Shown here: one piece after another, positions 1 through 33,134 of the stretch
Position numbering within the stretch: the stretch's first letter is position 1
How the letters are laid out: each line of letters begins with the position of its first letter
DNA from: Candidatus Helarchaeota archaeon
GTDB taxonomy: Archaea > Asgardarchaeota > Lokiarchaeia > Helarchaeales > RDOG01
Assembly (NCBI GenBank): GCA_029838215.1
Contig: JALGVI010000028.1
Span: 1 to 33,134, forward strand
Direction: 5' to 3'
DNA length: 33,134 bases
Notes under the pieces: model-generated
Databases searched by the model: none
Told to the model about the DNA's origin: nothing
What the model saw: the letters and a program-made list of their open reading frames with translations, nothing else
Position numbers and translations under genes: made by a program

Positions 1-2003
1 CCTTTCGGCGGTCCCGTTGGAGGACCTTTCGGTGGACCTTGAAATCCAGACGGTTTCTTTGCCATCAATTTTGCGGCAAGTGCACTCACGGCGGACGTTG
101 AAATCTCCTGCTCTTTAATTTCAATTTTTTTCTTGGTGATTAAAGAGTCGAACCAAATTGCCTCGACTTTTTTCTTGAAGCTGGAAAGAAGCAGGTCTTC
201 GCGCAATTGTTTTGAATTATCGAGATTTTGAATTGATTTTATTAGAGAATCGTCGAAGTTTTTCATTAATGGTTTTAATTTCAAGGTAATCGTCTTTAAT
301 TTCACTTCATATTCTTCTCTCTTGACGTTAATTATTTCGTGAAGCGTGTTAGAGGAGTTTGCAGTTATGATCTTGATCAATGCATCTTGAGTCGTGCCGA
401 GAAGAGTTTCGACGACATTATTTGGAACGATTCTATTCATTTCCAGCTTGTCAAATATCGGGATCTTACCTACCAGAGCCGTTTCTAAGAACTTCATGAA
501 TTCGAACTTGATTTGCTTGAGGATGGGAGCGAGACGTTGATCGGCTTGTGGTGGAATGATTATTTCATCAGCGACTTCAATTTCCTTCGCTTTTTCGATT
601 TTGTCTTCACTTATCTTGCCATAGAGTTCATAAATACCATTTTGGGATAGGTGTTCGATAATACACTCCTTGAATTTTTCGAGGTCGATCTTGACTTTCT
701 TTTTCAAGATGATCTTGGAAATTTCGGTGCCAAGAATGGTAGGGATACCGTTAAAAATTTTTAAAATGTTTAAAAGCCCCGGTTTTTTTTCTTCCATGAT
801 TCGTTTTAAGATCCAATTTGCAAGTTTATCCAGCGATTCCACCAGGAGCTTGATTCCGACGTCTTTTGGTCCTTTCTTCTCCGCACGAGGTATTTCAATT
901 CCCTCGGGTCCAAGCAGGTTTTCGAGTGGTTCGAAAATCATTCCAAACGTTTCCTTGATTTCAGGATGTGCCAATGCCTCTTTGGTATTGTCAGGAAGGA
1001 GATTCACCACTCGAATGATGTTTAGTAAAGTCTGGTTTTGCTCGGGGTCTAGTGGCTTGCCTTTTTTTAGCGCATTCGAGATTTGAGCTATTTTAAAAAA
1101 TAACGATGATTTTTCTTTGATTTTTTGCATTAGTGCTACAAGCTCTTCACGTTTTTCTTCTGAAATGAGTGTTTTCTTTTCTTGGTGTCCGATTACAACG
1201 GCTTCGTTTATGATTTCCTTGACAACTTGAACGATCTCGAGAGATTCTTTCTTCGATATTTCACCTTGTAGCGAGAGGTCGTGTGTCAATTCGAGGCATT
1301 CGGTCATGGTTTTAATGCTTTCGGGTCCGAATGTCATGATCTTGCGTTCTTCATCGAGTCGCGCCTTAACAAATACCCAGCGATCGTATTCTTCGGATTT
1401 TGCTTCGATTTCAGGTTGGATACCGTTCAAAGCCCGGGTTATGCTTTCGGTCTTTTCTTTTAACTTTTGAGAAGTATCTAGAAAAGGGATCAGGAACTTT
1501 GGAGACAAACCCATACTCATTGCCCCGTAATACCGCATATTAAGCCATAATGCCATGAGTTCCGAGATTTTTTTTTGCGAAATTCCCGATTTGGCAGCAA
1601 GCGTCAGGATTTCTTCAGTAACGAAGTCTTCTCGAATGCCCCGTGGGGTTTTTTCCAGAATTTTTTGGCATGTCTTCAATTTTTTTGGCGCAAATATCGT
1701 AAAGAGCTCGAACAGATCCCGTTGAAATTCCAATGCTTTAGCCCTTTCCTCAAGTGGTCGCAAGAATGCATCAGTGGTCTTTAGCTTGTTTTCCACCGCT
1801 ACCATGAATTTTTCAGGTTTCAATGCATGGAACTTCTTCGCCTCTTTTGTCGAGAGGTGCGGAAAAAATCGTCTTGCAAAGTGCTTGAGCTTTAATTTTT
1901 GATACGGCCACGTGACCTCATCCCTGTGAAGGAGAGCTTTGGTAGCTTTCAAATCTTGCTTGATTTTTTCAACTTTCGATAGTTGCTCTTCTTCGACAGC
2001 CAA
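1..2003 (-). CDS. Large hypothetical alpha-helical protein with a proline-rich GPP-repeat C-terminal tail; 3' end lies beyond the window
   Basis: Absent from the ORF track because it has no stop in the window. Manual translation from TTG 2003 (in-frame TGA at 2012-2010, GAGTGA RBS-like) gives MAVEEEQLSKVEKIKQDLK... with no stop through position 3 (~667 codons), ending ...KEPSGFQGPPKGPPTGPPK. Confidence 0.85.
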   Translation of the reverse strand, partial: MAVEEEQLSKVEKIKQDLKATKALLHRDEVTWPYQKLKLKHFARRFFPHLSTKEAKKFHALKPEKFMVAVENKLKTTDAFLRPLEERAKALEFQRDLFELFTIFAPKKLKTCQKILEKTPRGIREDFVTEEILTLAAKSGISQKKISELMALWLNMRYYGAMSMGLSPKFLIPFLDTSQKLKEKTESITRALNGIQPEIEAKSEEYDRWVFVKARLDEERKIMTFGPESIKTMTECLELTHDLSLQGEISKKESLEIVQVVKEIINEAVVIGHQEKKTLISEEKREELVALMQKIKEKSSLFFKIAQISNALKKGKPLDPEQNQTLLNIIRVVNLLPDNTKEALAHPEIKETFGMIFEPLENLLGPEGIEIPRAEKKGPKDVGIKLLVESLDKLANWILKRIMEEKKPGLLNILKIFNGIPTILGTEISKIILKKKVKIDLEKFKECIIEHLSQNGIYELYGKISEDKIEKAKEIEVADEIIIPPQADQRLAPILKQIKFEFMKFLETALVGKIPIFDKLEMNRIVPNNVVETLLGTTQDALIKIITANSSNTLHEIINVKREEYEVKLKTITLKLKPLMKNFDDSLIKSIQNLDNSKQLREDLLLSSFKKKVEAIWFDSLITKKKIEIKEQEISTSAVSALAAKLMAKKPSGFQGPPKGPPTGPPK

Positions 2004-2224
2004 CAATAATCACTCGTCATTTCCTTATTTAATCAACGTCGTTTTCAATTAAGAATTGCAAACTCAGCCTTTTTATTTTTTTATTTTTTAATTGATTTGC
2101 ATCACGCATTCCTTCACGATCTAATGAATGATGGCATGTTTGAGGAATTCAAACGAGAAAAAGTCTGAGATTTTTTTGAGAATTTGTGGATCATTTAAAA
2201 AATGAAATTTAATGGTATTTGTTT

Positions 2225-2302
2225 GGAGTCCTCGATGATTTATGTCGTCACCAAAGACCGATTGGAATGATTTGGTGGATTACCCCCGCATGAGAGGGCT
2301 CC
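2225..2302 (+). ncRNA. Candidate box C/D guide sRNA (sRNA-1)
   Basis: 9-bp terminal stem GGAGTCCTC/GAGGGCTCC, 3-nt bulge, C-like box ATGATTT (2235-2241), 16-nt guide, D' CCGA (2258-2261), C' ATGATTT (2267-2273), 16-nt guide, D-like ATGA (2290-2293). GC-rich island in an AT-rich intergenic region. Confidence 0.65.
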
Positions 2303-2330
2303 CATTAAACATTTTTAGGAAGTAGATTTC

Positions 2331-2711
2331 ATGGTCTTGTTAGAATTATTAAGCGATTTTTTCAAGCGAATGACTCTCACGCCCGAGCAGGTAAAACGTG
2401 CGGCAGAAACGAAAGTAACGGTAAAAGAAAATGAAGATGAACCCCTTTCAAAAGCAAATCCGATGGCACGACTGTTAAAGACCTTCAGCAACATGTACTT
2501 CAACGATTTCTTCCAACTCGATTCATACCCCGATGAGGAATATCGTGAACTCATGGGCAAGATCCACGAAGAAATCATCAGTGATCCGGTAATGCAAGAG
2601 ACGAAGCTGGACGACTTGAAACGATATTCCGATTTCTCACGGCAGATGCTCAAGGTTCTTCGCACGTTCATCAAGGAGCGGATGAAATCAGAAGAGTCCC
2701 CGAACGAGTGA
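2331..2711 (+). CDS. Hypothetical protein (126 aa, helical)
   Basis: ATG-started ORF with protein-like charged/helical composition; no family recognised. Confidence 0.75.
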   Translation: MVLLELLSDFFKRMTLTPEQVKRAAETKVTVKENEDEPLSKANPMARLLKTFSNMYFNDFFQLDSYPDEEYRELMGKIHEEIISDPVMQETKLDDLKRYSDFSRQMLKVLRTFIKERMKSEESPNE

Positions 2712-2885
2712 TCGGTGTTTAATCGTTTTATTCTTCAATTCTTGAGTTAATTTTTTTATATTATTCCAATCATTTTTCTCAACCAGTTCTCGTTACTTGC
2801 TGTCATCTTCATCATACCATGAGATTCCATGACCTAAAGATATAAGAACGAGTAATCTTCTACATGCTATTGGAGGCATGAAAAC

Positions 2886-3458
2886 GTGGCTTTAGTTGAA
2901 AAAATCAAGTGTCCCCGTCCAAAATGTGGCGGACAGCTGACCGTGCCGATCAAGCTGGTGAGAAAAGGAACGGACATAGTTGATGTTGCCGCTTGTCCGA
3001 ACTGTCATAAGAAATACAAGATCTATTTCAATGCCAACCAGAAGGATGAAGTGGCTCAGCTCTTCAAGGATTCTATTTATTATTGTGACGTGTGCGGAAC
3101 GGATAATCACGGTAACTTCGTCGAAGGAGAAACGTGGGAGATGGATCGACGTAAGATCGTTGTCAGGTGCAAGAATTGCGGCAAAAAACGCGCGAAAGTG
3201 GTTACAGAAACTATTTTAAAGAAAATTGAGTCCTTGAAAGAAGCGCAAGAACAGGAATCTAGGGTAGAAAACGAACCCGCAGACTCCGTAGAGCAAATAA
3301 AGCAAGAATTACGGCAGTGTCCATCGTGTGGAGCAATGTGTGATCCCGAACATCTTTTCTGTTCAAGTTGCGGCACTCCCCTCCTTTGTCCAAAGTGTCA
3401 GAAACCACTACCACTGGGAGCAAAGTTCTGCATGTCCTGCGGAACTCAAATTTCATAA
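2886..3458 (+). CDS. Multi-zinc-ribbon protein with C-terminal double zinc ribbon (DZR-like)
   Basis: Eight Cys pairs (CPRPKC, CPNC, CDVC, CKNC, CPSC, CSSC, CPKC, CMSC); the ending AKFCMSCGTQI is typical of DZR; GGAGG upstream of the GTG start. Confidence 0.85.
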   Translation: MALVEKIKCPRPKCGGQLTVPIKLVRKGTDIVDVAACPNCHKKYKIYFNANQKDEVAQLFKDSIYYCDVCGTDNHGNFVEGETWEMDRRKIVVRCKNCGKKRAKVVTETILKKIESLKEAQEQESRVENEPADSVEQIKQELRQCPSCGAMCDPEHLFCSSCGTPLLCPKCQKPLPLGAKFCMSCGTQIS

Positions 3459-3572
3459 AAACTTTTTTTCTCAATCGTTCAAGAATCATTTAATGAATGA
3501 AAAACGGGTATTTTTGCATTTAACACGTCATTATCATTAAACAATGATTTTTTAAATTTGAAAAGAAGGAAT

Positions 3573-3649
3573 TGGAGCCCCAAGCGGGATTCGATCCCGC
3601 GACCTCTACCTTACCAGGGTAGCGCTCTACCAGGCTAAGCTACTGGGGC
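3573..3649 (-). tRNA. tRNA-Thr(GGT), intronless, CCA encoded
   Basis: Reverse complement folds as a cloverleaf: acceptor GCCCCAG/TTGGGGC, anticodon arm CTACC-CT-GGT-AA-GGTAG, T loop ATCGAAT, end TCCA. Confidence 0.95.
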
Positions 3650-3851
3650 AGGAATTTTATTAGAAATATGCGTCTGTTGAGATCTCTCTGAAGATCTGTC
3701 AGAATGATGAAATAAAGTCAATTTTGACATTACATCATTCTAAAAGCCTGCTGGAGGTTTTACCTGAATTCAATATATAAAAGTATCTTTTTTAAAGAAT
3801 TTCTTCTCTTTAAACTTGAAATTTGGTTTTATCATGTTCAAGGAGGCAATC

Positions 3852-4259
3852 ATGCTGCAGGATGAAGCGGTTCGATCATTTATCAAAGCAATGGAGACGA
3901 TAGAGACCTTATTTAGAGAGGATGGTTGTCCTTGGGATCGGAAGCAGACGCTTTCCAGCCTGACAAAATACTTGCAGGAAGAGTCTCAAGAAGTCGTTGA
4001 TGCAATAGAAGCAATGGATATGGAAAATGCCCGTGAGGAACTCGGAGATTTGTTATGGATCATCTTGATGATGATAAGAGTGGCAGAAAACGACGGCTCA
4101 TTCACGTTCAGCGACGTGTTAGATGGTGTTATAAGAAAGATGATTAATCGTCATCCGCACGTTTTTGGCGATGTCAAGGCATCTTCTGCTGATGAGGCAG
4201 TCCGTTTCTTTAACGAAAAAAAACAAGAGGAAAAATTGAAATTAGATGACGACACTTGA
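3852..4259 (+). CDS. mazG: Single-domain MazG nucleotide pyrophosphohydrolase
   Basis: Motifs GCPWDRKQT, LQEESQEVVDAI, EELGDLL and KMINRHPHVFG. ATG 3852 follows AGGAGG and is preferred over TTG 3816. Confidence 0.92.
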   Translation: MLQDEAVRSFIKAMETIETLFREDGCPWDRKQTLSSLTKYLQEESQEVVDAIEAMDMENAREELGDLLWIILMMIRVAENDGSFTFSDVLDGVIRKMINRHPHVFGDVKASSADEAVRFFNEKKQEEKLKLDDDT

Positions 4260-4275
4260 TGCTTCGGATTGACTA

Positions 4276-6273
4276 CTAAGTCAATTTCACGTTATCCTTC
4301 AGATTGATTCTTGCGAATTCGCTCTTTGTTTTTAAGAATTTGTCTTCTATCTTGATTTTTTGGCTTGACGAGTAAATTTTTGCCTTCCTGAATCGTTTCA
4401 TCGTGATTGTTTCCGGCATCGGTTCTAGATCCCCGATATAAATTTGCTCCCCGGGTTCTCCTTTTATCCTTGCAATTTCCATCTTTTCATTTGAACCCTT
4501 TCCTCCTAGTAGCATGCCTTCGCTTAATATCCCTCCAATCTTTCTTGGTTTAATATTTGTTAACACGACCAAAGGTTCTTGAATTAGCTCTTCCTTTTTA
4601 TAATCGGGTACTAGTTTCGCACAGACGGTAATGATTTTTTCCTTGATATCGATCTTGAGAATATAGAAATCCTTTATTTCGGGATGGATTTCTGCTTCCA
4701 GCACTTTTCCTACTCTAAAATCATACATTTGTAGGGGATTTTTCTTTTTTTCTAACTGCATTTTAGGAAATAATATTTCTTTCTTGCCAATGCGTCCCTT
4801 GGTATCGGTCTTAAAATCAACATTGGAGAAGTCCATCAATGGTTCCAGGCCAATAAAGGTAAACATTTTATCAGAAATCGAAGGGATGAATGGATGAATG
4901 TAAATTGAAATGACTCTTAATGCTTCAACCAGAACGTAGAGTACGGTAGAAAGGCGCTTGATATTTCCGCGTTTTCTTATCTCCCAGGGTTCGGTATCGT
5001 TAATGTATTTGTTGGTATCCCTGATGAATTCCCAAACTCGATCTAACGCTTTATTCAATTGGAAGTTTTCCATGAAATTCCTTAATTGCTCCATGAAATT
5101 GAATTTCCGAATGAATTCCTCATCGATTTTATCAAGGTCATGAAGTGCAGGGATTTCACCGTTGAAGTCGCGTTCGATAAAAGACAAAACCCGTAATATC
5201 AAATTTCCCAACTGGTCAGCCAAAGCACTATTATATGTTTCGATTAAATTATCAACGTTAAATGAACCATCATCGTTTGATGGAATGTTTTTTAATAAAT
5301 AGAAACGGAACGGCGCACTACCATATTTTTCTATCAGGAAAAATGGGTCAATTACATTTCCAAGAGATTTTCCAATTTTTAATCCTTCTAATGTCACGAA
5401 TCCGTGAACGAAAAGATTCTTGGGAACTTTAATGCCTGCAGAAATCAACATGGCAGGCCAATAAATTGCATGAAACTTGATGATATCCTTGCCGATCAGG
5501 TGAACATCTGCGGGCCAAATTGAATTGAACTTGTCCTCATCATATTCATATCCGATGTTGGTGATGTAATTTGACAATGCATCCGCCCAAACGTACATCA
5601 CATGCGAAGGGTCATTGGGCACGGGAATTCCCCATGGCATTTTATTCTTTTGCCGTGAAAAACTCACGTCTGTTAATTCCGACTTTAGAATTGCAAGGAT
5701 TTCTGCTTTTCTTTTTTTAGGAACGATTCTTATTTCATCTTTTTCGTAGATCTCTATCAATCTATTAACATATTTACTTAGATTGAAAAAATAATTTTCT
5801 TCTTCTATTTCAATTAAGGGTCGGTTAGGGTGATAAGGACAAATGCCATCAACCAACTCCTTGGATGTTTTAAAAGATTCGCAACCTATGCAGTAAAAAC
5901 CCTTGTAGGTTGATTTATATAGGTCGCCATTTTCGACCATTTTAAGCCAAAGCTTTGACGCTCCACGCTTGTGTACGGAACTCGTTGTCCTGACATAGTA
6001 ATCATGACTGACATTAAGAATCTTGTAGAGCCTAATAAATTGTTCATGATACTGATTGATGAAATCCTCAACGTTCATTCGACTTTCTTTAGCCGCGTTG
6101 AATATTTTAATGCCGTGTTCATCTGAGCCGGTTTGAAAAACCACGTCTTTAACCAACTGCCTGTAGAAACGAGCAATGCAATCCGCTTGAATTATTTCGA
6201 GAGCATGACCTAAATGCGGGCTACCGTTCAAGTAAGCGATGGCAGTAGTTATGTAAAAATATTTTTTAGACAT
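4276..6273 (-). CDS. metG: Methionyl-tRNA synthetase with C-terminal tRNA-binding OB (Trbp111/EMAPII-like) domain
   Basis: FYITTAIAYLNGSPHLGH (HIGH), TGSDEHG, single Zn knuckle CIGC...CPYH, YVWADAL, IGKDIIKFHAIYWPA, KIGKS (KMSKS), C-terminal FRVGKVLEA...NIKPRKIGGILSEGMLL. Confidence 0.96.
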   Translation of the reverse strand: MSKKYFYITTAIAYLNGSPHLGHALEIIQADCIARFYRQLVKDVVFQTGSDEHGIKIFNAAKESRMNVEDFINQYHEQFIRLYKILNVSHDYYVRTTSSVHKRGASKLWLKMVENGDLYKSTYKGFYCIGCESFKTSKELVDGICPYHPNRPLIEIEEENYFFNLSKYVNRLIEIYEKDEIRIVPKKRKAEILAILKSELTDVSFSRQKNKMPWGIPVPNDPSHVMYVWADALSNYITNIGYEYDEDKFNSIWPADVHLIGKDIIKFHAIYWPAMLISAGIKVPKNLFVHGFVTLEGLKIGKSLGNVIDPFFLIEKYGSAPFRFYLLKNIPSNDDGSFNVDNLIETYNSALADQLGNLILRVLSFIERDFNGEIPALHDLDKIDEEFIRKFNFMEQLRNFMENFQLNKALDRVWEFIRDTNKYINDTEPWEIRKRGNIKRLSTVLYVLVEALRVISIYIHPFIPSISDKMFTFIGLEPLMDFSNVDFKTDTKGRIGKKEILFPKMQLEKKKNPLQMYDFRVGKVLEAEIHPEIKDFYILKIDIKEKIITVCAKLVPDYKKEELIQEPLVVLTNIKPRKIGGILSEGMLLGGKGSNEKMEIARIKGEPGEQIYIGDLEPMPETITMKRFRKAKIYSSSQKIKIEDKFLKTKSEFARINLKDNVKLT

Positions 6274-6341
6274 GTTTTTTACAAATCCGGATGCGTCAAA
6301 CGCCGAATGGCTAAATAGTTAAATATCACACAATTAATAAG

Positions 6342-6503
6342 TGCAGAGGGTGGGGTTTGAACCCACGAACACCTACGTGACAGGATCTTAAGTCCTGCGC
6401 CGCTGGTCAGTAACGACGGCACGCCAGACCCCTGTAGTTCTGCCACGGGTCGCTCCTATTGACCGACTTCGCCAATTCTCGAAGAATTTTTGGCTACCTC
6501 TGC
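6342..6503 (-). tRNA. tRNA-Leu(TAA) with two D-arm introns (6468-6489, 22 nt, position 14/15; 6403-6458, 56 nt, position 21/22)
   Basis: Acceptor GCAGAGG/CCTCTGC, anticodon arm CAGGA-CT-TAA-GA-TCCTG, long variable arm, T loop TTCAAAC. Removing both inserts yields an 84-nt mature tRNA with D arm GCCAAGTCGGTCAACGGC; both inserts are flanked by BHB-type motifs. Confidence 0.85.
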
Positions 6504-6683
6504 CGAGAGGAAATGCTCGGTCTCCTTGACGGAACCCCTGCAAAGATGTCGTGTTGATTGCTTGTAAGCAAGAAATAACCACGCGCAAGTTGATTTTAAA
6601 CGTTTCGTTCTTTCCGCACCACTCAACGCGAAGAAAGCACGAAAGCTAAAATGCCAAAATGAAAAGAAAATTAACAAAAGGAG

Positions 6684-6856
6684 TGCCGGAGGAGGGCTTC
6701 GATCCCTCGATTTCCGGATTTCACGCGCTTCATGAGCATCGGTCATGGGCTAAAAGCCTTTATGAGTCCGGCGCGTGCTCTTCTCGCCCAAAAGAACGAG
6801 AATTCTAACCAGTTGCTCTTTTCAAGGATGCCCTTGAAAACCTAAGCCACTCCGGC
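6684..6856 (-). tRNA. Elongator tRNA-Met(CAT) with three introns (6813-6841 at 15/16; 6775-6803 at 23/24; ~6720-6760 at 37/38 or 38/39)
   Basis: Acceptor GCCGGAG/CTCCGGC, anticodon stem CCGGA/TCCGG. Removing 29+29+41 nt gives the 74-nt GCCGGAGTGGCTTAGCTGGTTAGAGCGCCGGACTCATAATCCGGAAATCGAGGGATCGAAGCCCTCCTCCGGCA; each intron has a BHB-like junction. Confidence 0.87.
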
Positions 6857-6915
6857 ATGACTTGCAATTTCTTTAACCACGAGTCCCATTAAAAATATTT
6901 TGGAATCGCGGAAAA

Positions 6916-6991
6916 TGGAGCCCCTGGAGGGACTTGAACCCTCGACAAACGGCTTACAAGGCCGCCATTCTACCAGCTAAATTACAGAGGC
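6916..6991 (-). tRNA. tRNA-Thr(TGT), intronless, CCA encoded
   Basis: Acceptor GCCTCTG/CAGGGGC, anticodon arm GCGGC-CT-TGT-AA-GCCGT, T loop TTCAAGT, end TCCA. Confidence 0.95.
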
Positions 6992-7015
6992 ACAGCCCAA
7001 TCGAATGAGGCAAGA

Positions 7016-7093
7016 TGGTGGGAGGGGCGTGATTTGAACACGCGATCCCTTGGTCCCAAGCCAAGAATCATAGCCAAGCTAGACCACCCTCCC
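7016..7093 (-). tRNA. tRNA-Pro(TGG), intronless, CCA encoded
   Basis: Acceptor GGGAGGG/CCCTCCC, anticodon arm CTTGG-CT-TGG-GA-CCAAG, T arm GCGTG-TTCAAAT-CACGC, end ACCA. Confidence 0.95.
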
Positions 7094-7138
7094 GTAGGAG
7101 AGCATATTATTACTCCTTACTTCTTGTTTTTTAAAGAC

Positions 7139-7278
7139 TGGTGGGAACGGGGAGATTTGAACTCCCGATAAACGAGTCGCTCCGGTACGCTCCAAAGATA
7201 CATCATCCTTACGTCAGCTAACATCTTCAAAACAGACTCTCTGGAGCCCGTCGTCATACCGTGCTAGACCACGTTCCC
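7139..7278 (-). tRNA. tRNA-Trp(CCA) with a 63-nt canonical 37/38 intron (7178-7240) carrying C/D-like boxes
   Basis: Acceptor GGGAACG/CGTTCCC, anticodon arm ACGGG-CT-CCA-G^A-CTCGT, BHB CTCC-AG^A / GGAG-CG^A, end ACCA. Confidence 0.93.
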
Positions 7279-7283
7279 TTGGC

Positions 7284-7368
7284 TTTTTCTCAGTGCTATA
7301 TCGAGTTGTTCATCACGGGAAGCCCCGCTCATGGTAATGGTCGTGGATTTCAGCCATCAATAGAAAAA
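7284..7368 (-). ncRNA. Candidate box C/D guide sRNA (sRNA-2) immediately upstream of tRNA-Trp
   Basis: Minus strand: TTTTTC/GAAAAA terminal stem, C-like TTGATGG (7360-7354), D' ATGA (7332-7329), hairpin GCGGG-GCTT-CCCGT, C' GTGATGA (7316-7310), 16-nt guide, D CTGA (7293-7290). Confidence 0.5.
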
Positions 7369-7585
7369 TCCATCAATAACTGGTTTTTTTACGGTTCTAT
7401 TTTGGTTACTGCGTGCAATGTTGCCAATCATCGATCAAAGCCAGTGCAGCACTCCAGCTGGGAATTCTGGAGAGCATTGCATCTAGGATCGGATCTTCAC
7501 CTCCAACAGATAAATTCAACCGTTGATCCCACGTCACGCAGAATTTGAGGTTAATGCGGGACATTCCGTTAATTGGGATGAGAGT

Positions 7586-7897
7586 TCATTCGCATTGTTC
7601 GTCTTTATAGATGATCTGAAAGGGTGAAGCCGAAGGAGTATTTTCTGCGGTGTAGAGTCCCGTCTGGTGCATTCCATTTTTTAGATTCCAATAGACAGCT
7701 ATGGATATTGGCAAATGATATTTTAAGATCGTGAATGGATATTTAAGTGCTTCTACGAGTTTGTTTGGGGCTCTTGACTTCAATGTCTTCTCGTGCAGTT
7801 TTTGAGGATCGGATTCGGTAAAGATTTCTTTTATTTCACGTTCCGTGACTTGGGAGAGTTCCCGAGACGACCTTAAATAGGGCTTTTTGTCAATCAA
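7586..7897 (-). CDS. Hypothetical protein (103 aa; frame stays open 59 codons past the TGA)
   Basis: TTG-started ORF, no family recognised; no better ORF on the plus strand. Confidence 0.5.
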   Translation of the reverse strand: MIDKKPYLRSSRELSQVTEREIKEIFTESDPQKLHEKTLKSRAPNKLVEALKYPFTILKYHLPISIAVYWNLKNGMHQTGLYTAENTPSASPFQIIYKDEQCE

Positions 7898-7977
7898 GTC
7901 ATTACTGGTAAAGTTCTTAAAATCTTGAATTGACGTTAAAGAAGAAATTTACTAGAAAAAATTGATGTGATTTTGAA

Positions 7978-8880
7978 ATGGATCTCACGCCGATGTATTG
8001 GATTTTTTGTCTTATTTTGATAATTGCTTTAATATATCTATTTTTCAAGTACTTGCGTGTGAAATTGACTTATTTTGTCAGAATGGATACCAGCAATGTT
8101 TACATTCGGGATTTAAAAATTCCTGCAGGAGATATTGAGATAAATGCTAAATTATTTTTTCCAAAATTCATATTGAACGAGCAAGATCAGCCGCGAACGA
8201 AATTGCCTTTAATATTTCTCAATCATGGTTGGAGCATGAACATAAGAATGAAGGTTTTTCAGCAATGGGCGATTTCACTTGCCATTGGCGGTCCGTTTGC
8301 TTGTCTCATTTATGATTGTCGTGGGCACGGAAATACACCTGGAAAAAAACGCCTGAATGCAAAGATGTTTAACGACATACCGAAGATTTTTGACTTTGGT
8401 GAGAAGCTTGCCGGAATAGATCATGATAGAATGGCTTTTTTTGGGATATCCATGGGTGCGGAGGTTGCCTTGAGTCGTGCTTATTCGGACAGGCGCATGA
8501 AAGCAGTCTTTGCGATTTCAAGTCCTTATAATGCAAAGTCGAATTTTTCAAGGAAACCGGAATCATTTTCCGAGCGTCTTGCCTTGTTTTTTCTTCGGCT
8601 TGCCGGCGTGAAACCGAAAAAAATTTCGGAGAAAACAAATAGGAGCATCTCTCCTGAGTTTATATTCAAGGAGAATGATCCTGACTTGAATTCTCGAGTT
8701 TTTCTCGTGCATGCTAGGGATGATGATACCATTTCATTCAAGGAATTTGAGAAGAATCGTCGTGCCCTCAATTTACCCGATGATCAGGTTTTGATTCTTG
8801 AACGAGGATCTCACATGTTGCTTCATCAAGAGCTTCTAATTTTGTCGAGTGCTCTTCGTTTTTTTAAAAGCAAGTTGTGA
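7978..8880 (+). CDS. Membrane-anchored alpha/beta-fold hydrolase
   Basis: N-terminal hydrophobic helix, HGW oxyanion motif, YDCRGHG, nucleophile elbow GISMG, Asp in DDTI, His in GSH. Confidence 0.88.
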   Translation: MDLTPMYWIFCLILIIALIYLFFKYLRVKLTYFVRMDTSNVYIRDLKIPAGDIEINAKLFFPKFILNEQDQPRTKLPLIFLNHGWSMNIRMKVFQQWAISLAIGGPFACLIYDCRGHGNTPGKKRLNAKMFNDIPKIFDFGEKLAGIDHDRMAFFGISMGAEVALSRAYSDRRMKAVFAISSPYNAKSNFSRKPESFSERLALFFLRLAGVKPKKISEKTNRSISPEFIFKENDPDLNSRVFLVHARDDDTISFKEFEKNRRALNLPDDQVLILERGSHMLLHQELLILSSALRFFKSKL

Positions 8881-9050
8881 TTTTGGTGGTTGGCAAGGAT
8901 GGAAAAATTGATGTGGTTTGATTTTTTATGCTCTCCGTGTAAATTTTATTAAAAGACATCCAGTTATTTTGAATAAGGACTGGCGCGTTTTAAAATAAGA
9001 ATGAATATATAATTTGAGAACATGAGTGACAAGACAAGGATGGCATAACC

Positions 9051-11603
9051 GTGGGACACAAAGCCCGAACCCCGATGATGATTCAATATTACAAGATAAA
9101 ACGAGAGCATGCGGGATATTTGTTATTGTATCGAATGGGCGACTTTTACGAGACGTTTGATGAAGATGCAGAAACTATTTCGAATGCATTGAATATTGCT
9201 TTGACAAAACGAACGGGGCATGGTGAAAAGTTAGCAGGGATACCTTACCATGCACTTGATAAGTACTTACCCATCTTGATCAAGCAAGGGTACAAGGTGG
9301 CAATTGCCGAGCAAGAGCTCGATCGAGGGAAAAAGGTTTTTGAAAAGATAAATAACACAAAAGTAGTGAAGCGGAAAGTCGTCAGGATCGTAACGGCGGG
9401 CACGCTTTTGGAATCAAGTTTACTCGATGATAAGAAAAATAATTTCCTTGCTGCGATTTTTCGAGAAAAGAATAATATTGGAGTTTCATACGTAGATATT
9501 TCGACAGGAGAATTTTTTCTGACGGAATTTAAGGGTGTTAATTCCAGAATTGCTCTCGTAAGTTTTTTGGCACAATTAGAACCTGCAGAGTTGATCATGC
9601 CTCCGAGCTTGTTTGAGAATAAAGATTTTTACGATTCACTCAAGATCAACCTCAACAGGACGTTGCTTGAGACCTTCGATGAGTTCCGGTTTATTCATGA
9701 TAATGCACGTGATGACTTGTGCGCTCATTTTGGAACGACCTCCCTTGAGGGATTTGGAATAGAGCAGTATCGATTTGGAATAACGGCGGCAGGAGCCATC
9801 TTGCAGTATTTAAAAGAGACTCAAAAGAGTCAATTATCGAACATCACGTCATTGCGATTACATGTTAATAAAGATTATATGATGATTGATGCGGCGACTT
9901 TAAAGAATCTTGAGATAATGCAAAACATCATTGATGGGTCTTCAAGGGGCACGCTTCTCGAGATTTTTGATCATGCCATCACGCCGATGGGATCGCGACT
10001 CTTGCGGCGTTGGCTTCAACAACCTTTAACAGTTGTTGAAAGGATCGAACACCGTTTATCAGCTGTTGAAGAATTATTTAATAACATGTTGCTCAGAGAA
10101 GACATTAGGGAGATATTAAAGCAAGTACATGATATTGAGCGGTTGATAAGCAGGGTAAGCTATGGTAGTGCAAATGCGCGTGATTTAGTTGCGCTTAAAA
10201 ATTCCTTAAAAATCGTGCCACAAATTAAAAAGTTACTGAAGCCAGATGCCTCAATGTTGAAAGAAATTGTCAGTGAGCTTCAAGAGTTACCTGAGATTGT
10301 AGATCTCATTGAGCGAATGATCGTTGATAATCCGCCATTAACCTTGCACGATGGAGGATTAATCAAGCCGGGCAATCATGAGGAATTGGACGAGCTTAGA
10401 GAAATAAGTACAAATACCAAGAAAATCATGACGAAATTGGAGGATGAAGAAAAAAGAAAGACTGGCATTAAGAATTTGAAGATTCGATACAATCGCGTGT
10501 TTGGGTACTATATTGAAGTCACGAATTCCTACAAACATCTCGTTCCAAAAGATCGATACATCCGAAAGCAAACTCTTGCTAATGCCGAACGTTATTTCAC
10601 ATCAGAGTTGAAGGAGTTTGAAGCCAAAATATTGAGTGCCGATGAAAAGATCAAGGCGTTGGAACATGAGTTATTCCTTCAGACTTTGAATCGTATCAAG
10701 GAAAAAATCGTTCACGTTCAGAAAATCGCCGGTGGATTGGCCAAGTTAGACGTCCTGAGTACATTTGCCGAGGTTGCAAAGCATAATGATTACGTGCGTC
10801 CCGACATCAATGACAAAGAACAAATATTAATCAAGGGTGGTCGACATCCCGTCGTGGAGCACCTCGTGTCGACAGAGCGTTTCATTCCTAATGACACTTT
10901 ATTGGAACCGAAGGCAAACCAGGTGATCCTTTTAACCGGGCCAAATATGGCAGGAAAGAGTACATACATTCGACAAGTGGCGTTGATTACCTTGCTTGCC
11001 CACATTGGTAGCTTTATTCCGGCAAGAAAAGCATCCATATGTATCGTAGATAGGATTTTTTCAAGGATTGGAGCGTTTGATGATTTAACAAAGCAGCGAA
11101 GCACTTTTATGGTTGAAATGAATGAAACTGCGAATATAATTAATAATGCTTCACGTAATAGTCTCGTGATATTAGATGAATTAGGGCGTGGAACCTCGAC
11201 ATTTGATGGATTGAGCATTGCTTGGTCGGTAATTGAACACTTGCACGATAAAATTAAATGCAAGACTCTTTTTGCCACGCATTACCATCAATTAATCGAG
11301 TTGGAGAATTATTTACCGCGAGTGAAGAATTATCACATTCAAATTCGGGAAATAGGTGATGACATCTTCTTTCTTCGCAAGATTGAGCGGGGTGGTTCCG
11401 ATAAAAGTTTTGGAATTCACGTTGCGAAACTGGCAGGATTACCAGCGCGTGTCATTCAGCGTGCAAAAGCCATTTTAGAAAAATTGGAAGATGGCGATCC
11501 TGTTTCCACGCACATTCCTTTAAAAGTACCATCGCAAAAGATAAAAAGGGAAGAGAAAAAAGGTAGAAAGAAGCGAGTTCTTCAACAAACGTTATTTGAA
11601 TAG
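9051..11603 (+). CDS. mutS: DNA mismatch repair protein MutS (MutS1)
   Basis: TPMMIQYYKIK, YRMGDFYETF (G-x-F-Y-E), Walker A TGPNMAGKSTY, STFMVEM, ILDELGRGTSTFDG, FATHY, SFGIHVAKLAG. Confidence 0.97.
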   Translation: MGHKARTPMMIQYYKIKREHAGYLLLYRMGDFYETFDEDAETISNALNIALTKRTGHGEKLAGIPYHALDKYLPILIKQGYKVAIAEQELDRGKKVFEKINNTKVVKRKVVRIVTAGTLLESSLLDDKKNNFLAAIFREKNNIGVSYVDISTGEFFLTEFKGVNSRIALVSFLAQLEPAELIMPPSLFENKDFYDSLKINLNRTLLETFDEFRFIHDNARDDLCAHFGTTSLEGFGIEQYRFGITAAGAILQYLKETQKSQLSNITSLRLHVNKDYMMIDAATLKNLEIMQNIIDGSSRGTLLEIFDHAITPMGSRLLRRWLQQPLTVVERIEHRLSAVEELFNNMLLREDIREILKQVHDIERLISRVSYGSANARDLVALKNSLKIVPQIKKLLKPDASMLKEIVSELQELPEIVDLIERMIVDNPPLTLHDGGLIKPGNHEELDELREISTNTKKIMTKLEDEEKRKTGIKNLKIRYNRVFGYYIEVTNSYKHLVPKDRYIRKQTLANAERYFTSELKEFEAKILSADEKIKALEHELFLQTLNRIKEKIVHVQKIAGGLAKLDVLSTFAEVAKHNDYVRPDINDKEQILIKGGRHPVVEHLVSTERFIPNDTLLEPKANQVILLTGPNMAGKSTYIRQVALITLLAHIGSFIPARKASICIVDRIFSRIGAFDDLTKQRSTFMVEMNETANIINNASRNSLVILDELGRGTSTFDGLSIAWSVIEHLHDKIKCKTLFATHYHQLIELENYLPRVKNYHIQIREIGDDIFFLRKIERGGSDKSFGIHVAKLAGLPARVIQRAKAILEKLEDGDPVSTHIPLKVPSQKIKREEKKGRKKRVLQQTLFE

Positions 11604-11650
11604 AATTACAAAAAAGAAAGAAATTAAACGTGTTAGATGCGTGAGAAAAA

Positions 11651-11791
11651 ATGAACGGCGATAGCAAATGCGTTTTATTTGAAACAGCTCTAAATGCTTG
11701 TGGAGTCACGGGAAAGCCTTGTGACAAAAAAACCGAGGAAGAAATCAAGAATTGTGAAGTTAAGAAGGGCATGTATGAGGAACTGGTATGA
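11651..11791 (+). CDS. Small 46-aa four-Cys protein between mutS and mutL
   Basis: Manual translation MNGDSKCVLFETALNACGVTGKPCDKKTEEEIKNCEVKKGMYEELV*. Fills the mutS-mutL gap in the same orientation; GTGAG upstream. Below the track's size cutoff. Confidence 0.55.
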   Translation: MNGDSKCVLFETALNACGVTGKPCDKKTEEEIKNCEVKKGMYEELV

Positions 11792-11834
11792 AAATCCTTC
11801 CGTTGAGTGAAAGCAAAAAACGGAGATAAAATAA

Positions 11835-13637
11835 GTGGAACAGGCTGAAAAGATCAAATTCTTAGATGAAAGAGTAATAAATAAGATTGCAGCGGGAGAA
11901 GTCATTGAACATCCGGGATCTGTGGTAAAGGAGCTCGTTGAAAATTCCATCGATGCGGGTGCAAGTTCAATTCGAGTTGAAGTTCGGAATGGGGGAAAGG
12001 ATTACATTAAGGTCAGCGATGATGGAGAAGGAATGAACCGTAATGATGCGCAATTATCGTTTCAAAGACATACCACCAGCAAGCTTAAAGAAATTGAAGA
12101 TTTGCAAAACATAAGAACTCTGGGATTTCGTGGAGAAGCACTTTCAAGTATCACTTCTGTTGCTCGTGTAGTGATTGAAACCAAGACGGATGTAGATCAG
12201 ATTGGCACTAAGCTCATCATAGAAGGAGGCACGTTGCAAGAAACACGAGATACTTCAGGTTTCACGGGAACTTCAATTGAAGTCAGGGATTTATTTTTTA
12301 ACGTGCCTGTTCGCCGTAAGTATTTAAAATCCCGGGAGGCGGAATTATCAAGGGTAACAGAAGTGCTGAGGAATTATGCGCTAATTCATCCTGAGATTTC
12401 ATTTCGTCTCATTCATGAATCTAAAGAAGTTCTTTTTACGCCGAAGTCGACGGGTGCAATTGAGAGCCTGACTTATCTTGAAACCATATCACATGTTTTA
12501 GGCAAATCAATTGCACGCGAAATGGTTCCGATAAATGCATCCACGCCTCATTTTTCTGTAGTTGGCTACATTTCAAAACCAAACATCTCGCGTAGAAATA
12601 CAAGCCTTCAATATCTTTTCGTGAACGGACGAAGCATAAAATCCAAGCTCATTTCGAATGCACTACGAGAAGCTTACGGGACGTTACTTTTTCCAAAAGA
12701 CCATCCAATTGTCATTTTATCGTTTGATTTTGATCCCGCATTGATCGATGTTAACATACATCCAACTAAAAGAGAAATTCGTTTCCTTGAAGAAGATGCC
12801 GTTCAAGAATTCCTTCGGGACATCATTCAAGATAAATTGAGAAAAATGAACATCATTCCCGTTATTGAGGAGCGATTGGAAACACCTGTAAGAAAGGCTT
12901 CACCGAGCCCCCAAGATGTAGCGAAAGTACGCAAGTCTCTTACATTGAGTTCCGTGCTTGAAGAATCCGTAGAAGATTTGGTCTCTTCTGCAAGAAGAGA
13001 CAATAAAAAGCGGGATGTCGTGGAGGTAAGTGAGCAATTTTCGGATGTAAAAATACCCAAAATGTATTTCGTGGGACAGTTTCATAATACTTATTTGTTA
13101 ATGCAAGATGAAACTAATCTTTACATGATTGATCAACATGCTGCCGCCGAACGCATAACGTATGAGAAATTGCTAACAAAAATGAAATCGAGACCCCTTC
13201 AAATGCAACAATTATTAGCACCCATTACTTTTGAACTCAGTCCTAAAGAGTCCAAACTCCTTCAAGCGACAGGCATACTTGAACGGCTTAAACATTTTGG
13301 TTTTGACATTTCACATTTTGGCGGAAATACCTTTCTAATTCGAAGCGTTCCCGTAGTTTTTGGCACGAATCTTGATGAGAAAGTTATTTTAGAATTCTTG
13401 CATTCTCTTGAATTAGGAAAGAAAGAATTCAAGAGCGATCTTCAAGATGAGATTATCAAACTGATGGCTTGTCATTCTTCCATTCGAGCGGGAGAACCGC
13501 TTTCAGAAATTCAGGCACTTAAACTAATTAGCGAGTTAAGAAAATGTAAAAATCCTTATAATTGTCCCCATGGAAGGCCAACTATCATCAATTTTTCCGT
13601 GAAATTTCTTGAGAAGAAGTTTAAGAGAATCGTTTAA
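11835..13637 (+). CDS. mutL: DNA mismatch repair endonuclease MutL
   Basis: GHKL motifs KIAAGEVIE, KELVENSIDAG, TLGFRGEAL; C-terminal endonuclease motifs DQHAAAERITYE, ACH, CPHGRP. Confidence 0.97.
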   Translation: MEQAEKIKFLDERVINKIAAGEVIEHPGSVVKELVENSIDAGASSIRVEVRNGGKDYIKVSDDGEGMNRNDAQLSFQRHTTSKLKEIEDLQNIRTLGFRGEALSSITSVARVVIETKTDVDQIGTKLIIEGGTLQETRDTSGFTGTSIEVRDLFFNVPVRRKYLKSREAELSRVTEVLRNYALIHPEISFRLIHESKEVLFTPKSTGAIESLTYLETISHVLGKSIAREMVPINASTPHFSVVGYISKPNISRRNTSLQYLFVNGRSIKSKLISNALREAYGTLLFPKDHPIVILSFDFDPALIDVNIHPTKREIRFLEEDAVQEFLRDIIQDKLRKMNIIPVIEERLETPVRKASPSPQDVAKVRKSLTLSSVLEESVEDLVSSARRDNKKRDVVEVSEQFSDVKIPKMYFVGQFHNTYLLMQDETNLYMIDQHAAAERITYEKLLTKMKSRPLQMQQLLAPITFELSPKESKLLQATGILERLKHFGFDISHFGGNTFLIRSVPVVFGTNLDEKVILEFLHSLELGKKEFKSDLQDEIIKLMACHSSIRAGEPLSEIQALKLISELRKCKNPYNCPHGRPTIINFSVKFLEKKFKRIV

Positions 13638-13698
13638 AGGCGATATTAAAAAAAATCTTCAAATTATCCTTTTTTAATCTCAAGATGTTTTTGTAATG

Positions 13699-15246
13699 CT
13701 ATTTTTTTTCAGAATTCTTCGATGTGTTTTTTGATTTTGCTTTTTTCTTTGATTTTCTTGGCTTTTTAGACGTTTTGCTTTTTTTCTTTTTTTCAGTAAT
13801 TACTGGTGGTTTGTTCGTTCCATCGATTTGATTCGCGGGCATCTCCGTTATTGGCTTGCTTGGAATTGGCGAGAGATCAGATGGTGGAGGAGAAATGCTA
13901 TCAAGGCTCGGGATCGTGATCTTTTCTAACTTTGGTTGTTTTTCAAGTTTTAGCGGACTCGGATGGGGAGAAATTACTTGTGGATTAGAGATCCTTTCGA
14001 GTTTGGGTTGAGATTTTGGAGTTGAGACTTTTTTAGGGGAAGGGATGATGCGTTCTAATTTTGGTAGTTTAGATTTTTCAATTTTTGGCAATGAAATCCG
14101 TTCTAGGCGAATTGCAGAAGGTTTTACCAAGTTTTTTACGCTTTTCATCTTTGGATGTTGTTGTACCTTTATGTCCTTAGAGCTTTGAAGTGGGGTTTGA
14201 AGCGACGTTGGTTGGAGCTCTTTGATGGGAATGGCCTTTTCGTTCATCAAAATGGAAAAATAAGGTAGGAGTTCGAAATCAGCAGGTGTTAATTTAAGAG
14301 TGCCACGACGTTGAACGGGTTTCTTTCGATATGATTCAAGCATTTTTTGCTGTTTATTCGTCAAATCTTCTAGTTCTTTGATGCGTTCTTCATAAACAGA
14401 CATTTTTAGATCAGCCATGCCATGTTCAGCAAGCGAGAGTTTTAATTTATTAATCAAGTCATCTTTTTCCTTAATAATATCTTCATATTTGCTAAAATCT
14501 TGTAGTTTTTCTTCAAGCATCGCAATCTTTTGTTCTCGAACTTCTAATTTTGACTTGACATCTTTCAAATTAGAAACAGTTTCTTCAAGGTCGGCGATGA
14601 CCGTTTCTTTTTCCTTGATTTCTCGACGTAAGTCCTTTATAGTCAGGTTAATTTCAAGCATGCTTTCGGTGATATTGCTCATGATTTGTTCGGTGAATGC
14701 TACTTTTTGCAGCTCGATTTGATCTCGCAGTTCTTCAATTTCCTGCATTAATCGAGGGATTTCAACGTTTTTATATTCATGTAATTTTTTCTTTAGTTTT
14801 TGCTTGGCATCTTTGGAGCTTGCTTTTTCTTTTTCTAAGCTATTCATTAGCCCAGAAATTGTTTTTTGCAAGGATCCCGAATGGTTTTTGTAGCCTTTTA
14901 ACTCCAATTCAAGGTTTTTTATTCGTTCTTTGTATTCCAATTCGGAAGTGTTTCTTGTTTTCAAAGTTTCTTGGAGCTTTTCAATATTCTTTTTCAGGGT
15001 TTTTTCCGTTTTTCGCGAAGAATCTTTAATTTTTTTTACGAAATCTTCTAGCTCACGTATTTTTTTATCTTTAAGATTAACATTTTGGCGTAACTTTTCG
15101 AGCTCTTTTTTAGTTTTATCGATAGAACTGCTTCTCGATGAATTTTTTGTTATTTTGGAACCAGTTGTCTTGTCCTCTATCGAGTTTCTTTTTTTGTCTT
15201 TTGTTTTCAAGTCTTTTTCAGTTACGGTATCATCCATTTCATTCAT
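13699..15246 (-). CDS. Long coiled-coil protein with Pro/Ser-rich repeat region and Lys-rich tail
   Basis: ~300 aa of heptad-like K/E/L-rich sequence, repeated (P)KLE[RK]I motifs in a Pro-rich segment, and a KKKKSKTSKKPRK tail. ATG 15246 follows TTG 15249. Confidence 0.85.
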   Translation of the reverse strand: MNEMDDTVTEKDLKTKDKKRNSIEDKTTGSKITKNSSRSSSIDKTKKELEKLRQNVNLKDKKIRELEDFVKKIKDSSRKTEKTLKKNIEKLQETLKTRNTSELEYKERIKNLELELKGYKNHSGSLQKTISGLMNSLEKEKASSKDAKQKLKKKLHEYKNVEIPRLMQEIEELRDQIELQKVAFTEQIMSNITESMLEINLTIKDLRREIKEKETVIADLEETVSNLKDVKSKLEVREQKIAMLEEKLQDFSKYEDIIKEKDDLINKLKLSLAEHGMADLKMSVYEERIKELEDLTNKQQKMLESYRKKPVQRRGTLKLTPADFELLPYFSILMNEKAIPIKELQPTSLQTPLQSSKDIKVQQHPKMKSVKNLVKPSAIRLERISLPKIEKSKLPKLERIIPSPKKVSTPKSQPKLERISNPQVISPHPSPLKLEKQPKLEKITIPSLDSISPPPSDLSPIPSKPITEMPANQIDGTNKPPVITEKKKKSKTSKKPRKSKKKAKSKNTSKNSEKK

Positions 15247-15686
15247 CAAGTAATATTTTGTTCGATATCTTTCTCAAGAATACTACAAAGCCATATAATA
15301 AAAAATTCTTACTTTTTTATCATGATATTCATGATAAAATAATATATGATGAACAATCATTTTTCAAGCAAGGCCCTGGAGCATGATAAGTAATATTGAG
15401 TTGCAAAAAAGAATAACTCGTAAACTGTCTCGCCTTTTTCGTGTTCATGGTTATTTAATTCAGATAATTTAGCCTGAATAAAAAAAATTGATAAAGATTT
15501 GTTTTTTAAATTGAAATTTGTGGAATTGTTATTGAAATTAAGTCAGGCGGGGCTTTTTTTATCTGTCCGAAGACAAAAGATCTGTCTTAATTACTTTTGC
15601 AGGAAAAGAATCATTTATTAAAGCGAGTTTGCTGATTCATTTTTGTAATTAATATAAAAATTCGGGACATTCGTGAGCTAGTAAAA

Positions 15687-16175
15687 ATGACTTTAGGGGA
15701 TCTTTTCAATCCTTTCTTCATCTTTTATGTCATCGTGGCGATAAGTGGTGCTGTTCTTCTATTTGTTGTTATATTTAATGAGACGCAGTTCGAGGATTTA
15801 TATTTAGTTCCAATTTCTGTTGGTGTTACGTTTGCAGGATTAGGTGGTGCCATTATTTTCCTAACGTTTTCAAGCGTGGTTTTGGCAATTGTTCTATCCA
15901 TTGTTTTTGGTATTGGGACCTGTATTCTTTTCGTGTTCGTTCGAAGACAATTTGAATCAACACCATCAAGTTTTAAAGAATTTGAAGGATTGACAGCAAC
16001 CGTGGAAATTCCAATTATTGGAAATAAAATAGGACGGATCATAGTTGATAATCCGAGTACGGAAACTGTTGAGGGTTTTCCAGCAAAAGCGATTCAAGCA
16101 ATGGGAGAATATCGAAAGGGTGAAAAGGTCCTGATCGTCAAGCTCGAGGGGTCCATTGCTTATGTATCAAAATAA
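15687..16175 (+). CDS. NfeD-like membrane protein (SPFH partner)
   Basis: Three hydrophobic segments plus C-terminal OB-like GLTATVEIPI...GRIIV...GEKVLIVKLEGSIAYV; directly upstream of an SPFH gene. Confidence 0.85.
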   Translation: MTLGDLFNPFFIFYVIVAISGAVLLFVVIFNETQFEDLYLVPISVGVTFAGLGGAIIFLTFSSVVLAIVLSIVFGIGTCILFVFVRRQFESTPSSFKEFEGLTATVEIPIIGNKIGRIIVDNPSTETVEGFPAKAIQAMGEYRKGEKVLIVKLEGSIAYVSK

Positions 16176-16243
16176 TAAAATAAAACAGGAGAGAATACTT
16201 TAAGAGGTGATTTAAAATCCAGTATGTTGATCCAATTGCCTTA

Positions 16244-17440
16244 ATGTTGCCGGCAATGAGCATTGGAGTTTTGGTTTTTTTTCTTATCTTGGGTTTAATT
16301 TTTGCCATCTGGTTCTGGGCATCTCGTATTGTCGTCGTTCCCCCTAACGAGGCACACGTCGTGGTTTCAAAGAAAAAGCGATATCTGTATGATGGAAAAG
16401 GAAGATACATGTTCATCAAGTTATTGCACAGGAGATTGATCATTCCGAAAGTTGTAATTGACGTGGACATACCGGACATCAGATTGCATGACAAGGACAA
16501 TTTACCATTTGTCGTGAAAATTTCGTGTAAGGTTCAGGTCAAAAATCCAGAGAAGGCAGCCGAAACACTTGGGGCAGACATATATAAGACTTTGAGACGA
16601 ATAGTTGATGATACAGTTCAGAGTGCTGCTCGAACAATCTGCATGCAAAAAGACATTCTTTCAATAATGCGAGAACGTGAAAATGTGGAAGAAGGAATAT
16701 ATTCTTCATTATCCGGTTCGTTTGTCAAGTTAGGATTAGAACCCATCATCTTCGATATTAAAGACATAACTGACGTGAAGGGAAGTTCGGTCATCAGGGA
16801 TCTCGAGCGCGTGAAAAGTGCTGAACTGGATAAGAATGCACGGATTGCAGAGGCGTTCCATGATTCCGAAGCAAAAAGAGTTGAAGCCGAAAAACACAAA
16901 GAAGCGACGGTAACGCAAGAACAAATGATGCAAGCAGAGAAGGAGGCAGAAATCGAGAAAGAAAAATTTGTGGTTCAACAGACAGAAGAATTAGTTCGCA
17001 GGAAGATGGCAATTAAGGAGCTTGAAACAAAACGTGGTGCCGAAATTGAAAGGGAAAAAGAAGTCGTGCTTGCAAATGCTAAAGCCGAGGCAGTGAAAAT
17101 TCAGGCTGAAGCAGAAGCCCAAGCCATAAAACTAAAGGCTGAAGCAGAAGCAGCAGGAGTTAGGGCGAAAGCAAAGGCATTAGAGGAATACGCCAAGGCC
17201 GGTGAGTCAGGCATTAAAATGAAGTCTCTGGAATTGATCATTGATGGAGTGGTCCGATCTTCGAAAGAAATCGCAGAGGGTCTTAAACAAAATAGCAAGG
17301 TTGTCATCCTTGGAGGTGGAAGTGATGGAACCCAGGGGAATTCGTTAATGAACTTGATTCCAATGGCTGAGGTCTTAAAAGAAACGGGAATTCTCAAATC
17401 GTTGACTTCAGAATTGAAAAAAGGACTGGAAGAAGATTAA
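16244..17440 (+). CDS. SPFH/band-7 flotillin-like protein
   Basis: N-terminal TM helix, VVPPNEAHVV SPFH start, AEA/EAEA-rich coiled-coil flotillin region. Confidence 0.9.
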   Translation: MLPAMSIGVLVFFLILGLIFAIWFWASRIVVVPPNEAHVVVSKKKRYLYDGKGRYMFIKLLHRRLIIPKVVIDVDIPDIRLHDKDNLPFVVKISCKVQVKNPEKAAETLGADIYKTLRRIVDDTVQSAARTICMQKDILSIMRERENVEEGIYSSLSGSFVKLGLEPIIFDIKDITDVKGSSVIRDLERVKSAELDKNARIAEAFHDSEAKRVEAEKHKEATVTQEQMMQAEKEAEIEKEKFVVQQTEELVRRKMAIKELETKRGAEIEREKEVVLANAKAEAVKIQAEAEAQAIKLKAEAEAAGVRAKAKALEEYAKAGESGIKMKSLELIIDGVVRSSKEIAEGLKQNSKVVILGGGSDGTQGNSLMNLIPMAEVLKETGILKSLTSELKKGLEED

Positions 17441-17594
17441 AGATCATTCTCAAAATCGAATAAAAAATCCTTTTCACATTTTTTTTAAACTTATATAGCA
17501 GCTTTTCTATAACAGATATTTGAATGAAACGAGCAAATGACAATAGTTTGCTAGTGAATTCTTGCTCGTTAATGACAAAAACAAAGGGTTTTAA

Positions 17595-18317
17595 ATGGCT
17601 AGTGATGATTTACCAACAATAACGGCTCCGATAACGGCTCTTCCATCTACGATTACTAATATTTTTGGTTTAGGGACTCCCGCAGGGTTGACACCTCCTA
17701 TTCAAATGAGAATGCCTGCCATCCAACGAATAGTTGTGATTTTGCTTGATAATTTTGGTTTGCTCGAAGTTGTGGTTCACAAGCCCAAATTCGTCATCCA
17801 GGCTTCGAAGGCACTCATAATGTTGGAGACACAAAATCCTTATTCTCATTCGGTACTTCACCAGATAATCCACGGGGACTTGGAGAGGAATGATTTCAAT
17901 TTATTTCAATTCTTGAATCAAAATCAAAAGTCAACTCTCATGATAGGGAGTAAACAGGACTTGGATGCTTTTTCTGGAGGAACTAAAACCATTTCGAGCG
18001 TACAAGATACGACCAGTTGGGTTCAAGCATCCAAATTTTTAAATCGCGTTGATTTTCTCTGGGTTCACTTTTTAGATTTTGAGAAATTGTATACAAATCC
18101 CATCTATAGGAGACAACCACCTGAAAATCTGGTGCAAAAATTAATACATCGCACGGATAAGTGGATGTTAGGAATGTACAAGCAAGCTGCAGCCGGAACG
18201 TTATTAATAATTACAGGGGACCACGGGCGCACTCACGTGGACATGTATGATGAAAATACGAAATATGGCCAGTGGAGAAAAGCAAGCTTGCCCATTGCTG
18301 TCCTTTGTCTAAAATAA
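17595..18317 (+). CDS. Compact alkaline-phosphatase-superfamily (PglZ/NPP-like fold) protein
   Basis: Core strands IVVILLDNFG and TLLIITGDHG characteristic of the AP superfamily; substrate unknown. Confidence 0.65.
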   Translation: MASDDLPTITAPITALPSTITNIFGLGTPAGLTPPIQMRMPAIQRIVVILLDNFGLLEVVVHKPKFVIQASKALIMLETQNPYSHSVLHQIIHGDLERNDFNLFQFLNQNQKSTLMIGSKQDLDAFSGGTKTISSVQDTTSWVQASKFLNRVDFLWVHFLDFEKLYTNPIYRRQPPENLVQKLIHRTDKWMLGMYKQAAAGTLLIITGDHGRTHVDMYDENTKYGQWRKASLPIAVLCLK

Positions 18318-18359
18318 TCATTTTTTTATAATATACGTGAATAAAATGAAGGATTTTTA

Positions 18360-18776
18360 ATGGAAAAAGAAAAGTATCAACGATTTAGCGTTTCTCTGCC
18401 AGAAGACCTGCGAAAGGAATTCGATAGTGTTTGTGAGAAGATCGGCATGTCTCGCTCGGATGCAATCAGGAAAGCCATGCGAGATTACATTGGAGAATAC
18501 AGGTTGGCTCATGAAGATAAGAGTCTCTCTTCCGGCTCAATTACGATCATTTTAAATCATGATGAACGTTCTGGTTTGATGGATGACATAACGGACCTTG
18601 AGCATGATTATCACGAAATCATCCAATCTACGTTACACGTTCATTTAGATCATGATAATTGTCTCATTGTTCATGCTGTTAAGGGCCCGATAAGTGAAAT
18701 AGAAAAACTCTTTCAGGAGTTTCTGAAACGACCCGAAATAAAGTTGGTAAAGAAAAACATGATGATTACTGAATGA
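18360..18776 (+). CDS. nikR: Nickel-responsive regulator NikR
   Basis: Ribbon-helix-helix RFSVSLP...SRSDAIRKAMRDYI plus ACT domain with EHDY...HVHLDHDNCL Ni ligands. Confidence 0.92.
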   Translation: MEKEKYQRFSVSLPEDLRKEFDSVCEKIGMSRSDAIRKAMRDYIGEYRLAHEDKSLSSGSITIILNHDERSGLMDDITDLEHDYHEIIQSTLHVHLDHDNCLIVHAVKGPISEIEKLFQEFLKRPEIKLVKKNMMITE

Positions 18777-18925
18777 GTACATCCATCAAAGAAAGAGCTC
18801 TTAACTTGATGCACGTATTTTTAACATCCTATTGATATTTGTTAAATTAGAAATAAAACAGCATGTTTACTAGTATAATTAAAAAAACGTGGTTATTAAA
18901 AAATACGCCAAAATGAGGCGTTGAG

Positions 18926-19738
18926 ATGCCAGATGCGAAGAAGATATTGCAGGATCTTAGTGAAGGTTTGATGTCAATCGAGCAAGCCGAAAGATTGCTG
19001 AAGGCAGAGCGACTAGTTGTCATTGATGACGTGGTACGATTGGATTTACACCGTGTCTTTCGCACGGGCGTTCCTGAAGTGATTTATGCCGAAGGAAAAT
19101 CGCCAAAAATGGCTGCAAAAATCGCTTTAAAAGCAGCAAGAGAAAATAATTATGCGGTCATAACTCGGGCTTCTCCAGAACATCGGAATGAAATTTCAAG
19201 GCAGTTACCAAATGATTTCGAACTTGATGGAAATCCAGACGCGCGCGTTTACGTGCTCAAGCATAAAGATTTTCAATTTAAGAATACTGGTGGACGCGTG
19301 GGAATAATTACTGCAGGAACTTCAGATTTACCAATAGCTGAAGAAGCGAGAGTTGTTGTGGAGGTATTGGGTTGTGAAATCATCGTGGCCCATGATGTTG
19401 GGATAGCAGGGTTTCATAGAATCTTTCCGCCATTAAAAGAGATGATAGAAAATGACGTGGACGCAATTATCGTTTGTGCAGGTTTCGAAGGAACTCTACC
19501 TGGAGTTGTGGCTAGCTTGACTGACGTTCCCATTGTTGCAGTTCCCACGTCGATTGGATATGGTGTTGGAAAGAATGGATATAGCGCGTTAATCACGATG
19601 CTTGCGAGTTGTTCACCAGGCTTGGCGGTGGTAAACATTGACAATGGTTTTGGGGCAGGCGTGTTGGCTGCTCAGATTGCAAATCGAGTTGCCCGTTATC
19701 GACAAGAAAAGAGAGAAACAGGAGTAAAAAACAGATGA
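18926..19738 (+). CDS. larB: Nickel-pincer cofactor biosynthesis protein LarB (AIR-carboxylase-like)
   Basis: RLDLHRVFRTGVPEVIYAEGK, ITAGTSDLPIAEEA, DVGIAGFHR, AGFEGTLPGVVA, PTSIGYG, VVNIDNGFGA. Confidence 0.93.
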   Translation: MPDAKKILQDLSEGLMSIEQAERLLKAERLVVIDDVVRLDLHRVFRTGVPEVIYAEGKSPKMAAKIALKAARENNYAVITRASPEHRNEISRQLPNDFELDGNPDARVYVLKHKDFQFKNTGGRVGIITAGTSDLPIAEEARVVVEVLGCEIIVAHDVGIAGFHRIFPPLKEMIENDVDAIIVCAGFEGTLPGVVASLTDVPIVAVPTSIGYGVGKNGYSALITMLASCSPGLAVVNIDNGFGAGVLAAQIANRVARYRQEKRETGVKNR

Positions 19739-20964
19739 GGACGTGCGTGATAGATTGTCAAACCTCCGGCATTTCAGGAGATAAATTCCTTGCCACTTTA
19801 GTAGATTTAGGTGCTGATGTGAATCGCATCAAGTCAGCGATTAACTTAATTCCAAGTCATTTATCCGGTTGTGAGAAAATCCGAGTGGATTTTGTCGACA
19901 AGGTTTGTTCAGGTTTTAAAAGCACTCAATTAAAAGTTCAAATTAAGGAAAAAAAAGGTCATCGTTCTTCAGGTATTTTACTTTCATCATTAGAAAAATG
20001 TCTCAGAGACGTTGCCATTTCTTCACGATCTCAGCAGTTTGCTCGGGAGGCATTGAATCAACTGCTTGAGAGTGAGGCGTGTCTCCATGGAAATACCGTG
20101 TCTGACGTGCATTTACATGAGGCGGGATCGGCAGATACGATTATCGATATTTTGGGTGTTGCTGTAGCTCTAGATGATTTAGGGTTAATGAATAATTGTA
20201 ATTGGCACGCTCTACCCATTGCTCTTGGAGGGGGAAGTGTTACGTTCTCTCATGGTACTGTTTCGGTTCCAGCTCCCGCCACTTTGGAAATTTTAAAGAA
20301 AAAAAAAGTATTAATTCACGGCGGTACGATAAAGACAGAATTAACGACACCGACTGGAGCAGCTCTCGTATCGGCATTAATTGATAAATCAGTAGAATTC
20401 ATTCCAAAAATGGCTGTCGAGAAAGTCGGCTACGGAGCAGGGACAAAAACATTTGGCTCAGTCCCAAACATCATGAGGGTTTTGGTGGGAGAAACTCATT
20501 CGAATCCGTTTCAGGATGATGTTATTGTCATTGAAACGAACGTGGATGATATAAGTGGAGAGGTCTTAGGTCATTTAGTAAATAGGTTGATGTTACACGG
20601 ACAAGCGTTAGATGTGAACATTTTTGCAACAGTGACGAAGAAAAATCGCCCTGGACATGTCATTCAGGTAATCGCCAGACCTAACCAAGAAGAAATAATC
20701 AGGTTATTAATGAATGAAACGAAATCCTTGGGAGTGCGCGTTTTGCCTTGTCATCGCCATGTTTGGCATCGAGAGATTGAACAGCGCTTGATACAGATTG
20801 ATGACAAAAAGCACGAGATCACGTTCAAGATTGCAAAAAATCAAGAGGGCGAAATAGTCAGCATCAAACCCGAATTTGATGAAGTCGTTAAACTTGCAAG
20901 TAATTTAAATAGACCTGTAAAGGAGATTTTGGATTTACTCCGTGCCACTTCAAATGATCTCTAA
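19735..20964 (+). CDS. larC: Nickel insertion protein LarC (full-length, unsplit)
   Basis: SGISGDKFL, HLHEAGSADTIIDI, PAPATLEIL, ELTTPTGAA, GYGAG, IETNVDD, KKNRPG, KPEFD. ATGA overlap with larB. Confidence 0.93.
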   Translation: MRTCVIDCQTSGISGDKFLATLVDLGADVNRIKSAINLIPSHLSGCEKIRVDFVDKVCSGFKSTQLKVQIKEKKGHRSSGILLSSLEKCLRDVAISSRSQQFAREALNQLLESEACLHGNTVSDVHLHEAGSADTIIDILGVAVALDDLGLMNNCNWHALPIALGGGSVTFSHGTVSVPAPATLEILKKKKVLIHGGTIKTELTTPTGAALVSALIDKSVEFIPKMAVEKVGYGAGTKTFGSVPNIMRVLVGETHSNPFQDDVIVIETNVDDISGEVLGHLVNRLMLHGQALDVNIFATVTKKNRPGHVIQVIARPNQEEIIRLLMNETKSLGVRVLPCHRHVWHREIEQRLIQIDDKKHEITFKIAKNQEGEIVSIKPEFDEVVKLASNLNRPVKEILDLLRATSNDL

Positions 20965-20982
20965 GAGTTAGGAAGGATATTT

Positions 20983-22767
20983 TTGAAGTTCGCTTTACTA
21001 GCAAAAACGTTCAATAAAATTGAGAGTACATCTGGAACTTTGGCGAAGATTGATCTTTTAGTCAAGCTATTCCGGGGAACCTCGTCCGACTTAGTAGACA
21101 AGATCATTTATCTCATGGCGGGACATCCAAGTTGGATGGACGAACCGGAAATAGGGATTGCAGAAAAGTCTGCAATAAAAGCCGTGGCACAAGTTCACGG
21201 CATTTCTGTTTCCAAATTAGAAGAAAAGTTAGGCAAGTTAAGTGGACAACCCGAGTCAATAACGGTGGATTTAGGAGCCCTTGTTGAATCTTTAAAAAAG
21301 TCTACAAGACAAAAGACTTTATTTGATGAAGGTCCTCTCACGATAACTGAAGTCTATGAAAGTTTGAAGTCAATTGCACGTTTTTCAGGGTCGGGATCGT
21401 CAGCAAAAAAACTCAGGAGTTTAGAAGCACTTTTAAGGCGTGCCTCCCCTGCCGAAGGCAAGTGGATCATTCGAATGGTTGAAGGTAAATTTCGAATAGG
21501 GATTGCCGATAAGGCCATTTTAGATGCGCTTGCCATTACTTATACAGGAGATAAAGTAAATCGTAACGTGATTGAAACTGCGTATAACATTTGCACGGAT
21601 TTGGGTCTTATTGCGAGAACTCTTGCATACGAGGGTCTGGATGGGATCAAAAATATTCGAATTCGTGTCGGAGTACCTATAAAAATGATGCTTGGACAGC
21701 GCTTGCCCACAATTGAAGAGATATTAAAAAAATTTGGAGGTACTTGCGGTTGTGAATTTAAGTATGACGGCATTCGAATTCAAGCGCATAAAAAGGGAGA
21801 AATCATCACTCTTTTTTCTCGTAACTTGGAGAAAATAACAAAACAATTTCCGGATGTTGGTGAACAGATAAAGAGACTTCCACATGATCAAGTTATCGTT
21901 GAGGGTGAGTGTGTTGCCATTGACCCTGAAACTCAAAAATTGAGGCCATTTCAAGAATTAATGCATCGACGACGTAAGTTCGACATTGATAAAGCCATTA
22001 AACAATATAGAGTCAAATTATTCTTGTTTGACCTTCTTTATTTGAATGGAAAATCTTATTTGAATGAAAAATATGAAGATAGAAGAAGAGTGCTTGAGGA
22101 AACGATTGCAGGAAGTGAAATGGGACTGGCAGAACAGAGAATTGTTGATAACGTGGATGATTTTGAAAATTTTTTAGAAGAATCCCTCAATTCGGGATGC
22201 GAAGGTCTCATGGCGAAGGCTTTAAATTCAAAGTACACTGCTGGTGCCAGAGGATGGTCGTGGATCAAGTTCAAGTTTTCTTATCAAGAGCAATTGACCG
22301 ACACCATCGATCTCGTGATTGTTGGAGCTCTCATGGGCAGGGGCAAACGTGCAGGAGCATATGGATCTTTATTTGGAGCAATATATAATCCGGACACCGA
22401 TCAATTTGAAATATCCTGTAAGATTGCAAGTGGTTTTACGGACATGGATTTGGAGCAGTTTAAAAAGACTTTTAGTTCTCTACAACTTGTAAACAAGGAT
22501 TCTAGGGTGATAGACTCACCTACAATCAAACCTGATGTTTGGTTCGAGCCGAAGGTCGTTCTTGAAGTAAAAGGAGACGAAATCACTTTGAGTTCCAAAT
22601 ATCCTGCGGCTCGGGATGTCATACGCAAGGGTTATGGCTTGTCAATAAGATTTCCCCGTCTTGTAACCATTAGAGAAGACAAAAAACCAGAAGACGCAAC
22701 GACACGGGACGAATTGATACAATTATATGAAACACAGAGAACATTACAAGGAAAAGCCAAGAATTAA
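20983..22767 (+). CDS. lig: ATP-dependent DNA ligase I
   Basis: Adenylation motif EFKYDGIRIQAH, EGECV, FDLLYLNG, EGLMAK, WIKFK, DLVIVG, IRFPR. Confidence 0.97.
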   Translation: MKFALLAKTFNKIESTSGTLAKIDLLVKLFRGTSSDLVDKIIYLMAGHPSWMDEPEIGIAEKSAIKAVAQVHGISVSKLEEKLGKLSGQPESITVDLGALVESLKKSTRQKTLFDEGPLTITEVYESLKSIARFSGSGSSAKKLRSLEALLRRASPAEGKWIIRMVEGKFRIGIADKAILDALAITYTGDKVNRNVIETAYNICTDLGLIARTLAYEGLDGIKNIRIRVGVPIKMMLGQRLPTIEEILKKFGGTCGCEFKYDGIRIQAHKKGEIITLFSRNLEKITKQFPDVGEQIKRLPHDQVIVEGECVAIDPETQKLRPFQELMHRRRKFDIDKAIKQYRVKLFLFDLLYLNGKSYLNEKYEDRRRVLEETIAGSEMGLAEQRIVDNVDDFENFLEESLNSGCEGLMAKALNSKYTAGARGWSWIKFKFSYQEQLTDTIDLVIVGALMGRGKRAGAYGSLFGAIYNPDTDQFEISCKIASGFTDMDLEQFKKTFSSLQLVNKDSRVIDSPTIKPDVWFEPKVVLEVKGDEITLSSKYPAARDVIRKGYGLSIRFPRLVTIREDKKPEDATTRDELIQLYETQRTLQGKAKN

Positions 22768-22774
22768 AGGGAGA

Positions 22775-23716
22775 TCAAGGAAGGAGTCCTTCTTTCTCGG
22801 CTAAATGCTTTAGGATTTTATTCTTTTTCTCCGGATCGATCTTATCCCAGCTTCCATTTTGGAACGTGATCTTGTCATTTTCAATGGTGAAGCTGCATAT
22901 TTGCCCCACGGGACCTTCGACTTTAATCAACCGGACATCATGTGGTTTTTTCGTTTGACCAACAAAAATCTCATCAATTTCAGTTAATATCGAAGTGATT
23001 ATTAGACCGGTTCGCATTTCACCCATGGTTTTTTTATCGAGCATTGATTTTCCTTTTGACACGGGTTGGGTGATCGGTTCAAGTGAGAGAGGAGGTTTCA
23101 TTGGAGCAGCAGAGGTTGATGTCGAAGGACCTTGTTGTGAATACTTTGGAATTGCTGTAGCGGTACTGGATTCAGGAGGCGGTGCAGGTCGAAATTCACC
23201 GATTATCTGTTCAATTTTTCTGGTGTCATCCCCTGCAGATGGGGCCGCAATGGCGGCTTTTACTAAATTGGCACGTTGTTCAGTAGTCAAGCCATATTTA
23301 ATGTTTGAAGACCCAAGTTCGGCGGCATCATATTGTGCTAAAATATTTTCGATTTTATAAGTGTGTGGCGTGTTTACCAAGCGCACGATCGAATCAAACC
23401 GCTGTTTCTGTTCAGGATCACTATCAAGCGCATCTCCCCGAATATCATATACGTCTTCTAAATTACGACCAATCACGGAGTTTGCAATTTCGTGTCCATA
23501 TGCCTTTAGACTCCTAGCAGCACGCATGGACCCACGACGTTGAACTAAACCAGTCGATTTACCCATCCAGACCCAAAGCTTGTTATTGACTTCATCAATA
23601 ATGGCAACTATATTATCGTCCCGTAGGTTTTCTATCGTGAAGGGCACCCTATGGGACATGCCTTCTTCAATTTGAAGCATGATGGCGAATTTCGCATCTG
23701 TTCCCAATTTGTTCAT
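22775..23716 (-). CDS. Gelsolin-domain protein with Pro-rich linker and uncharacterised C-terminal domain
   Basis: N-terminal DDNIVAIIDEVNNKLWVWMGKSTGLVQRRGSMRAARSL fits the gelsolin-repeat core (D-x-hhh-D...hW-hW-x-G-K...helix). Confidence 0.72.
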   Translation of the reverse strand: MNKLGTDAKFAIMLQIEEGMSHRVPFTIENLRDDNIVAIIDEVNNKLWVWMGKSTGLVQRRGSMRAARSLKAYGHEIANSVIGRNLEDVYDIRGDALDSDPEQKQRFDSIVRLVNTPHTYKIENILAQYDAAELGSSNIKYGLTTEQRANLVKAAIAAPSAGDDTRKIEQIIGEFRPAPPPESSTATAIPKYSQQGPSTSTSAAPMKPPLSLEPITQPVSKGKSMLDKKTMGEMRTGLIITSILTEIDEIFVGQTKKPHDVRLIKVEGPVGQICSFTIENDKITFQNGSWDKIDPEKKNKILKHLAEKEGLLP

Positions 23717-23897
23717 CTCGCGTAGTTAAAAATGAATATTCAGGATGTTATTTTATATCTAATAAGCAATTTAAAATTTTTTGGATTTAGTGCAATATCT
23801 GTTCTCATTAATCAAAACTCATTTTATTTCGTGGAATTCCATCCAATTTTTTAATTAAATTCAGTAGAATAGAATAGTTCTATTAGTTCTCAGAAAA

Positions 23898-23914
23898 GGA
23901 AAAAAGTTATAAAA
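23898..23914 (+). promoter_or_regulatory. Probable BRE/TATA promoter of the profilin gene
   Basis: A-rich BRE-like run followed by TTATAAAA (23907-23914), about 50 nt upstream of ATG 23967. Confidence 0.5.
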
Positions 23915-23966
23915 GGGATGAGAAAATGGTTTTTCTAAGAGAAAATCGATCTCAAGTAAATTGGAG

Positions 23967-24326
23967 ATGAATATATTGGACCAAGCAATCAATGCAATTT
24001 ACGGCGAGGAACCGAGCATAACGGCATTAGCAATAGTGGTAAATGACCAGATATATTGGCAAACCGAAAATTGGGATTTGACCGCAGACTTACCCGGAAT
24101 ATTATCCACGTGGACTGGTGGTGGCGGTGGGTCTATTAACATCAGTGGAGTAAAGTACATAGTGCTATCTGCAGGTCAGGATCACATCTCAGCAACGAAC
24201 ATACAGGGGCAAGGTCATATTGTTGGATGTCCTTGCAAGTCCGGAAAAATCATCGCATATGTGAGTCCAGACGGAGATAATCGCGGAGCTTTGATGGCTC
24301 TTCAAAAACATGCTCACGAAATTTAA
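23967..24326 (+). CDS. Asgard-type profilin
   Basis: 119 aa with QTENW, GVKY, TNIQGQGHI, AYVSP and RGALMALQ, matching the motif order of Lokiarchaeota profilins. Confidence 0.88.
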   Translation: MNILDQAINAIYGEEPSITALAIVVNDQIYWQTENWDLTADLPGILSTWTGGGGGSINISGVKYIVLSAGQDHISATNIQGQGHIVGCPCKSGKIIAYVSPDGDNRGALMALQKHAHEI

Positions 24327-24396
24327 GTTTCCTTTTTGTTTTTTTTATTTCTTTTCACATCTCAAGATTTATTTTACGTGATACCATCAGCTACGT

Positions 24397-24477
24397 GCAG
24401 CTGGCATGTGATTCGCGACCCCTACGGAACTTGATTTTCAAGTGATGACGGAGATCTTGAGTGATGATGCCAGTTGC
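24397..24477 (+). ncRNA. Candidate box C/D guide sRNA (sRNA-3)
   Basis: 10-bp terminal stem GCAGCTGGCA/TGCCAGTTGC, bulge TGT, C-like GTGATTC (24408-24414), 16-nt guide, D' TTGA (24431-24434), C' GTGATGA (24442-24448), 15-nt guide, D-like ATGA (24464-24467). Confidence 0.78.
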
Positions 24478-24513
24478 CATTAATTGCGAGTAAAAAGAGA
24501 TTTTAGGTTGAAA

Positions 24514-25542
24514 TTGATGGCAGATCGGTATGCGTTTGACCTTCCTAAGGAATTTATTGCACAGAAACCATTAGAAAAACGAGATCAATCGAATCTAATG
24601 GAATGGAAGGAAGGTAAAATCATGCATCGCAAGTTTTATCAATTGAAGGATTATTTTCAGCGAAATGACGTTCTCGTTTTGAATGATTCTCGCGTGTTGT
24701 CAAACCTGCTTGAAGGAAGGAAGGTTTCGGGGGGAAGAATCCGTCTATTATGCCTGCAAGAAGTCGATGATGCAAGATGGGAATGCTTGGTAATGGGCAA
24801 GAGAATTCGAGAGGGATTGAAATTTATCATTGGAGACGGATCTCTTGAGGGGACCTTGGAAAAGCAGATACTTGAAGGGAGATTTATCGTTCAATTTGAT
24901 GGACAAATTGGTTTTCGAAAAGCACTTGAAGAATTTGGTTCCGTCCCCTTACCGGAATACATCGAGGATATAAGTCCATCCTTTGATTTTGAGCGATATC
25001 AGACATGTTTTGGCATGAAGGAAGGTTCGATAGCGGCACCTACGGCAGGGTTGCATTTTTCCAAGACACTGCTGGAAGACTTGAAATCACGAGATGTTAA
25101 AATTCGGTTCATAACGCTTCACATCAGTATAGGAACGATTCTAAGAATAAAAACAGGAGATCTTTCAAGTCATAAGATGTATCCGGAATTTGTCCATGTT
25201 TCTTCTTCTGTAGCGGACGTGATTAATCAGGCAAGGGCGGATGGTAGGCGAATTTTCGTGGTTGGAACCACCTGTTTGAAAGCACTCGAATGTGCCGCAG
25301 ATGACGCGGGAATTCTCCATTCATTTGAGGGAGATACAGATTTATTTATTTATCCGGGATACCGGTTCAAATTTCAGCCTGACGCGTTCATTACGAATTT
25401 TCACTTGCCGAAATCAGCCCCATTATTAATGACCGTTGCGTTAATAGGATGGGAAAGAATTCAAGAGATGTACGAAGAAGCCAAGCGGAAAAAATATAGA
25501 TTTTATAGTTTCGGAGATGCAATGATCTACTTTCGGACTTGA
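24514..25542 (+). CDS. queA: S-adenosylmethionine:tRNA ribosyltransferase-isomerase QueA
   Basis: FDLPKEFIAQKP, VLVLNDSRV, PLPEYI, RYQT, GSIAAPTAGLHF, VGTT, TNFHLPKS, YRFYSFGDAM. Start uncertain (TTG 24484, TTG 24514 or ATG 24517). Confidence 0.95.
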   Translation: MMADRYAFDLPKEFIAQKPLEKRDQSNLMEWKEGKIMHRKFYQLKDYFQRNDVLVLNDSRVLSNLLEGRKVSGGRIRLLCLQEVDDARWECLVMGKRIREGLKFIIGDGSLEGTLEKQILEGRFIVQFDGQIGFRKALEEFGSVPLPEYIEDISPSFDFERYQTCFGMKEGSIAAPTAGLHFSKTLLEDLKSRDVKIRFITLHISIGTILRIKTGDLSSHKMYPEFVHVSSSVADVINQARADGRRIFVVGTTCLKALECAADDAGILHSFEGDTDLFIYPGYRFKFQPDAFITNFHLPKSAPLLMTVALIGWERIQEMYEEAKRKKYRFYSFGDAMIYFRT

Positions 25543-26093
25543 AGCCGTCTCGGATTTTTCTGGTCTTTGAGAGAAAAAACGCATCCACAATAAGTTTGAC
25601 GATAGATTTCATATTTCCTGCAAAATTCGACGCTTTCCTTAAAACCATTTTTTTTCTTGAAATCATGAGGAAGAAATAAGATGTCAGAGTCTTGAGTCAA
25701 TAATTCACCGATTTCAGTTATTTTTGAAAAGTTTTTGTGCGGACTTATTGTAAGCGTTGTTGTAACGTGATCGAATCCATATTTTTTAGCGTATTCTATC
25801 GTTTTTAATAACCGATAGCGAATACATTTTGCACATCTTACTCCCCCTTCCGGCTCACTTTCGTATCCATGCATTTTTTTAAGCCAATCTTTGGGATCGT
25901 AAACATCTTCAACGAGATGAATCTCAAGCAATCGTGCCACGTGCCTTGCGTGTTCTAATCGTTTCAGATATTCTGCTTCAGGATGAATATTGGAATTTGA
26001 AAAAAATACCGTCACTTCATGATCCGGTTGAAGGCGCTTGATTGGAACGGACATGCACGGTCCACAACATGCGTGAAGAAGGAGTTTTTTCAG
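25527..26093 (-). CDS. queH: Epoxyqueuosine reductase QueH (DUF208), probable CTG start
   Basis: NSNIHP..EY.KR, EPEGGVRCAKC..YRL, TTTLTISPHK, YRQTYCGC. The conserved N-terminal LLLHACCGPC lies upstream of the track's ATG 26054. Confidence 0.9.
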   Translation of the reverse strand: MKKLLLHACCGPCMSVPIKRLQPDHEVTVFFSNSNIHPEAEYLKRLEHARHVARLLEIHLVEDVYDPKDWLKKMHGYESEPEGGVRCAKCIRYRLLKTIEYAKKYGFDHVTTTLTISPHKNFSKITEIGELLTQDSDILFLPHDFKKKNGFKESVEFCRKYEIYRQTYCGCVFSLKDQKNPRRLQVRK

Positions 26094-27487
26094 TGCTTTT
26101 CACCAGCTATTTGAGCACTTGAAATTCTTAGACTTGGCACGTGAAATCGACCTAAATCCCGTACATCATTCCCAATTTCTTCTATTTTATTAAAAAAATC
26201 AATCATGTTTATTCCCATCATTGCTTGCTTTATGGGATGTTCAATCGATCCTTTTAATATTCGGAAACCGATCATGATGAGACCCGAGAAGTCCCCGGTG
26301 GTGATATTTGGGCTATCACCGGTTGTATACAGCAGGATTCCATCATCACATTCATGAATAAAATCATCTAGAGTTTTTGAGCTTCTTGGAAGAACTCGAA
26401 GATTATTCGGTCCAATATAAGGAGTGTAACCGTAATTTGAACGAATTGCATTCCCAGTACTTGAGATTCCATCTTTGCCCGCAGTATAAGAATCATGAAG
26501 ATATGTTTTTAAGATGCCATTTTCTAAAATCTGACGGGATATTTTTGGAGTTCCCTCACCATCAAAGGATGACGTGCCGAGTGCCGCCATGCCGTTACGA
26601 ACGTATCGTCCATCGTCAATAACATTTAAAAGCTTGCATCCTACTTGCTCATTTAGTTTTCCCGTCAAGAAAGAGCGGTGATATTGAACCGATTCAGCAT
26701 TAATTGCGGAGCTAATTGCAGGTCGAAGAATTGAATTGAGGGCAAATGGATGAAAAATAATGGGATATTGACCAGTTTCGATCCGTTGAGATCCCAGTGT
26801 TTCAATCGCTAGTTTTGCAGCTTTTTTTCCGATTTTTACCGGATCAAGAATTTTGAAGAAACGGCCGTGCTGAAAATCATAACCGGAGCTCATGTCAGTT
26901 CCACGTTTTACCGTGACATCAGCAGAAATACCTACAGATGTTGCACCCTCATCCAAATCAAATGCTTCCACGCCCAATGAATTTAGAAGAAAGCACTTCG
27001 TTTCAGAAGTATAAAAAGACGCATTTACCGAGTATACTTCGTTAGAATAGCCAGCAGCTTCCTTTTCGATTTCTAGAACCACTTTAATCGCTTCTGTCAC
27101 GTCGATGGCTGCAAGAGTGGAATCGTGACGACCGGGAATGACTTGGTAAGACCCAGCAGTAGGGAGGCTCTTGAAATTAGGGTCGGGAGTCCCACTTTTT
27201 GCCAAGTGAACCAATTGCAGTACCATTTTAGATAACGTATCCCATTTCAAGTTTGTAACAAAGCCAAAGCCAATGCATCCGTCTTTTATTATCCGTAACC
27301 CACAACCATAATCAATGATTTCTTGAGAGGATTTCAAGGAGTTCTTTTCGATTTCTGCTATTAGACGACGTGATGATGAAATGAATACTTCGACTTGATC
27401 CACGTCGTGTTTCAATGCTTCATTCATGAGTTTTTTACCGAGTGTCTCCCAAGAAGAAGGATCCGGATAATCCCGAGAGTTCATCAT
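26090..27487 (-). CDS. pmbA: PmbA/TldE-family protein
   Basis: GCGLRII, DDGRY...FDGEGTP, ILKTYLHD, STGNA, GDFS. ATG 27487 (GGAGG RBS, ATGA overlap with tldD stop) preferred over GTG 27508. Confidence 0.9.
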   Translation of the reverse strand: MMNSRDYPDPSSWETLGKKLMNEALKHDVDQVEVFISSSRRLIAEIEKNSLKSSQEIIDYGCGLRIIKDGCIGFGFVTNLKWDTLSKMVLQLVHLAKSGTPDPNFKSLPTAGSYQVIPGRHDSTLAAIDVTEAIKVVLEIEKEAAGYSNEVYSVNASFYTSETKCFLLNSLGVEAFDLDEGATSVGISADVTVKRGTDMSSGYDFQHGRFFKILDPVKIGKKAAKLAIETLGSQRIETGQYPIIFHPFALNSILRPAISSAINAESVQYHRSFLTGKLNEQVGCKLLNVIDDGRYVRNGMAALGTSSFDGEGTPKISRQILENGILKTYLHDSYTAGKDGISSTGNAIRSNYGYTPYIGPNNLRVLPRSSKTLDDFIHECDDGILLYTTGDSPNITTGDFSGLIMIGFRILKGSIEHPIKQAMMGINMIDFFNKIEEIGNDVRDLGRFHVPSLRISSAQIAGEKH

Positions 27488-28881
27488 TCCAATCCTCCCC
27501 ACGTACACTTTTCAAGGTAAATATAGGGGCTTCCGTCGGTGACTGGCATGGATTGACCACTTTTCCCACAAGTTCCGGGTGAAAATTCAATTTCTTTACT
27601 TAAACCAATTATGTCGTGAAGTGTTTCAAGCGTGATTCCACTAAGAGTACAATCTCTCATCAAAGTAGTGAGTTCTCCATTTTTAATTTCATAACTTTCA
27701 CCCGCCTTGAAGGCAAAAGTTCCCTTTGAAGGATCTACATATCCATATTGCCAGTCTCTTGCAAATATTCCATTTTTTACTTCCGCTAACATTTCTTCAA
27801 AGGTCCAATTGCCCGGTTCCAAGAACGTGTTGCTCATGCGTATGATTGGGATGCTTTGATATCCCATTGCGCGGCAGTTTCCTGGTGCCTGCATGATGTT
27901 CATTCGGGATGCGGTTTCTAGACTGTGAAGATAGCCCTTCAGGATGCCTTTTTCGACAAGAATTTGACGGTTTGCAGGCGTTCCTTCAGAATCAAAGTGA
28001 AAAGAACCGTAGAGGGGCATTTTAGTTGCATCATCGATGATCGTGACTTTATCATTAGCCACAGATTCGCCAACTTTTCCTTCAAGGATTGATGCACCAT
28101 TTAGCACCGAATCGGCTTCGCAACAATGTCCGAAGGCTTCATGAACAAATACACCACCTAAAGTTGGACTTAAAATTGTTGGGAAGACTCCGCTCTTTGG
28201 AGCTCTTGCTTGAAGAAGTAAGATGGCTTTTTCAGCCGCATCATGTCCGGCATTAAGAGCTTTTTCAGTATTCATGATCTCCCATCCTCCAACGTGTCCT
28301 ATCGATTCTCTTCCTTTTTGTCGAACGCCACCATCAGCGGCATAATTTACCACGTTAAAATGCAAGTAACTGTTCTCTTGTTTAATATAGGAACCAAATG
28401 AATTGCACGTGATGACTTTTTCTTTCAAATCAGAATAGGAAGTATTTCGATTCACGATACGATCGTCTACGGCTAACGAATCTTTATCAATTTGCAAGAC
28501 ATATTTTATTTTCTCTTCAATTGAAATGTCGTCTAAGTTAATTCTCGTGGGAATTGTGACGGATGTTTTTATTGCCGGGATGTCGATCAAGTGAAATTTG
28601 ATTTTTGCGTGTTTTTCACCGAATCGAGCGAGTTTTACTGCAGAAATTATTGCTGATTCAATGCTTTCTTTTTCTAAATTATTGGTAGTACTGAAGCCAT
28701 AAGAACCGTTGACGAACGCCCGGATGCATCCTCCGCTTTCGATGAAGCTCGTGATTTCACGAGTTTGTCCATCAATGCATTTTATAGTCGTACCACGGGA
28801 ATGCTGTATTCGAATATCAATGAATTCCACGGATTCTCGTGCGATTTTTTTTTCAATTAATGAAGGTAATAGATCTTCCAT
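27484..28881 (-). CDS. tldD: TldD-family metalloprotease
   Basis: HEAFGHCCEAD metal motif, FDSEGTP, GILKGYLHS, IRMSNT, GTCGKSGQSMPVTDGSP. Confidence 0.93.
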   Translation of the reverse strand: MEDLLPSLIEKKIARESVEFIDIRIQHSRGTTIKCIDGQTREITSFIESGGCIRAFVNGSYGFSTTNNLEKESIESAIISAVKLARFGEKHAKIKFHLIDIPAIKTSVTIPTRINLDDISIEEKIKYVLQIDKDSLAVDDRIVNRNTSYSDLKEKVITCNSFGSYIKQENSYLHFNVVNYAADGGVRQKGRESIGHVGGWEIMNTEKALNAGHDAAEKAILLLQARAPKSGVFPTILSPTLGGVFVHEAFGHCCEADSVLNGASILEGKVGESVANDKVTIIDDATKMPLYGSFHFDSEGTPANRQILVEKGILKGYLHSLETASRMNIMQAPGNCRAMGYQSIPIIRMSNTFLEPGNWTFEEMLAEVKNGIFARDWQYGYVDPSKGTFAFKAGESYEIKNGELTTLMRDCTLSGITLETLHDIIGLSKEIEFSPGTCGKSGQSMPVTDGSPYIYLEKCTWGGLE

Positions 28882-28896
28882 CCAAAAACCTCTTGA

Positions 28897-29340
28897 TCAT
28901 GTTATGAATTGCAATTTTCCTTTTTCGGGTCGAATCATGAGTCCCATACGAGCGAGACGGTCGAGTTCCTGCTTGATCCAATCATCAGTAATTCCTTTCT
29001 CGTTTAAAATTTGATAAAATAGAGTTTCGGGAATGATGTTTTTTTCACGCCGTGAAACCTGCTCTCGAATAAAATTTTCAAAAATAGTTTTATTATTAGC
29101 GGGTTTCTTTGATTTTGACTCAGCTATCAGCTGGATAATTTCATCGCGACGGGATTCTGGAACCTTATAAGCTTCTACTAGGTACCGCGCTTCAACTACA
29201 GAATCAGCATATGTTAATATCCGAGCGGATCTTATTTGGATTCTATGTCCGCATTTAAAACAGGTTTTGGTTTTTTGTGTTCTCTTACAATAATAAGGAG
29301 TTCCACATTTTTGACACATGAAGATGAGAAACGGTTTCAC
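28897..29340 (-). CDS. DUF1922-like zinc-ribbon protein with C-terminal helical extension
   Basis: IFMCQKCG...QKTKTCFKCGHRI...ARIL, matching archaeal DUF1922 spacing. Confidence 0.7.
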   Translation of the reverse strand: MKPFLIFMCQKCGTPYYCKRTQKTKTCFKCGHRIQIRSARILTYADSVVEARYLVEAYKVPESRRDEIIQLIAESKSKKPANNKTIFENFIREQVSRREKNIIPETLFYQILNEKGITDDWIKQELDRLARMGLMIRPEKGKLQFIT

Positions 29341-29361
29341 TCAAGACCTTCCAAAAAGGAA

Positions 29362-29664
29362 TTAATCGGTATGAGTGTGGGCTTCTTCAATGACTTTTCT
29401 ACCTGCAACGACTTGATCGATTGAGTGGATGGAACAATTCCATTCGTTTAATTGAGTCCGAATTTTTTCAAACATCAGGTCAATTCCTTCAATGGTGATT
29501 TTAATGGATTCAGTATCCCTATCAATTTCAATCAAGCTGATATTAACACCAACAATGCCCGGTATCTTCGTGATCTCTAATGCAAGTTCTGGAAGAGATG
29601 GTTGGTGGGGTTTTAGCACGTCTAATACTAATCGTCTAATTCCTTTACCATCAGAATCTGTCAT
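29362..29664 (-). CDS. DUF211 family protein
   Basis: IRRLVLDVLKPHQP...ITIEG...IHSIDQVVAG. Confidence 0.9.
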   Translation of the reverse strand: MTDSDGKGIRRLVLDVLKPHQPSLPELALEITKIPGIVGVNISLIEIDRDTESIKITIEGIDLMFEKIRTQLNEWNCSIHSIDQVVAGRKVIEEAHTHTD

Positions 29665-29781
29665 TTTTTACTCTCCTATTTCATGTCATGTATTCGTTTG
29701 ATATTTGATGGTTTTTTGCTAACATGCTTCTAGGTCATTTAAGCTATTTAAAATTCACTAATTGAATGGAGAACCGATTTT

Positions 29782-30474
29782 TTAATAGGCATTTAGTTTC
29801 AAATTGAAAAAACCAAGCAAGTCGGGAAGGGACTTGATACAGGTTCGTGCACCGTGCTTGATCAATTCACTAGCAGGATGCATGTAAACAATACCGATAG
29901 GGAACGCTCCAGTTCGAGCAGCACATTCCATGTCCATTGGATGATCTCCACAAACAGCAGCATGTTTTGCCGTGACTTGCAACTTGTTCAGCGCGAACAG
30001 TAAATGCTCTGGATGTGGTTTGAGATTTTCGACATCTGTTCTTGATGAAATGACTTCAAAATATCCGTCGATTTCCATTCTTTTAAGGATAAATCGTGCG
30101 ATATCTTTAGGCTCTAACGTAAAGATTCCCAGTTTTATATCATTTTGACTCAATATTTCAAGAGTTTCTAAGGTAAATGGAACCAGTTTTGTCTCCTTCG
30201 CTGCCTTCCATTCATATTTCTTTATAATTTGCTCAATTTTCTCACGATATGCTTTCCACTTCGAAATTGAGTGTTTTTCTATGAAGCAACATCGTGCCTT
30301 TTCCACCGTGACCATTATTAGGTCAGAGAGAGAGAAAAGGTCTTTAGGAAAATTAAAACTGGAATGGAGGAATTCAATGAGTTCTGTTCTAAGTGCCATG
30401 AAATTGATTTTGAAATGAACGAGCGTTCCATCAAGGTCGAAAACTACAGCTTTAATAGGCTTGTTTAATGGCAA
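29782..30474 (-). CDS. HAD-superfamily hydrolase (phosphoglycolate-phosphatase-like)
   Basis: Motif I VVFDLDGTL, KPHP, motif IV CGDHPMD. Confidence 0.88.
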   Translation of the reverse strand: MPLNKPIKAVVFDLDGTLVHFKINFMALRTELIEFLHSSFNFPKDLFSLSDLIMVTVEKARCCFIEKHSISKWKAYREKIEQIIKKYEWKAAKETKLVPFTLETLEILSQNDIKLGIFTLEPKDIARFILKRMEIDGYFEVISSRTDVENLKPHPEHLLFALNKLQVTAKHAAVCGDHPMDMECAARTGAFPIGIVYMHPASELIKHGARTCIKSLPDLLGFFNLKLNAY

Positions 30475-30480
30475 TAAGCA

Positions 30481-33036
30481 CTACTCCATCTGATTCAGCT
30501 GTTTTAATATTGTTTTTCGTTCTTCCATAGAAAAACCAAATAGAAGATAAACAATTTTATCAATCAATTTATCAATGCGCTCGATATCATCCTGTAGTTT
30601 TGGAAGGTTTTGTTTTAATCTTGAACCAAGATGTTTCCTACTTATTGAATTCCTACATTGAACACTAACCAAATCACTCATATAAAAACCCAGATATGTC
30701 ATGAAGTCATGAATAACCGAAAGTTGGTTTGAGCTTAGAAGTACTTGTAAATCATTGATTATTAATTGTTCGTTGTTCGACCCTGCGATAAATCGAGAGA
30801 ATTTCTCCATTAATGCCATTAGTGAAGAGTCGTCATCCGTGAATTCTTGGGGGATTTTTATCTGCCGAATGGGAAGATTTCGCACGTCTTCAATTAATAT
30901 CTTATTATCGAAACCTTTTGTGGCTTTTGGGAAGTTCAATTTTGCATATGCTGAAATGAGAGTGGAGTTTAGAATACAAAGAAGATAATACGGTGACAAA
31001 ACAAACGGTTCATTCAAGACTGCATTTAGAACGGATGGGTTATGAATCAGAACGTCCGTGGTGTATGCCACGTGAAGCGAATGAGGAGGATGTCCGAGGA
31101 TTTCTCGAAACAATAATCGCGGTCTTGTGAAAAAATCGAGTGGGATATGAGTAGAAACGTGTTTTCCGTATAATATCCATAGATCAGGAGGTTTAATGCC
31201 ATATCGAACGATGCGTGCCCCGCGAATTTCCGGAAGATATCTTTCATCACGTTTTTCCGAGGAATGCCACGTGCGATTTTTGACCATGGATTTTGCAAGC
31301 CGTTTAATAAAATTGTTCGTGCTTGGGGAATGAATAAATTCCATTAGATCTTGTGGATGGAGCAGTAAAAACACGAATGAAAAAACCCCGTGCAGTCTTT
31401 TCTCCAAAGTTGTCGTTCTATAGGGAATATAGCCCTGTTTATTCACGGAAATAGAGCCAAGAGGCACGGACACGTCCACTATCCTTCTAATTATTTTCTT
31501 CAAGTAAGTCCCTGAATGGAGAAAAGTTGCCCAAGTTCGAGCCGTAGACAATTGATGTAAAGGTAATGAATGAGTATTAATTTCATGATTTGATGATAAC
31601 ACGTGAACTTTACACGTTTCGTGTTTCACGTTCTTTTGAAGGACGTAAATAAGAGCCCGGACAATGGGTTGTAATTTAAAGATGTCGTCCCGCTTGAAAA
31701 TATCTGAATTCGAGAAATTAACGATGTGAATTAATGAATTATCTTGGAGTAATATCTTTCGGAACGGTTGGGCTAAAACATTTAAGGCAAGTGTATTTGG
31801 AACGATAAAAGATAAGTAACCTTCTTCTTCAACATTTTTTAATGCGGCCAAAGAAAAATATTGAAAGCTTTCATAATCATTCACGGATGGGTAAAGCATT
31901 TCCAATCTTTTTCTTTGTTCGTCGGGAATTTTCATTCCCCAAGGTGGATTGCCAATGATCAAGTCAAATTTTTCGGGAAAATTATCATTCCATTCATCGT
32001 GGATGAGAAAATCCGCTTTTTTTAAATTCACTTCAAGAGAGGTGTTTTTAACATTGAACCAAAAAAGGGATGAGGTCAATTCGATGGCAAATTTATCAAT
32101 ATCTAATCCAAAAATACACTTTTTTATGACCATTTGCTTGATCTCGTTTTTCGAGAGTGGTGATTCTCCTTGTAAGAACCATTTATAAGCGCGAAACATG
32201 ACATCGGTGAGGTATTCGACAGAACGAAGTAAAAATTGCCCACCACCCACGCACGGATCCAAAATTCTCAAGGAAAATAAAGCATTTAATATCTTTTCAA
32301 GTAAGTCAGATTGGAGTTCAGAATTTTTCGATGATTTTCTTCTATATTCATTAAATACTTGCCGAATTTTTTCTACGATCAAACGTTTCAATGAAAGGGA
32401 GATCATTAAATCAATGATTTGTTGTGGCGTGAAAAACGAACCGGTTTTCCTTCTGTTCTTGGGAATTCTTTTAAAAACGTAGGCTGAACGAGCTTGATTA
32501 ATTTCGGGTGTAATTGCAAGAAATAATTCATAGAAAATAGCGCTTCCTTTTTCAAGAAGAACTTGAAGCAAATCGAATGTCATTAAGCCGTGTATTTGCT
32601 TAAAAATTAGGAAAAGAGATGGATTGCTCTTGATTACGCGCTTGAATTGCGTGTAATTTGCATCAGAGAAGAAATATGAGAGTGGAAATGTCTTTTTTAC
32701 GTGTTTCTCAATTGTCATTATGAAGTTTTTAGATGAAGAGAGTTCAATTCTTGGCATGAGCTCCTGTTTTATTGCCAAAATTAAAAATAGCATCTGAAAA
32801 AAAGTGATCATGGATTTTTTTTTAATTAATTCACCTTTTTTTTCAAAATCCATTTCCTGATTTGTTTCGTTAGATGCAATTTCATTTAATATATTAAGGA
32901 ATATGTCTTCAAATTTGACCAGGTTGTTTTTTATCGAGTTTTGAGAAATCTTGCTTGCAGATTCACAAGAAAAGTTATTCATTGATGCATGACCTAAAAG
33001 GAATTTTTTTCTCAAAATTAAAAAGATTAAGCTCAT
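30481..33036 (-). CDS. N6-adenine DNA methyltransferase (Eco57I/TaqI-like, with C-terminal target-recognition domain)
   Basis: GSFFTP, motif I ILDPCVGGGQF, GLDID, motif IV IIGNPPW, TaqI_C-like region (LNSTLISAY...LRNLPI-like). Start could also be at the MNNFSC Met. Confidence 0.88.
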   Translation of the reverse strand: MSLIFLILRKKFLLGHASMNNFSCESASKISQNSIKNNLVKFEDIFLNILNEIASNETNQEMDFEKKGELIKKKSMITFFQMLFLILAIKQELMPRIELSSSKNFIMTIEKHVKKTFPLSYFFSDANYTQFKRVIKSNPSLFLIFKQIHGLMTFDLLQVLLEKGSAIFYELFLAITPEINQARSAYVFKRIPKNRRKTGSFFTPQQIIDLMISLSLKRLIVEKIRQVFNEYRRKSSKNSELQSDLLEKILNALFSLRILDPCVGGGQFLLRSVEYLTDVMFRAYKWFLQGESPLSKNEIKQMVIKKCIFGLDIDKFAIELTSSLFWFNVKNTSLEVNLKKADFLIHDEWNDNFPEKFDLIIGNPPWGMKIPDEQRKRLEMLYPSVNDYESFQYFSLAALKNVEEEGYLSFIVPNTLALNVLAQPFRKILLQDNSLIHIVNFSNSDIFKRDDIFKLQPIVRALIYVLQKNVKHETCKVHVLSSNHEINTHSLPLHQLSTARTWATFLHSGTYLKKIIRRIVDVSVPLGSISVNKQGYIPYRTTTLEKRLHGVFSFVFLLLHPQDLMEFIHSPSTNNFIKRLAKSMVKNRTWHSSEKRDERYLPEIRGARIVRYGIKPPDLWILYGKHVSTHIPLDFFTRPRLLFREILGHPPHSLHVAYTTDVLIHNPSVLNAVLNEPFVLSPYYLLCILNSTLISAYAKLNFPKATKGFDNKILIEDVRNLPIRQIKIPQEFTDDDSSLMALMEKFSRFIAGSNNEQLIINDLQVLLSSNQLSVIHDFMTYLGFYMSDLVSVQCRNSISRKHLGSRLKQNLPKLQDDIERIDKLIDKIVYLLFGFSMEERKTILKQLNQME

Positions 33037-33134
33037 ATTTTTTCGATGATGAATTTAAAAGTTTTGTTTCAGAAATTGATATACGTGTGGCAATTTAGCA
33101 CTCCTTGCAAGTAGAGTCGGGTATTTTTTTTGGT

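Follow-up and report, generated by a model that had tools for sequence, protein, structure and literature searches.

Transfer RNA genes with several introns have been described in Asgard archaea. In three complete Asgard genomes, 92-95% of the tRNA genes carried introns and over half carried several, often at non-canonical sites (Valentin-Alvarado 2024, PMC11291895). A later count gave 2.2 inserts per gene for the richest families, with a maximum of five in a single gene, the D-arm inserts being routinely missed by tRNAscan-SE (Goswami 2026, bioRxiv 10.64898/2026.10.13.758758). In the same preprint a strict bulge-helix-bulge (BHB) motif was present at 35-60% of the boundaries, and no route by which introns generally arrive was found. 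Besides, a tRNA-splicing endonuclease (EndA) of (alpha-beta)2 type with an L1 loop has been reported for Asgard archaea and linked to the cleavage of relaxed non-canonical motifs (PMC5829648). There are two further systems of reference, the Thermoproteales, in which a tRNA may contain as many as three BHB introns, located at non-canonical sites (Sugahara et al. 2008, as cited in PMC11291895), and the canonical 37/38 intron, whose hBHBh' motif is strict (Marck and Grosjean 2003, cited in PMC11291895). The initial annotation of the gene described here regarded triple-intron tRNAs as rare and mainly a matter of Thermoproteales, a view that the multi-intron genes of both Asgard studies have made outdated.

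We have analyzed a tRNA gene located on the minus strand of the window, i.e. the whole stretch of 33,134 nt under study. It is a genuine elongator tRNA-Met(CAU) gene of 173 nt, composed of four exons and three introns of the BHB type. Its parts are given below in window coordinates, together with a precursor numbering in which 1 is window position 6856.

6856..6684, minus strand: tRNA-Met(CAT) gene, 173 nt
6842..6856, precursor 1-15, minus strand: exon 1, tRNA positions 1-15, with the acceptor 5' strand GCCGGAG, U8 G9, the D-stem 5' strand GCUU and A14 G15
6813..6841, precursor 16-44, minus strand: intron 1, 29 nt, at 15/16, strict BHB
6804..6812, precursor 45-53, minus strand: exon 2, 9 nt, tRNA positions 16-23, CUGGUUAGA, with G18 G19 of the D-loop and G22 A23
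6775..6803, precursor 54-82, minus strand: intron 2, 29 nt, at 23/24, relaxed BHB
6760..6774, precursor 83-97, minus strand: exon 3, tRNA positions 24-38, with G24 C25 G26, the anticodon-stem 5' strand CCGGA and the loop CUCAUAA (anticodon CAU)
6719..6759, precursor 98-138, minus strand: intron 3, 41 nt, in the anticodon loop with 38/39 geometry, relaxed BHB
6684..6718, precursor 139-173, minus strand: exon 4, tRNA positions 39-73, with UCCGG, the variable loop AAAUC, the T-arm GAGGG-AUCGAAG-CCCUC, CUCCGGC and A73

The three introns that the initial annotation placed at 15/16, 23/24 and in the anticodon loop, and its count of 99 intronic nucleotides among the 173 (29 + 29 + 41), agree with this delimitation. 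The exons (15, 9, 15 and 35 nt) add up to a spliced product of 74 nt, without an encoded CCA at the end of exon 4. This 74-mer was called tRNA-Met(cat) by ARAGORN, as expected from the earlier claim that exact removal of the introns restores a canonical elongator tRNA-Met. The spliced cloverleaf has a 7-bp acceptor stem, the D-arm GCUU-AGCUGGUUA-GAGC (complete, GCUUAGCUGGUUAGAGC), the anticodon arm CCGGA-CUCAUAA-UCCGG, a 5-nt variable loop and a 5-bp T-stem. The T-loop AUCGAAG is unusual for its A54 and G60; A54 is also found in the tRNA-Thr(GGU) of the window, and the end of the loop, ...CGAAG, in the tRNA-Ile(GAU) of the genome.

The gene stands in a row of tRNA genes on the same strand (minus, 4276-7278) that ends with metG:

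7139-7278, minus strand: intron-bearing tRNA, Trp(CCA) with a 63-nt intron according to ARAGORN
7016-7093, minus strand: tRNA-Pro(TGG)
6916-6991, minus strand: tRNA-Thr(TGT)
6342-6503, minus strand: further split tRNA, of which the acceptor and the T-arm were found
4276..6273, minus strand: metG, methionyl-tRNA synthetase, 665 aa (PF09334, E = 7e-101)

The rest of the window contains two other regions with a bacterial flavor. At 9051-13637 (plus strand) a full-length MutS of bacterial type, containing the five MutS domains, precedes MutL. Its best-matching relatives in our genome collection were bacteria, at no more than 50% identity, which suggests an old transfer into the archaeon. The archaeon also has a QueA-family gene at 24484-25542 (plus strand; PF02547, E = 5e-104); the synthesis of queuosine is normally a bacterial trait. 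The host genome itself is Asgard-like, as the initial annotation had proposed, with an actin match of 440.8 bits that was found in none of four archaeal control genomes.

Standard tools do not see the tRNA-Met gene. The unspliced sequence was missed by ARAGORN, even when long introns were allowed, and by Rfam at E values up to 10; both the neighboring tRNA-Thr and tRNA-Pro and one intron-bearing tRNA are called. Apart from the initiator, this is the sole CAU tRNA that we found in the genome (94% complete), and an automatic annotation would list the elongator tRNA-Met gene as missing. Over the whole genome (3.6 Mb) ARAGORN gave 33 tRNA genes, 18 of them with an intron. Several were mislabeled, the initiator as Ser and two tRNA-Gln-like genes with A1:U72 as Asn and Leu, so that the automatic tRNA annotation of this genome is unreliable.

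The helices listed in the initial annotation, GCTT/GAGC, GTTA/GAGC (with one mismatch) and TCAT/GTGA, were all present at the boundaries with their 3-nt bulges. Specifically, intron 1 has a central helix GCUU/GAGC with 4/4 pairs, the bulges AGG and AAC, and a 9-bp inner helix closed by a GCAU loop. In intron 2 the central helix GUUA/GAGC has 3/4 pairs (the fourth is an A x G mismatch), the bulges are GAA and ACG, and the inner and outer helices have 9 and 2 bp. Intron 3 has a central helix UCAU/GUGA with 4/4 pairs, including one G-U, bulges AAA and AAU, and weak flanks (1 and 0 bp in the strict register, with the anticodon stem offset by one base). The components of a BHB intron, i.e. a 4-bp central helix, two 3-nt bulges and at least one flank, are therefore found in strict form in intron 1 and in relaxed form in introns 2 and 3. 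The textbook site of the archaeal anticodon-loop intron is 37/38, and intron 3 has the geometry of 38/39. As U39 forms part of its 3' bulge, the motif requires the opening of the 31-39 pair. The run of A at this intron makes cut sites from 36/37 to 38/39 yield the same product, and a gap at 96-136 is equivalent to one at 98-138.

The boundaries were also located with an intron-aware aligner ignorant of the BHB motif, using the contiguous genomic DNA of the orthologs in the genomes G057 (41 nt) and G035 (45 nt). This motif-free alignment placed the gaps at 16-44, 54-82 and 96-136. Shifting the boundaries of introns 1 and 2 by up to 4 nt in either direction gives the best BHB at a shift of 0/0, exactly at the motif-free positions. 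As a reference for the chance level, only 37 of the 10,240 boundary pairs within the gene (0.36%) reach four central pairs and a flank of at least 3 bp. Cutting after the second base of the bulge and joining the ends produces a canonical cloverleaf, according to both ARAGORN and the uninterrupted orthologs. The spliced D-arm and anticodon loop match those of the latter; actually, the uninterrupted D-arm GCTTAGCTGGTTATAGC of class-level orthologs is one base away from the spliced D-arm found here.

Archaea normally have three CAU tRNAs, one of them being tRNA-Ile2, which is modified by TiaS (C34 to agmatidine) and reads AUA. We searched for a third one by a scan of stem, T-arm and acceptor, and the real cases were two, the initiator and the gene described here; an Rfam tRNA search of the whole genome gave no hidden CAU tRNA. 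The initiator, with A1:U72 and an anticodon stem containing three G-C pairs, is encoded separately on contig C23. This count of two leaves a place for a tRNA-Ile2(CAU), i.e. an AUA reader with agmatidine that would not be a methionine tRNA, and the T-loop end ...CGAAG, common to the tRNA-Ile(GAU) of this genome and of G002, could point in the same direction. However, we consider this identity very improbable. The TiaS domain (PF08489) was detected in none of 61 genomes (this one, 94.3% complete, plus 60 relatives of the same class), while the four archaeal control genomes were all positive. Besides, AUA has a decoder of its own, since a tRNA-Ile(UAU) gene with the loop CU-UAU-A is present outside the window:

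C102:5136-5321, plus strand: tRNA-Ile(UAU)

Thus, neither a host TiaS nor a lack of other AUA decoders, the two hallmarks of an agmatidine-type tRNA-Ile2, was found. With no TiaS in the 61 genomes and a tRNA-Ile(UAU), decoding of AUA would be of the eukaryote type instead of the agmatidine type. This tRNA-Ile(UAU) gene is itself apparently split by three inserts, in the D-loop, the anticodon loop and the T-loop. If our gene were tRNA-Ile2, the genome would have no elongator tRNA-Met. Moreover, the acceptor stem GCCGGNG is unlike the GGUUCCG of tRNA-Ile(GAU), and metG adjoins (410 nt downstream on the same strand), a context that fits a Met identity. The gene has the anticodon CAU, G1:C72 where the initiator has A1:U72, and the discriminator A73. 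Given that no TiaS was found, that a tRNA-Ile(UAU) and a separate initiator are present and that metG is adjoining, the tRNA is elongator tRNA-Met rather than tRNA-Ile2.

We have also considered that the inserts were assembly errors, or the gene a decaying pseudogene, with the working tRNA-Met encoded in the unassembled 6% of the genome. The assembly is a draft of 170 contigs, 94.3% complete and 6.2% contaminated, standard tools fail to call the gene, and the motifs of introns 2 and 3 are imperfect, all of which would be compatible with such an explanation. However, the identical 173 nt, inside an identical stretch of 1000 nt, also occur in JGI metagenome data, in two contigs that come from two samples and were assembled separately; these may share their sampling campaign with the genome itself. 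A Logan contig of 243 nt covers 6579-6821 with zero differences; in the three DNA contig sets compared, the other matches were pieces of tRNAs of other organisms. Among the sequencing runs found to contain the stretch there was no RNA run. The presence of the same sequence in two JGI contigs and in the Logan contig makes an assembly artefact unlikely. Decay does not fit either. The orthologs of G001, G003 and G005 carry introns at the same sites whose sequences differ while the helices are kept, and the stems of the spliced product are all intact and covary. Over 20 orthologs every acceptor pair was preserved, pair 6:67 appearing as A-U, G-C, U-A and C-G, and pair 5:68 as G-C and A-U; the T-stem pair 50:64 was A-U, C-G or U-A. 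These compensatory changes between exon 1 and exon 4, 157 nt apart here, indicate that the separated exons evolve as one tRNA. We regard error or decay as extremely improbable, and the genuine gene as the explanation to retain.

The genome encodes the enzymes that such a gene would need. There are two EndA paralogs. The one on contig C168 (C168:14184-14756, 190 aa) is most similar to the alpha subunits, the catalytic ones, of the Aeropyrum pernix and Sulfolobus tokodaii enzymes (E = 5e-48). Its Tyr, His and Lys are retained, and it has the inserted broad-specificity loop with its Lys (...IRKPKNAEF...). The paralog on contig C1 (C1:87093-87752, 219 aa) aligns with the enzyme of M. jannaschii, has Thr at the position of the catalytic His, and also matches weakly the crenarchaeal beta subunits. 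The ligase RtcB was found with 577 bits. At the gene level, the host is thus equipped with an endonuclease for non-canonical sites, including the loop Lys, and with RtcB. The two paralogs most likely correspond to the (alpha-beta)2 type with an L1 loop, subunit assembly and activity being predictions.

We infer the splicing of the precursor, as well as the order of the cuts, along the following lines. The gene would be transcribed as a 173-nt precursor core, in which each intron would fold with the neighboring exon bases into a BHB. The splicing endonuclease, most likely an (alpha-beta)2 heterotetramer with the broad-specificity loop, would excise the three introns, with a cut behind the second nucleotide of every 3-nt bulge. 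The ligase RtcB would then join the exons of 15, 9, 15 and 35 nt into the 74-nt tRNA, and CCA would be added after exon joining. Taking everything together, we hold it very probable that this is a functional elongator tRNA-Met gene whose introns are removed by EndA and whose exons are ligated by RtcB.

The initial annotation had suggested ordered splicing on the grounds that two introns compete for the strands of the D-stem. This does not stand. In intron 1, the GCUU of the D-stem 5' strand finds its partner in a GAGC within that intron, and in intron 2 the GUUA of the D-loop is likewise matched by a GAGC belonging to the intron itself. The true 3' strand of the D-stem, GA+GC, is created only once exons 2 and 3 are joined. 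A fixed order could still be at work for other causes, or the two 29-nt D-arm introns could be copies of each other, so that the gene would hold a mechanistic oddity and not two ordinary introns. We consider this unlikely, even if there are several data in its favor. In the folding ensemble the central helix of intron 1 has a probability of about 0.67 and its inner helix of 0.8-1.0. For introns 2 and 3 the central helices stay at p < 0.01, and a competing 6-bp helix, ACGCGC (81-86) with GCGCGU (129-134), reaches p of about 0.85. In silico this helix occludes the 3' site of intron 2 as well as the central helix of intron 3, and a 5-bp version of it is possible in G001 (by eye). Besides, a strict BHB across 16..82, with 4 central pairs, an inner helix of 5 bp and an outer helix of 3 bp, arises when the 5' site of the first intron is combined with the 3' site of the second; cutting there would lose exon 2. 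Against a mandatory order, all three BHB motifs fit in one structure at -62.3 kcal/mol, compared with -68.4 for the minimum free energy (MFE) fold, and the exon-skipping fold lies 23.6 kcal/mol above the MFE, with a probability of 0.000.

Regarding the resemblance of the D-arm introns, both follow the same plan of 29 nt (a 9-bp stem with a loop of 4 nt, preceded by 1 nt and followed by GAGC, A and 1 nt), and their global alignment was better than 98% of shuffles (p = 0.02). However, outside the GAGCA tail the hairpins share 9/22 identities, a value reached by 31% of random hairpins of like composition (P = 0.31), and the D-arm introns of G001 are unalike (p = 0.62). With these numbers we have discarded a twin-intron duplication as unsupported. 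It is quite unlikely that the D-arm introns are related by intragenic copying, in which an intron, once excised, would have inserted again into its own precursor, at another BHB-like site, leaving cross-compatible sites that would permit the skipping of exon 2. Were it true, it would provide a concrete route of intron arrival, one that the 2026 census did not find, and correct maturation would hinge on folding during transcription or on cuts made in a fixed sequence. The reading of two ordinary D-arm introns is the one that we follow.

The comparison with relatives allowed us to place the introns in time. In orthologs at the class level the number of introns is 1-2 and the D-arm is uninterrupted, whereas orthologs of the same family or order have 2-4, in line with the proliferation of introns in an Asgard lineage that the initial annotation had put forward. 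Many of the class-level orthologs carry an anticodon-loop intron with the same 38/39 geometry based on UCAU (for example G011 and G045, and also G003 and G005 in the same order); in some the intron is at about 32/33 instead, and some have an additional T-loop intron. Within the order, G003 has two introns, one in the D-arm (at about 23/24) and one in the anticodon loop, and G005 has introns at about 23/24, in the anticodon loop, near 14/15 and in the acceptor 3' strand at 68/69 (CGCC/GGCG, 4/4 pairs). For the D-arm introns of G003 and G005 no BHB register yields a clean D-stem, and their boundaries are approximate. In the same family, G001 has introns at 15/16, 23/24 and 38/39, and one in the T-loop (UCCG/CGGA, 4/4 pairs, outer helix of 5 bp). 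Intron 2 of our genome is homologous to intron 2 of G001, with 21 identities and none of 2000 shuffles as good, and between the two there are paired changes in the inner helix, e.g. C-G to U-A (by eye). This distribution indicates that the intron load grew stepwise in the order. We have in this way an evolutionary series for a single gene, with the 38/39 intron class-wide in many genomes, the one at 23/24 within the order and the one at 15/16 within the family, while relatives gained further introns in the T-loop or the acceptor stem.

Some of these introns contain conserved elements. The D-arm introns of the orthologs in G003 (C169, locus L003, about 8929-9100, minus strand) and in G005 (C191, locus L004, about 480-650) contain CCAUGAUGA, then 4 nt and (G/A)UGACC. 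From its sequence, this element resembles a C-box/D-box or kink-turn and might bind L7Ae. Nothing similar was observed in the introns of the window; a C/D-box or K-turn element was looked for in intron 3 and rejected, the boxes being unconvincing by eye. In the class-level loci L035-L051, the anticodon-region intron keeps a GGGUCAGA(C) block in many genera, even though the rest of the intron varies, including its position (38/39 or about 32/33).

Asgard tRNA genes with heavy interruption are already published, and the tRNA-Met described here is consequently one more example. Taken alone the gene matters little, but it adds a fully worked case to the known phenomenon. Since a single RNA here combines three kinds of motif (strict, mismatched and relaxed), it would be a suitable substrate to examine which sites an Asgard splicing endonuclease accepts. 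The resemblance to the Asgard multi-intron genes starts with an Asgard-like host and three inserts, two of them in the D-arm. The inserts are short and multiple, with lengths near the reported medians of 22-23 nt, those in the D-arm are missed by the tools, the BHB motifs are partly relaxed, the gains are lineage-specific and EndA has two paralogs. The stepwise growth agrees with the picture of repeated gain drawn in the preprint (Goswami 2026). Both Asgard papers center on Atabeyarchaeia, Freyarchaeia and Jordiarchaeia, and the main text of the preprint does not mention Helarchaeales, Lokiarchaeia or this tRNA-Met; in comparison with them, we have dealt with a single gene and resolved its splice sites and orthologs one by one.

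As in Thermoproteales, there are up to three BHB introns at non-canonical sites and the host has an EndA with a specific loop and most likely of (alpha-beta)2 type (PMC5829648), albeit in a different phylum. Near-identical introns shared between tRNA genes (families at 80% identity or more) amount to 28% in Thermoproteales and 1.5% in Asgard archaea, and here too, unlike in Thermoproteales, we found no convincing intron copying. With the canonical 37/38 intron the gene shares the 4-bp central helix that includes anticodon bases, the two 3-nt bulges and the cut after the second bulge base. It differs in that intron 3 is shifted by one position (38/39), is devoid of an inner helix and opens the 31-39 pair, and in that the D-arm introns 1 and 2 use the D-stem 5' strand or the D-loop together with an intronic GAGC.

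Follow-up and report, generated by a model that had tools for sequence, protein, structure and literature searches.

The window analysed here is a stretch of 33,134 nt from an archaeal MAG (3.62 Mb in 170 contigs, 38.6 % G+C). Segment 24397-24477 of its plus strand is intergenic and unannotated, falls within the 157 bp that separate the gene for QueA from the preceding ORF, which ends at 24326, and is crossed by no ORF of 40 aa or more on either strand. The queA frame (Pfam match with E 4.5e-104) has possible starts at 24484 and 24517, and the 3' end of the segment lies 6 nt ahead of the first possible start codon and 39 nt ahead of the ATG. QueA (24517-25542, plus strand) and the neighbouring QueH (25527-26054, minus strand, E 1e-56) are both intact and represent bacterial-type late queuosine genes within an archaeal genome. 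On the upstream side, the ORFs 23961-24326 (plus strand) and 22775-23716 (minus strand), which had been labelled profilin and gelsolin, have no Pfam match at E up to 0.001. The TATA-like TTTATTTT at 24368-24375 (plus strand), recognized from its letters and centred ~26 nt ahead of the predicted 5' end of the segment, is a possible promoter of its own. A search for sequencing runs that contain the organism listed two DNA metagenomes with a small share of it, and no RNA run.

The segment very probably encodes a genuine box C/D guide sRNA, with the predicted order GCAGCUGGCA-UGUGAUUC-GCGACCCCUA-CGGA-ACUUGAUUUUCAAGU-GAUGACGG-AGAUCUUGAGUG-AUGA-UGCCAGUUGC. A terminal stem of 10 bp joins GCAGCUGGCA (24397-24406) to UGCCAGUUGC (24468-24477). 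Next to it stand a variant box C (24407-24414), comprising the 3-nt bulge UGU, the GA of the sheared pairs (24410-24411) and UUC, and a variant box D, AUGA (24464-24467), in place of which the relatives have CUGA, UUGA or GUGA. The stem, the bulge and the tandem sheared G.A pairs form a K-turn with the contacts G10.A67, A11.G66, U12.U65, U13-A64 and C14-G63. Boxes C (GUGAUUC) and D (AUGA) depart from the canonical sequences, and their odd appearance is explained by the substitution of U-A for the canonical G-C in a covarying pair between position 6 of box C and position 1 of box D (G-C in 7 cases, U-A in 6 including the present one, A-U in 2, C-G in 2, and a mismatch in 3).

The interior of the molecule consists of the D' guide GCGACCCCUA (24415-24424, 10 nt, with the core GACCCCU at 24417-24423), the D' box CGGA (24425-24428), the hairpin ACUUGA-UUU-UCAAGU (24429-24443), the C' box (24444-24451) and the D guide AGAUCUUGAGUG (24452-24463, 12 nt). 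In the homology model, CGGA and AUGACGG are the internal boxes and the 6-bp hairpin (A29-U43 to A34-U38, by the last two coordinate digits) closes a C'/D' K-turn, in which GAU (24444-24446) is the bulge, the GA at 24447-24448 makes the sheared pairs G47.A28 and A48.G27, and the CGG of the C' box pairs with the D' box, C49-G26 and G50-C25 lengthening the non-canonical stem. The C' box aligns with the AUGA(A/U/C)GA of the family. CGGA was taken as the D' box because it corresponds to the CNGA of the relatives and reproduces the box-to-box length of the homologue in the same-family genome G001 (in the alignment, 19 nt separate the GA of box C from the GA of D' in both), and this choice gives guides of 10 and 12 nt. 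Another possible pair of internal boxes, UUGA (24431-24434) and GUGAUGA (24442-24448), is also present, 7 nt apart. The best fold of the naked RNA is a rod with the guides paired to each other (-33.4 kcal/mol, z -4.9). No family reached its threshold when the locus was scanned with Rfam, whether at the gathering cut-offs or at E up to 10: the best match was sR19 (RF01142), with 14.9 against the required 45 bits, all sub-threshold matches are C/D families, and no riboswitch family matched even at E up to 10.

BLASTN against 60 relatives mostly matched the T-rich flank, and only three matches, to the C'-guide-D part, exposed a family. With a 24-nt C'+guide+D pattern, allowing up to 3 mismatches, we found this module in 9 of the 161 genomes of the class, 8 of them other than the source genome, and in none with the reversed control. 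The pattern ATGA-N3-AGATCTTGAGT-N-ATGA, with up to 1 mismatch, extended the C'-guide-D module to 92/400 genomes and 33/85 genera of the phylum (reversed control 0 on either strand). The 30 homologues compared have a common order: a terminal stem, box C, a D' guide of ~10-11 nt with the core (U/C)GACCC, a D' box CNGA, a variable linker, a C' box AUGA(A/U/C)GA, the 12-nt D guide AGAUCUUGAGUN, a box D NUGA and the 3' stem. Many of the modules in the 92 genomes possess the canonical CUGA box D at an equal distance from the guide, so that the N+5 register is kept. Conservation centres on the boxes and on 10 nt of the guide, whereas the stems covary: the sequences of the terminal stems vary while their pairing stays (G001 also has 10 bp, in other letters), and RNAalifold applied to 15 class members yielded 12 stem pairs, of which 8 exhibit compensatory double changes. 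MAFFT and RNAalifold misaligned the 5' ends of the present sRNA and of that of G001, and the hairpin and the D' box were therefore parsed by script. The linker between D' and C' is a hairpin of unrelated sequence in most class members (z about -1.5 to -6.7) and a classical K-loop of 3-10 nt in some distant lineages. At locus L005 (G050:C48) the sRNA is duplicated, the copies being ~1.2 kb apart; the second copy, with hairpin, C' and D guide preserved but box D lost (GAGTAACTAA), looks like a decaying paralogue.

The D guide carries the best supported function. The original prediction had read GATCTTGAGT at 24453-24462 as complementary to the anticodon arm expected of a tRNA-Leu(CAA), with wobble position 34 selected by the D+5 rule, and each of these points held: the string lies exactly there, the genome's own tRNA-Leu(CAA) gene contains the predicted arm (GGACTCAAGATC), the complementarity is 10/10, and guide nucleotide 5, counted from box D AUGA (24464-24467), is G24459, opposite C34. 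The duplex involves guide positions 2-11, with A31 to C40 of the tRNA (ACUCAAGAUC) opposite guide nucleotides 24462 to 24453, and its energy is -15.7 kcal/mol; ~4e-5 chance occurrences are expected for a 10-mer that falls within a tRNA at the register of position 34 (46 tRNAs / 4^10). ACTCAAGATC occurs 21 times in the genome, once inside a tRNA-like gene on contig C115. This tRNA-Leu(CAA) gene (C115:11463-11634, minus strand, i.e. outside the window) is split by three introns, by our reading a D-loop intron of 20 nt, one of 38 nt at the canonical position 37/38 and a T-loop intron of about 29 nt. Unspliced, the gene was missed by both ARAGORN and the Rfam tRNA model; after in silico splicing ARAGORN recognized it as tRNA-Leu(caa), with a genome-encoded CCA. 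Since the 37/38 intron starts with AUC, the precursor and the mature form both pair with the D guide.

The tRNA-Leu(CAA) of ten other sRNA-bearing genomes (G001, G004, G014, G038, G040, G041, G070, G137, G144 and G186) invariably presents ACUCAAGAUC / GGACUCAAGAUCC after splicing, and the number and position of its introns differ among these genomes. In G038 an intron turns the precursor into ACUCAAGUUC, and the full 10 bp can form only with the spliced tRNA. At the loci L143, L144, L145 and L152, all from genus g10, the tRNA-Leu(CAA) intron interrupts the 5' strand of the anticodon stem (near 31/32) and not the 37/38 site, so that these genes escaped the contiguous DNA pattern GACTCAAGATC. 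As guide and target are both invariant, covariation between them is not to be expected for the D arm; its role is well supported by strict conservation, which ends exactly at the limits of the 10-nt duplex.

Guidance of C34 ribose methylation of tRNA-Leu(CAA) is thus a well supported prediction, drawn from the anatomy of the sRNA and from the biochemistry of a Pyrococcus counterpart. We propose that the independently encoded sRNA of ~81 nt would assemble with L7Ae, Nop5 and fibrillarin into a methylation RNP, and that its D guide would place the wobble C34 under the active site of fibrillarin, yielding Cm34. The genome encodes fibrillarin and Nop5 in adjoining genes on contig C122 and also two L7Ae-family proteins; the fibrillarin most resembles its counterparts in Asgard lineages such as Jord-, Frey-, Baldr-, Sif-, Borr- and Hermodarchaeota (~50-53 % identity). 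The closest known relative by function is sR47 of Pyrococcus abyssi, together with its orthologues in that genus; its D guide directs C34 methylation of tRNA-Leu(CAA), an activity shown in vitro in the presence of L7Ae, Nop5 and fibrillarin (PMC3413156, PMC7994747). In both RNAs the nucleotides ahead of box D complement the anticodon arm of tRNA-Leu(CAA), C34 falling at N+5, and the substrate arm used with sR47, GACUCAAGAUCC, is identical to the one found here (PMC3413156). The likeness, as far as the guide and its target were compared, is one of function and does not show common descent; sR47 belongs to another phylum. The Asgard sRNA also differs from sR47 by its variant boxes (GUGAUUC / AUGA), by a C'/D' motif closed by a hairpin instead of a short K-loop, and by a D' arm that appears to pair with the intron of another tRNA precursor. 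In P. furiosus, C34 of tRNA-Leu(CAA) is likewise a predicted C/D target (PMC7668247).

The precursor in question is that of tRNA-Leu(UAA), whose gene lies in the window (6343-6503, minus strand) and is interrupted by introns in the D arm. Its anticodon arm ACUUAAGAUC occupies 6384-6393 and is the ACTTAAGATC that the original prediction had quoted for this tRNA. The D' core GACCCCU (24417-24423) is complementary over 7 bp to AGGGGUC in an intron of this gene (6427-6433, minus strand); accepting a 2-nt bulge lengthens the pairing to 9 bp, and the 10-nt guide gives -15.1 kcal/mol, compared with -10.9 for 16S helix 45 (see below). We compared the 12 nt that precede the D' box with the pre-tRNA-Leu(UAA) of 18 sRNA-bearing genomes and of the source genome. 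In 19/19 cases the longest uninterrupted pairing with the cognate precursor involves a G-run motif read as intronic, its intron status having been mapped for the gene in the window and deduced from exon anchors in the relatives. In this class the motif resides in a D-arm intron, whereas G186, G202 and G204 have it in the one at 37/38. All share one register (from guide position 1-3 to 7-12, with the guide CCC at positions 3-5), and the lineages exhibit compensatory forms, namely UGACCC/GGGUCA, UAACCC/GGGUUA, UAGCCC/GGGCUA and GACCCC/GGGGUC. Individual guide/intron pairs include UCUGACCCA / UGGGUCAGA in f5 (9 bp), UUCUGACCCA / UGGGUCGGAA in G038 (10 bp, one of them G-U), UCUAACCCUU / AAGGGUUAGA in G186 (10 bp), UCUAGCCC / GGGCUAGA in G236 (8 bp) and AUGACCCCA / UGGGGUCAU in G001 (9 bp). 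The extra guide C shared by the source genome and G001 is answered by an extra intron G in both, and for divergent lineages the cognate pairs are better than the non-cognate ones.

The strength of the match varies among the genomes. Shuffling gave a p of 0.03 or less in 9/19 genomes, related genomes not being independent samples. The match is 6-8 bp long in the large family f4, the intron of which has one extra A, and 6 bp long in G202 and G204. For the source genome itself the 7 contiguous bp correspond to a shuffle p of about 0.1 and tie with equally long matches in three other tRNAs, to the (G)GUCGCG(A) where the variable loop meets the T-stem. One of these is tRNA-Thr(GGU) (3576-3649, minus strand), in which all but one of 12 nt of the junction GUAGAGGUCGCG match the D' guide; the (G)GUCGCG(A) element, which recurs in two further tRNAs, is a possible alternative D' target. 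The exact D' target TGGGTCAGAG of five f4 genomes was found only in the sRNA itself and in coding-looking matches, and the D' guide has no meaningful match to tRNA-Leu(CAA), either mature or precursor. In the same tRNA-Leu(UAA) intron, GCGACCCGUGG (6443-6453, minus strand) resembles the D' guide GCGACCCCUACGG of the sRNA and can pair with AGGGGUC as an intron hairpin (the fold energy of the intron is -16.6 kcal/mol), so the sRNA would have to compete with an intramolecular helix. Covariation in the relatives nevertheless makes the G-run motif of the pre-tRNA-Leu(UAA) intron the more likely partner of the D' arm, a reading favoured across the family and more faintly by the source genome.

The best surviving alternative, which we consider unlikely, is that only the D guide works, producing Cm34, and that D' is either an orphan or acts on the (G)GUCGCG(A) of the three tRNAs. 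Published archaeal sRNAs that target tRNAs mostly combine one functional with one orphan guide (PMC7994747, PMC6009581), the three tRNAs offer as many base pairs as the intron, tRNA-Thr(GGU) extends the match, and no rRNA site for the D' guide is common to five genomes. An orphan guide is at odds with a D' core that is kept across the phylum and whose variants follow the motif in the pre-tRNA-Leu(UAA) intron instead of drifting, and a T-stem target with the fact that the GCG required for this pairing is peculiar to the source genome, G001 having CAU in its place.

The original prediction had assigned the D' arm to rRNA, making the sRNA a dual tRNA/rRNA guide. The quoted string CCCCTACGG is indeed located at 24419-24427 and forms 9 perfect bp with 16S helix 45 of the same genome (CCGTAGGGG / CCGUAGGGG at 1462-1470 of the 16S gene, C124:524-2016), so the complementarity as such was confirmed; the match, however, is within chance and absent from the 28 parsed homologues. 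About 0.15 matches of a 9-mer are expected by chance for a 16-nt guide against ~5 kb of rRNA, and a second 16S site at position 660, UCCGUGGGGG, is about as good (10 bp with one G-U), so that taken alone the helix-45 match does not rise above chance. These two were the only matches of the D' guide in the genome's own rRNAs; motifs of the GGGUCA type are absent from the SSU and occur only in imperfect form in the LSU. LSU GACAGGUCGGAUU, considered as a D' target because it gives 8-9 bp with one G-U in G054 and G070, was rejected, as the LSU of G001 has GGUUGG and the source genome lacks the site. The LSU rRNA of the source genome (C165:55169-58635, minus strand) measures 3467 nt. That of four relatives is 3105-3159 nt long and the model has 2987 positions, so the rRNA here is about 300 nt larger, through an expansion segment or an insertion.

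For C1510 of 16S (E. coli numbering; 1463 in the source genome) to be methylated in addition to C34, D' would have to be UUGA and C' GUGAUGA, forming a K-loop and leaving a 16-nt D' guide. We regard this arrangement as improbable, more so than a single working guide. The two motifs are acceptable as boxes at their spacing of 7 nt, the 16-nt guide gives a duplex energy of -20.4 kcal/mol (-10.9 kcal/mol with the 10-nt guide), and the weak Rfam alignment to Pyrococcus sR19 has CCCUACGG in common with our sRNA; but that alignment is far under threshold, the guides would be 16 and 15 nt long instead of the 10 and 12 nt defined by homology, and UUGA sits within the hairpin of conserved position. The 9-mer itself is a composite of the conserved CCC(C) core, a variable UA (also found in L054 and L057) and the CGGA box (24425-24428), and its CGG belongs to the D' box in the register of every homologue. 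The 28 parsed homologues possess no more than 6 nt complementary to helix 45, the exceptions being an unrelated 8-mer in L040 and a 7-mer in L049 that is a parse artefact, although G040, G054 and G070 share this part of the 16S 3' end, CCGUAGGGG, without any change. Homology, K-turn geometry and the chance estimate thus leave the 16S half of the proposed dual guide unsupported, while its tRNA half stands; the D' arm most likely guides no rRNA methylation.

A stable hairpin in the queA 5' leader (an attenuator, a riboswitch-like element or a terminator of the upstream gene) with C/D boxes arising by chance is very improbable: the rod fold and the short distance to queA would suit it, but the homologues occur in unrelated gene contexts, with neither queA nor the upstream ORF near any of the 35 homologous sRNA loci whose neighbourhoods we compared, which argues against a cis element, their conservation is concentrated in boxes and guide while the stems covary, and no riboswitch family matches. 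Because the adjacency to queA is not kept in the relatives, a link of the sRNA with queuosine is likewise unsupported.

All in all, we consider it probable that this RNA directs Cm34 formation in tRNA-Leu(CAA) through its D guide and that its D' arm pairs, as the more likely of its options, with the pre-tRNA-Leu(UAA) intron. The anticodon arm of tRNA-Leu(UAA) can likewise pair with the D guide (-13.1 kcal/mol), position 34 then forming a G-U. Such a G-U at N+5 is expected to impair U34 methylation (PMC6009581). The source genome yielded no second guide directed at tRNA-Leu(UAA) with an A at N+5. As both arms fit pre-tRNA-Leu(UAA), at sites 39 nt apart in this genome, a single RNP could grip the precursor by D and D' at once; such a two-arm hold may yield Um34, may help folding or splicing, or may do nothing. 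It is conceivable, and we put it forward tentatively, that the D' arm serves as a tether on the conserved intron motif and thereby enables U34 methylation despite the G-U while the intron is still in place. A parallel is known from yeast, where a wobble modification of tRNA-Leu depends on the intron.

Several known systems share some of these features. In Pyrococcus, four sRNAs serve position 34, in Leu(CAA), Leu(UAA), Met and Trp (PMC7994747); tRNA-Leu(UAA) thus has a separate sRNA there, unlike in the Asgard case. The pre-tRNA-Trp intron guide (sR50 of Pyrococcus; also in Haloferax volcanii) likewise combines a tRNA intron with C/D-directed methylation of wobble C34, and both its guides act on one precursor (PMC7994747, PMC6313347). 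There the intron itself is the guide, whereas the Asgard guide is a separate gene and the intron its would-be bound partner. Bacterial TrmL (PMC4615657) also accounts for wobble ribose methylation of the same two isoacceptors, as Cm34 in tRNA-Leu(CAA) and Um34 in tRNA-Leu(UAA), but it is a SPOUT enzyme that works without a guide RNA, i.e. analogous and not related. The Pyrococcus Rfam families sR19, sR14, sR5, sR2 and sR28 share the general box layout, and the D' guide of sR19 has CCCUACGG; the scores lie far under the gathering thresholds, and the Asgard sRNA is therefore not a member of any of them. A literature search of limited coverage returned no account of Asgard C/D sRNAs or of guide-tRNA intron pairing.

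To our knowledge, RNA-guided wobble methylation of tRNA-Leu has previously been documented only for Thermococcales. The sRNA and its predicted C34 guide add to a known kind of system, and the pairing of the D' arm with an intron is the interesting part. The retention of this sRNA family across the archaeal phylum closest to eukaryotes indicates an old and stable solution, and the family is a source of many natural variants of boxes and K-turns. If the D' arm does bind the intron, some of the many Asgard tRNA introns would gain a function, and one guide RNA would serve two isoacceptors; if the intron motif is indeed used as a tether, Asgard tRNA introns would be landing pads for the wobble-modification machinery.

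Follow-up and report, generated by a model that had tools for sequence, protein, structure and literature searches.

Does the presence of queA and queH on a contig of an Asgard archaeon mean that its lineage makes queuosine (Q) at the wobble position, G34, of its tRNAs? The window analysed here, a 33,134-nucleotide stretch of contig JALGVI010000028.1 from a Helarchaeales archaeon, carries both genes; queuosine has been treated as a bacterial innovation (PMC8879553) and was still stated to be absent from Archaea as late as 2026 (PMC13433404). Judged from sequence, queA and queH probably represent the last two steps of a bacterial-type queuosine pathway and, with other genes of this organism, make up a complete de novo route to Q34. 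The two genes are arranged as follows:

24517–25542, forward strand: queA, tRNA preQ1(34) S-adenosylmethionine ribosyltransferase-isomerase, 341 aa from ATG 24517 (Pfam, NCBIfam, structure alignment)
25527–26093, reverse strand: queH, epoxyqueuosine reductase, 188 codons from CTG 26093 or 175 aa from the first ATG, 26054

The queA frame, which ends at 25542, offers three possible starts (TTG 24484, TTG 24514 and ATG 24517), and ATG 24517 is the one that agrees with relatives and with a 341-aa JGI gene call. Its product matches Pfam PF02547 (Queuosine_synth) at 5e-104 (348 bits, cut-off 25) over profile positions 2–321 of 322, and scores above the cut-offs of the NCBIfam equivalogs NF001140 (362 bits, cut-off 324) and TIGR00113 (331 bits, cut-off 267). 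Moreover, B. subtilis QueA (1yy3) is collinear with it end to end (3.8e-75, residues 3–338), and the blocks AAPTAGLHF, VGTT, ITNFHLPKS and YRFYSFGDAM are unchanged across five Helarchaeales sequences. By these matches the product is QueA, predicted to convert preQ1-tRNA to epoxyqueuosine-tRNA. The initial annotation had called queA intact, in keeping with a frame that is open to 25542 and with the Queuosine_synth match, and had described queA and queH as convergent with a 16-nt overlap; the shared stretch is 25527–25542.

The second gene is less straightforward at its 5′ end, where it meets a string of metallopeptidase genes:

26091–26093, reverse strand: CTG at the position of the relatives' queH ATG start, from reading of the frame; the sole start-like codon before the N-terminal motif
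26100–26104, reverse strand: GGTGA, Shine–Dalgarno-like, 6 nt upstream of the CTG and complementary to UCACC in the 16S 3′ tail
26090–27508, reverse strand: pmbA/tldD-like metallopeptidase gene (Pfam PmbA_TldD first, second and third domains; 465 aa in JGI)
27484–28881, reverse strand: second pmbA/tldD-like gene (Pfam), first of the pmbA-pmbA-queH string

In QueH, cysteine motifs (N-terminal CCxPC, central CxxC and C-terminal CxC) hold the metal centre. Read from CTG 26093, the window protein matches Pfam PF02677 (DUF208) above its gathering score, at 220 bits over profile positions 1–174 of 175, upstream codons included, against 215–240 bits in relatives; the 175-aa form that begins at ATG 26054 scores 192 bits (1e-56). 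T. maritima QueH (7lc5) matches the window protein at 1.1e-29, with the CCxPC, RCxxC and YCGC motifs all aligned. The open reading frame from the CTG contains neither a stop nor a frameshift, and H, CC, P and C are preserved without change in its 13 codons ahead of the first ATG. No canonical start codon precedes the N-terminal motif, the first in-frame ATG, GTG or TTG being ATG 26054; the LLLHACCGPC motif is encoded in frame upstream of this ATG and is absent from the 175-aa form, and CCxPC is present in the product only if translation begins at CTG 26093. All related queH genes examined start with ATG, followed by AAR-MGR, and the CTG of the window is identical in three further metagenome assemblies. 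Because an ATG, GTG or TTG is lacking at the ancestral start position, queH may not be translated in full, and gene callers in four assemblies gave solely the 175-aa form. The description of queH as intact agrees with the frame and its cysteine motifs but passes over the lack of a canonical start ahead of LLLHACCGPC, where there is only a CTG; the end that had been assigned to queH, 26093, is this CTG.

The CTG (26093–26091) overlaps the TGA stop (26092–26090) of the upstream pmbA/tldD-like gene, as CTGA. The 16S 3′ end (...GGATCACCTCC) is located on contig C124, and the GGTGA may act as a ribosome-binding site, with CTG 26093 most likely serving as the queH translation start by coupling to the overlapping stop. 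The pmbA/tldD-like gene provides an operon context and is probably not related to queH in function. A PmbA–QueH fusion by stop-codon readthrough or frameshift was also considered; the pmbA stop lies in a frame other than that of queH. Reads from three public runs gave short pieces, mostly below 90% identity, and none that spanned 26093; in one DNA run of a hydrothermal vent metagenome, 11% of sampled words were found, and no RNA run was listed as containing the locus of this uncultured lineage.

Whether QueA and QueH could be supplied with a substrate depends on the rest of the genome, which encodes both a G34-specific transglycosylase and a source of preQ1, the two activities whose presence the initial annotation had proposed to check. 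They form an operon on contig C134, which is separate from the contig of queA and queH:

C134, 5866–6414: queF, NADPH nitrile reductase (TIGR03139, 164 bits, cut-off 86.9)
C134, 6429–7562: tgt, G34/preQ1-type, 377 aa, without a PUA domain

The two genes are 14 nt apart, queF preceding tgt. QueF is of the unimodular type; its catalytic Cys lies within CPVTGQPD, and ESKSLKLY forms its NADPH motif. Tgt scores 428 bits with the 'guanosine(34)' model TIGR00430 (cut-off 306.75) versus 124 bits with the archaeosine model (cut-off 350); FDEC and GGLSVGE are both present in its sequence, catalytic Asp residues, zinc site and preQ1 signature (Cys/Val) are all retained, and T. maritima 2ash is its best PDB match (1.8e-95). 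On the same contig lies queC, whose product scores 211 bits (cut-off 150). The search for the remaining preQ0 genes was successful above cut-off for queC, whereas QueD (on C46; 76.5 bits) falls just under its cut-off of 89.25 and a QueE-like radical-SAM protein (on C83) is below cut-off for all QueE models, its five best matches being QueE models save for the fourth-ranked NrdG2 (anaerobic ribonucleotide reductase activase); both identities are probable. The genome further encodes the archaeal G15 enzyme TgtA (501 bits, cut-off 350) and, on C89, a third, divergent TGT-fold gene. No match to the YhhQ/COG1738 preQ0/preQ1 transporter (PF02592) was found in this 94.3%-complete genome. With queF-tgt, queC, queD, a probable queE and TgtA in one genome, a complete de novo Q34 route appears to be encoded beside the archaeosine route, and the suggestion that this Asgard lineage may synthesise Q34 is borne out at the level of the genes needed (queF-tgt, QueA, QueH).

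The distribution of these genes was surveyed in 400 Asgard genomes, 7 of the order Helarchaeales and 393 from elsewhere. A G34-type Tgt is present in all seven Helarchaeales genomes versus one of the 393 others, full-strength QueA in five of the seven and QueH in the same five; two Helarchaeales genomes, G002 (93% complete) and G003 (82% complete), have Tgt and neither QueA nor QueH. QueF occurs in two genomes, both of the window organism's family, and it is only in this family that all four genes are found together among the 400. Both queA and queH are present in four other genomes of the order, three of which keep the convergent pair.

In a QueA tree, the Helarchaeales sequences group as a single clade (SH-aLRT 96) that tracks taxonomy in its internal branching; among the matches listed, its sister comprises QueA of Methanoperedens, Methanobacteriota and Thermoplasmata (support 84–90), and Helarchaeales and other archaeal sequences together are nested among bacteria. 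This tree comes from a quick search with rows picked by similarity to the query, and the support for the archaeal sister is moderate. A scan of genome contigs with the QueA alignment returned, among the matches listed, bacteria and non-Asgard archaea only, the window's own genome and near relatives possibly being excluded. In the QueH tree the Asgard sequences cluster, and the window copy groups with a Helarchaeales sequence at a support of 98.

A further element of the locus precedes queA on the same strand, as the initial annotation had noted under the name sRNA-3:

24397–24477, forward strand: C/D-box-like sRNA candidate, from sequence, fold and target pairing

From the end of this structured element it is 6 nt to TTG 24484 and 39 nt to ATG 24517. 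It has a terminal stem of 11 bp, a predicted fold of −33.4 kcal/mol (z −4.9), and boxes C (GUGAUUC), D′ (UUGA), C′ (GUGAUGA) and D (AUGA), of which only C′ is canonical; a U6-A1 combination could stand in for the usual G-C pair. The guide spacer between C and D′ measures 16 nt and that between C′ and D 15 nt, versus an expected length of about 12 nt. Rfam gave only sub-threshold archaeal C/D matches to the sRNA, the best being sR19 (14.9 bits versus a gathering score of 45, E 0.15), and neither a preQ1 riboswitch nor any other family within 24330–24530. The D guide, GAUCUUGAGU, makes a 10-bp Watson–Crick match to A31–C40 of tRNA-Leu(CAA), which places D+5 on C34; a 10-bp match was reached in 55 of 5000 shuffles. 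The gene for this tRNA, on C115, was found by a search constrained on stem and intron length, Aragorn having missed tRNA-His, tRNA-Tyr and tRNA-Leu(CAA) because of their multiple introns. The D′ guide pairs over only 9 bp with 16S helix 45, where the second base pair would be the target, and its pairing with the tRNA set did not exceed that of shuffled sequences.

Box C/D sRNAs for 2′-O-methylation of wobble C34 include the tRNA-Met and tRNA-Trp guides of Haloferax and Pyrococcus. The window element resembles archaeal guides of this kind in its terminal stem, its C/D and C′/D′ box-like motifs and the position of D+5 on C34, and differs from them in its variant boxes (GUGAUUC, AUGA, UUGA), in spacers of 15–16 nt instead of the canonical 12, and in having neither an above-threshold Rfam match nor an orthologue found in relatives: when the 95-nt element was compared by BLAST with the order's seven genomes, only short matches at chance level resulted, two of which were inspected and are not C/D sRNAs, and in none of four related genomes does a C/D sRNA precede queA. 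The element is probably a C/D-like guide, and a plausible one, for 2′-O-methylation of C34 in tRNA-Leu(CAA). It is a gene separate from queA, and its adjacency is incidental.

Before the genes are read as a pathway, their origin has to be settled, for the gene families are typically bacterial and the MAG, 94.3% complete, has a contamination estimate of 6.2%. Bacterial contamination or a chimeric join, the possibility that the initial annotation had singled out for checking, nonetheless retains next to no probability and is already refuted. An Asgard-type profilin gene lies within 200 bp of queA:

23961–24326, forward strand: Asgard-type profilin gene (PDB sequence matches)

The profilin matches 5zza, 5zzb and 5yed at 8e-14 to 5e-12 and 7pbh ('Profilin') at 4e-8. 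An archaeal/eukaryotic-type ATP-dependent DNA ligase gene is situated within 1.7 kb of queA, multi-intron tRNAs also neighbour queA-queH on the same contig, and GC content is flat across the locus (0.39–0.42). The same arrangement was assembled independently in three other JGI metagenomes, on contigs of 45–75 kb with 1–2 SNPs per 6.5 kb, and four further Helarchaeales genomes, including a 5.8-Mb assembly in 10 contigs, contain orthologues whose phylogeny tracks taxonomy. The contig is authentic Asgard DNA and no bacterial chimera. As to what the enzymes act on, the TGT-family protein DpdA modifies DNA in some bacteria and phages, and the divergent TGT-fold gene on C89 adds a third member of this fold to the genome; it is nevertheless very improbable that the Tgt, QueA and QueH homologues act elsewhere than on tRNA G34, for example in 7-deazaguanine modification of DNA or at another tRNA position, given that Tgt, QueA and QueF all score above the equivalog-level thresholds of tRNA-Q enzymes, that Tgt retains the active-site, zinc-binding and preQ1-signature residues described above, and that no dpd-type neighbours were seen. 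Less probable still is that the Helarchaeales Tgt is a remnant of an Asgard-era queuosine system ancestral to eukaryotic QTRT1/QTRT2, which, if true, would derive eukaryotic queuosine decoding from the archaeal host and not from bacteria. The gene is confined to one order, which is not the one closest to eukaryotes; it bears the bacterial preQ1 signature (Cys/Val, where eukaryotic QTRT1 has Val/Gly) and scores higher against bacterial Tgt (300–323 bits) than against QTRT1 (248–253 bits).

The alternative that bears most directly on queH is that the pathway is decaying, the change from ATG to CTG having silenced the gene or left a 175-aa product without three cluster-binding cysteines, so that the tRNA would carry epoxyqueuosine (oQ) as its end product, as in bacterial queG/queH mutants. 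This is unlikely, although several observations point towards it: no ATG, GTG or TTG stands between the in-frame TGA (26102–26100) and the CCxPC motif, every relative examined has ATG at this position, the gene callers produced only the short form in four assemblies, and G002 and G003, with Tgt and without QueA or QueH, suggest that late steps may be lost in Helarchaeales. Against decay stand 13 intact upstream codons followed by an intact reading frame, the retention of every conserved Cys and a Pfam score equal to that of relatives; in addition, GGTGA is at ideal spacing, the CTGA start/stop overlap favours reinitiation and CTG is among the start codons of NCBI table 11. It is also improbable that queA and the C/D-like sRNA form a co-transcribed, co-regulated 'anticodon-wobble modification' unit. 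The sRNA shares its strand with queA and ends 6–39 nt ahead of the candidate start codons, an AT-rich TATA-like stretch is present only upstream of the sRNA, and the D guide does form 10 bp with the anticodon loop of tRNA-Leu(CAA), with D+5 on C34; yet this tRNA is no Q substrate, BLAST of six related genomes revealed no similar sRNA and in four of them none precedes queA, the Rfam C/D matches stay below threshold, and a shared function would not follow from co-transcription. The proposal that the locus groups wobble-modification functions is consequently not supported, its target tRNA being no Q substrate and the linkage being absent in four relatives.

The preferred reading, a complete Q34 route, can be compared with known systems. 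With the Thermotoga maritima-type bacterial QueF-Tgt-QueA-QueH pathway it shares the same four families at full length and with catalytic motifs kept, including the preQ1-type Cys/Val of Tgt, a unimodular QueF with its NADPH motif and the three Cys motifs of QueH; the solved structures of that pathway include 2ash (Tgt), 1vky (QueA) and 7lc5 (QueH). It differs from that pathway in that the Asgard host also has TgtA for G15 archaeosine, so that one preQ0 pool would supply two tRNA modifications, and in that the Helarchaeales genes lie at two loci, with queH having CTG for ATG and apparently coupled to a pmbA/tldD gene. Eukaryotic queuine salvage by the QTRT1/QTRT2 heterodimer uses the same TGT superfamily on the same G34 of GUN tRNAs, but inserts salvaged queuine and lacks QueA, QueF and QueH. 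Within Archaea, bacterial-type QueA, QueH-like and Tgt genes have been described in 34 genomes (12 DPANN; Methanosarcinales) by Castelle et al. (2021, Front Microbiol, PMC8204110). That report covers only the last three queuosine steps and makes no mention of Asgard or Helarchaeota in its main text; its supplement, as far as accessible, includes Asgard genomes in the data set. Those archaea resemble Helarchaeales in carrying bacterial-type late queuosine genes, with Methanoperedens and other archaea as sister in the QueA tree; here, by comparison, the genes extend across the order, with a true QueF that completes the de novo route. The surmise that similar genes may already be known in archaea is thus confirmed by Castelle et al. 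and by NCBI protein names, NCBI records already naming QueH in Helarchaeota MAGs. A literature search pairing queuosine with Lokiarchaeota found nothing, and one pairing the word stems 'Helarchae' and 'queu' found only viral TGT genes. The oddity itself was on record for other archaea; what Helarchaeales adds is a new host lineage.

From these genes we infer enzyme activities that would lead to Q in tRNA as follows. The archaeal preQ0 genes (queC, queD and the probable queE) would yield preQ0, one share of which would be taken by TgtA to G15 for archaeosine and another reduced by QueF to preQ1; the bacterial-type Tgt would exchange G34 for preQ1 in tRNAs with GUN anticodons (Asp, Asn, His, Tyr), QueA would add an epoxycyclopentanediol derived from SAM to give epoxyqueuosine, and QueH, an Fe-S enzyme, would convert this to queuosine. 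A single horizontal transfer, no later than the base of the order, probably brought in the module, which has been inherited vertically since, with queH moving directly behind a pmbA/tldD gene in the window species. There, queH would be translated from CTG 26093 through coupling to the overlapping stop (CTGA) and the GGTGA 6 nt upstream, and the C/D-like sRNA, as a separate gene, would guide 2′-O-methylation of C34 in tRNA-Leu(CAA).

By itself the finding has no bearing on eukaryogenesis, the enzyme being of the bacterial preQ1 type and restricted to Helarchaeales. queH also offers a natural setting in which to test CTG initiation through stop–start coupling in an archaeon. The Helarchaeales gene set predicts queuosine in Archaea, contrary to the statement of its absence, and adds an Asgard lineage with an order-wide Q34 branch, complete from preQ0 to Q in one family. 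This branch stands beside the archaeosine branch, so that two tRNA-guanine transglycosylases, for G15 and for G34, would draw on a shared precursor pool in one cell.

The queA and queH genes of the initial annotation converge with the 16-nt overlap described there:

Window 24517-25542, + strand: queA, 341 aa from ATG 24517; frame also open from TTG 24484.
Window, ending at 25527, - strand: queH, Pfam PF02677.

That queA starts at ATG 24517 is indicated both by alignment with relatives and by the JGI gene call. Its product covers nearly the whole Pfam Queuosine_synth profile (5e-104), scores above the cut-offs of both NCBIfam equivalogs (NF001140 and TIGR00113) and matches B. subtilis QueA (1yy3, 3.8e-75) along its whole length. 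The contig carrying the pair is archaeal. GC content is flat across the locus (0.39-0.42); a gene 70 nt ahead of the C/D-box-like element that precedes queA (sRNA, window 24397-24477, + strand) matches solved Asgard profilins (5zza, 5zzb and 5yed, 8e-14 to 5e-12; also 7pbh, "Profilin", 4e-8); 1.7 kb from the locus is a gene for an ATP-dependent DNA ligase in which the three domains of the archaeal/eukaryotic type are all present; and the closest QueH homologues are named "Candidatus Helarchaeales / Helarchaeota archaeon" by NCBI. Divergent from the profilin-like gene is a 313-aa gene (window 22775-23716, - strand) of no Pfam family, whose only PDB matches are villin and adseverin, both sub-threshold and over residues 26-69 (E 0.085-0.45), and a CRISPR Cmr2 protein, stronger but at chance level (E 0.006).

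The description of queH as intact holds for the reading frame, which is full and includes the Cys motifs, but not for its beginning, where no ATG, GTG or TTG stands ahead of LLLHACCGPC, only a CTG. This motif is encoded in frame directly upstream of ATG 26054, as TGA(26102-26100) AAA GCA CTG AAA AAA CTC CTT CTT CAC GCA TGT TGT GGA CCG TGC ATG. At the CTG-aligned codon, three genomes of the same order carry ATG followed by K-R-[IL]-L-L-H-V-C-C-G, and both a further genome of the order (G004) and the closest database homologue of the product, a Helarchaeales protein beginning MMKKLLIHACCGPC, agree with an ATG there, which indicates an ATG-to-CTG change in the window's lineage. The CTG is not an assembly error, since the same locus on three JGI metagenome contigs (45-75 kb, 1-2 differences per 6.5 kb) has it in every case, these contigs sampling one population and so not being evolutionarily independent.

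Recent inactivation of queH is a real rival explanation for a frame whose earliest ATG, GTG or TTG, at 26054, gives a product without LLLHACCGPC. Against T. maritima QueH (7lc5), the 188-codon reading nonetheless keeps all of the CCxPC, RCxxC and YCGC motifs, and its Pfam score of 220 bits falls among those of its relatives (215-240); on these grounds we favour translation from the CTG, which would proceed by stop-start coupling to the upstream gene. The CTG overlaps the TGA of that pmbA/tldD-like gene as CTGA, and 6 nt upstream lies GGTGA, complementary to UCACC of the 16S 3' tail (contig C124 of the same genome). Two mutually overlapping, tandem pmbA/tldD-like metallopeptidase genes (window 26090-28881, - strand) precede queH, which overlaps the second of them by 4 nt; queH of related genomes has its own AT-rich upstream region instead, and its joining of the pmbA/tldD operon and the loss of the ATG may have been one event. 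QueH of G004 (L126, G004:C17:13256-13774) begins MKLLLDCCCGPC, with the conserved His replaced by Asp and a third consecutive Cys. With the queH start corrected, the queA/queH observation is real.

The genome has the two components that the initial annotation named as a test, a TGT of the G34 type and a source of preQ1, encoded as a queF-tgt operon on another contig (C134); the remaining pathway genes are likewise on other contigs:

C134:5866-6414: queF, preQ1-synthase equivalog TIGR03139 (164 bits, cut-off 86.9).
C134:6429-7562: tgt, 377 aa, PUA domain absent.
C134, 7 kb further along: queC, on one contig with queF-tgt.
C46: queD, slightly below the equivalog cut-off.
C83: QueE-like radical-SAM protein; QueE models are four of the five best matches, all below cut-off.
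C112: TgtA (G15), equivalog passed (501 bits, cut-off 350).

QueF has its catalytic Cys within CPVTGQPD and the NADPH motif ESKSLKLY, which set it apart from archaeal QueF-like amidinotransferases. With 428 bits Tgt is above the 306.75 cut-off of TIGR00430, "tRNA guanosine(34) transglycosylase", and its 124 bits on the archaeosine model fall short of the required 350; it contains TDSGGFQ, FDEC, GGLSVGE, GVGTPED and a CxCxxC...H zinc site. The below-cut-off QueE scores of the C83 protein, whose fourth-ranked match is NrdG2 (anaerobic ribonucleotide reductase activase), are as expected for archaeal QueE. With QueF and Tgt present beside TgtA, both branches from preQ0 are thus encoded. Genes for tRNA-Asp(GUC) and tRNA-Asn(GUU) were found in the genome, those for tRNA-His and tRNA-Tyr being missed by aragorn, with introns the probable cause. 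The proposal that this lineage may synthesise Q34 is supported at the genomic level by its gene complement. A third TGT-fold protein (343 aa, L003:958-1989, on contig C89) is matched weakly, at about 40 bits, by the TgtA and ArcS models.

A survey of 400 Asgard genomes, seven of them from this order, found full-strength QueA only within the order (five of seven, the window's genome counted) and fragments elsewhere; QueH occurs in the same five. The two members in which neither was found are 93% and 82% complete, so that the genes could sit in the missing part. Tgt of the C134 type is present in 7/7 genomes of the order and 1/393 others, QueF above cut-off in 7/400, and all four proteins together only in the family of the window's genome (that genome and G001), both members having queF-tgt adjacent. 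The convergent queA-queH pair is kept in G001, G005 and G006, and in G004 the two share a contig at a distance of 7 kb; as G001 is a 5.8-Mb assembly in 10 contigs, the queuosine genes are chromosomal. Six of the 12 genomes of another family, f15, carry a very divergent QueA-like protein (PF02547 score 191 bits or less; L102-L106 in G089, G090, G094, G095 and G096), on a long branch of the QueA tree; no G34-type Tgt was found in the 12 genomes of f15 at E<=1e-30, and the protein may be a paralogue of QueA that serves another function. The sole G34-type Tgt outside the order (L128, G188:C91:800-1852) is 42% identical to that of the window's genome, lies near a contig end in a genome without QueA, and could reflect contamination or independent transfer. 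The QueF matches of family f20 (L147-L149) score 85.5-105 bits, around the TIGR03139 cut-off, and come from frames of 250-274 aa, roughly double the normal unimodular length; a G34-type Tgt was looked for in f20 and not found.

In a quick IQ-TREE phylogeny of 88 QueA rows (five from the order, three from f15 and 80 among the matches listed in a contig search), the order's proteins form one clade (SH-aLRT 96) whose internal branching matches taxonomy (f1 pair 95, f3 pair 99). Its sister, among the rows listed, comprises Methanoperedens, a Methanobacteriota MAG and an uncultured archaeon, with Thermoplasmata next (support 84-90), and the order together with these archaeal neighbours is nested among bacterial lineages; because rows were picked by likeness to the query, the donor cannot be named. 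The 124-row QueH tree is poorly resolved, although Asgard sequences cluster and the window's copy pairs with a Helarchaeales protein (98). The simplest reading is a single acquisition before the order diversified, then vertical descent with some losses. In pairwise scores Tgt is closest to bacterial enzymes, with 300-323 bits for those of T. maritima, E. coli type and Z. mobilis, against 248-253 bits for eukaryotic QTRT1; given its bacterial preQ1 signature, these closer bacterial scores and its confinement to Helarchaeales, no specific tie to the eukaryotic system is apparent.

The sRNA folds at -33.4 kcal/mol (z -4.9), its ends paired in a stem of 11 bp, and has boxes C' GUGAUGA (canonical) and C GUGAUUC, D AUGA and D' UUGA (variant). 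At 15-16 nt its spacers exceed the strongly conserved 12 nt of those archaeal C/D sRNAs that have been characterised, and Rfam gave no above-threshold match, its hits to archaeal C/D families all being sub-threshold (sR19, 14.9 bits, E 0.15). The predicted target was found in the same genome:

G000:C115, about 11440-11660, - strand: tRNA-Leu(CAA), 38-nt intron after G37; anticodon arm CTGGA-CTCAAG-[38-nt intron]-A-TCCAG.

The D guide GAUCUUGAGU pairs fully with A31-C40, which places C34 opposite the guide nucleotide five positions upstream of the D box; since the intron starts AUC, repeating the first bases of the 3' exon, the 10-nt site is identical before and after splicing. Of 5000 shuffled guides, 55 reach 10 bp against the 3.3-kb tRNA set, and targeting of C34 is a reasonable hypothesis. 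The idea of a wobble-modification locus is not supported: tRNA-Leu is no queuosine substrate, and a search of six related genomes recovered no related sRNA, the region before queA having none in four of them, so that the sRNA-queA linkage is best treated as incidental.

Bacterial-type late queuosine genes in archaea are already a known kind. Complete or partial pathways (QueA, QueH-like, Tgt) were described in 34 genomes of archaea, of which 12 are DPANN and the rest include Methanosarcinales, with Asgard absent from the main text (Castelle et al. 2021, PMC8204110); a 2026 paper still holds that archaea lack Q (PMC13433404), our literature search found no paper tying queuosine to Lokiarchaeota or Helarchaeota, and the NCBI pipeline already calls these proteins QueH in Helarchaeota MAGs. 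What is new is the Asgard host lineage with genes present order-wide, a true QueF completing the route, the coexistence of a queuosine branch with TgtA and, as inferred here, the CTG start of queH.
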